DNA of 64,000 bases from an uncultured virus (IMG/VR IMGVR_UViG_3300028591_000111) (lineage: Duplodnaviria; Heunggongvirae; Uroviricota; Caudoviricetes), in the IMG/VR virus record IMGVR_UViG_3300028591_000111; one strand, 5' to 3'. The translations under genes and the position numbers were made by a program. Shown one piece after another: positions 1 to 64,000 of the stretch. The notes under the pieces were generated by a model, which was given only the letters and a program-made list of their open reading frames with translations, did no database searches and was not told the DNA's origin. Every line of letters starts with the position of its first letter. The first letter of the stretch is position 1.

Positions 1-690
1 AGTCCCAGTTTCCATACTAGGATCTATGCTATCTGCCATCATAATAGCACCATAAGCAGTTTCACAGGCACTACCTATAACGATTATATTTCCTAATACA
101 GTATCACTGCTTGCTTCGTATATAGAATAATCCGATTGCACACGATAAAGACGATCTTTAATAGCTAGGATTAAATCAAAATCCTCATTATCACGCTTCA
201 ACGATTCTGCATGAACTTTTAATTTTGGAATGAATGTTTGGATTAAGTCTATAATTAGCTTATCGTCTGCCTTGTATTCATCCTCTGGCAAACCATCAAA
301 CAAAGTGTCGTCTGACATTAAAAGATTCGCCATACGAACAGACCCAGCGCATCCAATCACAATATCTTTCCTGTCACACGGATTGAAAACTTTTGGTGTG
401 TCTGTCGCAGAATGATGTGAATCATAAGATACGCCACAATCCGCGCCGATATAACAGCACCGATATTGCTTATCAATTACACCAATACAAACAGTCATTT
501 CAAATTCTCCATTCAAATTCTCCATGTCCCACTCTTTTTTAAACTCTTTTTCCCATGCTTCATGTTCTTTCATCATCCTACACCATTTCATTATTTGGTA
601 CACAGCGACAACTGTGCTAACAACAATTACAACAACACCTAAGAGAAGCACAAGATAACCCAAAATCTCTTTACTGTTTTCTGTAAACAT
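1..690 (-). CDS. N-terminal TM segment fused in frame to an Ntn-hydrolase (HslV/proteasome beta-like Thr protease); runs off the window start
   Basis: Translated by hand (not in ORF track): MFTENSKEILGYLVLLLGVVVIVVSTVVAVYQ...NGEFE-MTVCIGVIDKQYRCCYIGADCG...TPKVF...IGCAGSVR...IGSA. Thr1, GAD, K and AGS motifs typical of the family. Internal ATG at 498 has a GGAG SD. Confidence 0.7.
   Translation of the reverse strand, partial: MFTENSKEILGYLVLLLGVVVIVVSTVVAVYQIMKWCRMMKEHEAWEKEFKKEWDMENLNGEFEMTVCIGVIDKQYRCCYIGADCGVSYDSHHSATDTPKVFNPCDRKDIVIGCAGSVRMANLLMSDDTLFDGLPEDEYKADDKLIIDLIQTFIPKLKVHAESLKRDNEDFDLILAIKDRLYRVQSDYSIYEASSDTVLGNIIVIGSACETAYGAIMMADSIDPSMETGT
500..525. repeat. 13-bp perfect tandem duplication (ATGGAGAATTTGA x2 on the minus strand)
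   Basis: tcaaattctccat at 500-512 and 513-525. Confidence 0.95.
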
Positions 691-698
691 TGTATATC

Positions 699-1004
699 CT
701 ATACATTTGATGTAAACATCCAGCCAGACTTTGTAGGCAAAGTGAATGGATATTTCTCTATCTCATAGCACCCTAAAAGAATTGGAATATCAAATTCGTC
801 AAGCATTTTAAATAAAGACACAGTTACCGTCAATTCTTCTTCATTATATATTTGTTGACTTAGTTGATTCTCGTATCGTTCAACTGCTAATTTAAGACGA
901 AATATAGCTTCATCTTCGTCCAAATTTCTTAATTCTGGTTTAAGATGATAAGTGCAGCAGTTCTCTGTATAAGTTATAGATGTTTGTATTTGGTAACTAG
1001 GCAT
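699..1004 (-). CDS. hypothetical protein
   Basis: ORF in co-oriented array with SD. Confidence 0.7.
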   Translation of the reverse strand: MPSYQIQTSITYTENCCTYHLKPELRNLDEDEAIFRLKLAVERYENQLSQQIYNEEELTVTVSLFKMLDEFDIPILLGCYEIEKYPFTLPTKSGWMFTSNV

Positions 1005-1019
1005 GGTTGTTTTCCTATA

Positions 1020-1202
1020 TTAGTTCATGGTAATGTCTATTTCAACAGCCTTGTTATCTTCTATTCTAGCATTAACAATCGGGTGTATGTATTTTTTAAA
1101 GCCTACCATATAAGTAATTTGCACCTCTTTGTCGGGGTTAAATTGCTTTAATACCTCGATTAACTCACTAACAGTCAGTGGCTTATACTCATCATTTACC
1201 AT
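1020..1202 (-). CDS. small MKV(K/R)EL-family phage protein
   Basis: TVSELIEVLKQFNPDKEV motif shared with 11499, 15167, 18994, 19192. Confidence 0.75.
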   Translation of the reverse strand: MVNDEYKPLTVSELIEVLKQFNPDKEVQITYMVGFKKYIHPIVNARIEDNKAVEIDITMN

Positions 1203-1205
1203 TGT

Positions 1206-1487
1206 TTATTCTCCATGTTCACTTTCACAGTCTGAAAAATTTCCAGTTTCGTAACAATGATATTCTGGATTGTTCTTTGTTATCCACTTCAAACCATAGC
1301 CAGACATGACAGATTCAAGTGTGATACAAGGGGATTCTACTCCACCAAAGAAATCATTTTTGGCGCACAGCGGATCACAATATACATCCCCAGTATATGG
1401 ATCTACTACAATCGGTTCGCCAGATCTTATTTCTTTATTACATAGACGGCACTTCATGATTTTTACTATATCTCGTTTATGTCCCAA
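1206..1487 (-). CDS. zinc-finger protein (CxxC...YCxxxC)
   Basis: CRLC...YCDPLC. Confidence 0.7.
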   Translation of the reverse strand: MGHKRDIVKIMKCRLCNKEIRSGEPIVVDPYTGDVYCDPLCAKNDFFGGVESPCITLESVMSGYGLKWITKNNPEYHCYETGNFSDCESEHGE

Positions 1488-1864
1488 AATTTTCCGAAAG
1501 CACTAACATGCTTCCATTGCCATTTTGCAGTAGAAATGAACGACGGCCATGTAGTTGCCATTTTCTCTTTAGCCATCTCACATAACCACGTTCTCTTTTT
1601 GGAATCCGTTAATTCTAACGCATCACAAACTTTCTTTTCCTCATCCCAACCAAACTGAAATATATCTGCCATTACTTGTTTATAACCTTCACAAGACAAG
1701 TTCGCTATATGTGGATCATTATAAGGATGTGTACGCAGACGATCTTGCTCTTTGTAAACTAAAATAAGAGTGTCCACAGCAATATCCACCTTTGCCCTAT
1801 AATCAGATTCATTCTTTATTTTCTCTAATTGCTCATTTATAGAATAATAAGATGGCATAAGCAC
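1466..1864 (-). CDS. hypothetical protein
   Basis: ORF in array. Confidence 0.65.
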   Translation of the reverse strand: MLMPSYYSINEQLEKIKNESDYRAKVDIAVDTLILVYKEQDRLRTHPYNDPHIANLSCEGYKQVMADIFQFGWDEEKKVCDALELTDSKKRTWLCEMAKEKMATTWPSFISTAKWQWKHVSAFGKFWDINEI

Positions 1865-1868
1865 TCCT

Positions 1869-2084
1869 TTAGTCCGCTAGGGTCTTTTCTAATTCCTCAA
1901 TATACACCCAACGTATTACGTCTATCAGTTCATAATAGAACTCATTATCAGGCGTATTAAGACACCACCTACTATATGTTTTGTTCGATTCCCAACACAA
2001 AACCTCATAATGATCTTGCATATCGCAGAAGCACATTGTGTATGATTCTGGAATGTCGTTGTTCTTTGTGTATTTCCACTTCAT
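1869..2084 (-). CDS. DUF551-like 'MxW' family protein
   Basis: MKWKY...P...VIRWVYIEEL pattern shared with several paralogs. Confidence 0.65.
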   Translation of the reverse strand: MKWKYTKNNDIPESYTMCFCDMQDHYEVLCWESNKTYSRWCLNTPDNEFYYELIDVIRWVYIEELEKTLAD

Positions 2085-2112
2085 TATGTTTACCTTTAAA
2101 TTATTTCTACTT

Positions 2113-2568
2113 CTACCATGAGAAAATTATTTCAAGTATATCTTTGTTCCAATCAAAGCATATACCTTTGTTAATATCTTTAACACACCTATATAATAAT
2201 CGCATACATTCCCAGTAATCACAATTATATTCAAGAAACCTAGAATTATGATTGTATTTACAAAGCGAATTATTAAAAAGCAGTTTATGGTTGTCTGGTG
2301 ATTCGTGAAACATAGAACGATCATAACTACTTAGTTCTTTTTTTAAAACATTTTCTAGTTTTTGAATCTGATCTTGCGTTACATTAATAATACAGTTATG
2401 TTTATCATCAACAACTATACCGAAATATGTGAAAAGAAAACTAGACTCTAATACTTTACCAATATTTCCCATATAACTAAGAGAGCTAGAATTTTCTATA
2501 TCCCCAAGATACCTAACATAACGAGAATCAAGTTTAGAAGTAGCTCTAAATTCAATGTTTAAAGACAT
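2113..2568 (-). CDS. hypothetical protein (distant paralog of 22023..22421)
   Basis: Start moved to MSLNIEF after GGAG SD; C-terminal YWE...FDW...W shared with 22023. Confidence 0.65.
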   Translation of the reverse strand: MSLNIEFRATSKLDSRYVRYLGDIENSSSLSYMGNIGKVLESSFLFTYFGIVVDDKHNCIINVTQDQIQKLENVLKKELSSYDRSMFHESPDNHKLLFNNSLCKYNHNSRFLEYNCDYWECMRLLYRCVKDINKGICFDWNKDILEIIFSW

Positions 2569-2600
2569 GATTATTGCTCCATAATGTTTATTGTTTGTTC

Positions 2601-2819
2601 TCAATCGACTAACTCATCGACACTAATCCAGTATTCTATGTCGCTCTGGCTTTCTTTGTACGACACCATAGGATCATTGCAAAGATGCCATGAAACAAAA
2701 TACCCGTCTTTGAACGGATAGACAACATCTTTATCGCAGCTTGTTCGTTTTACAACAATTGGCTTAAAAGATAATTATTTTGGTATTTGTTCGTCTGAAA
2801 ACTTGTGCCAATTACACAT
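2601..2819 (-). pseudogene. DUF551-like gene with in-frame TAA at codon 15
   Basis: MCNWHKFSDEQIPK*LSFKPIVVK...DIEYWISVDELVD*; frame continues with the family-typical W end. Confidence 0.75.
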
Positions 2820-2832
2820 TGTTCACGCTCCA

Positions 2833-3324
2833 TTAAGAAAACTGTATTTTTTTTCCAAAAGTACTTTCAAATTTTTCTGCACACTCGTTCCAATATTCAA
2901 TATCTCTATATCCTTCGTACTCGTTAGCGCATTCCTTAGAGCAATAAACATTCTCATCATGAAAATACAAATCATCTCTATTAAAAGGTTTTTTGCAGTT
3001 TGGGCAAACAGAATCTTTTGTGATGTGGATATAATTATCCAGATCATCTAGCTCACCGCTTTCTTTTGCACATTTCTTCGAGCAAAGCATAATAACAGGG
3101 TCGGCAATATAAATATTGCTCCTGAAAGGCTTTTTACAATGCATACAAACTGATTCTTTCGTAAGAATGTGTTCGCCACTATCCAAGCAATCGTCACAAA
3201 GCCATTCAAGATAAGGGTCATTACACCACCACTTCAATGCGGCTTTTACGCTATCTCTTTTGTGACAATGAGAACATAGCGGCAATTTGCCTTCTTTCAA
3301 ATACATTTCAAGATCATTATTCAT
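2833..3324 (-). CDS. multi-zinc-finger protein
   Basis: CSHC/CDDC plus two CxxC...CSKxC units. Confidence 0.75.
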   Translation of the reverse strand: MNNDLEMYLKEGKLPLCSHCHKRDSVKAALKWWCNDPYLEWLCDDCLDSGEHILTKESVCMHCKKPFRSNIYIADPVIMLCSKKCAKESGELDDLDNYIHITKDSVCPNCKKPFNRDDLYFHDENVYCSKECANEYEGYRDIEYWNECAEKFESTFGKKIQFS

Positions 3325-3335
3325 GACGGCTTTCC

Positions 3336-3881
3336 TTATATAGTATTTTCAATCATTTCATCACACATAAAAGTGAAATCTATGTATTTCTCACCACACT
3401 TAGAGTATGTCTCACCACACGTAAAGCCTTCTTTGAAGTTGCTGATAAAAGTCTTAGTACACTTTATTTCTTCTAACATAATATCACCATTATCTATATA
3501 ATATTTTTTTATTACAGAAGGTACAGAAATGTTATCACATATTTTTTGAAACCAAGTCTCTAAACACTGTTTTATCTCTCTATCATTATCTGTCTTAATA
3601 AGCATGGAGCAATGGATTTTATAGTCTCCTTTTTTATTAACTCTCGGCACAGAGTAATAATCATAAAAGAATTTCGGCTCATACCCTTCTTCAACACCAT
3701 TACTTAAATCACTGCCAAAAAATGTGTTAGGGAATAAACCTACTCTATCCCTAGTTACCTCAAATGTAGGTAAATCTATACTGGTTATTGGAAACCAAAC
3801 ATCCTTCTTATCACAGTGTATGGACTCAGGTATGCTTAATCCTAATTCTAAGTAGTAGTCTCTATAATTTAATCCTGACAT
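3336..3881 (-). CDS. hypothetical protein
   Basis: 181-aa ORF in array. Confidence 0.7.
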   Translation of the reverse strand: MSGLNYRDYYLELGLSIPESIHCDKKDVWFPITSIDLPTFEVTRDRVGLFPNTFFGSDLSNGVEEGYEPKFFYDYYSVPRVNKKGDYKIHCSMLIKTDNDREIKQCLETWFQKICDNISVPSVIKKYYIDNGDIMLEEIKCTKTFISNFKEGFTCGETYSKCGEKYIDFTFMCDEMIENTI

Positions 3882-3884
3882 AAT

Positions 3885-4223
3885 TTAATACTCCTCTAAA
3901 TCAAAATTCCATCTCTCAGCAGCATGAATGCAGCTTTTAAAAGCTAAATTAAATACATCTATACACTCATCTAACACATACATGGTTGCTGTTTTGTAAA
4001 GCTGACTTAACTCATACTGAATTTTATTTAATAGCATATCGTTTACTAAGTCATTATAATGCTTCTTATATATTTTTTTAATGTGAGGCCAGAGTGCATT
4101 ATAAAGAGTATTATAGTCGTACTCTAAAGAGGCTTTGCTTACTGTTCTAACAAAGTCCTCATAACTCTCTTGAGTATGCTCTTTTTGTATTATTAATCCT
4201 TCACCAAACATAACTACTCCCAA
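3885..4223 (-). CDS. hypothetical protein
   Basis: ORF in array. Confidence 0.65.
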   Translation of the reverse strand: MGVVMFGEGLIIQKEHTQESYEDFVRTVSKASLEYDYNTLYNALWPHIKKIYKKHYNDLVNDMLLNKIQYELSQLYKTATMYVLDECIDVFNLAFKSCIHAAERWNFDLEEY

Positions 4224-4280
4224 TATTTCTCTTTCTCTACCACTTGTCTGATAATCTCTCTTTCTCTTTCCTGCATTTCT

Positions 4281-4361
4281 CTAACAGAGCTGACTGTGTA
4301 TTCCTTCACAATCCCAAAAAGAGATTTCAACAGTTACCTTATACAGCTTTGTGTTTTTCAT
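4281..4361 (-). pseudogene. truncated copy of 5110..5328
   Basis: MKNTKLYKVTVEISFWD... vs MENTKLYNLTIELSFRD; same GGAGAGTAAACAATG junction. Confidence 0.6.
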
Positions 4362-4364
4362 TGT

Positions 4365-4619
4365 TTACTCTCCAATAATTTGGGATAACATTTCTTTTGC
4401 TAGATCCAAATTCTCATTATCGTTACGAGAATCATATATGCATGTACACTTGTAACCATTTCGACAATCTGTAATTGTATAATAATCGGTTATATCTTTA
4501 TTGCACTCAAAATTTAGCCTAGATGTTTCAATACATAGCCTGTAATCTCCATAATTATCTCTTTCGACATTTCCATCTTTGAGATAATACTTTACAATAT
4601 AGTTGTAGTCGCAGTTCAT
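4365..4619 (-). CDS. hypothetical protein
   Basis: ORF in array. Confidence 0.65.
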   Translation of the reverse strand: MNCDYNYIVKYYLKDGNVERDNYGDYRLCIETSRLNFECNKDITDYYTITDCRNGYKCTCIYDSRNDNENLDLAKEMLSQIIGE

Positions 4620-4621
4620 GT

Positions 4622-5098
4622 TTATTCACCTTCTGCATTGTCAATCAAATTTAAAATCCTATCCTTTGCAATATCCCAGTCTTTAATAGTGCCATCACCG
4701 TCTATTGTAATATAAATATTATCTCCACAATTTGATGAATTAATTTCCAAAAATTCTGGCACATAAGGACGATTAGCATCATCTGAATCCCAAAGAACAT
4801 TATCATTATCACCTATAATCTGATAACGACCGTCATCACAAACTTTAAAAAATGTATTAATACAAAAATCTTTTTTCCAATTCTCAATTTTTCCTGTCTC
4901 AAAATCTATAACCAAACACCAATACCAGTTTTGTTCTTCGTCTAAAAATTCAACACAAGGAATCACTTTTCTAACTAATAAATCATTCTCGTCTGTGTCG
5001 TCTTGTTCTATCCATGTAACACCATTGTCTGTTGAGTATTTACAATCAACCCAATACCTAACACCTGCCTGAATCTTTATTTTTGTTGGAATGTTCAT
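4622..5098 (-). CDS. conserved phage hypothetical protein
   Basis: AGVRYW...ID.ETG.I.NW...KVCD.G.Y...YVP pattern typical of a widespread phage family. Confidence 0.75.
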   Translation of the reverse strand: MNIPTKIKIQAGVRYWVDCKYSTDNGVTWIEQDDTDENDLLVRKVIPCVEFLDEEQNWYWCLVIDFETGKIENWKKDFCINTFFKVCDDGRYQIIGDNDNVLWDSDDANRPYVPEFLEINSSNCGDNIYITIDGDGTIKDWDIAKDRILNLIDNAEGE

Positions 5099-5109
5099 AC
5101 ACTATTCTC

Positions 5110-5328
5110 CTATTCTTTTTGATGTAACTCTTTAATAGGTCTATTTATAGACTCAGAGATTTGCTTCTTAATTACAACATACCCAGAATCTCTTGAGAAT
5201 TTCCTTATAACATCCTCTAAAGACTCAAAGAGCTGCTTTCTGTTTTCCTTATCAACTTCATAATTATCACAAAAAATATCACGGAAAGAAAGCTCTATTG
5301 TTAGATTATACAGTTTTGTGTTTTCCAT
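5110..5328 (-). CDS. hypothetical protein
   Basis: ORF with SD. Confidence 0.65.
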   Translation of the reverse strand: MENTKLYNLTIELSFRDIFCDNYEVDKENRKQLFESLEDVIRKFSRDSGYVVIKKQISESINRPIKELHQKE

Positions 5329-5331
5329 TGT

Positions 5332-5775
5332 TTACTCTCCTTCTTTTTCTGGAAACCAAGGCAAATATTCGTCTGGATCACTTAACGCAGTCCATTCTTC
5401 ATTATCTATATTAAGAGAGACACATTCATGCGAGCAATATATTTCATCTGAGGTTTGGCCAAAAATTAACTCATCCCCAGCCTCTATTGTTTTTCCACAA
5501 TTGAAACAATCACAAGTATCTCTGTTCTCTATAAGCGAGAATGTTTCATCTGTGATAAGATCAATTCCTTTAATCACAAATTTTCTTATCTTGTATTCAT
5601 ACCTAGTATTTCTATTCATTAGGTCTTTTAAACCTGATTTTGCTTTTCCTAAATCTGCATACTTATGATGAAACAACCATCCATTAGGATCATCTTTTAA
5701 TTGTTTTGATCTTAAACAAATAATATAAATAGTTTGGATGTAATTTTCCCCATATATATTTAAGTCGGTTCGCAT
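5332..5775 (-). CDS. protein with C-terminal zinc finger
   Basis: CFNC...YCSHEC. Confidence 0.7.
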   Translation of the reverse strand: MRTDLNIYGENYIQTIYIICLRSKQLKDDPNGWLFHHKYADLGKAKSGLKDLMNRNTRYEYKIRKFVIKGIDLITDETFSLIENRDTCDCFNCGKTIEAGDELIFGQTSDEIYCSHECVSLNIDNEEWTALSDPDEYLPWFPEKEGE

Positions 5776-5807
5776 GGCGGCATCTCCTATATCTATTTTA
5801 GCTGACT

Positions 5808-6071
5808 TTAATACTTACCATTAAAGACACTAAACATTGTATTAGCTCTTTTACCAGAATAGTGCCTAACCTCTGTTATGTATTCTTCATTATAAACCAT
5901 GCAATATTTTTGCTTCGGTTTTGCTGTAAATCCCAAAAGAGTAAAAACTCCATTTTCATCCACACCTCTAAAAGTATAAAACTTTTTTCCTTTGTGTTTT
6001 CTGTATTTCAAAAACGCTTTCTTTAAACGTTTTAAATATTGCCTTTTATTCATTTTTATTCTCCTTACCAA
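5808..6071 (-). CDS. basic hypothetical protein (paralog of 18697..18981)
   Basis: Shared FTA.PKQK.C..Y motif. Confidence 0.65.
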   Translation of the reverse strand: MVRRIKMNKRQYLKRLKKAFLKYRKHKGKKFYTFRGVDENGVFTLLGFTAKPKQKYCMVYNEEYITEVRHYSGKRANTMFSVFNGKY

Positions 6072-6411
6072 ACGCCTTTAAATACTTATGCTTATTTCTA
6101 AGCATATCTGAATAATCCAATGCTTCTTTCATCACAGAGAAGTATTCGTTTACGGCATCGGGCTTAAAACGAGCTAGGTCTATTATAGCATCTATTCTTA
6201 TCATCACATCTTCTATGAATGTTTTACCATCTGATGTAAATTTAAAAGTAATAACATAATTACCACACTCTGTCTGCTTCACCATTATAGGGATATGAAA
6301 AGCCATACTGGTTGGCAACAGGTGTAACACAGCGAGTATGTGATCTACCTTATCTGACAATTCTTTGGACAGCAAATTATATCCATAGTCTGCAATATTA
6401 TCAATACTCAT
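6046..6411 (-). CDS. hypothetical protein, tandem paralog of 6408..6788
   Basis: LP...P...TF...F...M.EAL.S shared. Confidence 0.7.
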   Translation of the reverse strand: MSIDNIADYGYNLLSKELSDKVDHILAVLHLLPTSMAFHIPIMVKQTECGNYVITFKFTSDGKTFIEDVMIRIDAIIDLARFKPDAVNEYFSVMKEALDYSDMLRNKHKYLKAFGKENKNE

Positions 6412-6788
6412 TCGTCGTCATCCTCAATTGTAAAGCGTGGTATATCTTCATTTTTAAGACCTTTACGCTTTATAATGGCGTCCCTTTTAGCTTCTTCAGA
6501 AAACAATGCTTCATTCATCAGGCTAGTGAACTCAACAAAATCCTCTTTTTTAGTAAGAACACACTTTTCTAAAAGCACAGGATCTATACAATAACGCTGT
6601 CTATAAGTTCCACTATCATCCAGAATAAATGTTACTGCAAAGAAATTTGAAATTCTAACTACACTAATAGGTAATTTCCAATTCAATTCTTCTGGCAAAC
6701 ACTTTAGGATATAAAGATTATTACAAATCCTTCTTGACAAGTCGAACGGAATCCAAGACATTTTTTCAAATTCTTCTTCAATAATCAT
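6408..6788 (-). CDS. hypothetical protein, tandem paralog of 6046..6411
   Basis: Same shared motifs; ATGA overlap. Confidence 0.7.
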   Translation of the reverse strand: MIIEEEFEKMSWIPFDLSRRICNNLYILKCLPEELNWKLPISVVRISNFFAVTFILDDSGTYRQRYCIDPVLLEKCVLTKKEDFVEFTSLMNEALFSEEAKRDAIIKRKGLKNEDIPRFTIEDDDE

Positions 6789-7405
6789 GTTTTATTCTCC
6801 AATGCTTTTTCATAGTTAGCATCAATCATTCGCCGATAAGAACGAATATCCGCATCGACATCCAAATGAGCGCCAATATCACCTAAAGAACACCATGCTA
6901 TAACTCTATCCGCAATAACATCATTATTATCCAATGAGACAAACATATTTATTCCGTCAATGCAAACATACTTTGCAATACAAGTTTTCTGCCACCCGTC
7001 TTTGTTTTTTGTTTTAACCATATAAAGTGTATCTAACTCAGGTTCTTCTCCGTCGCTGTCGTAATGCCATCTAATATCAATATGATTTTTAATGGTATAT
7101 GGATCGCGCAAACGTTCTCCTGAGTATATATCACCTAAAGTATCATTAACAGTTTGGCTTTCAACAATAACTTCAACTATTTTAAAATCAAATTCTTTTG
7201 TCTTATCATCATTAACCAAAGAACTAAATATTTTATTTGCGTCATCATATTTTTCATAAGTTTGTCTTATTTGAAAATTTTCATCAACTTGTTCACAAGG
7301 CATCCAACACCAATAACTTTGTGTTTTCTTTTTTTGACAAACTACATAGAATTTTTCAAAAGTATCATCTTTTGACATTGACACACGAGAAAGATAGTCG
7401 CTCAT
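6785..7405 (-). CDS. two-domain protein with C-terminal DUF551-like module
   Basis: Internal IRWHY...P...VIAWC. Confidence 0.7.
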   Translation of the reverse strand: MSDYLSRVSMSKDDTFEKFYVVCQKKKTQSYWCWMPCEQVDENFQIRQTYEKYDDANKIFSSLVNDDKTKEFDFKIVEVIVESQTVNDTLGDIYSGERLRDPYTIKNHIDIRWHYDSDGEEPELDTLYMVKTKNKDGWQKTCIAKYVCIDGINMFVSLDNNDVIADRVIAWCSLGDIGAHLDVDADIRSYRRMIDANYEKALENKT

Positions 7406-7408
7406 TTT

Positions 7409-7666
7409 TTATCTCCTTTGTTTTTCTGGCGTTCCGTGCGCCACCATATATTTTATTTTTTTTCCTTTTCTAAGATACGTCGCTTCAACTATTTCTATAA
7501 CATTGCTGCATCGCCAAGATTGTAATGTTTCTCTTTTCTCTTTTGCAGAATAGCACCACGCTTCTTTTGTTTCGTTGTCGAAAATTCCTTTGAGATGCCA
7601 GCAACGTTCAAGACCTAAATGTCTTTTCATCATATCATAATAATTAATCTTGATCATACCAACCAC
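7409..7666 (-). CDS. hypothetical protein
   Basis: ORF in array. Confidence 0.6.
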   Translation of the reverse strand: MVGMIKINYYDMMKRHLGLERCWHLKGIFDNETKEAWCYSAKEKRETLQSWRCSNVIEIVEATYLRKGKKIKYMVAHGTPEKQRR

Positions 7667-8024
7667 CTATTATTTTTTGTCCTATATCGTCACTCTTTTG
7701 TTCCTTATACATTGGTATGTGTATTTGCAGCCAATGGAAAGCATCGGATTTAGTCTTTACTTCAGGCATCTCTATCCAAGGCATGTAATCACAAATAGCT
7801 TTTATGAGATTAAGCTGTTTATTCGTTGGCGGTTCTATATAATCGTCATCCTCATCTTCCCAATAACAATGACTGTCTGCACAAGTAATATTACTAACTA
7901 TGATTTTCTCACAGTGATTCAGACATTCAATGCTACAATAAAGTTCATTATATTCGTTTTTATAAACCTCGTCACCGTCATATAATTTCTTGTCGCAGTA
8001 AGTACAAACGTAATAAGGTTTCAT
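7644..8024 (-). CDS. zinc finger plus PTxKQ module protein
   Basis: CTYC...YCSIEC; PTNKQLNLIKAIC. Confidence 0.7.
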   Translation of the reverse strand: MKPYYVCTYCDKKLYDGDEVYKNEYNELYCSIECLNHCEKIIVSNITCADSHCYWEDEDDDYIEPPTNKQLNLIKAICDYMPWIEMPEVKTKSDAFHWLQIHIPMYKEQKSDDIGQKIIGGWYDQD

Positions 8025-8611
8025 TGCCAGTCTCCACAGTTATCAATAAGGTCTGAATTGTTAGCTTCCCATTCTAATTCATTCTCATCGCATTTCCTTT
8101 TATAGAATGGAACGAAGTGATTTAACCATACAGTAGCTTCACCCTTTGTTTTAGGTTCTTTATATTCTATCTCTAAGACCTCACAGATTCCTTTTATATA
8201 ACTTAGCTGTTTTTCTGTTGGTGATGTTTTATTCTTATCTAAGGCATCATCACATTTCTTATTGTATTTTTCCATGTTGTCAACTATCCAAGCAGAAGCT
8301 ACCACACTTGTTTCTGGCTCATTATACACCTTATTTAAAGCCTCACACATTCCTTTTATAGTGTCTATCTGCATCTCTGTTGGCTGCGTCATATCATCTT
8401 TGGATATCGGAATAATAACATTGTTCTGCATATCAAGTTCAAACACTTCAACAAGCACTGGCTTATAAGTAATATACTTATATTCTTTTACCTTGCATCT
8501 TAACGAAATCGGAACAGATGAGCCATAACGTGAAGTATGTACTTTACGAAAAATGGTTTGTTTTGGATCATTATAGTGTGTTATTGACAAATACAGTTTG
8601 TTGCTATCCAT
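8021..8611 (-). CDS. protein with two PTE(M/K)Q..IKG.C repeats
   Basis: Internal repeat; start moved to MDSNK after GGAG SD. Confidence 0.7.
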   Translation of the reverse strand: MDSNKLYLSITHYNDPKQTIFRKVHTSRYGSSVPISLRCKVKEYKYITYKPVLVEVFELDMQNNVIIPISKDDMTQPTEMQIDTIKGMCEALNKVYNEPETSVVASAWIVDNMEKYNKKCDDALDKNKTSPTEKQLSYIKGICEVLEIEYKEPKTKGEATVWLNHFVPFYKRKCDENELEWEANNSDLIDNCGDWQ

Positions 8612-9329
8612 TGATATTTCTCCGATTGTGTTTTGCACAGCCACATGACTTAACGTTATCTTTTCGCTTCAAAGCAATTTCTCTTATTTCTTTTTCTGCA
8701 CCGCAATCACATCTGCAAAGCCATTTGCGATAATGACGACTGCCACAATGATCGTAGCCTGCAAATTTAACGACTGTTAGATGATCAAAGATTTTGCCAG
8801 TCAAATCTTCCTTTAACTTTTTTATTGTTTCGACAGGTTTAAATTCTTTGTTGCATCCACATGATTTTGTATTTTCACTCGTTAGGCTGCCAGTGGTTAC
8901 AACCGTTTTGTTTCCACAATCGCACTGACATAACCATGATGTTTGACCTTTTTGTTCTTCATAGAAACAACATGTCTTTATGCCACCTAAATCTTTTACA
9001 ATATCAATAGTCTTAGAAGCTTTCCAATCAACCTTGTTCAGAACTGTCAACATTCCGAATCGCATCCCAGTCAAATCTAAATTCTTTTTCATCCGACAGC
9101 CACATGAAGTCATTGATTTTAGATTTCGACTTTCCAATATAACTTGGTTGCCACATTCACACTGACACAAATATTGTTTATAATGTGGTTTGCGTTCAAA
9201 TACTTTGTCTTGTTTCACGTCGCAATATGTTTGCGTAATGACAACTTTTGTGGCATCGCCCCAATTCATTTCTTTTAACACCGTAAGCATACCGAATTGG
9301 CGACCGATGATACTGTTTGTTCGAGGCAT
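8604..9329 (-). CDS. G.RFG.LTV/CxCDCG/SCGC repeat protein (3 repeats), putative DNA-binding, no nuclease domain seen
   Basis: Repeat type found N-terminal in many phage HNH/AP2 homing endonucleases. Confidence 0.75.
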   Translation of the reverse strand: MPRTNSIIGRQFGMLTVLKEMNWGDATKVVITQTYCDVKQDKVFERKPHYKQYLCQCECGNQVILESRNLKSMTSCGCRMKKNLDLTGMRFGMLTVLNKVDWKASKTIDIVKDLGGIKTCCFYEEQKGQTSWLCQCDCGNKTVVTTGSLTSENTKSCGCNKEFKPVETIKKLKEDLTGKIFDHLTVVKFAGYDHCGSRHYRKWLCRCDCGAEKEIREIALKRKDNVKSCGCAKHNRRNING

Positions 9330-9339
9330 AATCGACTCC

Positions 9340-9446
9340 TAAAAATCTGCACCGCGCAAATTCTGATAAAGCTGATCAAAACATTCAATCAGCTATTTCG
9401 CAACATTATCACAAGCGTTTTAGATTGTCAATAATTTTTTGACAAT
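9340..9446 (-). promoter_or_regulatory. sigma70-like promoter TTGACA-N17-GATAAT with overlapping ATTGTCAA-N7-TTGACAAT palindrome and AGCTG/CAGCT leader hairpin
   Basis: Read directly; palindrome at 9424-9446. Confidence 0.7.
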
Positions 9447-9453
9447 TTTTCTA

Positions 9454-9804
9454 TTAGTCATTATCACAATCGTCGTCGATAAACTCAGGCTCTCCGCGCC
9501 AATCAAAAATATAGCCATAATGCTCACACAGACATTTAGCAGAACAAAATTTTAAAGCAGGAAGATCCCCAAACAAATCGTTGTTTAGCCAGAAAGCATT
9601 GTGCGAGATTAATTGTCGTCCACAATGGTCACATTTTAATTCTGAAATAATTGGAATGTTATAGTAATAGTCATAATAATCACACAAGCAGTCTGGTGAG
9701 CAAAAAACAGGGCAATTCGCCTCGCCATCGTTTTTAGACCAAGCCTTTTCTCTGTATTGTATTTCGTCATCGCAGCAATGACAGAATATTTCGTTTTTTC
9801 TCAT
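9454..9804 (-). CDS. double zinc-finger protein
   Basis: Two CxxC...FCSxxC units. Confidence 0.75.
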   Translation of the reverse strand: MRKNEIFCHCCDDEIQYREKAWSKNDGEANCPVFCSPDCLCDYYDYYYNIPIISELKCDHCGRQLISHNAFWLNNDLFGDLPALKFCSAKCLCEHYGYIFDWRGEPEFIDDDCDND

Positions 9805-9808
9805 TGTT

Positions 9809-10180
9809 TTATCCCTTTAAGCCTTTTACCTCGTAGAGAATGTCAGACGGGCATTCGTCAAGCTTTTTGAGCTTAAAAATGCTTTTCCAAAATTTGAGTG
9901 CAGGCTTGTTTGATTTTATTATGTGTAGGCGAGTTATTTTTCCACCATTCTTAACATAATCAATCACAGCTTTTCTGGCAATACCTTTACGGCGATATTC
10001 TGGTTTGACATAGATTCCCTCAACATAATACTTGTCTATTATCATCAGGAAACCAACAACATCATCGCCATCTTTGATTTCAACAAAGTCATCGCCAGCC
10101 CATTCTTTTAACAACGGGAAACAGTAGGTGTCTATCTCTTTTCTGAAATCCAAATACATTTGCAGTGCGTTGTCCATCAT
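9809..10180 (-). CDS. GNAT-family N-acetyltransferase
   Basis: IYVKPEYRRKGIA acetyl-CoA motif A; N.PALKFW motif B. Confidence 0.85.
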   Translation of the reverse strand: MMDNALQMYLDFRKEIDTYCFPLLKEWAGDDFVEIKDGDDVVGFLMIIDKYYVEGIYVKPEYRRKGIARKAVIDYVKNGGKITRLHIIKSNKPALKFWKSIFKLKKLDECPSDILYEVKGLKG

Positions 10181-10599
10181 TCGTTATCCTTGCCGATCAT
10201 ATCATCTAGTTCGATGATGCGTTTATCCAGTTTTCTTTTCAGAATATCCAATTCATCTAATCCAACAAGATCTCGGTATTCTTTGCCGCAGCAAATTCCA
10301 TCTGTAAGAAGAATAGAGAACAAATTACTGACATGAGATACGGCGGCACTGATTGCTGTCAGGGACATTTCCTCATCCAGAACGTCGTCATCTTCGATAT
10401 AAGACCATCTCTTTATTTCTTCTGGCTCGATAAACAACGCTTGGTTTTCTTGAAAAAAGAATTGTTGTTTGGATTTACGCCAAATAGCAATGTGATACTG
10501 TTCCTGTATATCGGCATCGTTTGGTTCTTCTTTAAAAGACCTATGTACAACACAAACAGTATCTTTATCTGTGTTTGGATTACCTGTATGCCATCTCAT
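10177..10599 (-). CDS. DUF551-like 'MRWH' protein with C-terminal extension
   Basis: MRWH...P...IKRWSYI. Confidence 0.7.
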   Translation of the reverse strand: MRWHTGNPNTDKDTVCVVHRSFKEEPNDADIQEQYHIAIWRKSKQQFFFQENQALFIEPEEIKRWSYIEDDDVLDEEMSLTAISAAVSHVSNLFSILLTDGICCGKEYRDLVGLDELDILKRKLDKRIIELDDMIGKDNE

Positions 10600-10850
10600 T
10601 GTTTATTCTCCCAAGATTTAGGCGGAACTTTCAAAGAATGTGTCGCATAATATAGGTTGCTACCATCATTATATGTTCCATACCAGTAATCACAGGAATC
10701 AAATTCCTCTTTTGTGAAGTCTGAATAGTCTGGTAATTCGTAATCTAAGTGCGATAGCATACATCCATCACAGCAATATATTTCATCGTCATAGACGCAC
10801 GCCTCATCGCTTCCGTACTCAATCTTTTTTCCGCAGTTATTACACAGCAT
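10596..10850 (-). CDS. zinc-finger protein
   Basis: CNNC...YCCDGC. Confidence 0.7.
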   Translation of the reverse strand: MLCNNCGKKIEYGSDEACVYDDEIYCCDGCMLSHLDYELPDYSDFTKEEFDSCDYWYGTYNDGSNLYYATHSLKVPPKSWENKQ

Positions 10851-10862
10851 TTTACAGTCTCC

Positions 10863-11084
10863 TTAGTCGATTTCCGTCCAACGAAAGATGTTTTCTGATT
10901 TTAATCCCATGATTCCTTTTGGATCTGATTGCTTAGAAAAATAATGATTATTAGAATGATACCACATTATTTCGTAGTAAAATTCTTCTAAACATTCTTC
11001 GCCTGTATTGATATGTTCAACAATCTCTACCAAGCAAAGCGTTTTGTCTTTAGTCGGCATTTCTGGTGGTTTATGCCAATTCAT
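10863..11084 (-). CDS. DUF551-like protein
   Basis: MNWHKPPEMP...IFRWTEI. Confidence 0.7.
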   Translation of the reverse strand: MNWHKPPEMPTKDKTLCLVEIVEHINTGEECLEEFYYEIMWYHSNNHYFSKQSDPKGIMGLKSENIFRWTEID

Positions 11085-11518
11085 TGTTTGTTCTCCTTGT
11101 TAAGAATGGTGTACAATTTTTTCAACAGCTCATACAAAGGCTGCATATCTGGATCATTGTCGTAATGACCATCATTATAAAATTTCAAACATAACTTACA
11201 AAGTTCTTTTGGATCGTCTGGCAAGGTTTGTTCTGAATATAACTTTTGATATTCTTTGTCTGATAAACATTCTTTAATACAATTTTCGCAATAAGCAAAT
11301 TTTATATTCCCATGTTTTTTATCAATAAGGGTTTGACTCAAATATGTTTCATTATTGCAAATTGGTTTCAAACAACTATCGCAGCTAATCGGAAATTTAT
11401 TATTGTTTTTCACAAGTTTGTTTTTTCTATTTAACTTAGCGATATATTCCACGTTTGCTTGTTCTATATAGTTTATGTTTATAGGCATAACAGCTCCACT
11501 AGCAAGAACTGACAACAA
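11081..11518 (-). CDS. zinc-finger protein
   Basis: CDSC...YCENC. Confidence 0.65.
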   Translation of the reverse strand: MLSVLASGAVMPININYIEQANVEYIAKLNRKNKLVKNNNKFPISCDSCLKPICNNETYLSQTLIDKKHGNIKFAYCENCIKECLSDKEYQKLYSEQTLPDDPKELCKLCLKFYNDGHYDNDPDMQPLYELLKKLYTILNKENKQ

Positions 11519-11681
11519 GGCATGAGTTATCTATGATTCTTATGTCATCATCGGATAAATCAAATGAATGAATCTCATAAGGATCATCAAAGCGCCACCT
11601 GTATTCTACAACGATTTTTAGATCAGGATCAAGCCTCCCTAATAATTCTTCAAGTTCTCGTACTTTCATGTGATTCTCCAT
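11499..11681 (-). CDS. MKV(K/R)EL-family protein
   Basis: MKVRELEELLGRLDPD. Confidence 0.7.
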   Translation of the reverse strand: MENHMKVRELEELLGRLDPDLKIVVEYRWRFDDPYEIHSFDLSDDDIRIIDNSCLVVSSC

Positions 11682-11850
11682 TGCCTATAATTCTTAATAA
11701 AGAATCGGCGTATTCTTTGAGCATAGATCCGCACTCTATTCTGTCCATTATATATAACATATTCAAGACATCCAGTAATGCTTTAGCTAGAACTTTAGTG
11801 TCGTCAACGTTTTGCTCTATCATGTCTTCATAATACTGATGTGTTGCCAT
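11650..11850 (-). CDS. hypothetical protein
   Basis: ORF in array. Confidence 0.55.
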   Translation of the reverse strand: MATHQYYEDMIEQNVDDTKVLAKALLDVLNMLYIMDRIECGSMLKEYADSLLRIIGNGESHESTRT

Positions 11851-11853
11851 AAA

Positions 11854-12142
11854 TCATACACCTGTTGTGAAGTCTGTCCACAAAGAAGCTAAATGAGTGT
11901 AACATGCTTCTCTGCCATTGTTATCTGTTGAAGTATTTTTAACACGAATGACCATATCATCAAAATCGCCACAATCAAAAAAAATCTTTGTATGACAGAA
12001 CGCGCTCTAAGAAATGTATTTTACCATTCTCTCGAAACTGCAAATCAGAAAACGATTTATCTTTTTGCATTTTATTGCACACTGACCGAGCATAACAAAG
12101 ATTAGCTAATTGCATTTTGAGATATTGGATGAACGCTTTCAT
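11854..12142 (-). pseudogene. frameshifted paralog of 12252..12575
   Basis: MKAFIQYLK... start and ...YTHLASLWTDF end match MKAFNSYLE.../YSYIASLWSQF; two frameshifts, one in an 8-nt homopolymer. Confidence 0.7.
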
Positions 12143-12145
12143 ATC

Positions 12146-12241
12146 TTATTCCTGCATCTTAGGGAAATATACACGATAGCGGTAGTGGCCTGAATCTATG
12201 TCAGGATCATTCCTCCTCATAATGATCTTTAAATATATCAT
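12146..12241 (-). pseudogene. remnant duplicating the 3' end of 12607..12969
   Basis: DSGHYRYRVYFPKMQE* vs DSGHYRYRVYFPRNQE*. Confidence 0.7.
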
Positions 12242-12251
12242 TAACAAATAT

Positions 12252-12575
12252 TTAAAGATTATTTCCTGCATTAAATTGCGACCACAGAGAAGCTATATAG
12301 GAATATACATAGCCTAAACTAATATTATTGTCTGCTACAAACTTATCAATAGTTGTTGAATTAAGATATTGTGACAACTCTCTAAAAGTATTACATTTTA
12401 AAAATGTAGAGTCAGATAAAACAAAATTACAAATTAAAATATTGATCTCTTCTTCTCTTTTTTGTCTATTTGAGATAGACGAATACATCCCGATCTTTTC
12501 ACCTTCTTCCCTACCAAATTTAGAGTTTTTAAGATCTACCAACTTACCTTCCAAATAAGAATTAAACGCTTTCAT
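12252..12575 (-). CDS. hypothetical protein
   Basis: ORF; has a degenerate tandem copy. Confidence 0.65.
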   Translation of the reverse strand: MKAFNSYLEGKLVDLKNSKFGREEGEKIGMYSSISNRQKREEEINILICNFVLSDSTFLKCNTFRELSQYLNSTTIDKFVADNNISLGYVYSYIASLWSQFNAGNNL

Positions 12576-12606
12576 AATATTCTACAACTCCTCTATTGTA
12601 TCTTTT

Positions 12607-12969
12607 TTATTCCTGATTTCTAGGGAAATAAACTCTATAACGATAGTGTCCTGAATCTACGACATATTCAGAACCTTGCACTTCATACTCACCAACACGT
12701 TTAGCTTGTTTGCAAATCCAAATAAGAGCTTGACGCCATGAACTAAATCCTGTTTCATCCACCTTGTTATGTTCTGACACTGTTATCACACCTTTATGTA
12801 ATGTTGTCGAAAACCTGTCAAATCGAACATAAGGAAAATCTTTGAATTGAAACCAACTGGATTTCCGTGATGCTTTTATCAATTCGTGCATAGCCGATAA
12901 CTTAAACATAACTGGCAATTCACTATTGAGGACACGTCTCATTTGTTTCTTTAAAACACGTCTTTTCAT
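12607..12969 (-). CDS. basic hypothetical protein
   Basis: ORF with GGAG SD. Confidence 0.7.
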   Translation of the reverse strand: MKRRVLKKQMRRVLNSELPVMFKLSAMHELIKASRKSSWFQFKDFPYVRFDRFSTTLHKGVITVSEHNKVDETGFSSWRQALIWICKQAKRVGEYEVQGSEYVVDSGHYRYRVYFPRNQE

Positions 12970-12981
12970 AGTATATTCTCC

Positions 12982-13485
12982 TTAATCCCAAGGTTGATTA
13001 TATTCTTCACCATAATTTTTATAATATTTATTAAACCCATCTTCAAATGTTATTCTTGCGTTACCATTATAATCAGTTTGACTGTCTTTGATACACTCTA
13101 ATGCTTTTCCATAAGTTAATATTTTCATTATAGCATATCCAAAAATATTTTCTGTTTCATTTTTTCTTCCATATATAGTTAAAACACATTTATCAGATTC
13201 TTCTCTCTGTGTAACTTTACTAATTATTTCATGTGCTAGGGAATAATATCGCTTTGTTTCTTCTTCACAGGTTGCAACATGATATGTTGGCCAGTCACCA
13301 TGATCATCTGCCAACATTAATTCATGTTTATTAAGAGCATCTAATGTAAATAATTCATATTTTGGTAAAATATTTTTATTATCATTCACAAACTTACGAA
13401 TGCTCATATCATCTAAATCATTCAATGCTGTATGAGCATCTTTATTACAATCGTTAGCCTTTTTAATGAGTTCTTCTGCAATCAT
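12982..13485 (-). CDS. hypothetical protein
   Basis: ORF with GGAG SD. Confidence 0.7.
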   Translation of the reverse strand: MIAEELIKKANDCNKDAHTALNDLDDMSIRKFVNDNKNILPKYELFTLDALNKHELMLADDHGDWPTYHVATCEEETKRYYSLAHEIISKVTQREESDKCVLTIYGRKNETENIFGYAIMKILTYGKALECIKDSQTDYNGNARITFEDGFNKYYKNYGEEYNQPWD

Positions 13486-13594
13486 TGTTTGTTCTCCTTA
13501 TTCTCCAAATGGTTTATATTTCTCACAGAAGTATAATTCTATGTAGTTGTCATGGGTGCTAATATCAGATTCTTCTAAATCTTCTTCAACAACA

Positions 13595-13760
13595 TCACAA
13601 TCCCATTCATATTTGTGAACTACCAACCCGCCTTGCGTGCGCTTTCGCATCGCGCATTAAAACGGGTTGGCTTCGGATGCAAGCATATCTCCATTTACAA
13701 GACTATTCTCATAAACGTGACACACAGTAAGTCCGCTATTCTCCACGTCCCGTAGATTCA
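13595..13760 (-). ncRNA. putative omega/reRNA of TnpB 1 (scaffold overlapping tnpB 3' end; guide = right flank AAATATGAATGGGATTGTGA)
   Basis: Motifs shared with element 2 (CGG.ACG..G.G.ATAGC...CTTACTGT...CTTGCA...GAAGCCA...TGGTAGTTCAC); position follows known TnpB biology; boundaries approximate. Confidence 0.7.
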
Positions 13761-14847
13761 ATACTCTTAATCCTTCTTTGAGGATATTTCTTGAGGCATT
13801 CAAGTCTCGATCATGCACTTCGCCACATTCTGGACAAATCCATTCTCGCACTTTTAAGCCTCGTAAGCCTTTAATAGACTCATTCTTATACCCACATCCA
13901 CTGCATAGCTGTGTACTTGGGTGAAAACGATCTATCTTGATTGTTTTTCGTCCATACCATTCTGCCTTGTATTCAAGCATAGAAACAAACTTACTAAAAC
14001 TAGCATCCGTAACCGATTTAGCTAGCTTTTTGTTTCGTTCCATACCTTTGACAGAAAGATCTTCCAAACAAAGCACTTGGTTTTCGTGAATAAGTTTGGT
14101 GGACAACTTCTGCAAAAAATCATTACGTTGATTCTTTATTTTCTGATAATACTTAGCAATTTTAATTCTAGCTTTTTCATGCCCTTTAGAACCTTTTTGT
14201 GTTCGAGAAAAAGCCCTCTGTTTTTTCGCTAATCTCTGTTCAGACTTACGAAAGTGTTTTGGCGCTTCTATTCTTGCCCCATCTGAACAAACAATAATGT
14301 CGTGCAATCCTAGGTCTATTCCCACAACTTTTTTAGTAGTGGGTAATACTTGATATTCCTCTATCTCACACAAAATAGATGCGTAATACTCGCCACTACG
14401 ATCTTTGCTTATTGTTGCTGTTAGTATCCTACCTTCAATTTCTCTGTGTTGAACAACTTTAACAGCACCAACCTTGGGTAATTGAAGTCTATTCCTTTTG
14501 AAATGGACTGCATTGTTGTTATTATCAGTGGTATAACTCCACCTGCATTTATGTTTCGATTTGAACTTTGGAAATCCTGCACTTGGCTCTTTGAAAAACT
14601 TGTCGTATGCTTCATTCAGATGTGCTTGTGCATTCTTCAAAGCACGACTGTCTGCTTTCTTCAAAAAATCATGCTCATCTTTGAGAGCTGAGTAGGTCTT
14701 TTTGGACTTCTGCTTTGTTTCTTTATAAACCTTGATCCTGTCGTCCAGTAGTTGGTTATAGACAAATCTTGCACAACCGATATTCTGGTTGATTTTCTCT
14801 GCTTGAGATGCAGTTGGATATAGTCTGTACTTGAATGCTTTATACAT
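13657..14847 (-). CDS. tnpB: RNA-guided endonuclease TnpB
   Basis: KAFKYRLYPT HTH; RuvC GIDLG / LEDL / DRDLNAS; CSGC-CPEC zinc ribbon. Confidence 0.95.
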   Translation of the reverse strand: MYKAFKYRLYPTASQAEKINQNIGCARFVYNQLLDDRIKVYKETKQKSKKTYSALKDEHDFLKKADSRALKNAQAHLNEAYDKFFKEPSAGFPKFKSKHKCRWSYTTDNNNNAVHFKRNRLQLPKVGAVKVVQHREIEGRILTATISKDRSGEYYASILCEIEEYQVLPTTKKVVGIDLGLHDIIVCSDGARIEAPKHFRKSEQRLAKKQRAFSRTQKGSKGHEKARIKIAKYYQKIKNQRNDFLQKLSTKLIHENQVLCLEDLSVKGMERNKKLAKSVTDASFSKFVSMLEYKAEWYGRKTIKIDRFHPSTQLCSGCGYKNESIKGLRGLKVREWICPECGEVHDRDLNASRNILKEGLRVLNLRDVENSGLTVCHVYENSLVNGDMLASEANPF

Positions 14848-14892
14848 GGTATTTAGCCTTGAATACTAGCCTAAATTGTCTCTTAGAGAGTG

Positions 14893-14945
14893 TGTGTGGC
14901 GGACGTTAGGCTGTACGTCTTTTCGGGAGCTACCCTAGCCACACA
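14893..14945 (-). promoter_or_regulatory. structured 5' leader (three-way junction) of tnpB 1
   Basis: TGTGTGGC/GCCACACA outer stem, GGG-TAGCT-CCC, GACGT-ACAGCCTA-ACGTC. Confidence 0.65.
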
Positions 14946-14951
14946 AGTGTA

Positions 14952-14981
14952 TAGATAGCATGGATTTGTTTTTTATTTCAA
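14952..14981 (-). promoter_or_regulatory. promoter of tnpB 1: TTGAAA-N18-TATCTA
   Basis: Same CTATCTA motif as upstream of structural genes. Confidence 0.6.
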
Positions 14982-15166
14982 GTGTTATTTATGTTTTATC
15001 TAAAAATAAATTATATTGCTCGCCTTACCCACGGGCTTCGTTAGACGTTAAAGCCTAGTGTGCTTGCGTCTCGCTTTTTTGTCAATACCAGCATACACTG
15101 TCCCAGAAAGTTTAACATCCATTTCTGGATTATACCTACTTAGAATCTCAATCAACTCTTTTATTT

Positions 15167-15436
15167 TCATTGCTTAATTTCCTTTTCATTTCCTTTATCC
15201 TTATACCAATCCCGCTTGTAATAGTCTATTTTATCCTCATCTTCGTCATCTAAATAACCAGAGATAATAAAATCACCTGTATCCTCATCTACACAATAAT
15301 ATTTATCATCCAGTTCTACTAATTTAGGGTTAAAGCAATGCTCATATTGTATATATTCTTCATGCCAAGCCTCAAGTAACACCTCACTATCTGGGTCAAG
15401 TGTTTTTAGAATATTCATCAATTCCTGTACCTTCAT
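15167..15436 (-). CDS. MKV(K/R)EL-family protein
   Basis: MKVQELMNILKTLDPD. Confidence 0.72.
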   Translation of the reverse strand: MKVQELMNILKTLDPDSEVLLEAWHEEYIQYEHCFNPKLVELDDKYYCVDEDTGDFIISGYLDDEDEDKIDYYKRDWYKDKGNEKEIKQ

Positions 15437-15683
15437 TTCCTAAATCCCTTAATGCTCTGAACAAATCATCTAACTGATGGTAAGAGTCTCTAACACTTTC
15501 CACCGCCCTCAAATATCTCTTAGACATCTTCAAGAAATTATCAAGATATTCAATATCACCAGTTTCGTGATATTTTCCTAAATTATATTCCATGCTAGGA
15601 ACGGCATTCACAAAGTAACTTAAACCAGATCTACCAGTGAGTAATGCTTCACCGATAGTGTTCATAACGTATTCTTTATTCAT
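15396..15683 (-). CDS. hypothetical protein
   Basis: ORF in array. Confidence 0.65.
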   Translation of the reverse strand: MNKEYVMNTIGEALLTGRSGLSYFVNAVPSMEYNLGKYHETGDIEYLDNFLKMSKRYLRAVESVRDSYHQLDDLFRALRDLGNEGTGIDEYSKNT

Positions 15684-16267
15684 TATTCCTTCTCCTTGTT
15701 CCTATCATACTTGTTTGTTACTTCATACTCATATGAATATGAAACATTCTCTCGTATCTCTACCACACGGGTTTCACAGTTGTTTTGGTTTCTATAATGC
15801 CGCGCCTTTTTATTGGCTGTACATATATTTCCACGACTAAACAAAACGTCACTCCAATGACAATCTTTAAAAGCCTGTATTACATAATATCTGTTTGTAA
15901 ATGGTTTTGATTCTCTGTTAGATGTGACATTAAGTGTTTTCCTATTCTCAACAGTATTTTTGAATGGCTGGATGATTTTAGAAATAGCATCTTCATCCGC
16001 ACATAGAAACTGAGAACTCAAAAGATAATTCCCTGATGATTTTTCGTCACCAATTTCTATATAATAATCGAAAAAGTTTGGTTCTTTTCGCCAAGTACAT
16101 CCATAATAAAATATTATCCTAAATTCAGACTTATTCGTTTTCCATGTGAACTCATTTGCAAACTCACCACCCGTCATATCCTCTGGCTGGAAACCAAGAC
16201 AGTGTGTGATGAAATTCCTTATTTGCTCTTTTATAAAATCAAAATTATCTTCCATGATCGACCCCAT
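15683..16267 (-). CDS. hypothetical protein
   Basis: ORF in array. Confidence 0.7.
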   Translation of the reverse strand: MGSIMEDNFDFIKEQIRNFITHCLGFQPEDMTGGEFANEFTWKTNKSEFRIIFYYGCTWRKEPNFFDYYIEIGDEKSSGNYLLSSQFLCADEDAISKIIQPFKNTVENRKTLNVTSNRESKPFTNRYYVIQAFKDCHWSDVLFSRGNICTANKKARHYRNQNNCETRVVEIRENVSYSYEYEVTNKYDRNKEKE

Positions 16268-16550
16268 AAACAGGATGGTGTACTTCTTTTTGAGATGCTG
16301 AGAACAAATTCCTTAATTTTTCTTTATCCTCAAAATCAGAATATATTTCAGAAAATGAACACCACGCTTTTACCTGATCTTCTTTGAGATATTCATCATA
16401 ACCTCTTTCTGCACTTTTAACAATAAATGCTCTCGTCACACTTCTGTATTCCAAAGAATAGACATACTCAAATCCTCTCCAACAGATAATTCCAACAACA
16501 AGCTCACAGTCTTTCGGTAACATCCCATCTTTAATATAGTTCCATTTCAT
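16245..16550 (-). CDS. DUF551-like protein
   Basis: MKWNYIKDGMLP...VKAWC. Confidence 0.7.
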   Translation of the reverse strand: MKWNYIKDGMLPKDCELVVGIICWRGFEYVYSLEYRSVTRAFIVKSAERGYDEYLKEDQVKAWCSFSEIYSDFEDKEKLRNLFSASQKEVHHPVYGVDHGR

Positions 16551-16567
16551 GGTTTAGTCCTTATATT

Positions 16568-16972
16568 CTACTTATATGATATAACTGTCCAACAAATATC
16601 CTCTGGAGTTACGACTGTTTCTTTACCATCATATTCCTCAATGTTATACATATCTCCATCTATTTCTTCAATAGCTAAACTAGAGAACGTACCATTAACA
16701 TCTTTACCTAGAGCTTCTACAACGGCAACCAGATCTGGATCATGCCTTTTTAAGAAACTTCTAACAGCATCCATTATGTAGAACTTTCTGGTACTATTTG
16801 CTGTTCCGCGCACTTTAGAAACATAATCCATTATTTTCGCATTAGCTTCTATTCTCTTTTGAGCTATAAATTTCTTAGTTCTTTCAGAACCATGTTCTTC
16901 TAGCCAGTTAATAGCTTTGTCTGAAAGAGCATATCCACCGAAATCATTATTATATACAACCTTGTGTTTCAT
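16568..16972 (-). CDS. conserved phage hypothetical protein
   Basis: KVVYN..FGG..LS...RHDP.LV.VVE.LG...IEEYDGKE pattern. Confidence 0.78.
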   Translation of the reverse strand: MKHKVVYNNDFGGYALSDKAINWLEEHGSERTKKFIAQKRIEANAKIMDYVSKVRGTANSTRKFYIMDAVRSFLKRHDPDLVAVVEALGKDVNGTFSSLAIEEIDGDMYNIEEYDGKETVVTPEDICWTVISYK

Positions 16973-16987
16973 AAAACCTCCTTTACA

Positions 16988-17710
16988 TCATATAACCTTA
17001 AACAGATAATCTGCTTCAGCCGTAATTCCTATGATTTCACCATTGCTGTCCCTTTGATAATTGCGGCAATGCACACTTATGTCAAAGCCTCGTTTAAGTC
17101 TTACTTGTGTAATATATCTGCATACTTGACGCATTGATTTGTTGTGTAAAAATTGGTCACAATACCCATCGCCATCATCCAAATGCTTATAGTATTTGCA
17201 ACCTAAGTGTCTCTGGAAAATTGTTTTGCTGAAATAGTCGAACCAAAGCCAGTATTTATAAAAATCTTTTCTATTGGAATAAACATCTATCCAAATTTGT
17301 TCCCACTGTTCTCTTTTAATATGCCGCAACGTCTTATTGCATGAGCTTTCTATAAGTTTTACTTTACAACCAGAACGGTCTATCTGATAAGTGTCATATT
17401 CTGATTTATGCTGTCTTATGAGGTCAAAGTCATCATATTGCTCTTTAAATCTAGCAATGACATTTGGCATCTCTTTAAAGTCGGTATCGGATAAATGCTG
17501 AATAATAAAGACATCTGCCTCTGTACTAAAGTTGGAAATCGGATGTTCTTCACCATCCTTAAACTTGTCTGGTGTTATATCATCATACAAACCGCATGAC
17601 AGGTAATACTTATGCTTTTTAAAGAACTCTGGATTATACTTATCGCAGAATTGTTCTAAATATTTATATTCGTTGTAATTAGTGAGGTATATTTTATCTA
17701 TTCCTGCCAT
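16988..17710 (-). CDS. hypothetical protein
   Basis: 240-aa ORF with SD. Confidence 0.75.
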   Translation of the reverse strand: MAGIDKIYLTNYNEYKYLEQFCDKYNPEFFKKHKYYLSCGLYDDITPDKFKDGEEHPISNFSTEADVFIIQHLSDTDFKEMPNVIARFKEQYDDFDLIRQHKSEYDTYQIDRSGCKVKLIESSCNKTLRHIKREQWEQIWIDVYSNRKDFYKYWLWFDYFSKTIFQRHLGCKYYKHLDDGDGYCDQFLHNKSMRQVCRYITQVRLKRGFDISVHCRNYQRDSNGEIIGITAEADYLFKVI

Positions 17711-17731
17711 GACTTATTCTCCTAGTTAGGT

Positions 17732-18289
17732 TTATACCAATATATAATTACAGATGGATAAATATTTTGGCGGTATTACATCACTTAACCACACAGTATC
17801 ATTTCCTATATAAAAATGAATACCATCTCGCATAGCTTCTAAGGTATCCACAGATAAAATAACAGGATTAGTATCCCTCCTTTTACCAACAATAATTGCA
17901 GTTTCCTTATCTGTAGACAGGTGTACATAATGACGTTCCATAGGTAGTAATCCTTGTTCCATTATGGAAGTAACACTCTTATGTGACGTACCATGATATA
18001 AAACATTAGGTGGATTCCCTATCATTTTATCAATAGAAATTGAATGCCCGTATAATGCTCTTATTTTATTATCACAGATTTCCCATCTCTTCTTATCAGA
18101 ACATTCCATAATAGTCCTGATATCTTCTAGTGATATTTCTCTATTCTGTTCTCCATTTCTGTTAATCCCGCTAATTAACTGTTCTATTGGGACATTGCCA
18201 TTATCGTCCATATCAAGATCATAAAGATAAGGATTATGACGTAAGGCATACGATATTTCTTTACTTATGTTGACAAGTTCTTTGTTCAT
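17732..18289 (-). CDS. kptA: RNA 2'-phosphotransferase (Tpt1/KptA family)
   Basis: SYALRH, DKKRW, IRALYGHS, LYHGT, RHYVHLS, VWL...IPP motifs. Confidence 0.92.
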   Translation of the reverse strand: MNKELVNISKEISYALRHNPYLYDLDMDDNGNVPIEQLISGINRNGEQNREISLEDIRTIMECSDKKRWEICDNKIRALYGHSISIDKMIGNPPNVLYHGTSHKSVTSIMEQGLLPMERHYVHLSTDKETAIIVGKRRDTNPVILSVDTLEAMRDGIHFYIGNDTVWLSDVIPPKYLSICNYILV

Positions 18290-18308
18290 ATTAATTTTCC
18301 TCTAAGAA

Positions 18309-18683
18309 CTATATACAGCCGCCACAACAACCGTTCTCTACATTCTCATTTACACAATCTCTTAATTCTTGTTTCTGCCTATCTGATAAAACAAACCGAA
18401 CACCATTCTCATACTTCAAATAGTCAGCATCTATATCCCATTCTCCAGATTCTACATCATAATCCTCAGTTTCTTCATTATAATGGCATGACCCACCAGA
18501 AATCATACCAAAGCCATAAACTTTAATTATAGAATCATCTTCCAGTATTGATCTTCTGTTTTTCTCATTCCAAAAGTGATCCATATATGGACAAAAAGCA
18601 TGTTTAATGTTGTCCATGCTAACAAGCAATAAACCACTACACAGATTCGGGTACTCGCCATCGTATGATATGAACTCTACCAT
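18309..18683 (-). CDS. conserved phage hypothetical protein
   Basis: YDG.YPNLCSG...GCCGGCI. Confidence 0.75.
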   Translation of the reverse strand: MVEFISYDGEYPNLCSGLLLVSMDNIKHAFCPYMDHFWNEKNRRSILEDDSIIKVYGFGMISGGSCHYNEETEDYDVESGEWDIDADYLKYENGVRFVLSDRQKQELRDCVNENVENGCCGGCI

Positions 18684-18696
18684 TAATTTTATTCTC

Positions 18697-18981
18697 CTAC
18701 AAAAAATCCCTTTTTCCTTTTAGTGTTATACGAAGTTCTCTATCCGTATAACAACTGCATTCTTTTTGCTTCGGCGTCGCCGTAAAAAAAACATGGTCGT
18801 AAATTTTATAGGTATATACTTTCCTGCCTCGGTGAAAAGGTCGCATGTTTGGGTATCTCTTTAATGCTTGTTCTGTCGCCATGTTACAATGCTTCTTAAT
18901 TAATCGTTGCTTATTATACTTGTTATGCTTTTTGTAATCATCCACAAGTTTACTATACAACTCGAAGTAACCCTTAGACAT
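18697..18981 (-). CDS. basic hypothetical protein (paralog of 5808..6071)
   Basis: FTATPKQKEC. Confidence 0.65.
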   Translation of the reverse strand: MSKGYFELYSKLVDDYKKHNKYNKQRLIKKHCNMATEQALKRYPNMRPFHRGRKVYTYKIYDHVFFTATPKQKECSCYTDRELRITLKGKRDFL

Positions 18982-18993
18982 TTTATATCTCCT

Positions 18994-19176
18994 TTAATCA
19001 TCCGAAATGTCTATAATGAATCCGCTTTCTTCTACAATAATATTCTTGTCCATATCCCACAACCAGTAATCCTCTAAGGTTGCACAACCGTCTCGATCCC
19101 CACGGTAATATCTAACGTAGATTTCCTTTTCTGGATCTACATCTTTCATCTTTTCCATCAATTCTTTAACTTTCAT
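18994..19176 (-). CDS. MKV(K/R)EL-family protein
   Basis: MKVKELMEKMKDVDPE. Confidence 0.72.
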   Translation of the reverse strand: MKVKELMEKMKDVDPEKEIYVRYYRGDRDGCATLEDYWLWDMDKNIIVEESGFIIDISDD

Positions 19177-19191
19177 TGTTAATTCTCCGTT

Positions 19192-19386
19192 TTACCAATC
19201 AACATTAATGTATAAGTAGCGCACCTCGCTGCCGTTTTGTATCTCCAAATCACTCACTTCATAATGCGTAGCATTATCTATTCTAAACGAGTGGAAGTCA
19301 GAATTGCGATCTGTTAAAATTATAATTTCTAAATTTTCATCAAACGATTTTAACTTCTCAATAAATTCTTTGACTTTCATAATCAC
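19192..19386 (-). CDS. MKV(K/R)EL-family protein
   Basis: MKVKEFIEKLKSFDEN. Confidence 0.72.
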   Translation of the reverse strand: MIMKVKEFIEKLKSFDENLEIIILTDRNSDFHSFRIDNATHYEVSDLEIQNGSEVRYLYINVDW

Positions 19387-19387
19387 C

Positions 19388-19684
19388 TCAAGTGTTCATA
19401 TAATCTTCTATCGGATCAGATAGGAATTTCCATTCTCCCCAAATTCCTTTTTTATCAGTTACACGACGCTGATATTCCATAATAGGAACATTGTCATAGT
19501 CTGCAAAATTATATTTTCCATTTGCTTTAAGCAAATGATTAAATTGAGCTTGATTAAAATCATGGTCAAATTTATCATTTCCAGAGAATACTTCTGATTC
19601 ATATTCAACGCCAATTACGTTGTCATAATCGTCTAAAAGAACCAATCTAAACTGCTGCATATCGCCGCCCCTTTTGATTACCAA
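19388..19684 (-). CDS. hypothetical protein
   Basis: ORF in array. Confidence 0.65.
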   Translation of the reverse strand: MVIKRGGDMQQFRLVLLDDYDNVIGVEYESEVFSGNDKFDHDFNQAQFNHLLKANGKYNFADYDNVPIMEYQRRVTDKKGIWGEWKFLSDPIEDYMNT

Positions 19685-19956
19685 TACCCTTTTGTTTTAA
19701 AGATTAAGCTGTTACTGAAGATACGGCCATTGTAAAAACTAATGCGTGTACTCCATTCCACCTTGTTCAAATCTCTGCACCATATTCTTAATCTTAGCCT
19801 AACAACATAACCAATATGCTCTTTGCTATATTGCTCTGCATACGCAATAGCATCATCCTCATCCGATTTTTTGAAATGGATGTACTCATACTTAATGTTT
19901 GGTGTGTCCATCTCTGATCTTTTAAAGATCATCAGGCAATACCGAAACTTTTTCAT
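19678..19956 (-). CDS. hypothetical protein
   Basis: ORF in array. Confidence 0.65.
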   Translation of the reverse strand: MKKFRYCLMIFKRSEMDTPNIKYEYIHFKKSDEDDAIAYAEQYSKEHIGYVVRLRLRIWCRDLNKVEWSTRISFYNGRIFSNSLIFKTKGYW

Positions 19957-20402
19957 AACTTAACTCCGTCTAAAATTGTACAAACGTCGCCTGTATCTAC
20001 CCAGCCATCTATTTCGTTGTCTATTACATTAGACATATCCTCAAGTTCAACGAAGTGCCTTATTCCTGACTCTTCCTTTATAACAGCGGGTACTGCCATC
20101 GAAAATGTATCGCTCACTTCTGCCATAACAATAACCCCAAGATTATTTAAACCATATTCACAATCTTTTACGGGATGTCGCCAAAGATCATTAGAGTTTA
20201 AATATCTTTCTATTTCATCATAGTTACACCAAGCCTGCACATCTTTTAATACTTCAAAAACAAATTTATCCAAATTAATGAATTTCCCGTCTTTTAAAAC
20301 ACAGTCAGCGACCTCTCCCCTGCCAAACTGATCTATATATTTAACAAGGTAATAAGGATTCGTTGTTATAGCAATTGGTTCGTTTAAGCTATGCCATCTC
20401 AT
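19953..20402 (-). CDS. tandem double DUF551-like protein
   Basis: MRWH...VQAWC then LWRHP...IDGWV. Confidence 0.7.
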   Translation of the reverse strand: MRWHSLNEPIAITTNPYYLVKYIDQFGRGEVADCVLKDGKFINLDKFVFEVLKDVQAWCNYDEIERYLNSNDLWRHPVKDCEYGLNNLGVIVMAEVSDTFSMAVPAVIKEESGIRHFVELEDMSNVIDNEIDGWVDTGDVCTILDGVKL

Positions 20403-20411
20403 AATAATTCC

Positions 20412-20657
20412 TTATTGTACGCCGTGTTCTAATGATTCCAGAATATCATTAAAACTGCACCAACGACAGACAGTGAAATCATTATTTGTGCAGTCTGGTC
20501 TAAAGTGTTTCCCGTCATAGTGATAATCCATAAAAGGAATAAATAGACCATCACCACAATATCGCATCAACTTTACACACCAAGCATGATCTAGCTCACA
20601 AATACAGAATGTTCCTTCCTGCGGATATTCATTATCCCCAATATAATGCCATCTCAT
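20412..20657 (-). CDS. DUF551-like protein
   Basis: MRWHYIGDNEYP...VCRWC. Confidence 0.7.
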   Translation of the reverse strand: MRWHYIGDNEYPQEGTFCICELDHAWCVKLMRYCGDGLFIPFMDYHYDGKHFRPDCTNNDFTVCRWCSFNDILESLEHGVQ

Positions 20658-20687
20658 AATTCTTTACTCTCCTATACCATTACTTCA

Positions 20688-21395
20688 TCAGGATTTATTC
20701 CAAGTGCTTTTTTTAGGTATTAAGTCATCAAAGTGGATTTCTGAATGACGAAGTTTTGAGGCATCAGGAAAGTCGAAGCAGCAAGGGACGACACCTGAAC
20801 TGCAAAACACCTTTATATCTAAACAGCCTTTAAAAGAATACCACGTCAAGTCGAGTAATGACATGAAACATCCTCTGAAAAACTCTCCATCAGAGGAAAA
20901 GTCTGTGTTGTTCATGTCGTTATACAAGTCAACAATCACACGATAAGGCGTAAGATCTCCAACCTTAATACGTTCCGCAAACTCTTGAGCGAGGAAGTAC
21001 ATTTCACACTCCCACTGTTCTGCGCTTTCAAAGTGAAGAAGATCGATGTCCCATGACCAACACTGCATAAAGTCTTTTGTGTCGTTATGAAGATACCTAT
21101 CAATCAGACACTTGAAAAAACTTTTCCACACAATGCGGGAAGGAACTAAGAATCGTGAGTCTTTTGAACACTGTGCATAAAATGAGGCTTGTATGAAGTC
21201 TGCCCTTGTTTTGTATGAAGAAGACATATTCGAGCCGTAAATCAGATGAGTGTCACATGCTGACTGCATAACCTCAGACATACACATATCTTTAAGCTCT
21301 GTCTGTGATGGGTGAAACCATACGAGACGTGAAGTACATACAGTCTCCGAGCAGAGTTCATTAATTCTGTAGTCAATTAACTTCGAGCGTTTCAT
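20688..21395 (-). CDS. hypothetical protein, possibly recently inserted
   Basis: 235-aa ORF preceded by a truncated MRWH stub. Confidence 0.7.
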   Translation of the reverse strand: MKRSKLIDYRINELCSETVCTSRLVWFHPSQTELKDMCMSEVMQSACDTHLIYGSNMSSSYKTRADFIQASFYAQCSKDSRFLVPSRIVWKSFFKCLIDRYLHNDTKDFMQCWSWDIDLLHFESAEQWECEMYFLAQEFAERIKVGDLTPYRVIVDLYNDMNNTDFSSDGEFFRGCFMSLLDLTWYSFKGCLDIKVFCSSGVVPCCFDFPDASKLRHSEIHFDDLIPKKSTWNKS

Positions 21396-21444
21396 AACAA
21401 TACATCTTACCTCTGTTGTTTAATGTAGTCCGCGAAATGCCATC

Positions 21445-21720
21445 TCATAGATTATTCTCCTTTCTTTGTAATTCCTCATAAACATCTGTTATGTAACACC
21501 ATGCAACAACGTTAATCCATGTCAAAGATCCTTGATCGGCGTCGAAGCCATCATCATCATAAAAAGAGACAGCAAAAGTTTTGTGGTTATAGTCTTTATC
21601 ATCGTCATAAGATGAATAGCCTGTCTTTAAAACATCTCCGTCGGCACACTTAACAATTATGTCTGCATACCATTTCGGGTAATCATCATCTTTCAAATAA
21701 CGCCAGTTCATTTCACACAA
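21445..21720 (-). CDS. DUF551-like protein
   Basis: MNWRYLKDDDYP...VVAWC. Confidence 0.7.
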   Translation of the reverse strand: MCEMNWRYLKDDDYPKWYADIIVKCADGDVLKTGYSSYDDDKDYNHKTFAVSFYDDDGFDADQGSLTWINVVAWCYITDVYEELQRKENNL

Positions 21721-21723
21721 TCC

Positions 21724-22035
21724 TTATTCTAAGTCGCTTAACGGATATACTGCATGAATGTCGTGCATCATACACTCGAATGAGCAATAAAGCCCGCATG
21801 GTTGCGAATAAACTTCTGATTTAAAGTCTAACTCTTTGCCGCAGTGCGAACACCGATTATCTTTGTGTACGCCAACTTCAAATGTTTCAATGAAACACTC
21901 TTTGCAATAGAATCTGAAATCAGTACCAGTACATCCGAATGAAGCGCCAAACGTGGCATATTCCTCTGCACACTCAGCCAGCTTGCCGCACGAACAACAT
22001 TTGTATTCTTGTTCATCCATAATCACCACCAACAA
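21724..22035 (-). CDS. double zinc-finger protein
   Basis: CCSC..YCKEC; CSHC..YCSFEC. Confidence 0.7.
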   Translation of the reverse strand: MLVVIMDEQEYKCCSCGKLAECAEEYATFGASFGCTGTDFRFYCKECFIETFEVGVHKDNRCSHCGKELDFKSEVYSQPCGLYCSFECMMHDIHAVYPLSDLE

Positions 22036-22421
22036 TGAATAACCATAGAAGAATTATCCCAGTCGAAAGTTTTTAATTGTTCACTTGCCCAGCGATAGGC
22101 TTCTTCTAAATCTTCCCAATACTCTGGATAATATGCCGTGCTGCCACCAAAGAATACCTCTTTTGTTCTAAGCCTTGGATTTATAGGCTCTATCTCCGCA
22201 ACCTCAATTATTTCATCGGTCTGAATTTTTATCCGATCTTTATATTGAACAAGCTCGCATTTTAAGTCAGCAGCAAATTCTGCCAACATATCTTTTGTTA
22301 TTTCAACATCTACTGTGTTTTGTTCTTCTTCAATGTCAAAATAAGTCAGAAAGAAATTTCTTTTTCTGAAATATCCTATTTCTTTTCTTTTTACTTCATA
22401 GAATGTTACGTCCAGTCCCAT
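22023..22421 (-). CDS. conserved phage 'MGLD...YxRK.N' family protein
   Basis: MGLDVTFY...IGYFRKRN...WW. Confidence 0.75.
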   Translation of the reverse strand: MGLDVTFYEVKRKEIGYFRKRNFFLTYFDIEEEQNTVDVEITKDMLAEFAADLKCELVQYKDRIKIQTDEIIEVAEIEPINPRLRTKEVFFGGSTAYYPEYWEDLEEAYRWASEQLKTFDWDNSSMVIHCWW

Positions 22422-22448
22422 TGCGAAATCTCCTGCGTTAATGAACTA

Positions 22449-22799
22449 CTAAATAGCAGTTTCAATGTTCTCACGTTTAGCCTCGTTTTCTATATCCTCA
22501 GACATATTACGAACAATGCGTTTTTTCATACATTCTTTAGAGCAAAATATTTCTGTGATGTGTGTTTCACGTACAGGGGATAACCATATATTCGTCTGCG
22601 GGTGACGCTGAGATTCTTCTTCATATCCAAGAAGTTTGCCGCATTCAGCACAACGAACTTCATAAAAAAATTTATCTGCAATATCATCTAAACAATCTTT
22701 ACAAATGCCATAGCCATCAAAGCAATCAAAGCACATTTCTTTATCATGACATCGAACACAAAGGCTTTTATCCAAATCTTTCAATAATTTGTCGCACAT
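22449..22799 (-). CDS. zinc-finger protein
   Basis: Multiple CxxC; FCSKEC. Confidence 0.7.
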   Translation of the reverse strand: MCDKLLKDLDKSLCVRCHDKEMCFDCFDGYGICKDCLDDIADKFFYEVRCAECGKLLGYEEESQRHPQTNIWLSPVRETHITEIFCSKECMKKRIVRNMSEDIENEAKRENIETAI

Positions 22800-22813
22800 A
22801 TTCTAATCCTCCT

Positions 22814-23068
22814 CTAAACCTCACCAAAATCGATCCAAGACGCACCAGTTCCAAAATGTTCAAGCAAATATCTCAAGCGTTCAGCTTTTACAGCTTCTTT
22901 AGAATTTAGTTGCTTGTCTATTTCTTCTTTGCGGTGCTGCATATAATGTTCCTCGCAATAAGGTTTATACTCAATCGAAACGCATCTATGTTCAACAAAT
23001 GTTTTGCGTTCAACGATACAATCAGCCTGCTTATCGCACAAACAGCATTTGCATTCTTGCTCATCCAT
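22814..23068 (-). CDS. zinc-finger protein (paralog of 21724 N-terminus)
   Basis: MDEQECKCCLC...YCEEH. Confidence 0.68.
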   Translation of the reverse strand: MDEQECKCCLCDKQADCIVERKTFVEHRCVSIEYKPYCEEHYMQHRKEEIDKQLNSKEAVKAERLRYLLEHFGTGASWIDFGEV

Positions 23069-23083
23069 GGCAACCTCGCATGA

Positions 23084-23374
23084 TTATTTAAGGTTGTTAT
23101 CCACCCAGTTTAGAAAGCTCTTTGTCGAATTCTGGTTACTGCTGTCGAAGTTATGGCAAAGATCGACATCACCCTCTTTGCGGTTTAACACACCAAAACG
23201 AACAAAACGATCTTTACGAGCATTCATACGGGAATAATACTCTTTGGCATCCTCAAATCGACGAAACTCTTTTGATTCCTCGAAGTTGTGACTGCCATTA
23301 AGATTCTCAACGATAACCTGATAAGGCTTCGCACATGGCGCAACACACCACGGATTTTTCTGCCATTTCTTCAT
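23084..23374 (-). CDS. hypothetical protein
   Basis: ORF in array. Confidence 0.65.
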   Translation of the reverse strand: MKKWQKNPWCVAPCAKPYQVIVENLNGSHNFEESKEFRRFEDAKEYYSRMNARKDRFVRFGVLNRKEGDVDLCHNFDSSNQNSTKSFLNWVDNNLK

Positions 23375-23377
23375 TGT

Positions 23378-23614
23378 TCAACCCCCGACAACTTTATATG
23401 TGGTTGACACCTCAAAGATCTTAAACGTGTCAGGAAACGCCATTTTAAGTTCTAACGTTTCCGCCATCGCCTTTTGAAAAGATTTATAACGGACGCTGTG
23501 TGTGCCGCCCCAAGGTTCGTACTCGTCATAAGGCATGTTCCTTCTGTGTACACAAATGATATACCTTTTATCCTCGTTCGCACTGCTTTCAAGAATTTTT
23601 GTTTTCATTCTCAC
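23378..23614 (-). CDS. hypothetical protein
   Basis: ORF in array. Confidence 0.62.
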   Translation of the reverse strand: MRMKTKILESSANEDKRYIICVHRRNMPYDEYEPWGGTHSVRYKSFQKAMAETLELKMAFPDTFKIFEVSTTYKVVGG

Positions 23615-23627
23615 ATTCTCCTTTGCT

Positions 23628-24113
23628 TTATTCTTTGTCTTGTTGGCGCACTATATCTTTTATTCGTTCAAAATCTCTCGCAGATAAACAACCGCAAGAC
23701 ACAACGAATCCATTAGTCAGCTCATCTATACGGACATCCTTATACTTTCCGCAATAGCACTTGCATCGAAAGCGACGACGTTTATTTCCTTTAGGATCTC
23801 GATATGGCTTAATTTCTTTTTCGATTTTTAGAACGCCGAACTGTCGCCCGATAAAGTCTTCTGCATTTTTATTTGGCGTGTCTCGCTTTGTACGCCTAAT
23901 TTTTCTCGCAATGCAGCCACATGACTTTGTAATGCCATTTTTTAAATTGGTTGACCTAACGACACACTTTTTGCCGCAATCACATTTACAATGCCATGCA
24001 ACAACTTTTCTGCCTGATTTCTCGATAATGTCATCGGCACGATCAATAACAGTCAATTTACCAAACCGCAGTCCAGTCAAATCGACAAAAGATGGATGAG
24101 TTCTTTTTAGCAT
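23628..24113 (-). CDS. G.RFG.L.V/CxCDCG/SCGC repeat protein (2 repeats)
   Basis: DLTGLRFGKLTV...CKCDCG...KSCGC, twice. Confidence 0.75.
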   Translation of the reverse strand: MLKRTHPSFVDLTGLRFGKLTVIDRADDIIEKSGRKVVAWHCKCDCGKKCVVRSTNLKNGITKSCGCIARKIRRTKRDTPNKNAEDFIGRQFGVLKIEKEIKPYRDPKGNKRRRFRCKCYCGKYKDVRIDELTNGFVVSCGCLSARDFERIKDIVRQQDKE

Positions 24114-24159
24114 GACAAAATTTTTCCGTTAAAAGCCTGCAACATAGCTGGCTTGTCTT

Positions 24160-24236
24160 TAGCTGACAGAAGCACCCTGCCAGCTTTCGGAGTTACTTTT
24201 AACACACAACAAAATGTGTGTCAACAAAAATTTGAC
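24160..24236 (-). promoter_or_regulatory. TTGACA promoter with GTCAA-N7-TTGAC palindrome (24220-24236) and AGCTG/CAGCT leader hairpin
   Basis: Read directly. Confidence 0.62.
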
Positions 24237-24242
24237 TTTTTT

Positions 24243-24701
24243 TTATTTTTCGCCTGTCGAACCGAATCCGCCAATGCCACGCACCGTCTCAGACAAATAA
24301 TCGCGCTTAACAAAATGAGCTTTTGTCACCTTTACCAACATGCCTTGTGCAATGCGTTGACCTTTTTCAATCGTGATTTCCTCGTCGCCAAAATAAATCA
24401 ACGGAACTTTAATCTCTCCGCGATAATCAGAATCAATCACCCCAACGGAATTTGGAATAATCAGCTTTTTAAGTCCCAACGACGAACGAGCAAAAACCAA
24501 CATGCACCATCCACGCGGTATTTCACACTTAACACCTGTCCCCATCACATAAAGTTCATCTTTCGTATAAGTGTGCGTCGTCGAAGCCTGAAAGTCAAAG
24601 CACGCAGAACCGTCTGTCTTATATTCTGGCAGATACCCAGCGATGATGCCTACCGTCTTTTTTGCAATGTTTAACAGTTTATCAATTACCATAACAATCA
24701 A
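24243..24701 (-). CDS. dut: trimeric dUTPase
   Basis: GSACFD, RSSLG, GVIDSDYRGEI, RIAQG, RG.GGFGSTG (motifs I-V). Confidence 0.95.
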   Translation of the reverse strand: MIVMVIDKLLNIAKKTVGIIAGYLPEYKTDGSACFDFQASTTHTYTKDELYVMGTGVKCEIPRGWCMLVFARSSLGLKKLIIPNSVGVIDSDYRGEIKVPLIYFGDEEITIEKGQRIAQGMLVKVTKAHFVKRDYLSETVRGIGGFGSTGEK

Positions 24702-24976
24702 TCCTTCTTAGGCTGAACATCTTTGTGATACTCATAGCTGGCGAGATTACGCAAATCCTCGTTCAGATTTTCAGAACACACAGACTGCTTGCACTCTGGC
24801 ATGTCGCTTAACGAAATTTGATGATATCCACATGACACTTCAGGATAATTAGGACACGTCGCTTTAATGTTCAAGCTCACAGGCTTGTCATTCGATTTCA
24901 CGACATCAATCGAAATAATCTCGCCACCAAGATCAAGCCCATCCTGAATCCCGCAATATAGGTCTTCAACTTTCAT
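24698..24976 (-). CDS. hypothetical protein
   Basis: ORF with GGAG SD. Confidence 0.65.
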   Translation of the reverse strand: MKVEDLYCGIQDGLDLGGEIISIDVVKSNDKPVSLNIKATCPNYPEVSCGYHQISLSDMPECKQSVCSENLNEDLRNLASYEYHKDVQPKKD

Positions 24977-25019
24977 AATTTTCTCCTTATTATTTCTTAT
25001 GCTTCATAGGAATAGACTT

Positions 25020-25250
25020 CTAAGAAATCAAACTCGCCTCAAGTCTCGCAATTAGATGTTCCGTCAACATGTTTAAGTTTGACAGATTTTCCAAGTCTTT
25101 ATCTGACATCTCTTTTGCAATATTTTCTGCATACAATTCGTTGTCGTCAATAAAGCCCTTCAAAGCAATCACAATCAAATCCAACTCGCTTTTGCTAAGA
25201 TCTACCTGCATAGCAAACCCCTCAAAATATCTCCGTTGTCCAGCTCCCAT
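25020..25250 (-). CDS. hypothetical protein
   Basis: ORF; start probably MQVDL. Confidence 0.6.
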   Translation of the reverse strand: MGAGQRRYFEGFAMQVDLSKSELDLIVIALKGFIDDNELYAENIAKEMSDKDLENLSNLNMLTEHLIARLEASLIS

Positions 25251-25614
25251 CGTCGAGCGTATAATGCACGACTTTTATTCCAAACGTCTTTATTATTTTT
25301 GAACACATAGGGCATGGCCGAGAGAAGCAACTTGTTTTCCCGCGACGACACACCCAAAGTTCGCACTTATGCAAGATATTGTGATGCCGACCAATCGCAC
25401 GCATAATCGCAACAGACTCGGCGTGCAATCCCTTTAAATCGTTATAAACACGCGTAAAGTCGTTTTTCAAATTAACATTGATGCCAGACGAAATAACAGC
25501 ATTGTTATATGTCAGCACACATGCGTGTCTTTGCTTATGAGCAAACGTGTTTTGTTTTGTCGCCAAATCCTCGCACAATTCCTGCACATAACGCTCAAAC
25601 ACGCTTCTGTTCAT
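25222..25614 (-). CDS. cytidine/deoxycytidylate deaminase-family Zn protein
   Basis: HAE...PCPMC motif. Confidence 0.85.
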   Translation of the reverse strand: MNRSVFERYVQELCEDLATKQNTFAHKQRHACVLTYNNAVISSGINVNLKNDFTRVYNDLKGLHAESVAIMRAIGRHHNILHKCELWVCRRGKTSCFSRPCPMCSKIIKTFGIKVVHYTLDDGSWTTEIF

Positions 25615-26239
25615 TTCGCTTTCTCTTATTCAAAATTTCAAGCACCTGCGGCGTCGGTTTAACAACAAAGCTGTCATCATCATCCAAATACCAAGAATAC
25701 CCCTTGGCAGATAAAGACAACTCTGTTCTAAACAGCGCTTTTGCATCACGATCTTTCCAAGCACGGTCTAATGCTGCCGACATAAAATTCTCAAAAAACG
25801 AAAATGCTTTTTGCTGCGTATCGTTGTCAGAAATGTTATTGACGGAATTGCCTGCTTTTATCTCTATTTCTTTTTCACAAACCTTTTTGAGCTTGTGCAA
25901 TTCATGGCACTTTTTCAAAAATTCAATTCTATTCTCATTCTTAGGCTTTTCCATATTCTCAATGCTTTCTTTTTTATCACACACACAAATTCTATTCTGC
26001 TTTGGTTCGCCGACATATTCAACCCTAGGCTTGCCACTCACATCTGCATAAACCCAACAAACATAACCATCCTTGTTTAATTCTTTTATGCCAATAACTT
26101 TATAGCCATTTAGCTGATTCTTTACGAGATGCACCGCCCCATTCACAGCATTCTTTAAATTATCATATTTGCGCAGCCGCCTATGCGCCCATACTGCCAT
26201 GAATACCGTTCCATCCTTAGATGCGTCCAATGCAAACAT
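25595..26239 (-). CDS. hypothetical protein
   Basis: 214-aa ORF with SD. Confidence 0.7.
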   Translation of the reverse strand: MFALDASKDGTVFMAVWAHRRLRKYDNLKNAVNGAVHLVKNQLNGYKVIGIKELNKDGYVCWVYADVSGKPRVEYVGEPKQNRICVCDKKESIENMEKPKNENRIEFLKKCHELHKLKKVCEKEIEIKAGNSVNNISDNDTQQKAFSFFENFMSAALDRAWKDRDAKALFRTELSLSAKGYSWYLDDDDSFVVKPTPQVLEILNKRKRNEQKRV

Positions 26240-26257
26240 GTGTGTTCTCCTTTTTTG

Positions 26258-27196
26258 TTAGTTGATGCAGTCTTTTATGATTCTTTGATATTGCAAAGAA
26301 TCGTACATTTCAAAAAACTTCCATACCACAATATGATCATTCAAGCAATAATTGTTTTCAGATGGTATAAATTCATTTTTTAAAAATTCGTGATGCACTG
26401 CGTCTATAAGCATTTTACTGTATAAAAACATAAAATGACCATCAATCACATCATAGACGATCCATCCATTGGGAAATCGATCTTTAAGCATGACTGCGAA
26501 ATAATAACAATTCCCGCTGACCCATTGTGGATCATTCTTTGATGTCGGAAATCTGCGTTCCACGAACTCTATAACATCAGCCATCACAGGTTTGCTCATT
26601 AGTTTTTCAACTTGATCTTTTGTTAGTTGTTTATAGTCTGATAAAACATCCAAAGAATTTTTGTTTTTCTTTGCATACTCGCAATTTGATTTACTCTTTA
26701 CGATTTCTTTCTTCTTTTTTTCTACTTTCCAAATATCATTCAAAACTTCTGAATTTTCTTTGTTTATAATATCATGCTGAATAACTGTTTTCTTACTTCT
26801 ATGTTTTCCACATGATGTTGATATTCCTCGTCTTAAGTTTTTTAAAAACGGAGTAACCAACTTTCCACAATCGCATTGACACAAAACTTTTCTATGTCGG
26901 CTTTGATTGTTATCATCTTTGTCTGGTGCTAATTCTTTTATTACTACAAGTTGTCCAAATCGCTTTCCAATAAGTTCGTCATCATTACGCTGTGCGCAAC
27001 ATTTACACATGATTTTATAGTCAGGATTATTCACGTTCGCAGGTACTATCTTGCTTTTTACAATCGTCTCAATCCGTTTACCACATTTCTGACAACACAC
27101 AATAACCTTGTCTAATGCCTTCAATTTTCCTTCTTTTGCTAACTCTTTGTCAGAATCAGACTCCAAAGCATCAATAAACCAAGTCGGCAATTTCAT
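26258..27196 (-). CDS. modular protein: Zn ribbon + one G.RFG repeat + C-terminal G.C..FA..L...H domain
   Basis: CQKCG; IGKRFGQLVV...CQCDCG...SCG; SGNCYYFAVMLKDRFP...DGHF. Confidence 0.72.
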   Translation of the reverse strand: MKLPTWFIDALESDSDKELAKEGKLKALDKVIVCCQKCGKRIETIVKSKIVPANVNNPDYKIMCKCCAQRNDDELIGKRFGQLVVIKELAPDKDDNNQSRHRKVLCQCDCGKLVTPFLKNLRRGISTSCGKHRSKKTVIQHDIINKENSEVLNDIWKVEKKKKEIVKSKSNCEYAKKNKNSLDVLSDYKQLTKDQVEKLMSKPVMADVIEFVERRFPTSKNDPQWVSGNCYYFAVMLKDRFPNGWIVYDVIDGHFMFLYSKMLIDAVHHEFLKNEFIPSENNYCLNDHIVVWKFFEMYDSLQYQRIIKDCIN

Positions 27197-27199
27197 ATC

Positions 27200-29146
27200 C
27201 TATTCTCCTTTTTCTGCACCACACATAAAAGACCATTTCTTAAATCCACACCGCGTAGATTTAACGCATCCTAATCTTTCCATAACATATTTCTCTGCAT
27301 GACAACATTTTGATTTGGCTTCCAATACAGTATCATTGTGTCTATCCAAAAAATCTTTTATCTCATATTTATAAATACCAATTGCTCCCATAAGCCAGAA
27401 ATAATTATCTGAATTACCGATACATTCAAATCCATATTTCTTGAACACTTCTCCTTCACCATAATCATTATTAGAATATGCTCTTATTATAGCAGGATTA
27501 TATCGCAACATGACATAATCAATCACAGACTCTATTGCATTACAAACAACAATATCATTCTTTTCAGCATAACTATTTAGAACAAAGCAATCATGTTTAT
27601 CTCTATAAAAGCTTGCAACAAAAATAATTTCATCGCCATACTTAATCGCTACATTTATTTCACAATTCAGACTTACATTATCAATATTATACTCATTCAA
27701 AAACTTTTCTGCATCGCTACGTTCTATTTCGTCAACGATACAATCACTACTATTTACATTATTTACACATAACCCTAACGATTTTTTAATAATATCTTTC
27801 ACACAATCTTTATTATTATTCCAATCCAAATCAAATATAGTCAGCAACCTAATTCCTTTATTCTCACAAATGTTAAATTTATTATAATGGTATTTAGATG
27901 TTCTGCATCGTTTATCATCTGTATGCCAGTATGCACCGTTATATTCAATAGCTAATTTCTTTGATGGAATAAACATGTCGATTTCTTGTTTGTTACCTAG
28001 AAACTTTCTATCATGCCTAATAATATCGTTTTCATCAATTCCTAAACTCAAAATATAATTATAAACATCATCTTCCTGCATCGAACTACCAATAACGCAT
28101 TTTGAACATAAGAAGCTCCTGTCTAATTCACCCTTTGACACTTTACAAACAGACTGCATCTCTAATTCAAAAGGTTCTCCACATTTTGAACATTTAAATG
28201 TAACAATATCTGTTGATAAAATATCTTTATTATCAAAACGATCTTTATCAATATCATAATAAAGATATTCTCTTAATTCAGATGGATATTTTCTATTTTC
28301 TTTTTTCTGCGCAAGTACATTCTCTAATTTTGCACATCCACACGAAATTCTTGAATTGCTTGTTAATTGATCTTTTGGAATTACAACCTCTTTTCCACAA
28401 TCACACAAACATCTTACACTTCTTGTATGCTGCGCTGTACTATCACGCTTCACCATTTCAATAACAGTTAAATGACCAAATCTGTCACCTCGTTTAGGAT
28501 CTGTTATGGACGCTTTTTTATCTTGTGCTTCGTATATAGCTTCTTTTCTTAAACACCCGCAAGACTGTGTTTCACCTTTTTTTAATAATTTAGCTCTTAC
28601 AACACACTCATTACCACAATCACATTTACAACGATATGATAAAATATTTGAATATTTTTCTAATCGTTCTTCTTTTAAAACAATCAATCTTCCAAATCGT
28701 GTTCCAGTTTTTATCTCTTTCTTACGAGCATTGCTTGTTCTTTCTTTTTGTAAACACCCACATGATTGTGTACGACCTTGTAACAAATAAAAAGTTGTTG
28801 TTTCTTTTATACCACCACACTCACATTTACATTTACAACGCCAACTTCTAAATCCACCTTCTTTCTTTATTTCTAAAACAACAAGTTTGCCAAATTTATC
28901 ACCAACTTTTATTTTGTCACTGCTCTGTGTATTGTTGATTTTCTTTATACTTTCGATTCTACCGCAACCACACGAACTTACACCATTAGACATTAATGCA
29001 AACTTGGTAACAACTTTTTCTTTGCCACAATCGCATTTCACTAAAAATTTGTGCTTTGCTGAGTCTGTTGAATACTCTAACTCTTTAAGAATTACGAGTT
29101 TTCCAAATCTTTGTCCAATTTTTGGATCTGGCTTTTTTGGATACAT
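27200..29146 (-). CDS. putative PD-(D/E)XK (Hef/Vsr-like) homing endonuclease with 4 N-terminal G.RFG repeats
   Basis: SMQE...EIDMFIPSKKLAIEYNGAYWH nuclease signature; start moved to MYPKK after GGAG SD. Confidence 0.75.
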   Translation of the reverse strand: MYPKKPDPKIGQRFGKLVILKELEYSTDSAKHKFLVKCDCGKEKVVTKFALMSNGVSSCGCGRIESIKKINNTQSSDKIKVGDKFGKLVVLEIKKEGGFRSWRCKCKCECGGIKETTTFYLLQGRTQSCGCLQKERTSNARKKEIKTGTRFGRLIVLKEERLEKYSNILSYRCKCDCGNECVVRAKLLKKGETQSCGCLRKEAIYEAQDKKASITDPKRGDRFGHLTVIEMVKRDSTAQHTRSVRCLCDCGKEVVIPKDQLTSNSRISCGCAKLENVLAQKKENRKYPSELREYLYYDIDKDRFDNKDILSTDIVTFKCSKCGEPFELEMQSVCKVSKGELDRSFLCSKCVIGSSMQEDDVYNYILSLGIDENDIIRHDRKFLGNKQEIDMFIPSKKLAIEYNGAYWHTDDKRCRTSKYHYNKFNICENKGIRLLTIFDLDWNNNKDCVKDIIKKSLGLCVNNVNSSDCIVDEIERSDAEKFLNEYNIDNVSLNCEINVAIKYGDEIIFVASFYRDKHDCFVLNSYAEKNDIVVCNAIESVIDYVMLRYNPAIIRAYSNNDYGEGEVFKKYGFECIGNSDNYFWLMGAIGIYKYEIKDFLDRHNDTVLEAKSKCCHAEKYVMERLGCVKSTRCGFKKWSFMCGAEKGE

Positions 29147-29177
29147 GACAAATCTCCATAACACTGTTTGTTTCACG

Positions 29178-29241
29178 AGGTTGTCATTTTACTGACAACC
29201 CAACTAAAGATGCTATAGCATGTTTATTTTTGTCATGTCAA
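29178..29241 (-). promoter_or_regulatory. TTGACA promoter and GGTTGTCA/TGACAACC leader hairpin of the endonuclease gene
   Basis: TTGACA-N18-TATAGC; 8-bp inverted repeat. Confidence 0.5.
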
Positions 29242-29284
29242 CAAATTTATCATGCAAAAATGATTTTTTTTGATAATTTTTTGT

Positions 29285-29313
29285 AAAAAAAAGGCTCGGA
29301 TCTACCGAGCCTT
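29285..29313 (-). terminator. intrinsic terminator after capsid gene
   Basis: AAAGGCTCGG/CCGAGCCTTT stem + T8. Confidence 0.85.
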
Positions 29314-29334
29314 TAAAACTGTAACGTTGCTATG

Positions 29335-30732
29335 TTAAATATTTACAACCTTACCAGCAACATACATACGATTATTGATCATCTTGGTTCCATATATACT
29401 GGCGAATCCTCTTCGACCCACAAAGTCGTCTAACATGACCATTGAGGTCGAGAAAATTGGTAAATAGTCGGCCAAAATGAAGCCACTATCTATCAATCCA
29501 TCACCTTTGTAACCAACGAGGTATGTATCATTTGGCAGGAATGGATCAAAGAATACCTTGAGACGATTATCAAGCATACCAGCAAAGTGTGGGCCAGACT
29601 GGGAAGCAAGGCCATTACCAACGAAGCGAGGTGCGCCAACAGCGTTAAGGATGTCGATAGCATCTTTACCGCAGACAACCCAGTTACCCATCTTACGTTT
29701 TGTAGCTTGGAAGATGGTTGTACAATCTTCAAAGAGGTGAGCGATGAAGCTGTTATAATGTTCGAGCTGGGAAACGCCGACGGGGATTTTACGATCCCAA
29801 GTAGAAGCAGCACCAGCCTGACGATAGAGTGTGGAAATAATATTTCCATCACGTTCGTGGCGGATTTCAGCGGTGCAGGTCTTGAGAAGTTCCTGATCGA
29901 TGTCAAGACCATAAGCCATCTGGAGATCATAACCAGCGTCCATTGAATAGAGAGCGCGAAGTTTATGAGGTGTGGCATTGATGGTAGCGCAATCGACGCG
30001 AACATTTACTTCACCAGCGAATGTTGGGGCATTGCCGAGGTCTTGGAAGTATGAAGCCTGAACAAGTGCTGAGTTACCGAGGGCAGTAATTTCAATTCTA
30101 CCATTGCGATAATCAATAGAACCAACTACTGAGCCACCAGCGTTTGTGAGTTTACCTTCACCATTGTCGGTGATGTTGCCAGTGTCGGTGGTGAAAACAA
30201 CCGTACCAGGACGGACTGGGAAGTTCGAGAGATGAGCTTCGAGATTACCAGAAACGTGATTCTCTGCAACGATCTCATCTTCGATGCGTTCGCCTGCATA
30301 GTTGTTGTAATCGGCAGCACCAGTGAGAGCTGACAGCATTGAATCGCCCTTGTTTACGCCACCACGGTCTGTTCCATAAACATAGTTAAGGAAGTAGATC
30401 TGACCGATACGCTGTGACATAGCCTGAACGGAAACGAGTTCGTCAGCGATCATTGTAGGATAGAGGCCAGCGATCATATCATAAGCGTGAATCTTAAAAG
30501 GCCCTACATCCTGCGGATTTGTGGCTTCAAACATGCGGCTACGGTTGGTGTAGCTGTCGATAGCGAGTCTTGTATTCTCAAAAATCTGAGCAAGACGTGT
30601 GCTTTTTTCGTTATTCATTGGCTTAATATTAGCGTTAGGATAACGATCAGACAGAGTTTTCAGGGACTCATTAAGGGTGTTAATGCGACCATTCCAACGA
30701 CCGAGATTTTTTGAATTTAGTGTATCAACCAT
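29335..30732 (-). CDS. major capsid protein, T4 gp23-like
   Basis: VSVQAM...GQIYFL.Y.YG; KLRA.YS.DA..DL....GLDID.EL...AEI..E.D..II; LVGYKG....D.G....Y.P. Confidence 0.92.
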   Translation of the reverse strand: MVDTLNSKNLGRWNGRINTLNESLKTLSDRYPNANIKPMNNEKSTRLAQIFENTRLAIDSYTNRSRMFEATNPQDVGPFKIHAYDMIAGLYPTMIADELVSVQAMSQRIGQIYFLNYVYGTDRGGVNKGDSMLSALTGAADYNNYAGERIEDEIVAENHVSGNLEAHLSNFPVRPGTVVFTTDTGNITDNGEGKLTNAGGSVVGSIDYRNGRIEITALGNSALVQASYFQDLGNAPTFAGEVNVRVDCATINATPHKLRALYSMDAGYDLQMAYGLDIDQELLKTCTAEIRHERDGNIISTLYRQAGAASTWDRKIPVGVSQLEHYNSFIAHLFEDCTTIFQATKRKMGNWVVCGKDAIDILNAVGAPRFVGNGLASQSGPHFAGMLDNRLKVFFDPFLPNDTYLVGYKGDGLIDSGFILADYLPIFSTSMVMLDDFVGRRGFASIYGTKMINNRMYVAGKVVNI

Positions 30733-30864
30733 TTTTGTTTCTCCATTTTTCTAATAACATGTTATAGAAAAGAAAATGACTACAATATTTATTACGCCTA
30801 AATAAATTGAGGTTGAAATTCAAGTTACTGGCGGAATTGCAGTGATTAAGTTGTCAAATTGTTT

Positions 30865-30907
30865 TAGATATAAACTGAAAAATTGTGTGTTATAATATGT
30901 TAGATAG
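30865..30907 (-). promoter_or_regulatory. putative late promoters (TATCTA x2) of capsid gene
   Basis: TAGATA 30865-30870 and TAGATAG 30901-30907 on +. Confidence 0.65.
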
Positions 30908-30941
30908 AAAGTCGATTTTTATGTTTGTTTTGCAGAGCTTT

Positions 30942-32342
30942 TTAGAATAGAGATTCAAGGAAGCTCGTAGTATCTATGGTTTGCTGTTCTTGTTCGTTTG
31001 TTTTTTCGGATAATTTCTGGTTTATATTTTTAGATTCTTTCATATTGAGAATCTTGACAGGTGTTCTAGTTTCATTTAGATAGGGTGACAAAATTTTAAT
31101 TGACGTGATAGCCTTATTGATATTGTCATCAATTGATTTGTAAACTTTTCTGACAGCAGATTCGTTTACATTAGTCTTATTAGATATAAACTTCACATTT
31201 GATTCATAGTCGTTATTGTCTTTAACAGTCTTTAATTTTTTAGATATACTTTCTTGTAGATATTTTTTGTTTTGTTCTGTTTTATTTTTGATAACTTGTT
31301 TTTGAGATTCGACTATGGATGACAATGTTTTATTTTTTGTTTCGAGTGCTTTGTTGGCGAGTGTACATTCCTCGAAATGATGTTGTAGCTGTTCGACTTG
31401 TTTTCTAAGGTTTGCAAGTTCGGTTTGCTCTTTTACATGACGATTTTTATTGAGTGTACGAAGTTTTTTATTCTCTGCTTTGAATCTTGAAATTTGTTTT
31501 TTGAGAGAATAATTCTCGGTTGTGAGAGATTCGTTTTTGTTATCGTTTGATGTTGTTTGTTTGGATGATTCATTCGTTTGGTCTAATGCGGGTTGAATTG
31601 AATCATCATTATGAGACATGATGCTGTTGACGGCGGAAAGTTCTGTTTTAAAGAATGAAGGGTATTGTTCCATCATGGTTTTGACGCATTCGAGTTCGTT
31701 TTCGCTGCAAGATTTGTATTCATTGATGATGGATTTGGTGTTTTTGCCTTCAACGAGGTTTGGGCGGGCGCAGGCGAAACCTGGCTCGGTTACAACGTCG
31801 AACGTATAAAACTCATAGTCATCAATATTAAGCAGCTCATACCCTTCAGCCGTAAAAGTTGAAGTTCCTGACGCTCTTGCAGATACACCGATTTTTGCCC
31901 CGTATTCGAGAAGCGTGCTAACGATACGCCCCGTCGGTGTGTCAAGGATTGCAAATCTGCCATAAAGTTTTGACGGGTCGCTATCAGGAATCCAAAGCTT
32001 CTCTACTGACATACAGATATTTGGAACGATTGTTTCGAGTCTTGTCTCTGGATGGCAACCCTCGCCGAACAAACAGTTCTTACGAATGAGATCATTGGTT
32101 GCTTCGTTGTTGAGGATTTTCTTTATAACAAGTTCTTTTGGATAGATGCGGTTATTTCTGTTGACAGCATCCATCTCCATGCAAGCACCCTCAAGAACGT
32201 GAAGCACGTTTGCACGCTTGTTTGATTTTTTATCATCATTTTCTTTAGCTTCTTTTAAAGCCAGTGTCTCAAGAAAAACATCGCTCGATATTGGTTTGCT
32301 ATCTGTTTTAGGCTTATCATTTATAACTAATGTTTCTGCCAT
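30942..32342 (-). CDS. prohead core protease (T4 gp21-like) with C-terminal coiled-coil scaffold region
   Basis: NRNNRIYP, GE..HP, ILDTPTG, IGVSARASG, TFDVV.EPG; adjacent to capsid gene. Confidence 0.9.
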   Translation of the reverse strand: MAETLVINDKPKTDSKPISSDVFLETLALKEAKENDDKKSNKRANVLHVLEGACMEMDAVNRNNRIYPKELVIKKILNNEATNDLIRKNCLFGEGCHPETRLETIVPNICMSVEKLWIPDSDPSKLYGRFAILDTPTGRIVSTLLEYGAKIGVSARASGTSTFTAEGYELLNIDDYEFYTFDVVTEPGFACARPNLVEGKNTKSIINEYKSCSENELECVKTMMEQYPSFFKTELSAVNSIMSHNDDSIQPALDQTNESSKQTTSNDNKNESLTTENYSLKKQISRFKAENKKLRTLNKNRHVKEQTELANLRKQVEQLQHHFEECTLANKALETKNKTLSSIVESQKQVIKNKTEQNKKYLQESISKKLKTVKDNNDYESNVKFISNKTNVNESAVRKVYKSIDDNINKAITSIKILSPYLNETRTPVKILNMKESKNINQKLSEKTNEQEQQTIDTTSFLESLF

Positions 32343-32414
32343 AATTCATTCTCCAATTGAAAAATATTATTTGATTGGCGACGCCAGTCAAAAAAATTAT
32401 GCTAAACACTGATA

Positions 32415-32421
32415 TAGATAG
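32415..32421 (-). promoter_or_regulatory. putative late promoter CTATCTA
   Basis: Recurrent oriented motif. Confidence 0.65.
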
Positions 32422-32447
32422 AATGTCTGATTTTTGGAATATATTAG

Positions 32448-34235
32448 TTATTTAGATTCGCCAGAATCCAAAACGGATTGTCCGCCAGTCCAGTTGTCGC
32501 CATATAATTCAACGGTGTCAGCAGAGAAGTCCTGATTTGAGATTTTGTTAAAGTTTAGGGTTACGGAATAATTCATATAGATTTGTTGGCCTGCGAGGGT
32601 AACGGTGTCACCTGGGTTCGTCTCATCTAAATAATTATCAGGTCGCTTCGCATACAAAGCTCCTTTGTGAGAAATATTCACCGCATTACAAATCCCAACA
32701 AAACGGAAATTGTTTGCAATACTCACATAGCATGATGGCGGCGTAACAATACCATTGTCATATCTTGGATATGCCAAAGCCTTTATCGCATTCAAATATT
32801 GATTTACTATATTGAAAATCTCATCTGAGAAATTCGTAATTTGTGATGCACTTTTTATTTCTTGTTTTAATTGTTGAATTTTATATAAAAGATTAGGATC
32901 TAATTGCAAAGATGATTCGTTTACTTGAATTTGCAACTTCGTTATCTGATCTACTGATTTTATTACAGACTGTTTTTCTTCTGGCCTTAAAAATGAGAAA
33001 TTAGTGAGTTTATCTTTGATATTTTCGATTTCATTTTTTATATTCAAAACCTGATTCTTTATTTCATCAAAGAATCCAGACTTCTTTGTTGCTTCACTAA
33101 TATCTTTATACCAACGGTCTATACTTTGATTATAATTCTTTGACAAATAAGACACAAGCGCACCGACATCAAATTCAAAATTGAGTGATGGTGCAGAACC
33201 AGTTGTTGATTCATATCCAAACACCTGATGTGACGAACCGCGAGTGTTTGCTTCTTCCCAATTTACAGTATAAGATTCATCGACGCTTTCAGGTCTAAAT
33301 GGTATATATATGATTGTATCTGTAATAAGATTTTTAATAAACATACCATTCTGGTTAAATGTCATTCTTCTACTGTCTTTTCCATGTTCAGACAAATAGG
33401 CACGTCGCTCATCTAATTTTTTCTGTGATTCTTTATCCAGTAGCGAACGTTCTTTATCACTATTATTTAAGAATTTGTTAAGTTCGCTGGAAGCATCAGA
33501 CATAAATTCAGATGCTTTTGTTGCAATGTCTGTCACCTCGTTTACGATTTCAATTCCCTTTGAAACAATTTCACCTGCCTTCATCACTTTTTGAAGGTTT
33601 TCTGCTATCATCAAATCAGAAAGCGACGGGCAAACGTCTTCCTTACGCATATAGACGGTTGAATAATCCTGATAACCGCCACTGGATTTATCTGATTTTC
33701 CAGAGACAGCACTCAACAATTTTCCTGTTGCTGACACTTTGTTGTCGCTAGAACCTGTCATTTGAGACAACAAAGAGCTTGCGACTTTTTTAAGTGGTGA
33801 TGGCATCAAAGAAATTTTCAAAACATTTATGGCTTGTATGCCAAATTGAAGTTCACCGTTTTCGTCATAGTAGTTGCCATAATCTTTATCAGCATTGTAT
33901 TTGAGAATTCCTGTTGTTGGCAAGGTAACAATGCCTGCGGGTTCTTCGGCGTCGGATGAGGAATAATATTTAGCGCCAGCGCGGACGATAACTTTGTTGC
34001 CTTGCTTGTATCGTTCGGAGTCGGAGTTGAAGCCGCCACCTGGGATAAAATCGTAGGCATGGATCTGACTCTGTGCCGCAACCAGCGCGGCACACGTTGG
34101 CTCATCGAACTCATCATCTTTCCATTTCGCATCAATTCCAAGACCTTTCAAGTATTTATGAACGAGCTTCATGCTCTCACATTTTTGCCCGAACGTTATT
34201 TTATCTTTATCAGACATCACACCTGACATATCCAA
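32448..34235 (-). CDS. baseplate/tail-tube-initiator-like protein with N-terminal peptidoglycan-binding-like domain
   Basis: YLKGLG...FDEPT.AALVAAQ; PF.PESVDESY...W....RG....FGY..T tube-like motif. Confidence 0.6.
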   Translation of the reverse strand: MDMSGVMSDKDKITFGQKCESMKLVHKYLKGLGIDAKWKDDEFDEPTCAALVAAQSQIHAYDFIPGGGFNSDSERYKQGNKVIVRAGAKYYSSSDAEEPAGIVTLPTTGILKYNADKDYGNYYDENGELQFGIQAINVLKISLMPSPLKKVASSLLSQMTGSSDNKVSATGKLLSAVSGKSDKSSGGYQDYSTVYMRKEDVCPSLSDLMIAENLQKVMKAGEIVSKGIEIVNEVTDIATKASEFMSDASSELNKFLNNSDKERSLLDKESQKKLDERRAYLSEHGKDSRRMTFNQNGMFIKNLITDTIIYIPFRPESVDESYTVNWEEANTRGSSHQVFGYESTTGSAPSLNFEFDVGALVSYLSKNYNQSIDRWYKDISEATKKSGFFDEIKNQVLNIKNEIENIKDKLTNFSFLRPEEKQSVIKSVDQITKLQIQVNESSLQLDPNLLYKIQQLKQEIKSASQITNFSDEIFNIVNQYLNAIKALAYPRYDNGIVTPPSCYVSIANNFRFVGICNAVNISHKGALYAKRPDNYLDETNPGDTVTLAGQQIYMNYSVTLNFNKISNQDFSADTVELYGDNWTGGQSVLDSGESK

Positions 34236-34272
34236 CTCCTGAATTGAAATAATAATTATTGTTATTATTTTT

Positions 34273-37200
34273 TTAGTTAATCTGTTTTAGTTTATAAGCA
34301 AGTGTAGTTCCGATATTCATACCATTGCGTTCAAAATGATATACCATATTATCGAGTATTGAGTTTTTCTGTATTCTGATAACGACATTACCAAGTACGA
34401 GAGAATGCCCCAAGTCTGATTCAGGCTCAACCTCATCCGTCGGAATAAATTCAAGGAATTTATCAAAATCACTTTGCGGAATAGATGACGCCGACGTATC
34501 TGTAATAAACATCGTTTCTGTTTCGTCTGGGATTGACACAGCATATCGACCTGTATAATCGACCTCGCCAACAGTGCATACTTTCAATATAGCTGAATCT
34601 GCTGCTTGAATAACGCTAATAAATTCAGACACATAATGCACCTCGGAAATGTTTTTGAGAATACCAGTAAAGTTTGCAATGGCATCCCAAATTTTTTCAA
34701 ATATTGCAGAGACATCGGCAACACTTGAATCGACAAAGACGTGTGCATGAATGTCAAGACCAGTTCTTATGTATGGCAGGATAAATACTGCATCACCTCG
34801 CCCCTGCTTCTGCTGAATCTTTTTATAGAGATCAACGATCTCAGGATAAACAATATCCCATCTGAAATAATTTGAAGCAGGTGATAATTCCTCATCCCAA
34901 GATGTATCGCCGCCACAAGCAATATAACGTTTATTCTCGTTTGGTGAATATGTGTACTGTTTACCAAGTTTTGAATCTGGATCGCTATACCAGTATGCAA
35001 CTTCATATGTGGCTGACAATATCTTATTAAGTGCATATTTAATATTGTCGATACCAAGCTTTTGCAAATACTCATTAAGCTGTGCATGTGTATTTGTATA
35101 GTTAGCCTCTGTGACAAAGCATATTTGCAGTATGAGATACTTTAAGTATTTTGGGAATGTCGTCTGGATTTCTACAAAGAGCGATTTGTTTATATGATCC
35201 TTTATCTTTCTTATATCTGTTAAACTATCACTATATCCTTCTTCTGGTAATGATAAATAATCATATTTATCCATACCTGTTAAAGTCTTTGCAGTTCTTA
35301 CGAATCCATATTTATCATTTTTTGAGTATGAATGCTCATCAGGAATAAATTCAGGTTCGATTTGATAACCAAAACAATGATTAGGCGTATATTCTTCTAT
35401 ATAAAATAGATTACTGTCATCATTATATAATGAATTATCCTGATTAAGTATTGATGTTAAATAATGCAAATTCAATGGTTTTGCAGTTAAATGTTCCGCA
35501 TCATAAAAGAAATCATCATGATAAAGTTTTTCATCGGCAATAACTAAAGGTAGTTCCTGATCTTCTTCATTGATATACACTCTATATGCTTTTAGAGAAT
35601 CATCATATGTTGTTTTACCATCTGAACTTTTAAGATATGCAATTGGTGAAAAATATCTCAATTGATAAGCATTTGTACGTTTCAAATCTTCTTCTGATAG
35701 ATTTTCAAGAACTGGCAGACATATCCATCTTTTATAAACATCTACTTTATATTCCAACGAACCTGAATTTGTATATTTATAATAATCACCATTGATTACT
35801 GGTTTTAATTCGCCAAGTGTTGTTCCAAACGTTGGATGGAAATCTAATGCTTTCTTTCTAAAGCAAAGACCAACCTTGCTTGTAATTTTTAAGCTATTCT
35901 CTTTTGTAGAATCATCTGTTTTCTTTAAATAAAGAATAGGCATTCCGTTCTTATCAACTTCTTGGTCATCGATCAATCGCGAGTAAATGCCTTGTGCTGG
36001 TGTATATCCAACTATATCATAAATACTTTCGATATCTGTGCTAAGACCATGCTTAAAGTTTACATTCTTTTTTGTTCCATCACTTTCTGTTATATTATAT
36101 TCAACAGGATCGCCATTCTCATCTTCAAGTTTATCCGCACCATCAATAATAAAGAATGTTTCATTCCAAATATTCGATGGCACAGAAAACGGCGTATCAA
36201 AGCCATCAATCTTTATTGATATTGATCTTATTTTGTTTTTAAGACTAGATTGAATTAAATCTTTGCGTTCAAATATATTTCCATCCACATCTGGATCGAA
36301 ATCAGGATATATCTCTTTCAAGTCATTTAAAAACAGCGGTGAATAAATATCATCCTGCAATCTAAAGCAAACATCTGCGACATTTGTGTTTACAATCGTT
36401 GTCTGGTCAAAGAACGACGGCGGTGCATCAAACATAATCGCAGAGTGAGACTGTTTGAGATAATATGATTTAAATAATGTTTCCAACTTAGGTAATGTAT
36501 AGTATTTCGTAACTTTTGGATCTGATTTATCAGCATATTTGATATTCAAATTTTCTGGCCATGAATCAAAACCAGCAGGCGGTTCTCCACTGACATCAAC
36601 CCTTGACTTCTTTGTACCAACTATTCTCATTCTAATTTCTGGTGTGTCTGTTCCAATATTGATAAAATCACTAAGCAATAATCTCAATCTTGAAGCGACA
36701 TCAATAAAGCAATTGGTATTGTCATAATTCTTTTCAATAATCGGATTATTTTGCATATATCTCTTATTTGGAGATGCAACAAATATAGCATTGGATAATC
36801 CTACTTGAGAATTAAATCCATTCTTTGTTTTTGTTGCCGCTATCCATGATTCATACCAATGCTCATTCGCATATTGAGAAAAGTCATCTATATTAACATC
36901 AAAAGATTTAAATATAATAATCTCACGGCCATCTATTTTACGCGTATCTGTAATTTTATCTGATGCGTTTATGTTGGCGACATTCTGTTGCCAATAAGGT
37001 GTTGATGTTTGATTCAGCGGCGAGAATATATCATGGCCATAATCATCGGGTTCTGCCTTTAATGCTTTTATGTCTTTTGGATATTCTATTGTAATAGTTT
37101 CAATCTTATTGCGATCCCAGTCAGTCACATAAAAATCATTGACACCATTGAGTGTTAGGAATGCTTCATAATCTTCAAGTACAACGAGTGAAGTTGTCTG

Positions 37201-38178
37201 TCTGATTGACTGAATATATGATTTCTTAATTACGTCAATTGCTTCATAGTTTTGACCATTTTCAAACGGTTTAGACTGTGTAAAAGACACATCGACATCC
37301 GTCCACGATGACAACTTATTGCCTGCGGAATCATAAACGTCTTCATTAAAAGATACTGTATTATCTGAATAGTCACCTTTTGTAAGATATGAGGTGAACG
37401 TGTCTTTTTCGTAATTGCTGCGAGCGCCGTTTGTCTGGATATATTCCAACGTTATTTTTGACGTGTCGATAATTTCATCAGCCCAATTCGTAAAGAATCG
37501 AATGATATTTCTAACTCCTTGACGCACAAAGTTTGGTTCGAGAGAATAAATCTTGCTCGTTCTTACGTCCGTGAATACATCTGTCACTGGCGTCCATTCT
37601 TCGTTCTGATAAAACATGCGGGTGCTGTCTGCTGACACATTGAGTCGTCCGAGAACAATGTAATTGAACTCGTTTATGTCGTTGCGTGTAAATTGTTCGT
37701 ATGCGTATTGTCCGCCGAGAACTTCAATACTGAAATGGGACGCACCTGCTGGCAGTATAAATTCCCTGTTTGTGATGCAAATGTCGCCATCGGTGTTTTT
37801 GATTTCTGTATAGCGCGGGATTGTCACTGACACTGGCAGCGTCGTGTATTCACTCGTAACCTTGCCATCGACTTTTTTCCTAAAGTCAATGTTAATCCAA
37901 GTTCGGCCAGCCTTGAACAACGACGGCTTATATCCATTCCGTATTGCGTGCGCATATACGTTCCTTGGAAATGATGCAGTAACAATATCTGTCTCACGCT
38001 TCTGGTTATCGTATGCAAAGTGCAAATTGCTAACACAGTGCGCAAGCAATTCAATAAGCGTCATTGTCTCATCAGATTCGCTATAATCATTCCACTTGTC
38101 GCCAAGTTTCTCTGACATGAAACGAATCATTTCTTCGCGCAGACCTAAAAAATCTCTTTGTGTAAATCTAAGTGCCAT
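34273..38178 (-). CDS. baseplate wedge protein, T4 gp6-like
   Basis: RDF..LR...WND.SESD..M.LIELLA...E..I.TA...A...GYKP; LV.LEDY. Confidence 0.82.
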   Translation of the reverse strand: MALRFTQRDFLGLREEMIRFMSEKLGDKWNDYSESDETMTLIELLAHCVSNLHFAYDNQKRETDIVTASFPRNVYAHAIRNGYKPSLFKAGRTWINIDFRKKVDGKVTSEYTTLPVSVTIPRYTEIKNTDGDICITNREFILPAGASHFSIEVLGGQYAYEQFTRNDINEFNYIVLGRLNVSADSTRMFYQNEEWTPVTDVFTDVRTSKIYSLEPNFVRQGVRNIIRFFTNWADEIIDTSKITLEYIQTNGARSNYEKDTFTSYLTKGDYSDNTVSFNEDVYDSAGNKLSSWTDVDVSFTQSKPFENGQNYEAIDVIKKSYIQSIRQTTSLVVLEDYEAFLTLNGVNDFYVTDWDRNKIETITIEYPKDIKALKAEPDDYGHDIFSPLNQTSTPYWQQNVANINASDKITDTRKIDGREIIIFKSFDVNIDDFSQYANEHWYESWIAATKTKNGFNSQVGLSNAIFVASPNKRYMQNNPIIEKNYDNTNCFIDVASRLRLLLSDFINIGTDTPEIRMRIVGTKKSRVDVSGEPPAGFDSWPENLNIKYADKSDPKVTKYYTLPKLETLFKSYYLKQSHSAIMFDAPPSFFDQTTIVNTNVADVCFRLQDDIYSPLFLNDLKEIYPDFDPDVDGNIFERKDLIQSSLKNKIRSISIKIDGFDTPFSVPSNIWNETFFIIDGADKLEDENGDPVEYNITESDGTKKNVNFKHGLSTDIESIYDIVGYTPAQGIYSRLIDDQEVDKNGMPILYLKKTDDSTKENSLKITSKVGLCFRKKALDFHPTFGTTLGELKPVINGDYYKYTNSGSLEYKVDVYKRWICLPVLENLSEEDLKRTNAYQLRYFSPIAYLKSSDGKTTYDDSLKAYRVYINEEDQELPLVIADEKLYHDDFFYDAEHLTAKPLNLHYLTSILNQDNSLYNDDSNLFYIEEYTPNHCFGYQIEPEFIPDEHSYSKNDKYGFVRTAKTLTGMDKYDYLSLPEEGYSDSLTDIRKIKDHINKSLFVEIQTTFPKYLKYLILQICFVTEANYTNTHAQLNEYLQKLGIDNIKYALNKILSATYEVAYWYSDPDSKLGKQYTYSPNENKRYIACGGDTSWDEELSPASNYFRWDIVYPEIVDLYKKIQQKQGRGDAVFILPYIRTGLDIHAHVFVDSSVADVSAIFEKIWDAIANFTGILKNISEVHYVSEFISVIQAADSAILKVCTVGEVDYTGRYAVSIPDETETMFITDTSASSIPQSDFDKFLEFIPTDEVEPESDLGHSLVLGNVVIRIQKNSILDNMVYHFERNGMNIGTTLAYKLKQIN

Positions 38179-38204
38179 AGTTCTATAATCCTACTAAAGA
38201 AGTA

Positions 38205-38228
38205 AAGATAGCATTGGTATTATAGATA
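38205..38228 (-). promoter_or_regulatory. putative late promoter(s) TATCTA/CTATCTT
   Basis: TAGATA 38223-38228; AAGATAG 38205-38211 on +. Confidence 0.55.
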
Positions 38229-38264
38229 TATTGGCAAGTTGTGCTATATATTTTTTTGTTTTAT

Positions 38265-38298
38265 AAAAAAAAAGCCGATCTTTTGGATCGGCCTTTTT
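38265..38298. terminator. intrinsic terminator (likely bidirectional)
   Basis: A-run GCCGATC/GATCGGC T-run. Confidence 0.8.
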
Positions 38299-38315
38299 GC
38301 TTGCATGGGATTTTT

Positions 38316-39428
38316 TTATTTACGAGTAATTCGGCGACGCAGGCTTTCCGAAAATTTTCTATCAGTAGTGCCAGCAAAGAAATCAATAGGTTCATCTATC
38401 TCTATATTGCCTTTTTTTGCATTAGTCGCAACGAAATGTAATTTTGGTGAAAACCTACTACCACTAAATACCTTAACAACATAAACAGGGGATGATCTGT
38501 TAGAGTACTTTCTTGTTACGAAAGATTTAGCCATTGATATTCCTGTTTCTATACTGTCAACATATTCTTCAGAACTATACGTATCACTTGATTTTTCTAT
38601 CCAAAACAAATCTCTTAAAGATTCTTTTTTAGCGCGGGCGCGGCGGCTTTCAATTACGCGGCGTAGATTACGGCGACGACGGACTGATTCAAATTCTTCA
38701 TTATCAAATTCCATATCTTCGATTTCTCTACGCTTATCCTCTGCATCGGATAGCTTTTCAGAAATCTCATCTATTAAATCAGATATTTCAATGCTTGCAT
38801 CAGAAATCACATCATCTGCTTCGCGAGATACTGATTCTATATAAGAATCTAACTCACTAATAATAGCTTCCTTCATTGTGTTAAGAATAGCAGATTCTTC
38901 ACTGTCAAATTCATCAAAATCGATCCATTCATCATCTGGCAATTCGATCTCTAGTTCTTCAACCCTACCTTTCTCACTCATTGCCACATTAATTTCATAA
39001 TTCCCATCACTATTTTTCCAGTCTTTCAATGATCTTAAATCATCTTTTAATGAATTGATATATTCATCCATTTCATCCAAAGCTTGTTCTTTTTCTGCTT
39101 CTGATTTAATAGACTCAACATCAATGTCTGGTTCTTGAGTATTTTCCAAAAATGAATTTGGAAAATCCAAAACAGAAACTTGTTCTGGATAAACAACATG
39201 CATAATTAAACTGTCGCCTTCGATTCTGTCGAAAGCAGCAAAACCTTCATAACCAATTTCGCTACCATAACGATCTGTCAATGTGAAATACATCTGATCA
39301 GAACCATTCATTTCACCATAGTGTTCTGAATTAAGCTGGTCAAGTGCAGCTTCCAATGCTTCTTCCCATCGTGCGGAATATTCAGCAGCGACTTTTGATT
39401 CTTTTATATTTTTTCGTCTTTTTATCAT
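38316..39428 (-). CDS. acidic putative head-internal protein
   Basis: Repeated xxES + Arg-rich motifs resembling prohead-protease sites; TATCTA at 39476-39481. Confidence 0.6.
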   Translation of the reverse strand: MIKRRKNIKESKVAAEYSARWEEALEAALDQLNSEHYGEMNGSDQMYFTLTDRYGSEIGYEGFAAFDRIEGDSLIMHVVYPEQVSVLDFPNSFLENTQEPDIDVESIKSEAEKEQALDEMDEYINSLKDDLRSLKDWKNSDGNYEINVAMSEKGRVEELEIELPDDEWIDFDEFDSEESAILNTMKEAIISELDSYIESVSREADDVISDASIEISDLIDEISEKLSDAEDKRREIEDMEFDNEEFESVRRRRNLRRVIESRRARAKKESLRDLFWIEKSSDTYSSEEYVDSIETGISMAKSFVTRKYSNRSSPVYVVKVFSGSRFSPKLHFVATNAKKGNIEIDEPIDFFAGTTDRKFSESLRRRITRK

Positions 39429-39488
39429 ATTGAACTCCTTTTATGATTGGATGAAGAACTCACATTCTTATTTTATAGATATAGTACT

Positions 39489-39872
39489 TTATATTTTTTT
39501 TACATGCGATCTAACGAAAGCTAACAAGTTTTCATAACCATTATTTGGAGATTCAGCTATATCTATAAAAATTTTAGTAAGCTCGTTATTTGTAGCTTCT
39601 AAAAACAAACCATTAACATCTAAATATAATAACATAACAGCTAGTCCAGTTCTTTTATTTCCATCAATAAAACCATGATTGACTGCTAATCCAAAACCAA
39701 GTCTTGCTGCTTTTTCTTCTGGTGTCGGATAAAATTCTTTATCTCCAAAACCTTGAAAGGAAGCATAATATGCACTTTCTATAAGGTTTTGATCTCTAAT
39801 CCCATCCTCGCCACCAAATTCTTCAATTGAACGTTTATGACATTCATAAATATTTTGTAATGAAATTTTCAT
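39489..39872 (-). CDS. doc: Doc-type Fic-domain toxin (death-on-curing family)
   Basis: FGG..GIRD.NL.SA; HGFIDGNKRTG (HxFxDGNKR). Confidence 0.9.
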   Translation of the reverse strand: MKISLQNIYECHKRSIEEFGGEDGIRDQNLIESAYYASFQGFGDKEFYPTPEEKAARLGFGLAVNHGFIDGNKRTGLAVMLLYLDVNGLFLEATNNELTKIFIDIAESPNNGYENLLAFVRSHVKKI

Positions 39873-40744
39873 TCTGACAACCTCCGAAAAGTAGAATTGT
39901 ATTTAACAAAATATTTATTCAATATAGAATCTACTTCTGAATTTTTAACATAATGTTCTTCTGATTCTTTAAAAAATGCGTTTTCTTTTTTACTTTTAGC
40001 AAGCGTAGATGTTTCATAATAATGAGAACCGAACACAGGCAGCGCCCCAGAAGCATTTTCTGAACGCATACCAGACAGGGTATGTCTCGGCTCATCAACG
40101 AAAGTGCAGACATATTTCAGCTTTTCAAATTTGAATCCACCGACGCCATCGCCGCGTTTAACTTTCAGCTTATCGATCGTCTTTGACAATGATGAGAAAT
40201 AGGTGTCTGTGATTGACGCCAAATCCATTTTGTCGAATTTCATGTCAATGTCACCTAAATCGCCATAGCGCTCATTGGTTATGACATAATAAGCATTGCC
40301 ATCTGAATGCGGCGGCGAAATTAAAACTGAATCCTGCTCGTATTTTATGCCTAAATCAATGATAATGTCTTTTAGCTTGTCAAAGTCATCAAATGGCTTT
40401 TTTGTTTTGATGTCGAAGTTCGGCACTAACAATGATTCTTCCATAATGGTAAGCAGTCGTTTTTCATCGTTATCGGGGATTACTTCTGCATCATCCCAGT
40501 TCACATTGTCTTTGTCGATAACCTCTCTATAACCGCCTGTGACACGAATAAAACCTAGATCGTTTGCTTTCAAATCAGCAGCAAGTTTTTTGTTGCGAGC
40601 GCGGTTCTCAGCCATCGTAAATTCAGACCGAAAAGCTGTCAGGATGCAGAATCCTTTGTCGAAGTGGTAATTAACCAATTTGTCGTAACTGGTTTCATTT
40701 AAACGAATATAGCCTTTTGGCGCTTTAAGTTTTGGTACTAACAT
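39869..40744 (-). CDS. conserved T4-like-phage protein (LTAFR...N..RN..L...QDSVL) with C-terminal antitoxin-like helix
   Basis: Motif recognition; ATGA overlap with doc; CTATCTA at 40786-40792. Confidence 0.65.
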   Translation of the reverse strand: MLVPKLKAPKGYIRLNETSYDKLVNYHFDKGFCILTAFRSEFTMAENRARNKKLAADLKANDLGFIRVTGGYREVIDKDNVNWDDAEVIPDNDEKRLLTIMEESLLVPNFDIKTKKPFDDFDKLKDIIIDLGIKYEQDSVLISPPHSDGNAYYVITNERYGDLGDIDMKFDKMDLASITDTYFSSLSKTIDKLKVKRGDGVGGFKFEKLKYVCTFVDEPRHTLSGMRSENASGALPVFGSHYYETSTLAKSKKENAFFKESEEHYVKNSEVDSILNKYFVKYNSTFRRLSE

Positions 40745-40833
40745 GATTGACTCCTTTATTGTAAAAGCAGATATGCTTGTTTGTTTAGATAGCTCGCCAC
40801 ACCATAAAAGGTGTGGCTGGTGTCTGGCAATGC

Positions 40834-41292
40834 TTATTCAGAAAAAGCATACCACGGGATGCCTTTTGTGCATTTTACAGTGCGATGATTGCTTTCATCA
40901 CTAAGTCTGACAAACACAATCGTAAAATCGCTTGGGACGCGGCCACGTTTAAAATGTCGCTGACAGATATACTTGATTGCAGACCATTCTGAAAATCCGT
41001 GTATTCTGCTTAAATGCTCAACGATTCTACCTGATTTGTTGTCAACGAGCCAGACTGTGCTGTAATCAGTCTCGCTTGGATTCTCTTTGTCTGGATAGCC
41101 GTGTTCATATCCATCATACATAACACCTTCGACTTGCTGAAAGATATTCCAAGCCGTCCTTGTGATTGACGTTTGCAAAGAATCCATCGTGCATGGATGA
41201 ATGTATTCAGCGCCTTCTTCTGGCGTGCGAAATTTAACGAGTTCGCAAGCGAGTTTTTTTGTGGCTTTATTCTGTTCGTGTGCGTTCATCAT
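40834..41292 (-). CDS. hypothetical protein
   Basis: Start moved to MMNAH after GGAGG SD. Confidence 0.68.
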   Translation of the reverse strand: MMNAHEQNKATKKLACELVKFRTPEEGAEYIHPCTMDSLQTSITRTAWNIFQQVEGVMYDGYEHGYPDKENPSETDYSTVWLVDNKSGRIVEHLSRIHGFSEWSAIKYICQRHFKRGRVPSDFTIVFVRLSDESNHRTVKCTKGIPWYAFSE

Positions 41293-41338
41293 GTCGTTTC
41301 CCTCCGCGATAGACTTTGACATCAAAGCCTGTTTGATT

Positions 41339-41414
41339 GCTGGCAGCGACCTTGCCGTCAGCTTATGACATGGCTTTAGCACATTATTGATTGTGTGTCA
41401 ATAAAAAATTGACA
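41339..41414 (-). promoter_or_regulatory. TTGACA promoter with TGTCAA-N7-TTGACA palindrome (41396-41414) and GCTG/CAGC leader hairpin
   Basis: Read directly. Confidence 0.62.
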
Positions 41415-41435
41415 TTGGTGTTTTTTTTGCTGGCT

Positions 41436-41468
41436 AAAAAAAGAGCGCGACTTCTGCCACGCTCTTTT
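41436..41468 (-). terminator. intrinsic terminator ending cassette 1
   Basis: AAAAGAGCG/CGCTCTTTT stem + T-run. Confidence 0.75.
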
Positions 41469-41484
41469 GCTCATCGTGATGTAG

Positions 41485-42642
41485 TTAAAACAATGGTACT
41501 GTGTTTGTCGAGTCCCAACCGATACACCATCCTCCGCCAAGATAAATAAATTCGCTGTTTTGGCCTAATAGCTGTCCGTAGGTATAATATGAATTCACAC
41601 CGCGAAACAAGTCTGTATCAATAAAACCTTTGAAACCATCGTTTTGCACAATACCATATGTGTTTTGGTCTGATGCTTCAACTAACATATAACAAGGCGT
41701 CCAGCGGCCACCTGGTGCTGTAACTATTGGTGATACTTTATTACCAACAATTTCTTCATCAAAACCGAGAGGCGTCCTATAAGTATAATTACTACCGCCT
41801 AAAAACCCAAAACGGACTTCACCAGTGCTTGTAAAAACTTGATTCGGACATGGAACTCCATATTTTGGCCAGTAGTTACTATAACCAATACCAGCATTTA
41901 CACCATAACGTGGTTCTAACACAGGGTCACTATCTTCATTCTGAATGCTATTATGAAGATAAAAAGAACCAAAAGTAATATTATCAGAAGAATGCGCAGT
42001 TTCTTTAAATATTTCACCAGCTACAATTCCCCTAAGTCTTGCACCATTAACCCATTTAGAATTTCTTATTAAAATAGCTATTTGTGCGTTTTTTAAAATA
42101 GCATAAAACGTATATAACGAAGAAGATTCATTTTTGGATATAAAACAATCAGCACTGTTTATTCCGCTTAGATTACAAAAAGGCATCCACCTTAAAAAAT
42201 TGCCGACTTCATTCCAAACCAAACCATAAGTTGAATCTGTAACAAAGTTTCCATCCTTAACCATTCCAAAGTACAAACAAGATGCAAAACTGCCTCGCTG
42301 AATACAATCAGATGAACCAGACGGACAAGTATCACTTACTTTCATTCTTGCAACACTATCAGAATAATCATTTACATTATAACCAATTCCAATTTTATAA
42401 GTATGTGAGTTATTTTCTAATGTTAAAACTTTTAATAAATTTGGATAAGAAGTATTATTATTTGATGGCATTGTTATAAAAGAAGTAGCATTAGGCGTCA
42501 ACGTATCATATTGCCATCCAACATTAGCACTGATTATAGCATCACAAAAGCCATTTAAAACGAACTTTATACGGTCAACTAAAGAATCCTTTCTGCCACC
42601 TTGCCACGAAAAGCTTACACATTTATATCCACCTACTGCCAT
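41485..42642 (-). CDS. ~400-aa paralog family, subtype A (putative tail/receptor-binding protein)
   Basis: GGYK..FSWQGGR; RWTPCY; DGFKGFIDTDL.R; GWD. Confidence 0.6.
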   Translation of the reverse strand: MAVGGYKCVSFSWQGGRKDSLVDRIKFVLNGFCDAIISANVGWQYDTLTPNATSFITMPSNNNTSYPNLLKVLTLENNSHTYKIGIGYNVNDYSDSVARMKVSDTCPSGSSDCIQRGSFASCLYFGMVKDGNFVTDSTYGLVWNEVGNFLRWMPFCNLSGINSADCFISKNESSSLYTFYAILKNAQIAILIRNSKWVNGARLRGIVAGEIFKETAHSSDNITFGSFYLHNSIQNEDSDPVLEPRYGVNAGIGYSNYWPKYGVPCPNQVFTSTGEVRFGFLGGSNYTYRTPLGFDEEIVGNKVSPIVTAPGGRWTPCYMLVEASDQNTYGIVQNDGFKGFIDTDLFRGVNSYYTYGQLLGQNSEFIYLGGGWCIGWDSTNTVPLF

Positions 42643-42684
42643 AGTCGTTATTCCTTATGTAATAATCTTTTTCACTGTGTTAAA

Positions 42685-43935
42685 TCAATATAGAGTCTCT
42701 GTATTTGTTGAATCCCAACCGACAGCAAAACCACCGCCTAAATAAAGAAAATCACCACCACCAAGAGCTTGCCCCCTTTCGTATGTATAACTAACACCAC
42801 GAAGTAAATCTGTGTCAATAAACCCTTTGAACGAATCACCTTCAACGACACCATAGGTGTCTTGATCTAAGCAATAATAGAAAACATAACAAGGAGTCCA
42901 TCGACCACCTGGTGACAAACTCGTTGAACTCACATTCGGTGACACCTGTATCGAATCATATTGTAACTGAACTCTCATATTTACAGACGATCTATATTGA
43001 ACTGTAAGACCTGACAAATTTGTTCCTGATGCTGTAAATATTTGCGAACAAGTTGAATTCATATAATTATAGTAATTAGAACTATAATAATAATTATTAT
43101 AAAATAGAATACCCTTAACAAAATAATCTGTATAATTTCTTGCAGTATTCATTAATGTATTCAAAAGATAATTTGAGTCTTGGGTACTTTCAATGTTTGC
43201 TTCTGGTGCATTACAAAATGAATTTAAATAAATACATCCAAAAGTGTTGTTGTCCGTTGAGTGTGCTGTCTCTTTAAATATCTCGCCTGCTAAAAATCCT
43301 TTTAAGCTGATTTCGTTAATCCATTTTGAACTCTTAGCAAATATTCCGATTTGAGCATCTTTAATCAACGCACTATAAGAATACAAATAATTACCGTTTT
43401 CTCTAACAAAACCAATCAAATTAGTATTGCCAGCATAGCCACAAAAATGCATCCACTTTAAGAATTGTCCACCAGAAGGAATATATCCATAAGTTGCATC
43501 TGTCACAAAAGTACCATCTTTAACGATACCTATATAAAGACTATTAGAAAAACTATAAAAATAAGAATTAGCATTTGTGCTAGTAGATGATGCATTAGTG
43601 TTATAAACTACATTAACACAGTCTTCATCTCTAAAAGTTCCAACGCTTGTAGATGTATTATAAACTAGCCCAACGCACATTATATAAGTATGTGTATTAT
43701 ATTCTAATTTAAGAAAATAAGCTATGTTAGGTTGAGCTGCGACATGCCCACCCATCTCTTTGTAATCATTGATCGTTGCATTTGGATTTAAAGTTGAATC
43801 CCATCCCCATCCTAAATTTGCATCAACAATTGCTTTACAAAATCCATAAAGAACATATTTACACCGATTTAATGCAGAATCAGTTCTACCACCCTGCCAT
43901 GAGAATTTTACTAATTTATATCCACCTGTTGACAT
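42685..43935 (-). CDS. ~400-aa paralog family, subtype A
   Basis: Same motifs as 41485. Confidence 0.6.
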   Translation of the reverse strand: MSTGGYKLVKFSWQGGRTDSALNRCKYVLYGFCKAIVDANLGWGWDSTLNPNATINDYKEMGGHVAAQPNIAYFLKLEYNTHTYIMCVGLVYNTSTSVGTFRDEDCVNVVYNTNASSTSTNANSYFYSFSNSLYIGIVKDGTFVTDATYGYIPSGGQFLKWMHFCGYAGNTNLIGFVRENGNYLYSYSALIKDAQIGIFAKSSKWINEISLKGFLAGEIFKETAHSTDNNTFGCIYLNSFCNAPEANIESTQDSNYLLNTLMNTARNYTDYFVKGILFYNNYYYSSNYYNYMNSTCSQIFTASGTNLSGLTVQYRSSVNMRVQLQYDSIQVSPNVSSTSLSPGGRWTPCYVFYYCLDQDTYGVVEGDSFKGFIDTDLLRGVSYTYERGQALGGGDFLYLGGGFAVGWDSTNTETLY

Positions 43936-43954
43936 AAAACAAACTCCTTACATA

Positions 43955-45175
43955 TTATATATCAGTATATTCTTCCCACGATGAATCAAGCGTGATATCT
44001 GGGTTCGACTGATCCCACCCAACATAGTATTGCTGATAACCGCTGTAATCCTTACAGGCAAGCAAGTAGTTCCCGTTTGCGTAAGTTCCACATGCCTTTA
44101 AATTTGAGTATCCGTTTGTAATATTACCTGCTATTAAATCTATATCAATGTTCCCTTTTGAAGTAATTCCATCACTGTTTAGCAGTGGAGCAGTTGTGCG
44201 CATCTCTCCGTCTGGGAGTTCATGTGTGACAAGCCTCAATGCGGAATACGGTATGTTCTCGCTTATTCCGTAAACATACGAAGCTAGTGTCAATGTTGAT
44301 AGGTAGAGTGAAGAAGGTTTATTTTCTAACGCATACAGCTCGCCATTAGAATTAAGCGTCTGCTGGCTTTTTGTAATATGCCATGTGTTTTTCTTAAGAT
44401 AAACGCATTCGTTGCTTTCTGTCGTTTGCATACTCAAAGATACGTGAAAAATGTTATAATTATCTGATTGTGAGCTTAAAGTCATCGCATCAAAACCAAT
44501 TACGCCTATAAAAAATTGCCCAGTAGCAATGTAATTATTATCAGGATAGTTCTGTGTCGCAAATGTAATAATATTGCTGCCTTTAACGGCATATCCGAAC
44601 AAATCATAATATCCATCGCGTGGATATGAAATCCATTTGCCGTTATCAGCACTAGTTGAAATGTGAGAAGTTGTGTTTAAATAAAAAGTTGATATTGGGA
44701 TCAGCGGTAAAGCTCCCGTTGGATAACTTGGAACACCTCCGCTATCTGATTTAATAAAGAAATCGGCATCTAAAGGGTAAACAGACGCACAGTGGAACAT
44801 TGTTCGGTATGTCCACAAATAGCGATTTGTTGAGCTGCCTTCGTAGTAACCAACTCCTCTAGCCCCGTTATGGAATATATTATCGGTTATTTCAGGGCAT
44901 GTTATTATGCAGAAATATTTATTCTCATTACCGTACTGAAAATATGAAGCGAAATCATTACTCACACCTATTATGTTATAAATGACTCCAGTGTTTCCTT
45001 CAAAGTCATGAACTCCTTCATTTTTACAGAAATGCCAATTCGCACCTGCCTTTGAACACGCTTCAGTGAATGCCTTTAGACGTGTTTTGTGAATAAGCAA
45101 TGATAAATCAATGTTGCTCATCCCGCTTGCCTTTGTGCATTTATATCCAGCGAATTTGTAACCACCTAAAGACAT
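43955..45175 (-). CDS. ~400-aa paralog family, subtype B
   Basis: GGYKF.GYK; H..R.KAF; YVGWD.SNPDI...SW.E shared with 57024. Confidence 0.6.
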   Translation of the reverse strand: MSLGGYKFAGYKCTKASGMSNIDLSLLIHKTRLKAFTEACSKAGANWHFCKNEGVHDFEGNTGVIYNIIGVSNDFASYFQYGNENKYFCIITCPEITDNIFHNGARGVGYYEGSSTNRYLWTYRTMFHCASVYPLDADFFIKSDSGGVPSYPTGALPLIPISTFYLNTTSHISTSADNGKWISYPRDGYYDLFGYAVKGSNIITFATQNYPDNNYIATGQFFIGVIGFDAMTLSSQSDNYNIFHVSLSMQTTESNECVYLKKNTWHITKSQQTLNSNGELYALENKPSSLYLSTLTLASYVYGISENIPYSALRLVTHELPDGEMRTTAPLLNSDGITSKGNIDIDLIAGNITNGYSNLKACGTYANGNYLLACKDYSGYQQYYVGWDQSNPDITLDSSWEEYTDI

Positions 45176-45203
45176 TGTTTATATCCTTATCTTTATATAA
45201 GAT

Positions 45204-47099
45204 TTAATTGTTATTGTCATCCCAGACACAATGTATATTGAAATAAACAGGTGCATCCCAATCATTAGCATAATAATATGCCAAATCATGGTTATCCGTT
45301 GTATTACCAAGCCAGCTAAAAACTCCGTTCTCATAACTCCAAAGTGATTGAGGTAGTTTAAATGCTTCGCCATCAACATTACCAACGGAATCTGTTTGCA
45401 AGAAAAATCTAGCTGGATATTGACTCATTATTGCGGTTTCGATTGTTGACGATACGGTTGTTCCTTTCATTAGTATGAAATAATCACCATATTCTAACGA
45501 AGTTCCATTTACATAACCTTCTGTAAGAGTGAATCTTAGAGCAGATCCTGTTGTTCGTCCACGAGTAAGAGCATAACCTTGCATTTTAGGTGTTGATCCA
45601 GAAGATATACTTGTTCCTTTAAACACCTCAATACATGGCCATGTTGTAGGTGGATAGTTTTGTAGAATAGAATCAGTAAGTGTTTCGTTATAATCACCAT
45701 CAAAAACAAGAATTATTCCGTTTGAAATTGATGCATATTTTGCAAACGCATATCCAACATTCGCTGTTATAGATTTAACACGATATCCAGTTGGAATGTT
45801 TACTGTATCACCATAACTTGCATTTACAGTAATATCATTATGTACAACGCAATAGTTTTCATCACTGTTTTGTGAAGATATTATATTACCATTTGTACTG
45901 TTTATAACGACATAATCAATATGTGGAACTGGCGGTACTGGCGGAATTTCTTCTGGGAAGAATCCTCCGCCATTCCAACCAGAATCATCAAACAATGATC
46001 TGTTTACAAGATCATGTCTATCAATTAAATCACCATCTGTTGCTTGTAATTCATCTAACACAAACAAACTTCGACTGATATAATTTCTATCAATCAAATC
46101 ACCGTTAAGAACAGACGCATCCAATGCAAACAAAGATCTGCTTACAAGATCGTCTCGTTCAATTAAATCACCACCGCCATCGACATCTTCAAATGTCACA
46201 TAACTTGATTCATCCGCGAATGTACCTGAATAAGCAGGTATGAGTGGCTTAACGATTTGACCATCAGAAATAAAGAACTCGCCGTAAGTTGACGTTATAC
46301 AGCCATAAGCCGTCTCGTCAACATCATAACTTACTGGCAATGGTAATGTGTGTTCTATCTCAAATCCAAAGAAATAATAGCCTTTTTGATGATACTGCGA
46401 CAGTTGGTTTATTGTGTATTGAGAACGATAAACCTGCCCGAAAGTGTAATATTGGTCAAACTGCCTACGGCGATAAAAGGTTATGTCACCTTCAAAGTCT
46501 TTATGAAGATCTACAACATCACCAGCTTTGACATGAATTGTTGCATCTACTTTTTTTTCGCCTAAATAAATTTCATCACCACCAGTAACAAGTGCAGGCG
46601 GCGGCGTTCTCATTAAACCAATTCGATAGCCAGCAGGAACTTGCTGGCTAATCAAATAGTCTTGATCTAAGTCAATGTTGTTTTCTGTTATTAAATAAAT
46701 CAGACCATCTTTTGTTGTGTCGATTGCCTGATTCGGCACGTCTGCATTATGATATATTTCAAATACATTCTTTTCTTTATTCTTTAGCGAACCACCAAAT
46801 TTTAATAATTTATCAATATCTGATAGCTCGCCGCGAACGTGCAACAAAGAAAACCACTCAGACAAAACGAGTTTGTCTAATTTATTTACATCATAAGTAG
46901 AAAGACCGTTCAAAAAGAAATTCTGATATGCAAGAAAATAATTGTCATCCATGCTCTCGAAAGACATATTCGACAATACATCTAACGATTCCATGCTACA
47001 ACAGAATATTATTTCATCAACCAATTCAAGGTATGCTTTGAGAAAATCATTTTCCCGTAAATAATCTGCTGTAAGATATTTAGTCAGTGTATATTGCAT
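45204..47099 (-). CDS. baseplate-associated adaptor-like protein, paralog of 60830..62968
   Basis: Start MQYTLTKYL aligns with MFDYSLTKYL; ~285-aa shared N-terminus; three GDLI.R...RSLF repeats. Confidence 0.65.
   Translation of the reverse strand: MQYTLTKYLTADYLRENDFLKAYLELVDEIIFCCSMESLDVLSNMSFESMDDNYFLAYQNFFLNGLSTYDVNKLDKLVLSEWFSLLHVRGELSDIDKLLKFGGSLKNKEKNVFEIYHNADVPNQAIDTTKDGLIYLITENNIDLDQDYLISQQVPAGYRIGLMRTPPPALVTGGDEIYLGEKKVDATIHVKAGDVVDLHKDFEGDITFYRRRQFDQYYTFGQVYRSQYTINQLSQYHQKGYYFFGFEIEHTLPLPVSYDVDETAYGCITSTYGEFFISDGQIVKPLIPAYSGTFADESSYVTFEDVDGGGDLIERDDLVSRSLFALDASVLNGDLIDRNYISRSLFVLDELQATDGDLIDRHDLVNRSLFDDSGWNGGGFFPEEIPPVPPVPHIDYVVINSTNGNIISSQNSDENYCVVHNDITVNASYGDTVNIPTGYRVKSITANVGYAFAKYASISNGIILVFDGDYNETLTDSILQNYPPTTWPCIEVFKGTSISSGSTPKMQGYALTRGRTTGSALRFTLTEGYVNGTSLEYGDYFILMKGTTVSSTIETAIMSQYPARFFLQTDSVGNVDGEAFKLPQSLWSYENGVFSWLGNTTDNHDLAYYYANDWDAPVYFNIHCVWDDNNN
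45989..46172 (-). repeat. 3 x ~23-aa coding repeat GDLI(E/D)R...RSLF
   Basis: Visible in protein and DNA. Confidence 0.85.
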
Positions 47100-47111
47100 A
47101 TCAGACCAAAC

Positions 47112-47250
47112 AAAACAATCATAAACAAAAAGTGAACTACCACGCACCTGAAGGTTGCGTGGCTTCTCGTGCAAGTTCATCACACACTGAAACAAGTTCA
47201 GCAGTTTGATGAACAGTAAGCGAGCTATCCCCTGCGTTCCGACGGTTCAA
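47112..47250 (-). ncRNA. putative omega/reRNA of TnpB 2 (guide = TTTTTGTTTATGATTGTTTT)
   Basis: Scaffold motifs shared with element 1; boundaries approximate. Confidence 0.68.
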
Positions 47251-48360
47251 TATCCTTAGACCTTCTTGGTCTATATTTATTGAGGCATTCAAATCTCTGT
47301 CGTGGACTTCACCACAACACGGGCACGTCCATTCCCTGACTTTCAATGATTTAATGCCTCTTATGCTTTTATTCTGGAACCCACAGCCTGAACATATCTG
47401 TGTGGATGGATAGAATCTGTCTATCTTAACTATCGTTCTACCATACCATTCAGATTTATATTCAAGCATATTCATAAACATGCTAAATGAAGCGTCAGCA
47501 ACGGATTTAGCGATGCAGTGATTTGCTTCCATACCTTTAACAGATAAGTCTTCTAAGCTAATCACTTGGTTTTCGCGAATAAGCTTAGTTGACAGTTTTT
47601 GCAAGAAATCTTTTCTCTGATTCTTTATTTTCTGGTGACATCGTGCAACTTTGATTCTTAGCTTTTCGTGATTCTTAGAATCTTTAACAGTCTTAGCAAA
47701 AGCACGCTGTCGCTTTGCTAATTTCTGTTCTGCCTTTCTAAAGAATTTAGGTGTTTGAACGCGTTGTCCATCAGAGCAGACAATAAAGTCATGCAGACCT
47801 AGGTCTATTCCAATATGCTTGTCTGTTTCTGGCAGTTTCTCTGGTTCTTTAACCTCACATAGCACTGAGGCATAATATTCACCACTGCGTTCGTGTGAAA
47901 TAACGACGGATTTGATTTCACCTTCGTGCTGTCTATGCTCAATAATTTTAACATAACCAACTTTAGGCAGTTTTAGCCTGTTGCCATCAAAGAATATAGT
48001 GCATTTTGAGTCTTTTGATTTTGTTTTCTGGTTATTCGTTTTATAGCTTAATCTTGAGTGTTTTTTAGATTTGAACTGAGGAAAACCAAAGTGTTCAGGA
48101 TTTTTGAAGAAATTCCTATATGCCTGTTCCAAATTCAGTTGTGCATTGGCAAGCGCTAGGCTGTCAACACTTTTCAGGAATGCTTTGTCGGCTTTGAAAC
48201 ATGCTGGTGTGACATGAAGAGTCTGCTTTGTTGCTTCATAATGCTTCGTTTTGGCATCAAGCATGAGATTATAGACCAGTCTTGCACAACCGATATTCTG
48301 GTTAATCTTGGTTTTCTGTGCTTTAGTTGGATATAATCTGAATTTGAAAGCCTTTAGCAT
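47137..48360 (-). CDS. tnpB: RNA-guided endonuclease TnpB
   Basis: KAFKFRLYPT; GIDLG / LEDL / DRDLNAS; CSGC-CPCC. Confidence 0.95.
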   Translation of the reverse strand: MLKAFKFRLYPTKAQKTKINQNIGCARLVYNLMLDAKTKHYEATKQTLHVTPACFKADKAFLKSVDSLALANAQLNLEQAYRNFFKNPEHFGFPQFKSKKHSRLSYKTNNQKTKSKDSKCTIFFDGNRLKLPKVGYVKIIEHRQHEGEIKSVVISHERSGEYYASVLCEVKEPEKLPETDKHIGIDLGLHDFIVCSDGQRVQTPKFFRKAEQKLAKRQRAFAKTVKDSKNHEKLRIKVARCHQKIKNQRKDFLQKLSTKLIRENQVISLEDLSVKGMEANHCIAKSVADASFSMFMNMLEYKSEWYGRTIVKIDRFYPSTQICSGCGFQNKSIRGIKSLKVREWTCPCCGEVHDRDLNASINIDQEGLRILNRRNAGDSSLTVHQTAELVSVCDELAREATQPSGAW

Positions 48361-48398
48361 GATGACTGATTCCTGACACAGATTCGTTTTGTTTTGGT

Positions 48399-48453
48399 TG
48401 TGAGGCGAGGAGGTGGATCAAACCTACATTCATCCCATCGGACTAGCCTTACA
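48399..48453 (-). promoter_or_regulatory. structured 5' leader (three-way junction) of tnpB 2
   Basis: TGTAAGGC/GCCTCACA outer stem, TCC-GATG-GGA, AGGT-TTGATCC-ACCT. Confidence 0.6.
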
Positions 48454-48459
48454 TTATTA

Positions 48460-48488
48460 TAGATAGCAAATTTATTTTGACGTTTCAA
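48460..48488 (-). promoter_or_regulatory. promoter of tnpB 2: TTGAAA-N17-TATCTA
   Basis: Same motif and spacing to the leader as element 1. Confidence 0.6.
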
Positions 48489-48574
48489 CCTGTTTTTGCT
48501 ATTTAACCCACGGGCTAAAGCCACGTGGGATTTCTTCATTTATGTTAAATAATAATTATTATAGAATTACATTT

Positions 48575-49735
48575 TTACGCTTGAACACAGTTGCAAGTTG
48601 AACAAGTGCAATTACATTTAATTTGATTCTCAAAACTAAGAATGAAATTATATGTATCAGTCTGGAATGTAATTCTGTTATTTGGCATAGTGTTAATATA
48701 AAACTGTAAAATACCAAAAAATACATTCTCGTCTCTGACTGCTGTATTAGGATCATCACCTGTAATTCCTAGTTCTCTTTTTAATCCATCATCATCAATA
48801 GCGCCATATGTATATATTCCACCAACAATAGAAGTAAACCTATCACGCAAAGCAAAGCTATCAGGAACTACTATAGCGTTTTCTGTTATAGAAAATAATT
48901 GCCCTAAAGTTTGAGCCTCATTAGGCATACCAGTCATTCCATTAAACAACGTTTTTTTATCGCGAATGAAAGACTGAACGTTTGTAATAACATGAAGATT
49001 TGTTAGCATACCTAACTGTCTAATATTATATTCTTTTCCGCTAGAATCAAAGCTAAAATCATTATAATCATAAGCTGTTCTTAATAGCAATGAATTAGGC
49101 TGCTTCTGATTCAATCCATTATTACCTTCTGTGACAGGCTTGACTGAATCATAATTCAAAAGCTTTTCTGGCGGCATAGGCGTTATTTCACCAGTTGATT
49201 CATCTACAACTGATTTTATTTTCATAAACTTCACACAATCTTTATATGGTGAAACTTTGTCTGGTGTATCTAATTCTGTTTTATCTGTCCCAGAAATAGG
49301 TGTAATGTCATCTAAAGGCAACATTCTTTTCATGCCAATAAATTCTAATCCAGACGTATCACTTGTAGAATCAAGAACAAATCCACATGAATCATTTACA
49401 ACGTTTCCATTGGTACTACTATTGTTCCTGATTACAAACCCTTCTTCTATTTCTTTTGGCGGCTCATCATCACCAGTTTGCCAAGGTTGGGCTTTGCCAT
49501 ATAGAAACCAGATATTGTGTGCTACTACACGATTTGAACGTCTGCAAAATATACCATAACCATCTATATCTGGATCTCCTGTATCATGTTCACGATCAAC
49601 ACGAAAACCAGAAATATCATTTTCCCAATCTGATTGGGATTCATCGGGATATTTTTCTACAAGTCTAAATCCAAGAACGGATTCAAAATAATTACGACAT
49701 TTTAAATGATTTGCGACGCTCGTAAATATTGCCAT
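48575..49735 (-). CDS. putative baseplate protein
   Basis: MAI.T...W...GK..PW.....PP and IRQLG motifs reminiscent of myophage baseplate wedge proteins. Confidence 0.5.
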   Translation of the reverse strand: MAIFTSVANHLKCRNYFESVLGFRLVEKYPDESQSDWENDISGFRVDREHDTGDPDIDGYGIFCRRSNRVVAHNIWFLYGKAQPWQTGDDEPPKEIEEGFVIRNNSSTNGNVVNDSCGFVLDSTSDTSGLEFIGMKRMLPLDDITPISGTDKTELDTPDKVSPYKDCVKFMKIKSVVDESTGEITPMPPEKLLNYDSVKPVTEGNNGLNQKQPNSLLLRTAYDYNDFSFDSSGKEYNIRQLGMLTNLHVITNVQSFIRDKKTLFNGMTGMPNEAQTLGQLFSITENAIVVPDSFALRDRFTSIVGGIYTYGAIDDDGLKRELGITGDDPNTAVRDENVFFGILQFYINTMPNNRITFQTDTYNFILSFENQIKCNCTCSTCNCVQA

Positions 49736-49751
49736 GACTATTACCTATGTG

Positions 49752-49795
49752 CTATCTAATGATTAAAAGAAAACAAATCTATCCTTATTAGATAG
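49752..49795. promoter_or_regulatory. face-to-face pair of CTATCTA late promoters
   Basis: CTATCTA (+) 49752-49758; TAGATAG 49789-49795. Confidence 0.6.
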
Positions 49796-49833
49796 AAATG
49801 CGCAACTTGCCAAAATAATAATGAGGTAAAAAG

Positions 49834-50622
49834 ATGGGAATAAAGATTCAGCCAGATCAATGGGTCGAGATGATAAAAACAACTCTGGGACATCCAGTTA
49901 CGAGACTGGCTGTTACGGATGATATGATAAAAAACTGTATTCATCAAGCAATATTAGAAATAGAACCGTACTTGACGGAAGCCGAGTTGATACCTGGTTA
50001 TGGGCCTGCTATAAATTTAAAAGAATATAACGTCCAATGTGTCGTTCGTGTTTGGCGTCAAAACTCACCAACATCATCAACAGCACAATCTGCTTACGAC
50101 GAATTCACTCTAATGAATTTATATGGCATCCTCGGCGCTGGCAGCTATTCACTACAAAACATGATAAACTCAAGTTCATCAAATCCATACACAAGCTACA
50201 ACAGCTATCTTGGATATGACTTCTCATCAAATTCATCTGCATCATCTCAAATCAGTTTTCAAAACCTGCAAGGCGTCGCTCTCAGAAACATGTATCTGAC
50301 TGAAATATCAGCCCTTATTCCACAAGATTGGAGACTGATTGACGACATGCTATATACTTCTGGATATTCTGGCGGCGTCGTAATCGAAGCCATAACAGAA
50401 AAGTCACTAAATCACATGACACGCACACAGGAAAACTGGGTGCGCAATTTCGCACTCGCAAAAGTAAAACAAATCGAGGGAGAAATTCGCTCAAAAATTC
50501 AGATCGAAGGCCAGCCAATCACACTAAACGGCACTGATTTAAAATCAGAAGGTCGAGAAGAAGAACAACAACTAAGAGAAAAACTAGGCAACGAAATATC
50601 GTTATTCGTCGCAATGAGATAA
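49834..50622 (+). CDS. neck protein, T4 gp13-like
   Basis: LG.PV....V.DD.I..CI..A; W...FALA..K...G..RSK....ITLNG..L..EG. Confidence 0.8.
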   Translation: MGIKIQPDQWVEMIKTTLGHPVTRLAVTDDMIKNCIHQAILEIEPYLTEAELIPGYGPAINLKEYNVQCVVRVWRQNSPTSSTAQSAYDEFTLMNLYGILGAGSYSLQNMINSSSSNPYTSYNSYLGYDFSSNSSASSQISFQNLQGVALRNMYLTEISALIPQDWRLIDDMLYTSGYSGGVVIEAITEKSLNHMTRTQENWVRNFALAKVKQIEGEIRSKIQIEGQPITLNGTDLKSEGREEEQQLREKLGNEISLFVAMR

Positions 50623-50650
50623 AAAAAAGCACCACAAATCGTGGTGCTTA
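50621..50650. terminator. terminator between convergent genes
   Basis: A8 GCACCAC/GTGGTGC. Confidence 0.75.
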
Positions 50651-50657
50651 AATTTTT

Positions 50658-52013
50658 CTACCATCTGCTTTTCTTACTGCCGCCATCACCTTGACCAACA
50701 ACATTTTTTATAAATTCGACAACAGATGTTCTCTTGCCTCTATTCGTTACTAGCTTCGATTGATCTTTTGGATCGAAAGTTCTAATAACCAATTCTGCAC
50801 GACCTTTGCCATCTTTCATTTTTACATCAGGCGATATGCGTGCCTCAAGCCACTGTGAATCAACATCACCACCATAGCGCTGGTTCTCTTTGTCAAACTC
50901 ATGTCCCTTGGATTCTTCTGGTATGCTATATCGAATAACAGCATTAGAACCACCACCAGAATAATTGATTGTTTCCATCCTTAAATCAATATCATCATCA
51001 CCAACATCCTCTCGCTCTGGAAATGCTTTATTTAAAGCCATGCCACAAAGAATAACAATACCCTCTGATGTCATTTTGTTTGTGCATCCACTCGTAACAA
51101 GATCGCCATTAACATAAGACCCATAACTCTTATTTTCATAATAATGAGACAATACATTCTTGTCGAAATCAGATAATTTTTCTTCAAATTTCTTTACTGT
51201 CTCTGCAAGCGCAACTGGCTCATTTACTTCATTACCAAGATTTATATCTTTTTTCACTTCAACATTTTTATTTTTATCATCTTCTTTTTTATCAGCTTCA
51301 ACCTCTTTTTTTAATTCTTCAACGTTGTCAGCTTCAATATCTGATTTATCAACAAGACCTTGCAACATCTTTTCTGTTTCTTGAACATTATCTTTGCTAT
51401 CAAGAATTGTATTAGTTAGCTCATTTACGACATTGGTCAAGTCTGGTTTTCTAACACCTGCTTTTGCAAAATCAAAATTATTTATAGATTCCAAAACGTC
51501 TATCGTTGAGGCGTTCATTTCTTTAATGCCATTATATTCTTTGCGTGATTCTGCAAGATAATCAATAATGTTTTGCGCATTGTCTGCAATTGGTTTTTGA
51601 TCCATTGATGCAAATGGTTCTTCTTTTAGCGTGCCTTCCAGCGCACCTTCTTCATACGCCGTAAACTGGTCACTTATCTTTTGCATGTATTCTTTAAACA
51701 GATCAAGTTCAACAACCATAGAGCTTAAATCACCTTGTTCGCTCAATGATTTGATTGTTTCCGTAACTTCGTCTGCATGTTCTTTGAATCCATCAGGCGC
51801 ATTCTTAAACATGTCTTCCATCTTTTTATTAACAGCTTGTGCAAACTGTTTTGCTTCCGCAGGCATTTTATTTAAGATTTCTGTTGCTGCATCTGTTTCT
51901 ACTGTCTCAACATCCTGTGTATCTTGCGACTGCTGTTCTTGATCTTCTGGCTGTTCGGCTGGCTGTTGTCGTTGTTGTTCACCATCTGCTTCAATATATC
52001 GTTTTGGTATCAT
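50658..52013 (-). CDS. acidic putative virion/head-internal protein
   Basis: Start probably MIPKRYIEA; TATCTA at 52089-52094. Confidence 0.6.
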   Translation of the reverse strand: MIPKRYIEADGEQQRQQPAEQPEDQEQQSQDTQDVETVETDAATEILNKMPAEAKQFAQAVNKKMEDMFKNAPDGFKEHADEVTETIKSLSEQGDLSSMVVELDLFKEYMQKISDQFTAYEEGALEGTLKEEPFASMDQKPIADNAQNIIDYLAESRKEYNGIKEMNASTIDVLESINNFDFAKAGVRKPDLTNVVNELTNTILDSKDNVQETEKMLQGLVDKSDIEADNVEELKKEVEADKKEDDKNKNVEVKKDINLGNEVNEPVALAETVKKFEEKLSDFDKNVLSHYYENKSYGSYVNGDLVTSGCTNKMTSEGIVILCGMALNKAFPEREDVGDDDIDLRMETINYSGGGSNAVIRYSIPEESKGHEFDKENQRYGGDVDSQWLEARISPDVKMKDGKGRAELVIRTFDPKDQSKLVTNRGKRTSVVEFIKNVVGQGDGGSKKSRW

Positions 52014-52100
52014 AATATTATTTCCTAAAAAAATAGCCACAACATGTGTGGCTATATGATTGATAAAATAAACAAAGCTAATATAACATAGATATGTTTA

Positions 52101-52949
52101 TTATTTTTGCGCTGCGGCGAGTGCGTCAATCAATTTCTGCTTGCTTGGTTTTTTCTTGAATGTAATATTGCTTGCTTTTGCTAAATCCAAAAGGTCACTA
52201 TATGACATTTTCTCAAGTTCTAACTTAGCATTTTCTTCAACGACATCGATCTGCTTTGGAAGCAATGACTCATCAACGGTATCACCGTCAACGCGTTTAC
52301 CTTCTGATTCATCATCCTCATCATCTTCTGTCTGCATTTCAGTTTCATGCTTTGCTTCTACTGGCTGTTCAACTTTTTCTGCTGCGACTTCTTTTCTATT
52401 ATCTTCTGCGACTTCAACCATATCGCCGCCACTCATTTCTTGTTTCGCCGATTCTTCTTTTTCAACGACTGGCTGCACGACTGGTTCTTCTGCTTTTTTT
52501 TCAACAACAGATTCTTGCTTCTGGTCATCTACAATAACAGATTCCATTTGTTTAAGTTGAGCCTGCTTTATTCTTTCCTGAATCTTAGGGTTTGAAAATA
52601 ATTTTGAATGTTTATGATCCGAAACACTGAATGATGTCGAACCAATAGAACCAGCTTCATGCTCAACCCTGCGAGGTTTGTTATTAAGGATTGATTCCTT
52701 CATGTTTTCTGTCGCATTGATTGATTTATTTAAAATCTGCTGTGCTTTGTCTTGTGTCATGATTCTAAGGCTAACATTGAGCGCCGAATATCTGTGATAT
52801 TTTACAATCTGCTCATCTGTCAGATTCCCAAGATAAATGCACTTGCCAGAACCAAGTGTAAAATTCTCAGACCGCAGGTGCGTTGAAATAGACACATTGC
52901 GTGTGCTAAGATTGATAAGATAATACTTCTGTGATGTCTGATTACTCAT
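52101..52949 (-). CDS. acidic low-complexity protein with C-terminal Rho-N/HeH-like helix pair
   Basis: LEKMSYSDLLDLAK...K..LIDAL. Confidence 0.6.
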   Translation of the reverse strand: MSNQTSQKYYLINLSTRNVSISTHLRSENFTLGSGKCIYLGNLTDEQIVKYHRYSALNVSLRIMTQDKAQQILNKSINATENMKESILNNKPRRVEHEAGSIGSTSFSVSDHKHSKLFSNPKIQERIKQAQLKQMESVIVDDQKQESVVEKKAEEPVVQPVVEKEESAKQEMSGGDMVEVAEDNRKEVAAEKVEQPVEAKHETEMQTEDDEDDESEGKRVDGDTVDESLLPKQIDVVEENAKLELEKMSYSDLLDLAKASNITFKKKPSKQKLIDALAAAQK

Positions 52950-52978
52950 TGTAAACTCCTATTATTTGTAAATGATGT

Positions 52979-53290
52979 TTAGTCATCGAAACTTTTGAAA
53001 ATTAAATGAGACGCATCAATTTTAGAATTTCCGCACAAAGCGTCTGCATTCTCGATATTATCACAATTTGAGCAATTAGTGCAATAAAAAATATTATGAC
53101 ATGATGAGCAATTTTCTGATTCCATACACGCCACGCAAGCACTGCATTCGGCACAATTGGAACAGTCGGTGCAAACATCACAATCAACACATCCAATGCA
53201 ATTATTGCAATTTGTACAATTCATGCAATTTAAACAATTATTACAATTTATGCAACCAACACAATCTTGGTTATTATTTGGGTCTATCAT
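52979..53290 (-). CDS. Cys-rich (Cxx)n repeat protein
   Basis: Cys every third residue over ~60 aa. Confidence 0.7.
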   Translation of the reverse strand: MIDPNNNQDCVGCINCNNCLNCMNCTNCNNCIGCVDCDVCTDCSNCAECSACVACMESENCSSCHNIFYCTNCSNCDNIENADALCGNSKIDASHLIFKSFDD

Positions 53291-53453
53291 AGATTATCAA
53301 TGCCTCTGTTGTTCTATTATTTTTAGAAAGTTTATTGTTTTTATTTTTCATCTCTAAATTCTTTTTGTGTTCAATTTCTCTTATTTCATCTTCTGTATAG
53401 ATACGAGTTTGTTTAAATGCAGAAACGACAGTGCCAGAAGTAACATTAGACAT
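53274..53453 (-). CDS. small hypothetical protein (59 aa)
   Basis: Hand-translated MSNVTSGTVVSAFKQ...; GGAG SD. Confidence 0.45.
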   Translation of the reverse strand: MSNVTSGTVVSAFKQTRIYTEDEIREIEHKKNLEMKNKNNKLSKNNRTTEALIIYDRPK

Positions 53454-53486
53454 GTGAATTTCTCCGTTGTTGTTTGTTATTGTTTG

Positions 53487-54110
53487 TTAAGCATATTTCA
53501 GCTTAATATTGACTTTTTCTAAAAATGGAATTCTTTGTGACTTATCATTCCATATTGTCATCATTATCTTTTGTTTTTTATCATATTCATCTTTGTCCAA
53601 GACTTCTGATTTGCGCATTGGCGCAAAACTCTTTGCAACTGAATCTGCATGTTCCGTTAATGTAACATAAATAGCAACATCCTGTTTGCCTGTATTTGTT
53701 ATGCCAGTGACAAACAAATATCCCTCTTTTGTATCATAATCAATTTTCATTATTTTTAAAAATTCATTTGCAATATTCAAAGCAAACGATGGCTCATAAA
53801 ATACTTCTTCACGATTCATGCAAATACATGAAGTGTCGCCGAGCTTTTCCCTCAAATCATCCAAGTAATCCTCATTGTCCATTTCCTGTAATAAGAAATA
53901 TGTCGTTAGCTCACTGGATAATTTCTTATATGCTTTTTCTTCTTTTACGTTGTTTATTTGGCAATATAATTCAATCCACTGTCTTTCAGAAGTTACATGC
54001 TCTCTCTTTAAAAAAGATTCCAATATGAAGTCATAATCTTCTTTTTGATCAATGCGCTGATATATTCTTACCATATCATGTTTCCCGAAATTGGTTGAAA
54101 AGAATGCCAA
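53487..54110 (-). CDS. hypothetical protein
   Basis: 207-aa ORF; TAGATAG at 54126-54132. Confidence 0.7.
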   Translation of the reverse strand: MAFFSTNFGKHDMVRIYQRIDQKEDYDFILESFLKREHVTSERQWIELYCQINNVKEEKAYKKLSSELTTYFLLQEMDNEDYLDDLREKLGDTSCICMNREEVFYEPSFALNIANEFLKIMKIDYDTKEGYLFVTGITNTGKQDVAIYVTLTEHADSVAKSFAPMRKSEVLDKDEYDKKQKIMMTIWNDKSQRIPFLEKVNIKLKYA

Positions 54111-54125
54111 AAGGCAATATTATTG

Positions 54126-54155
54126 TAGATAGAAAAGATAGTGTTTGTCTATCTA
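54126..54155. promoter_or_regulatory. divergent pair of CTATCTA late promoters
   Basis: TAGATAG 54126-54132; CTATCTA 54149-54155. Confidence 0.65.
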
Positions 54156-54199
54156 ATACACAAATAGATTATGCTTTTCTTTTTTTATAGGTATCCATT

Positions 54200-54853
54200 A
54201 TGGCAGTAGTTACTAGCAGTTATAGATCATTAAATGCGCGTTGGCTATGGAATTTAGCCAATGAGAAAAAGTCTTTATTCGTTGGCATATCAAAACTATC
54301 AACAGAACAAACAATTACTGTCGATGGCAAGCCAACAATTATAAGCGATATTGATATAAATGACAATGACGGAAATGATGCAATAAACAAATCTGATTTT
54401 TTTGTCCGTGCTTATGCTGATTTCGTTAGAGAATCAGACAATACAGATTGGGATGTTCAATTATTAACACGACAAATGTATGGCACTGATCCTTATCGTG
54501 TCGTTGACGAACATACATTTTTAGACAGACATCAATACTGGAAAATATTGACGCCAGAAGAAGCATTAAACCAGAATTGCTATAACATCTTTTTTAACTT
54601 CACAATAAAAGATGAAGACCATGCTTATGACACATTGTTTAAAGGTCTAAGACACTTCTATGTTTTTGACAACCTGCTATACAAAAATGCTGAGATAGCA
54701 GAAAATATAGATTTCATAAAAAAAGATGACACAGACCCAGACTATTCTGCATCAAACTTTACTGCTGGCAATATAATAGTTATTGATGATTTCGTTTCAC
54801 TGGATGTGCCCGATTACTTCAATACACAAATAAAATATCTCATTTCTTTTTAG
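54200..54853 (+). CDS. putative baseplate protein (gp8-like N-terminus)
   Basis: MAVVTSSYR.LNA...LFVGI. Confidence 0.45.
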   Translation: MAVVTSSYRSLNARWLWNLANEKKSLFVGISKLSTEQTITVDGKPTIISDIDINDNDGNDAINKSDFFVRAYADFVRESDNTDWDVQLLTRQMYGTDPYRVVDEHTFLDRHQYWKILTPEEALNQNCYNIFFNFTIKDEDHAYDTLFKGLRHFYVFDNLLYKNAEIAENIDFIKKDDTDPDYSASNFTAGNIIVIDDFVSLDVPDYFNTQIKYLISF

Positions 54854-54938
54854 TTGTAGTAGATGTAGGTGTGTGTGGTTCTATTTGTTATCTAATATAA
54901 TATCGGGGGATTAATAAGAATAATAAGGAGACTGAATC

Positions 54939-55340
54939 ATGTCAATAATAATAGAATTTCTAAAAAAGCATATAGTTCCAATCGTTATATTCGTCGTCGC
55001 TGGCATCGTTCTGTGCGTATTGAATATAAGGCTTTCAATGCTCAAAAAAGAAAATGATGACCTGCGTGCAAAAATTGAACAAAAAGATCAAAGCATAGAA
55101 AGTTTGAAAGTAAACATATCTAAACTTGAAAGCGTTATCAGGGAAAAAGACAAGCAAAGAGAAATAGAAGACGCCCTGATTGAGCAGAAGCAAGAAAACG
55201 AAAAAGAATTAGTCTGTGAAAAGAACGACAAAATCGAACAGCTAGAAACATTAAAGGAGACTAACGATGAGGTTAAAAACTGGTGTGATGAGCCGATACC
55301 AAGCGATGTCTCAACACTCTTTATTCTTGGGTTGCAATAA
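54939..55340 (+). CDS. inner-membrane spanin (Rz-like)
   Basis: N-terminal TM, coiled coil, C-terminal W.D.PIP.DV; TATCTA at 54889-54894. Confidence 0.78.
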   Translation: MSIIIEFLKKHIVPIVIFVVAGIVLCVLNIRLSMLKKENDDLRAKIEQKDQSIESLKVNISKLESVIREKDKQREIEDALIEQKQENEKELVCEKNDKIEQLETLKETNDEVKNWCDEPIPSDVSTLFILGLQ

Positions 55341-55665
55341 TATTTTCCTTTTTGTTTTCATTATTGTTTGCGGTCTGTTCGTTGTCTGCGGATGCAAAAC
55401 AACTGAAACAATATATAAAACTGAAATCGAATATGTTGTAATAAAGCCTAGCAATGCGCTTTTAGAAGAATGCGCACCATTGCAGACAAAAGAAATAAAA
55501 ACAAATGGCGACCTCGCTGCCGCTTATACTTCTTTAATGTTTGATTACATGATTTGTTCAAACAAGCTAAAGACAATCAAACAATTCTATTCTGAGTATA
55601 ATAATAATAGCGACGGCAGCGGAAGTCAGTTCGTGATTTCTGGGACAACTAGCAGCGAAGAATAA
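55306..55665 (+). CDS. outer-membrane lipoprotein spanin (Rz1-like)
   Basis: Hydrophobic signal + VCGC lipobox, P..LL..C...TNGDL...C; overlaps Rz-like gene. Confidence 0.75.
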   Translation: MSQHSLFLGCNNIFLFVFIIVCGLFVVCGCKTTETIYKTEIEYVVIKPSNALLEECAPLQTKEIKTNGDLAAAYTSLMFDYMICSNKLKTIKQFYSEYNNNSDGSGSQFVISGTTSSEE

Positions 55666-55666
55666 C

Positions 55667-55700
55667 AGAAAAGCCAACCTTAATTTGGTTGGCTTTCTTT
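55667..55700. terminator. bidirectional terminator
   Basis: AAAGCCAACC/GGTTGGCTTT between convergent genes. Confidence 0.8.
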
Positions 55701-55817
55701 GTTTATGGGGGTTAATGATGTCAAACAAAATTTGGAATATTGTTCAAATTGTTTTAGTTGTTTTTGGATTGTTATATTTCGCAATAGTTTTTGCTCACTT
55801 CATAATCACAAAATAAT

Positions 55818-56981
55818 CTACATTATATTATCTGTTGCGGTTGGATCCCACTGAAGTAGCATATTTCCACCGACAGCAACAAATTGACCATTGTTATAAT
55901 AATTTCCTTTTGTCGATTTAGCTGCACGGAATATATCAGTATCTAAGTAGCCTTTAAATGTATCACCTTTAACTATATAATAAGCTGAACTTGATGGGGA
56001 TACATACGATGTATTAGATGCTGCACCAAATGGACACCACCTTGTAATATCAGCAGATGTGCTATTTGTTATATTTGTTGATAAAAGTTCACTTTGTAAC
56101 ACTCCAAATGCTGTGCTGTAATAACATATCCAATCTCCATTAGCATTACAGAAACAGCCACAGTTATTATAAAGACTAGAATTATTATCATAATAACCAA
56201 TATTTCTACCAATCACATTATTATATGTAAAGAAGTCCCTAGTTGTTTGATTTTCGGAAGAATTACTAAATTTAAAAACTCCATATTTTGATTGAGGTGT
56301 AGTATCTTCTGTGTGAGCTAAAGTTCCAAATATTTTACCTAAAGCATAATAAGGAATTAATTCTGCTCTTTGCTGCGAGTTAGAATAAGAAGAAAAATAT
56401 ATAATTGTTTCTTCGTTTATCAACAATCCTAAAGAATAAGTAAATCCATTACCATACATGTCTAAATTCGATCTTATATATGAAGATGTCGTTGTTGACG
56501 ATGATGTTGAATAATTCATTCCATCTGCTACAACCCTTGTAGCATCATTAGGAAACCTGTCCGTACTTGATGTTATTTCAGACAAAAATTCAGAACTAGA
56601 ATTCTTAGGTATAATAGACATTGCTATACCATTACACCAAACCTTATATGTATCATTTTTAAACAAACAACAGTCAGCACAATTATATTGTGGAAATATA
56701 TTATAATTAACGCTACTAGAATTTAAATTAATTGCAAAGCACGACACATAAAGCTTGCATCCAGAATTTGTATTTCTGAAAAGAAGAAAAGGATACTTAC
56801 CTGAACTACCGCAATCAATATCCAAATAACTTTCTGTTGTTTGGCATCTCGAATCAAGTTCCCAACCAGTTCCACTTGTTGTTATCATTTCTGCAAGCGT
56901 CGTAACAATTTTTTTGCATCTTGGCAAGTACGAACTTGACAAATCGGTGTACATAACCAAATCTCTTCTCACAAATTTCAT
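55818..56981 (-). CDS. ~400-aa paralog family, subtype C
   Basis: GW.LD, GCKL, G.IFG.LAH, GDTFKGYLDTD. Confidence 0.6.
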   Translation of the reverse strand: MKFVRRDLVMYTDLSSSYLPRCKKIVTTLAEMITTSGTGWELDSRCQTTESYLDIDCGSSGKYPFLLFRNTNSGCKLYVSCFAINLNSSSVNYNIFPQYNCADCCLFKNDTYKVWCNGIAMSIIPKNSSSEFLSEITSSTDRFPNDATRVVADGMNYSTSSSTTTSSYIRSNLDMYGNGFTYSLGLLINEETIIYFSSYSNSQQRAELIPYYALGKIFGTLAHTEDTTPQSKYGVFKFSNSSENQTTRDFFTYNNVIGRNIGYYDNNSSLYNNCGCFCNANGDWICYYSTAFGVLQSELLSTNITNSTSADITRWCPFGAASNTSYVSPSSSAYYIVKGDTFKGYLDTDIFRAAKSTKGNYYNNGQFVAVGGNMLLQWDPTATDNIM

Positions 56982-57023
56982 AATTTTTCCCCTTATGTTT
57001 TATTGTTATTATATTAGTTATTT

Positions 57024-58313
57024 TTAGCTGAGTGACAATTCTGTCCAAGAATCTTCATTGTTTATATCAGGGTTTGATGAGTCCCAACCTACATATGCTA
57101 CAGGATACATGTAGCTACCTCCGTAATTCTCTGGAGAACCTGTGCCTGATATTAAATATCCATGATGGATTCTTCCAAAAGTTGGTGTACTATTACTAGG
57201 CATCCTACAAACACACATCGTTGTTAAAAGATTACCACCCATTACAGTCATACCAAGTGCTGGTTGAAAATTCATCGCACTATAATCAAAATTATTTATG
57301 CTTAACAATTCATTCTTTATAATACCTTTTACAAGTATATTTTCTGTATTTAATTTAACCATATTACTTCCATTGTTTGATAATGATGATAAATAAACAC
57401 TTCCATATGGAATATTTTGACCACCAGAAAAGAAATATGGTAATGCACTAGGAACTAAAGCTAAAATATTATAATAACCCGTATTATTACTTGTAAGTCT
57501 GGATGCTCGTCTGCCTTCTGAATCTAAACATTCATTTGACCACGCATCTAAACATTCTGAATTTACTGGGTTAAACCATGAATATTCATTACTATTAAAT
57601 CCAAGATTAATTTTTGCCAAACGATAAGTATCAGACGGATCACATAATGAAGAAAAAGCATCACCAGATTCAATACAAGCACCATTTCTACCACTACCAC
57701 CGATAGTGATTATATCTTTGTTTTTTGTAGCATATCCAAAACGAATAGTTCCATATGAGATAGCAAATCCTGATGTTCCCTCTTTTACACCATTAGTATA
57801 TGTATTAACAGAACCAGAAGAAAGTTGAGATGTACATGGCAAAGCCCTAGTAGGGTATGTACCAAAACAACCACGATCAGAAAAATCTTCCAAACTTAAT
57901 GCACTTGCGAATCCAGCATACCTATAAAGAGCTGTCGTTATAGAACCACCTTGGAATTGATATTCTGATGATGTATTTTTAGCAGGCGTGCCCTGCGTAG
58001 AATTAAAATAATATTCACCATTTGTCGCCAACATATAATACAGTTCTTCATTACCATACTTAAAGAACGACAAATAATCATGATATTCGCCATTTGCATT
58101 AGCAACACGATATATGACATTGCCATATGATTCAAAAGACAAATCACCATTTATCTTTGAAAAATGCCATTGCGCACCACTAAGCGCACACGACTCCATA
58201 AACGCTTTAATCCTTGCCTGATGAACCAACAAGCACCAGTTAGCATATGTATTGTCAGCTAAATTCGCACGAACAACTTTATATCCCTTAAACTTATATC
58301 CGCCGAAAGCCAT
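57024..58313 (-). CDS. ~400-aa paralog family, subtype B
   Basis: MAFGGYKFKGYK; YVGWDSSNPDI...SW.E. Confidence 0.6.
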   Translation of the reverse strand: MAFGGYKFKGYKVVRANLADNTYANWCLLVHQARIKAFMESCALSGAQWHFSKINGDLSFESYGNVIYRVANANGEYHDYLSFFKYGNEELYYMLATNGEYYFNSTQGTPAKNTSSEYQFQGGSITTALYRYAGFASALSLEDFSDRGCFGTYPTRALPCTSQLSSGSVNTYTNGVKEGTSGFAISYGTIRFGYATKNKDIITIGGSGRNGACIESGDAFSSLCDPSDTYRLAKINLGFNSNEYSWFNPVNSECLDAWSNECLDSEGRRASRLTSNNTGYYNILALVPSALPYFFSGGQNIPYGSVYLSSLSNNGSNMVKLNTENILVKGIIKNELLSINNFDYSAMNFQPALGMTVMGGNLLTTMCVCRMPSNSTPTFGRIHHGYLISGTGSPENYGGSYMYPVAYVGWDSSNPDINNEDSWTELSLS

Positions 58314-58355
58314 AATCAAATTCTCCTATATATAGCACAAGAAAAATCAGTATCA

Positions 58356-59564
58356 CTAAAGCGAGTCAGTATTAGATGAATCCCATCCAATCATCAACAT
58401 ATTATTCCATCCACAAAAATTACCATTGTCATATAATTGATTTAACGTAACTAATCCACATCTAAACAAAGAAGTATCTAAATAACCTTTAAAGCCATCA
58501 CCTTGAACAATTCCATAAGTACTTAAATCATTAGTAACGACTGCAATTTCATATGGAATCCAACGAACGGAATTACTTTGAACAGATGATGTAACCTTAG
58601 AATCTAAAATATCAACAACATTAGACATGAAACGAATATTGTTTTCGCCGCCTATTAAACGTGTACCATCAGCTTTTGTGATAGAACCATAATTATCATA
58701 CCAAGAATTCGTTGAATGATTTATTGATGCTGAAAATTTATAACCATAACGATCAAATACATTGTTTGACTCATCAATTATTGGTTTTGCTCTAAATTCA
58801 TAATCATAAGTCTGATATATTGAATAAGAAAAACTAATAGAACCATAACGCGCTTGAACAAGTTGTTCATCATGTGCAAGTGTTCCAATAATTCTTCCGA
58901 TAAAGTAGCTTGGTATCAGAGTACCTGCCGATCCATCTCTGGTATATGAACCAGAAATACCCAAACAACAACAATCAACAAACAATCCATAACTATATCC
59001 ACATCCTGTTGTTGCATAGCAAGCTGGTGTAAACCACCAAGCGGCTGGACTTGATATACTACCACCTTTTTGTACATTCACTGTTCCACGAAGCAAAGTT
59101 GCATCAGATGGCAAAAAAGTAGAATCGAATGTAGTACCAAAATTACTTGAGCTTCCTGACGGAATTATAGCCATGATAGTACCACTAAGCATTTGAATAT
59201 CGCTCTCAACAAAATCAAGAGCAAAATTTTCTTTTTCCAATGCAATTCCAAAATTAGAAGTACCTTGTGTAACACATAAAAATAACTTACATCCATTAGT
59301 ATTTGTGAAAAACAAGCCTGGCGCAGAAAAAGATTGAACCTCTTTCAATGTATTCCAAATAGGCACATCCTCAAAATCACTTGTTGTTGCGTTTCTGCTT
59401 GTATCTAATTGCCAACCTTTTCCACAAGAAACAATAAAATCAGCAAAATCTTTGCATTGTGCTTTTGCTCGTTCAGTAGCATCTGATATGTTATCTCTAA
59501 AAGGCTGTCCACTCATCGGAGAAACACCGCCGACATAATCAAATCTTTTAAATCTGAATCCCAT
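58356..59564 (-). CDS. ~400-aa paralog family, subtype C
   Basis: GWQLD, GCKLF, PSDAT, GDGFKGYLDT, GWD. Confidence 0.6.
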   Translation of the reverse strand: MGFRFKRFDYVGGVSPMSGQPFRDNISDATERAKAQCKDFADFIVSCGKGWQLDTSRNATTSDFEDVPIWNTLKEVQSFSAPGLFFTNTNGCKLFLCVTQGTSNFGIALEKENFALDFVESDIQMLSGTIMAIIPSGSSSNFGTTFDSTFLPSDATLLRGTVNVQKGGSISSPAAWWFTPACYATTGCGYSYGLFVDCCCLGISGSYTRDGSAGTLIPSYFIGRIIGTLAHDEQLVQARYGSISFSYSIYQTYDYEFRAKPIIDESNNVFDRYGYKFSASINHSTNSWYDNYGSITKADGTRLIGGENNIRFMSNVVDILDSKVTSSVQSNSVRWIPYEIAVVTNDLSTYGIVQGDGFKGYLDTSLFRCGLVTLNQLYDNGNFCGWNNMLMIGWDSSNTDSL

Positions 59565-59590
59565 ACTAAGAACTCCTATTTATGATATTA

Positions 59591-60766
59591 TCAATCACCA
59601 ATGTCTTCGTTTTGTTGATTCCAACCAAAAAGATAATTATAAGAACTTTCTAAACATATATAGTTACCATTATCAAATGTTTGCTTCCTAGAAGCGACAC
59701 CTGCAATCACTAAATCTGTATCTAAATAACCTTTAAAGCCATCACCTGCGACAACACCATATGTATTTAAATCATTTGCAAAAGATCCGACACCAAGAAT
59801 ACAATATCTTGTTTTGTTATTTGAATCAAAAATTTTGCTATTTAATTTTTCTGCACCTTCTGTAAAAAACAAAACATTTCTATTACTGCCATCACCACCA
59901 TTTATCCATGTGCCGTCTGCTTTAGAAATACAGCAACATGAATCTAAGCTATAAAAATAACTACTATTAATTCCGAAACCAGGCACATTTATAGAAGATT
60001 GACCATAATTTGAAGAAAATGTTGAATACAAGACCAATGCCCAACCTTCAGCAGTATCCGTATATCTACGAAAACAAATAGTGCCATACTTAGCTTGTAA
60101 TGTATTGTCTTCTTGATGAGCTAAACTACCAAAGATCCGACCTGTCATATAAATAGGTGTATAGAAGCCAGGTACGACAGAATATCTATTTGAATATAAA
60201 CATATAGTATAAGGTGTAGCCATTATCCAATATCTATAATAATAATCATTGATTGGATTGTATGCTGATGGATATTCTAAAGCAGAAACTGCTGAACTTC
60301 TATAAAAAGTACCACAAATTCTTGTCGCGTCTGATGGTATAAATGTTGTTGTCGTTGGATCGCCGAATGTACTTGAAGAACCTGCTGGAATCATTGATGT
60401 ACAAAAGCCACCATAATAATCACTACCTTTATAAAGAACCAAATCGTTTCCACTAAAATTTTTTATGCCAAAATCGAAAATTTGATCTCCAAAAAATGAC
60501 ATAAATAATTTACAACCACTTATATTGTTTATAAAAAACAATGCTGGATAAGTTTTATTTCCAGTTCGACATGGTATATCTGTAAAAGATGTTATTGTAT
60601 TATTTTTTGTAGTATCTAAAACCCAACCACAATTACAATCTATAAGACACTGTGCATATTTTGATAATAAGGTTTCACTACGAGATCTTCGTAATGAATC
60701 AGAATTACCAGTTGGGAATTCCTCATCACCTGCTTGTACATAAAAAGATCTAACAACGAATCCCAT
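59591..60766 (-). CDS. ~400-aa paralog family, subtype C
   Basis: Start MGFVVRS; GWVLD, GCKLF, GDGFKGYLDTD. Confidence 0.6.
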   Translation of the reverse strand: MGFVVRSFYVQAGDEEFPTGNSDSLRRSRSETLLSKYAQCLIDCNCGWVLDTTKNNTITSFTDIPCRTGNKTYPALFFINNISGCKLFMSFFGDQIFDFGIKNFSGNDLVLYKGSDYYGGFCTSMIPAGSSSTFGDPTTTTFIPSDATRICGTFYRSSAVSALEYPSAYNPINDYYYRYWIMATPYTICLYSNRYSVVPGFYTPIYMTGRIFGSLAHQEDNTLQAKYGTICFRRYTDTAEGWALVLYSTFSSNYGQSSINVPGFGINSSYFYSLDSCCCISKADGTWINGGDGSNRNVLFFTEGAEKLNSKIFDSNNKTRYCILGVGSFANDLNTYGVVAGDGFKGYLDTDLVIAGVASRKQTFDNGNYICLESSYNYLFGWNQQNEDIGD

Positions 60767-60829
60767 GTTTTTACCTTTTTTATTTATAAGTACAAAGAAA
60801 AACAAACAAACTTTAACCTATTTGTTTGT

Positions 60830-62968
60830 TCAATCTTTCAAAAGAACTTCGCTAGAAGGCTCAGAAACTATAAATTTATCATTTTGGTTGTTCGTTAATA
60901 CGCCACCTATAATATATGAGTTTTCATAGATAACACCACCAAATGAATATTCAGCACCGATTAAATTCATATCACTATATGCATATCTTCCTTTTTCAGC
61001 CAAGCCTGAAATTTGATGACTTATTATTAATTGATCTTCATTTTCAGATATGACACCGCCGATAATATACCCTGACGCTTCAAAGACGAGTTTAGCAACA
61101 ACATCCATTGTTATAGTATAACTATCGCCAAACGATCCAATGTTCCACGAAACAGGTTTATAAATTACACCATTACTATTATATTCGCCAGTAACTGTCG
61201 GAAGTGTCACGACAGTACCACTATATCCAAATTCAGTAGGCGGTATTGCTATTGTTATATTTGGTAATGCTGTATTTGCAAAAGATAATATAAATTTGCG
61301 TTCAACAGATACACACCATGCACTAAAACCTGATACATCATCAAATTGTAATTTTAATGCTCCATTATCATTTGTTAAATACTCATTAGATGGCACTGCT
61401 TCCATGTTACCATTATGCAACATATAAGCTACTGGTTGTGTTCCATCATACATGGATATTGTTAATTCATCTATAACTGGACTCCCATTTTCATCATATA
61501 ATTGTATTAACTCATTTGCATTTAATTCTGTATTTAAAACCTCATTTCTTCCATTCGATGTAAAATAAAAGTTCTTTGTCGCAACTGACAAATCATAACC
61601 AATTACAATATCGGGTGTTTCCAAAATTATAGATTTTATTTCTTCTGTATTTATTACTGGTGATTCTAAAATAACAGATTTTAATTCGCTTGTTTCATAA
61701 TCAATCCAACCACCATGAACAATTCTACCACTGTCTGCATTAACAACAAAGTAAGTTAATTCTGGTGGATTACCTTTAACTACAGTACCAGACCATATTA
61801 TTGGTTCGCTCACAAGATCAAAACTAACGTCATAATCTGGCTGTTTGTCTAATATAAGTTCATCACTATCTGTAAGATAGAAACTGTCATCTGTGATTAA
61901 GTCAATCGACTGACTATAATCAGGCTGTTTCACTAATTCTAATTCGTCATCATCTGTTATATATAATGTATCATCAATATTAAGATTAAAGCTAACATTA
62001 TAATAAGGTTGTTTATCCAGAATTATATATTCTGGATAATCTTCGACAATATCTCGTCCAACTTTTGATCCTATGCCTACCGTACCGCCAATAACGAATT
62101 TAGCACCTTGCGGGCTTGTAATTTCACCATCTGCAATAAAGAATTCGCCGTAAGTGGATGTTATGCAGCCGTATGCCGTCTCATCTACGTCATAACTGAC
62201 TGGCAGCGGAACTGTGTGTTCGATTTCAAATCCGAAGAAATAATAGCCTTTTTGATGATATTGTGATAACTGGTTTATTGTGTACTGAGAGCGATAGACC
62301 TGACCAAAAGTGTAATATTGGTCAAACTGCCTACGACGATAAAAGGTTATATCACCATCAAAATCTTTATGCAGATCTATAACATCACCCGCATCGACGT
62401 GAATGCTTAAATCAGTGTCTTTTCTGCCTAAATAAATTGCGTCACTGCACTTAAAAACAAGTGGGTCTGGTGTGCGCAACATACCAATGCGATAGCCAGC
62501 AGGTATTTGTTGCTTAATGAAATAATCGCTGTCTATTGTGATGTTTTTGTCTGTTATCAGATAAATGAGTCCGTCTTTGGCATTCGGCGCGTATTCGTCT
62601 GGGACATCCATATAGTGATAGAGTTCAAAGTCGTTATTTCTCGAATCCTTGAGACTACCACCGAAGCGCATCAGCTTGTCTATGTCTGACAGCTCGCCAC
62701 GGACGTGCATCAATGAGAACCATTCAGACAAAACGAGTTTTCCTAGCTTGTTTATGTTATATATTGGCAGACCGTCAAGAAAGAAATCCTGATAAGTCAT
62801 AAAGAAGTCATCATCCATATTCTCAAATGACATCGTTGAGAGTATGTCTTGCGCTTCCATATTGCAGCAAAATATTATCTCATCTATCAATTCAAGATAA
62901 GCCTTGAGGAAAACATTTTCCTCAAGGTATTTCGGTGCAAGGTATTTTGTGAGTGAATAATCAAACAT
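60830..62968 (-). CDS. baseplate-associated adaptor-like protein, paralog of 45204..47099
   Basis: Shared N-terminal ~285 aa; KQP.Y x3, KS.ILE.P x2 and (I/F)GGV repeats; CTATCTA at 63011-63017. Confidence 0.65.
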   Translation of the reverse strand: MFDYSLTKYLAPKYLEENVFLKAYLELIDEIIFCCNMEAQDILSTMSFENMDDDFFMTYQDFFLDGLPIYNINKLGKLVLSEWFSLMHVRGELSDIDKLMRFGGSLKDSRNNDFELYHYMDVPDEYAPNAKDGLIYLITDKNITIDSDYFIKQQIPAGYRIGMLRTPDPLVFKCSDAIYLGRKDTDLSIHVDAGDVIDLHKDFDGDITFYRRRQFDQYYTFGQVYRSQYTINQLSQYHQKGYYFFGFEIEHTVPLPVSYDVDETAYGCITSTYGEFFIADGEITSPQGAKFVIGGTVGIGSKVGRDIVEDYPEYIILDKQPYYNVSFNLNIDDTLYITDDDELELVKQPDYSQSIDLITDDSFYLTDSDELILDKQPDYDVSFDLVSEPIIWSGTVVKGNPPELTYFVVNADSGRIVHGGWIDYETSELKSVILESPVINTEEIKSIILETPDIVIGYDLSVATKNFYFTSNGRNEVLNTELNANELIQLYDENGSPVIDELTISMYDGTQPVAYMLHNGNMEAVPSNEYLTNDNGALKLQFDDVSGFSAWCVSVERKFILSFANTALPNITIAIPPTEFGYSGTVVTLPTVTGEYNSNGVIYKPVSWNIGSFGDSYTITMDVVAKLVFEASGYIIGGVISENEDQLIISHQISGLAEKGRYAYSDMNLIGAEYSFGGVIYENSYIIGGVLTNNQNDKFIVSEPSSEVLLKD
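61815..62030 (-). repeat. 3 x 28-aa coding repeat L.KQP.Y..S..L..DD..Y.TD.DEL
   Basis: Visible in protein; third copy is partial. Confidence 0.85.
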
Positions 62969-63080
62969 ATAGCATTAGCATAACATAAACAGACAAAACC
63001 ATTGCATTATTAGATAGTTTTGCCGTTTATGCAAGCTAAAACATCACAAAATTTCAAAACCAAAACTCATTATATAGTAT

Positions 63081-63911
63081 TTATTTATATGGATATTTAT
63101 ATGGATAATAAAACATTCTTGAAACAAAATAACAATTTCCAATCTTTACACCATCATAAGTATAATCATAATTCTCATATGGTTGCATTAAAGGGGCAAT
63201 CGTTATAGCACCCCAATTAAAATCACCTTGATACCCAAAGAATGAAACACACTTATATTCATAGCACAAACAACTTTCTGAGATTGCGTTACTTATATCC
63301 GTCTTTCCTAAAGATGTAGCATAACTCCTTACTATGAAATCCGTTCCATCTCTATATTTTACAATAACAAATTTTAAATTATCTCTTAATGAGATTTGAG
63401 TAGCAATTGAAACAGATTGTCTATTAAACTCTGAATTTAAATTACTATAATACACATGATTTTTATTACAATATGGAATGTTTATTTCTGTTGGACTACA
63501 AAAGCAAATACTCTTTTTGTAACTCATGTTTTGAGGATACCCATCTGCACTACCTGAATTAATAACAACATTATAATTTTCTATTATTTTCTTTCTACCT
63601 TCTGTACTAATATAATCATTATACGGATTATTTTTATCAAAAGGCATATATGCATTATAAAATACTGGTAATAAATTTCTTAAATGATCAATACAAAAAT
63701 TACCACTATCTGTGTATGTGTTATTCTCAATTAATTCATCACTTCTTATGAAACCGTTACCATAAACATTTGTTTGGTCATAAAAGAATGGAATTAATTT
63801 TATAACATACGGATTAGAACTGTTGCTTACGATCCTTCTATTCGCTCTAAAAGCATCTTCTCCTGAATCAAGATGTTGAAGTTCCATCAATTCACTAACA
63901 AAGAAGAACAC
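63081..63911 (-). CDS. hypothetical protein
   Basis: 276-aa ORF in structural region. Confidence 0.6.
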   Translation of the reverse strand: MFFFVSELMELQHLDSGEDAFRANRRIVSNSSNPYVIKLIPFFYDQTNVYGNGFIRSDELIENNTYTDSGNFCIDHLRNLLPVFYNAYMPFDKNNPYNDYISTEGRKKIIENYNVVINSGSADGYPQNMSYKKSICFCSPTEINIPYCNKNHVYYSNLNSEFNRQSVSIATQISLRDNLKFVIVKYRDGTDFIVRSYATSLGKTDISNAISESCLCYEYKCVSFFGYQGDFNWGAITIAPLMQPYENYDYTYDGVKIGNCYFVSRMFYYPYKYPYK

Positions 63912-64000
63912 ACAACCTTGTTGTTTTTGAGGTAAAAATTTTGGTTGTGCTACGAGAGATACTAAATCTATATATGATGAAGCAGAAGTGCCATTATTAA

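What the first reader, a model, noticed from the sequence alone, without database searches (positions are those of the whole stretch)
14848..14981. Shared three-way-junction 5' leader on both tnpB genes, with a loop complementary to each gene's own SD region
Seen (minus strand): both tnpB genes have CTATCTA, exactly 6 nt, then TGTnnGGC-TAG-[small hairpin]-linker-[second hairpin]-GCCnCACA (14945-14893; 48453-48399). Inner sequences differ but the architecture is the same. In element 1 the loop ACAGCCTA is complementary to TAGGCT (14873-14868) and AGGCT (14859-14855, at the SD position). In element 2 the loop TTGATCC is complementary to GGA(A)TCAG at the SD, with one bulge. Loop and target change together. 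Inference: a cis-acting translational switch or pseudoknot, or a processed antisense RNA like the P1 c4 / P4 CI RNAs, gating TnpB expression, separate from the 3' omega RNA. One outer-stem pair in element 2 is an A-C mismatch.
Basis: partly seen in the sequence, partly recalled or inferred. Interest (0 to 1): 0.75.

Follow-up and report, generated by a model that had tools for sequence, protein, structure and literature searches.

The report
Anti-ribosome-site leader RNA on tnpB genes
Both transposon nuclease (tnpB) genes of this phage start with a small three-armed folded RNA, a member of a catalogued but unexplained RNA family, whose loop matches the gene's own ribosome landing site and so most likely keeps the selfish nuclease at a low level.

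Summary
Element 1 (14945-14893, minus strand) is a three-way-junction RNA that passes Rfam's cut-off for int-alpA (RF02996; 41.8 bits against 35.8). Its second-hairpin loop (14914-14907) is complementary to two boxes downstream. Box 1 is 14873-14868. Box 2 is 14859-14855 and lies in the loop of a small hairpin that ends 1 nt before the tnpB start codon.

Across 15 related leaders all stems covary, and the loop-box 2 pairing changes on both sides at 5 of 5 positions. In 8 of 9 specificity classes the loop's best target is its own leader (1 of 200,000 permutations).

Element 2 (48453-48399) has the same design but is decayed. It gives no Rfam hit, has a broken outer-stem pair, and its loop match is not above chance.

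The cassette is not tnpB-specific. In related phages it also precedes two other TnpB lineages and two homing-endonuclease genes. Sampled gammaproteobacterial int-alpA members show the same loop/two-box logic.

Best reading: an anti-Shine-Dalgarno kissing-loop leader that limits translation. It works like P1 c4 / P4 CI RNA but is not a member of that family. Function, transcription start and cis versus trans action are untested.

Three earlier notes of this scan describe the same leader type on other DNA.

The parts
13615..15080 (-). Element 1: TnpB-only IS200/IS605-type element. Boundaries are inferred: left end follows a 5-nt target-like motif, right end closes with the 10-nt terminus shared by all relatives.
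   Evidence: Read. The shared right-end terminus is seen in 5 of 5 relatives printed. The boundaries restore a continuous 68-codon phage ORF. Inference.
14952..14981 (-). Promoter-like stretch: -35-like hexamer 14981-14976, 18-nt spacer, -10-like hexamer 14957-14952 inside the conserved box 14958-14952, then 6 nt to the first base of the outer stem.
   Evidence: The same hexamer pair lies 5-6 nt before P1 in 8 of 14 phage cassettes (17-nt spacer in 7, 18 in element 1), but scores only 8 of 12. The tool's promoter scan did not list it. Inference only.
14893..14945 (-). Three-way-junction RNA: P1 14945-14938 with 14900-14893; P2 hairpin 14935-14925; junction linker 14924-14920; P3 hairpin 14919-14902.
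   Evidence: Rfam int-alpA 41.8 bits. The minimum-energy fold gives this junction. P1 has changes on both sides at 5 of 8 pairs.
14907..14914 (-). P3 loop, 8 nt: the anti-ribosome-site (antisense) segment.
   Evidence: Complementary to both boxes. The kissing helix changes on both sides at 5 of 5 pairs.
14868..14873 (-). Box 1: first copy of the target, single-stranded, 6 nt complementary to the P3 loop.
   Evidence: A first site at -27 to -31 from the end of the aligned row (the start codon in 11 of the 15 rows) is present in 11 of 15 leaders.
14849..14866 (-). P4 hairpin (5 bp). Its 8-nt loop holds box 2 (14859-14855), the Shine-Dalgarno-like purines. The stem ends 1 nt before the start codon.
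   Evidence: P4 is 94.6% paired, with 3 of 5 pairs changing on both sides. Box 2 lies at -14/-15 in 13 of 15 leaders.
13657..14847 (-). tnpB of element 1, 396 aa.
   Evidence: Pfam OrfB_IS605, Cas12f1-like TNB and HTH_OrfB_IS605.
47132..48543 (-). Element 2: second TnpB-only element, intergenic. Boundaries inferred as for element 1.
   Evidence: Read. Same right-end terminus. Inference.
48399..48453 (-). Decayed three-way junction of element 2. It has an A-C mismatch in P1, an altered linker and a 4-bp P3. Loop is 48421-48415.
   Evidence: Own model R1 61.9 bits, but it was a seed sequence. No Rfam hit. 7 differences from the intact relative L084 lie inside the junction.
48358..48385 (-). Element 2 box 1-like (48385-48380), box 2-like (48373-48366) and start codon (48360-48358).
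   Evidence: One search finds no contiguous match of 5 nt or more. Duplex -4.3 kcal/mol, and 88 of 500 shuffled loops do as well. In L084 both boxes match 6 nt.
47137..48360 (-). tnpB of element 2, 407 aa, 61% identical to that of element 1.

Best explanation
Each tnpB mRNA begins, at or very near its 5' end, with a small three-way-junction RNA of the Rfam int-alpA family. The 8-9-nt loop of its third helix (P3) mimics an anti-Shine-Dalgarno sequence. It base-pairs with two short direct repeats further down the same leader.

Box 1 is single-stranded. Box 2 holds the Shine-Dalgarno-like purines in the loop of a weak hairpin (P4) that ends next to the start codon. The loop-loop (kissing) contact with box 2 hides the ribosome landing site and keeps TnpB translation low. 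Box 1 adds a second masking or competing site.

Shown: the fold, its family membership for element 1, the covariation of all helices and of the loop-box pairing, and the fixed geometry relative to the start codon.

Inferred: that the RNA starts at the junction, that pairing represses translation, and that it acts mainly in cis. Element 2 carries a mutationally weakened copy and is probably less repressed or unrepressed.
For: Fold and family:
- Rfam int-alpA at 14945-14880: 41.8 bits against cut-off 35.8, the only hit in the window.
- The minimum-energy fold is the three-way junction in 10 of 15 related cores.

Covariation on 15 leaders:
- 86.4% of cells are paired against 71.5% in shuffles (0 of 500 reach it).
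- Covariation score 0.469 against 0.216 (0 of 500).
- Slid controls give 34-45% paired.
- The loop-box 2 helix is 91.4% paired, with changes on both sides at 5 of 5 pairs.

Loop-box matches:
- 13 of 15 leaders have at least one Watson-Crick match of 5 nt or more between the P3 loop and their own leader. 11 of 15 have two, at fixed places.
- Among 9 loop classes, 8 loops bind their own leader best. Only 1 of 200,000 random loop-leader assignments reaches the observed energy sum.

General to the family (12 sampled gammaproteobacterial int-alpA loci):
- 10 of 12 have at least one loop-complementary box and 6 of 12 have two. The later box often lies 4-16 nt before a start codon.
- A flanking stem of 4 bp or more surrounds the last box in 6 of 10, against a null share of 0.22.

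RNA rather than DNA: G-U pairs occur at conserved stem positions, for example 5 of 15 rows at the P2 closing pair.
Against: - There is no expression or probing data.
- The promoter is weak by consensus: 8 of 12, not listed by the scan tool.
- One 151-nt contig of an RNA library spans 14830-14980. It crosses the predicted start, which fits read-through or DNA carry-over as well.
- Only about 9 independent loop classes exist, from a narrow group of phages. The alignment was seeded with the structure in mind, and P3 is only 64.9% paired in it because of register shifts.
- Element 2 and L269 do not show the pairing above chance.
- The role of box 1 is unexplained.
- Nothing separates cis from trans action.
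Confidence: 0.6

Rival explanations
1. The junction works mainly in trans, as the c4 RNA of P1 and the CI RNA of P4 do. It accumulates as a stable small RNA by processing or early termination. It then binds boxes 1 and 2 on all mRNAs that carry the same code. This would give copy-number control, or an immunity between copies of the same element, with a different code for each selfish gene.
For: - The architecture matches the Rfam C4 family seen on P4: outer stem, two hairpins, antisense segment in the second loop, targets on the same transcript.
- Two target sites per mRNA, as in P1 and P4 (recalled for P1).
- Cassettes within one phage genome carry mutually non-matching codes: own pairs -7.5 to -8.5 kcal/mol against cross pairs -0.7 to -5.4 for the four cassettes of G003.
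- L269 shares P1 and P2 with other cassettes but has a different P3 and boxes.
- Rfam types int-alpA as an sRNA gene.
Against: - No terminator-like site follows the junction on the minus strand at either element.
- No stand-alone junction without a downstream gene was found among 16 hits in 5 phage records.
- No convincing extra targets exist in the window.
- There are no data on a short RNA species.
- It is not exclusive of the cis reading.
Confidence: 0.2
2. A two-state switch. The P3 loop pairs either with box 1 (a decoy, ribosome site free, ON) or with box 2 (OFF). The conserved junction strands bind a ligand or protein, or co-transcriptional timing sets the choice.
For: - Two boxes of nearly equal complementarity lie at fixed spacing.
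- The junction strands are conserved from phages to Gammaproteobacteria, which simple ribosome-site masking would not need.
Against: No ligand, protein partner or alternative pairing was identified. The junction is very small. Nothing here tests a trigger.
Confidence: 0.12
3. The junction only stabilises the 5' end of the mRNA or insulates it. On this reading the loop-box matches are a by-product of Shine-Dalgarno-like composition.
For: - In the gammaproteobacterial members the loop and boxes are mostly plain anti-Shine-Dalgarno and Shine-Dalgarno-like strings.
- A 5'-terminal stem is a known stabiliser (established knowledge).
Against: - In the phage cassettes the codes depart from the Shine-Dalgarno consensus and still match at three sites each.
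- Permutation gives 1 of 200,000, and shuffled loops rarely do as well: 3-41 of 500 for eight classes.
Confidence: 0.05
4. A single-stranded DNA structure used in transposition of the IS200/IS605 element, or part of a self-splicing IStron.
For: - These elements move as single strands and use end hairpins (established knowledge).
- Element 1 sits inside a phage ORF.
Against: - The same cassette precedes homing-endonuclease genes and non-transposon genes of Gammaproteobacteria.
- Its geometry is tied to the start codon.
- The transposon end hairpins lie about 100 nt further out.
- No group I intron or any other Rfam family hits either leader at E <= 10.
Confidence: 0.02

Closest known systems
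Rfam int-alpA RNA motif (RF02996), from the Weinberg et al. 2017 survey (PMC5737381). The main text was searched and does not discuss the motif. The supplement could not be read.
   Same: Element 1 passes the family's gathering score over the full model. It shares the 8-bp outer stem, the 3-nt and purine-rich junction strands, the small first hairpin and a second hairpin with an 8-9-nt pyrimidine-containing loop. Sampled family members also have loop-complementary boxes downstream.
   Different: The context is tnpB and homing-endonuclease genes of AT-rich gut phages, not integrase/alpA neighbourhoods (the family's usual context is recalled from its name only). The loop and box codes have diversified away from the plain Shine-Dalgarno pair. 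The Rfam model stops after the first box and lacks box 2 and hairpin P4. Element 2 does not reach the family threshold.
P1 c4 / P4 CI antisense RNAs and their targets (Rfam C4 RF01695 and c4-a1b1 RF03163, clan CL00128)
   Same: A branched RNA with an outer stem and two hairpins. The antisense segment is in the second loop. It is encoded on the same transcript as its short targets, more than one target is present, and a ribosome site is masked (P4 hits; the mode of action is recalled from the P1/P4 literature).
   Different: No C4 hit in the window. The outer stem is 8 bp, not 17. Junction linkers are present. Only one loop is used. Both targets lie downstream. No evidence of RNase P processing or of action in trans.
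IS200 tnpA 5' UTR control: a stem-loop that sequesters the Shine-Dalgarno site plus the antisense RNA art200 (PMC4513863), and small RNAs derived from the 5' UTR (PMC5435999). Only the search listings and abstracts were seen.
   Same: Same transposon superfamily. A leader structure keeps a transposon gene's translation low.
   Different: That system controls tnpA, not tnpB. It uses a simple hairpin and a convergent antisense transcript. No sequence or family relationship was found.
Ribosome-site sequestration of phage T4 homing-endonuclease and intron ORFs. Recalled; the reviews PMC2988022 and PMC3014915 were seen only in a search listing.
   Same: Selfish nuclease genes inside phage genomes are held down at translation initiation by local RNA structure.
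   Different: T4 uses simple hairpins tied to promoter choice. It has no conserved portable three-way junction and no duplicated target.

Membership tests
Rfam int-alpA (RF02996) | Covariance-model score at or above the curated gathering score (35.8 bits) | tested here: met
   Element 1: 41.8 bits, full model 1-71, E = 3.1e-05. Element 2: no hit at E <= 10 in a 301-nt search, so not met for element 2.
Rfam int-alpA (RF02996) | Three-way junction with conserved junction strands and two hairpins closed by an 8-bp stem | tested here: met
   Alignment to the model consensus, minimum-energy folds, pair counts. Element 2 keeps the layout, with one P1 mismatch and an altered linker.
Rfam int-alpA (RF02996) | Purine box in the 3' tail of the model, complementary to the second-hairpin loop | tested here: inconclusive
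   In element 1 the model's tail aligns to a different short hairpin. The real box 1 lies about 20 nt further on. In 12 gammaproteobacterial members the box lies at model positions about 59-67.
Rfam int-alpA (RF02996) | Neighbourhood of integrase / alpA genes (implied by the family name; recalled) | tested here: not met
   The downstream gene is tnpB. In related phages it is other TnpB types or HNH/homing endonucleases.
Rfam C4 antisense RNA (RF01695; P1 c4, P4 CI) | Covariance-model hit | tested here: not met
   No C4 match in the window at gathering level or at E <= 10. The same search finds P4 CI at 74.9 bits.
Rfam C4 antisense RNA (RF01695; P1 c4, P4 CI) | Antisense loop complementary to short targets on the same transcript, one at a ribosome site | tested here: met
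   This is a likeness of mechanism, not membership.
Rfam C4 antisense RNA (RF01695; P1 c4, P4 CI) | Release as a stable small RNA by RNase P processing, and action in trans | not testable with these tools
   Only contigs of one RNA library were available, and they show no ends.
IStron (group I intron fused to IS200/IS605) | Group I ribozyme in the 5' part of the element | tested here: not met
   No intron family hit in the window. Only about 230 nt lie between the inferred left end and the start codon.

The most novel reading that the evidence does not exclude
The int-alpA fold is a general, portable and re-addressable control module for selfish genes. Each nuclease gene in a phage carries its own loop/box code. 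The freed junction RNA acts in trans on every copy with the same code, so that expression falls as the element or phage genome multiplies. This would be a c4-like heteroimmunity at the scale of single genes, with box 1 as a decoy that sets the threshold. Codes diversify under selection to avoid cross-talk, which would explain why three sites change together.
Probability: 0.22. Interest if true: 0.8.

Novelty: new variant of a known kind. Interest (0 to 1): 0.62.

Why it matters
TnpB nucleases are the ancestors of Cas12 and are used as genome editors. How their own expression is restrained in nature is little described. The searches here found no paper on a tnpB 5' leader or on the function of int-alpA.

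This locus gives a catalogued orphan RNA motif a concrete, testable mechanism. It extends the motif by two parts that the Rfam model lacks: box 2 and its presenting hairpin. It also shows the motif travelling with three TnpB lineages and with homing endonucleases in phages.

The naturally orthogonal loop/box codes could serve as compact translational off-switches. The decayed copy in element 2 is a natural comparison.

Tried and rejected
- Phage database megablast with both elements: no match. The window's own assembly is not held.
- Promoter/terminator scan: neither leader's putative promoter is listed, and no terminator follows the junction.
- Consensus scoring of promoter geometry: 9 or more of 12 in only 2 of 14 phage and 1 of 12 gammaproteobacterial cassettes, so the start site stays an inference.
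- Collection scan of viral contigs with a promoter-plus-junction pattern: 11 stretches. All were the same phage group or chance hits in coding DNA.
- E. coli CFT073 searched for int-alpA: none.
- Supplement of the 2017 survey: unreadable here.
- Search for other targets of the two loops before ORFs in the window: only scattered 6-mers, uninformative.
- RNA evidence: one metatranscriptome run kept as contigs covers parts of the element at depth 2-5. It cannot show ends, strand or level.
- My model R1 realigned the seeds as MAFFT had them, so P3 register shifts remain and box 1 could not be put in common columns. Box 1 rests on the script count alone.
- IStron and single-stranded-DNA readings were rejected (see rivals).
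- A first version of the loop-leader energy script did not run. The analysis was then done from the stored alignment.

Full report
**What is there**

The window is phage-like, with many short ORFs on the minus strand. It holds two TnpB-only IS200/IS605-type elements on that strand.
- Their TnpB proteins (396 and 407 aa) carry the HTH_OrfB_IS605, OrfB_IS605 and Cas12f1-like TNB domains and are 61% identical.
- By reading, I place element 1 at about 15080-13615 and element 2 at about 48543-47132.
- Each has an imperfect left-end hairpin. Each right end closes with the 10-nt terminus shared by all five relatives printed.

**Checking the observation**

Element 1:
- Its junction is the only match in the 64-kb window to any Rfam family at gathering level. 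The family is int-alpA, RF02996: 41.8 bits against 35.8, full model. It stays the only int-alpA match at E <= 10.
- Its leader folds far better than shuffles: z = -3.66, 0 of 200 as good.

Element 2:
- It gives no int-alpA match even in a 301-nt search at E <= 10.
- It folds no better than shuffles: z = +1.64, 190 of 200 at least as good.

**Relatives**

Searches with the TnpB protein returned 80 loci each from viral contigs, metagenome contigs and species-representative genomes.
- No bacterial or archaeal genome holds a full-length relative above about 52% identity.
- My covariance model R1 was built on 14 leaders. It hits 10 of these 240 loci. These are the loci whose TnpB is 61% or more identical to element 1's and whose gene start is held (L003-L008, L083-L085, L087). 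It hits 0 of the other 230.
- R1 is tuned to the phage version and could miss very divergent forms.

**The cassette is not tied to this tnpB**

I searched related phage records with the Rfam model and with R1. This found further copies before other genes, each with its own loop sequence and two matching boxes:
- A second TnpB type, L249, whose ORF is only 129 aa with the HTH_OrfB_IS605 domain. L263 precedes the same type of ORF (read only) and has a single box.
- A third TnpB-like protein, L269 (TNB domain, E = 9.8e-17).
- Two genes that match PHROG families named HNH or homing endonuclease: L247 (3.4e-19) and L252 (8.1e-55).
- A 53-aa ORF, L243.

One 77.7-kb phage (G003) carries four cassettes with four different codes.

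**Covariation**

On the 15-row alignment A4 with the structure I named:
- 86.4% of cells are standard pairs, against 71.5% in shuffles (0 of 500 reach it).
- The covariation score is 0.469 against 0.216 (0 of 500).
- Sliding the partners by 1-3 columns gives 34-45% paired.
- P1 has changes on both sides at 5 of 8 pairs and P4 at 3 of 5.
- The loop-box 2 helix has changes on both sides at 5 of 5 pairs and is 91.4% paired.
- P3 scores only 64.9%, because rows with loops of different length are out of register in this alignment.
- The alignment was seeded with this structure in mind, and the rows come from a narrow group of phages, so these figures overstate independence.

A script read the same rows and found P3 by algorithm:
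- 13 of 15 leaders have at least one Watson-Crick match of 5 nt or more between the P3 loop and their own leader.
- 11 of 15 have two matches, at -27 to -31 and at -14/-15 from the end of the row.
- Element 2 and L269 have none.

With one representative for each of 9 loop classes:
- 8 loops bind their own leader best, and 7 leaders are bound best by their own loop.
- 1 of 200,000 random assignments reaches the observed energy sum.
- Shuffled loops do as well in 3-41 of 500 trials for eight classes, in 219 of 500 for L269, and in 88 of 500 for element 2.

Box 2 lies in the 8-nt loop of a 5-bp hairpin (P4, 14866-14849) that ends 1 nt before the start codon. The contact with the P3 loop is therefore loop to loop.

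**Element 2 is a weakened copy**

Against its intact relative L084 (TnpB 86% identical), the 141-nt leader differs at 10 positions:
- 7 lie in the junction: the P1 pair, the P2 loop, the linker, three in the P3 stem and one in the P3 loop.
- 1 lies in box 1.
- 1 lies in the P4 arm next to the start codon.
- 1 lies in the promoter-like spacer.

In L084 both boxes match the loop over 6 nt. The same weakened leader stands at the start of the nearest held phage record (L262).

**The family at large**

In a sample of 151 genomes of the class of a gammaproteobacterial MAG, int-alpA passes its cut-off in 11. Among 12 loci taken from them:
- 10 have at least one box of 5 nt or more complementary to the P3 loop, and 6 have two. 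The later box often lies 4-16 nt before the start of an ORF.
- A stem of 4 bp or more flanks the last box in 6 of 10, against a null share of 0.22.
- Loop and boxes differ together there too, for example in L292 and L293.

The Rfam model ends after the first box, so box 2 and P4 are additions to the catalogued motif. The downstream proteins are of varied length and were not classified.

**Comparison with c4 / CI**

On phage P4 the same Rfam search finds C4 (74.9 bits) at the CI RNA, and the families isrK and c4-a1b1 nearby.
- The C4 consensus has a 17-bp outer stem and two adjacent hairpins, the second with a 12-nt loop.
- The design is the same as here, but the window has no C4 hit.
- The stems and junctions also differ, and only one loop is used here.

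It works like c4/CI but is not a member of that family.

**Transcription**

- The pair of hexamers with 17-18-nt spacing, lying 5-6 nt before P1, recurs in 8 of 14 phage cassettes. It scores only 8 of 12 against the consensus. The scan tool did not list it, and the gammaproteobacterial members give no clear promoter.
- One metatranscriptome run, kept as contigs, holds a 151-nt piece over 14830-14980 with no differences. It crosses the predicted start at about 14946. This may be read-through from the phage gene upstream or DNA in the library, and it settles nothing.
- DNA contigs of two other runs carry a variant whose only change in the P3 loop (14913) is at a position that pairs with neither box.

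**Mechanism and verdict**

The best-supported reading is an anti-Shine-Dalgarno kissing-loop leader that limits TnpB translation.
- The fold and the pairing are shown by comparison of sequences.
- Repression, the start site and the role of box 1 are inferred.
- Trans action like c4/CI and a two-state decoy switch remain open and are not exclusive.

No paper on the function of int-alpA or on a tnpB 5' leader turned up. A 2026 review of the OMEGA system mentions only IStron ribozymes in 5' regions (passages seen).

Three earlier notes of this scan, on other genomes, describe the same kind of leader and agree with this reading. I reached it before seeing them. One of them speaks of a terminator after each leader. 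None is detected at the two leaders here.

Noticed in passing
window 15170-15081 and 13614-13498 (minus strand): Element 1 splits a small phage ORF. 30 codons lie before the inferred left end and 39 codons (with the stop) after the right end, in the same frame, so a precise excision would leave a 68-aa ORF. No empty-site joint was seen in the four runs laid.
   Followed up: partly
window 15085-15081 and 48548-48544; right ends 13624-13615 and 47141-47132: Both elements follow a similar 5-nt motif that differs at one base. Both end in the same 10-nt terminus after a right-end hairpin. This fits the target-adjacent motif and guide-RNA end of IS200/IS605 elements. No tnpA gene is present in either element.
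   Followed up: partly
L243 and L252 upstream regions: The conserved box before the junction recurs further upstream as its reverse complement, forming an inverted repeat. This may be an operator for a phage regulator rather than, or as well as, a -10 element.
   Followed up: no
L249:1589-1975 and L263 (G004, G002): A second TnpB type with the same cassette. In L249 the ORF stops after 129 aa, so it is probably truncated or frameshifted. L263 has only one box.
   Followed up: no
L269 (G005:4923-5030): This cassette shares P1 with element 1 and P2 with L008 but has a different P3 and different boxes. Three copies of a short repeat lie before the start codon. This suggests module shuffling between cassettes.
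   Followed up: no
window 14892-14878 (minus strand): A short extra hairpin lies between P1 and box 1. It is present only in the class of leaders to which element 1 belongs. The Rfam model's 3' tail aligns here instead of to box 1.
   Followed up: no
L281 (phage P4) 8615-8705: On P4 the Rfam families isrK and c4-a1b1 overlap just upstream of the CI RNA. This is a reminder that Rfam files the target sites of c4-type RNAs as a separate family.
   Followed up: no
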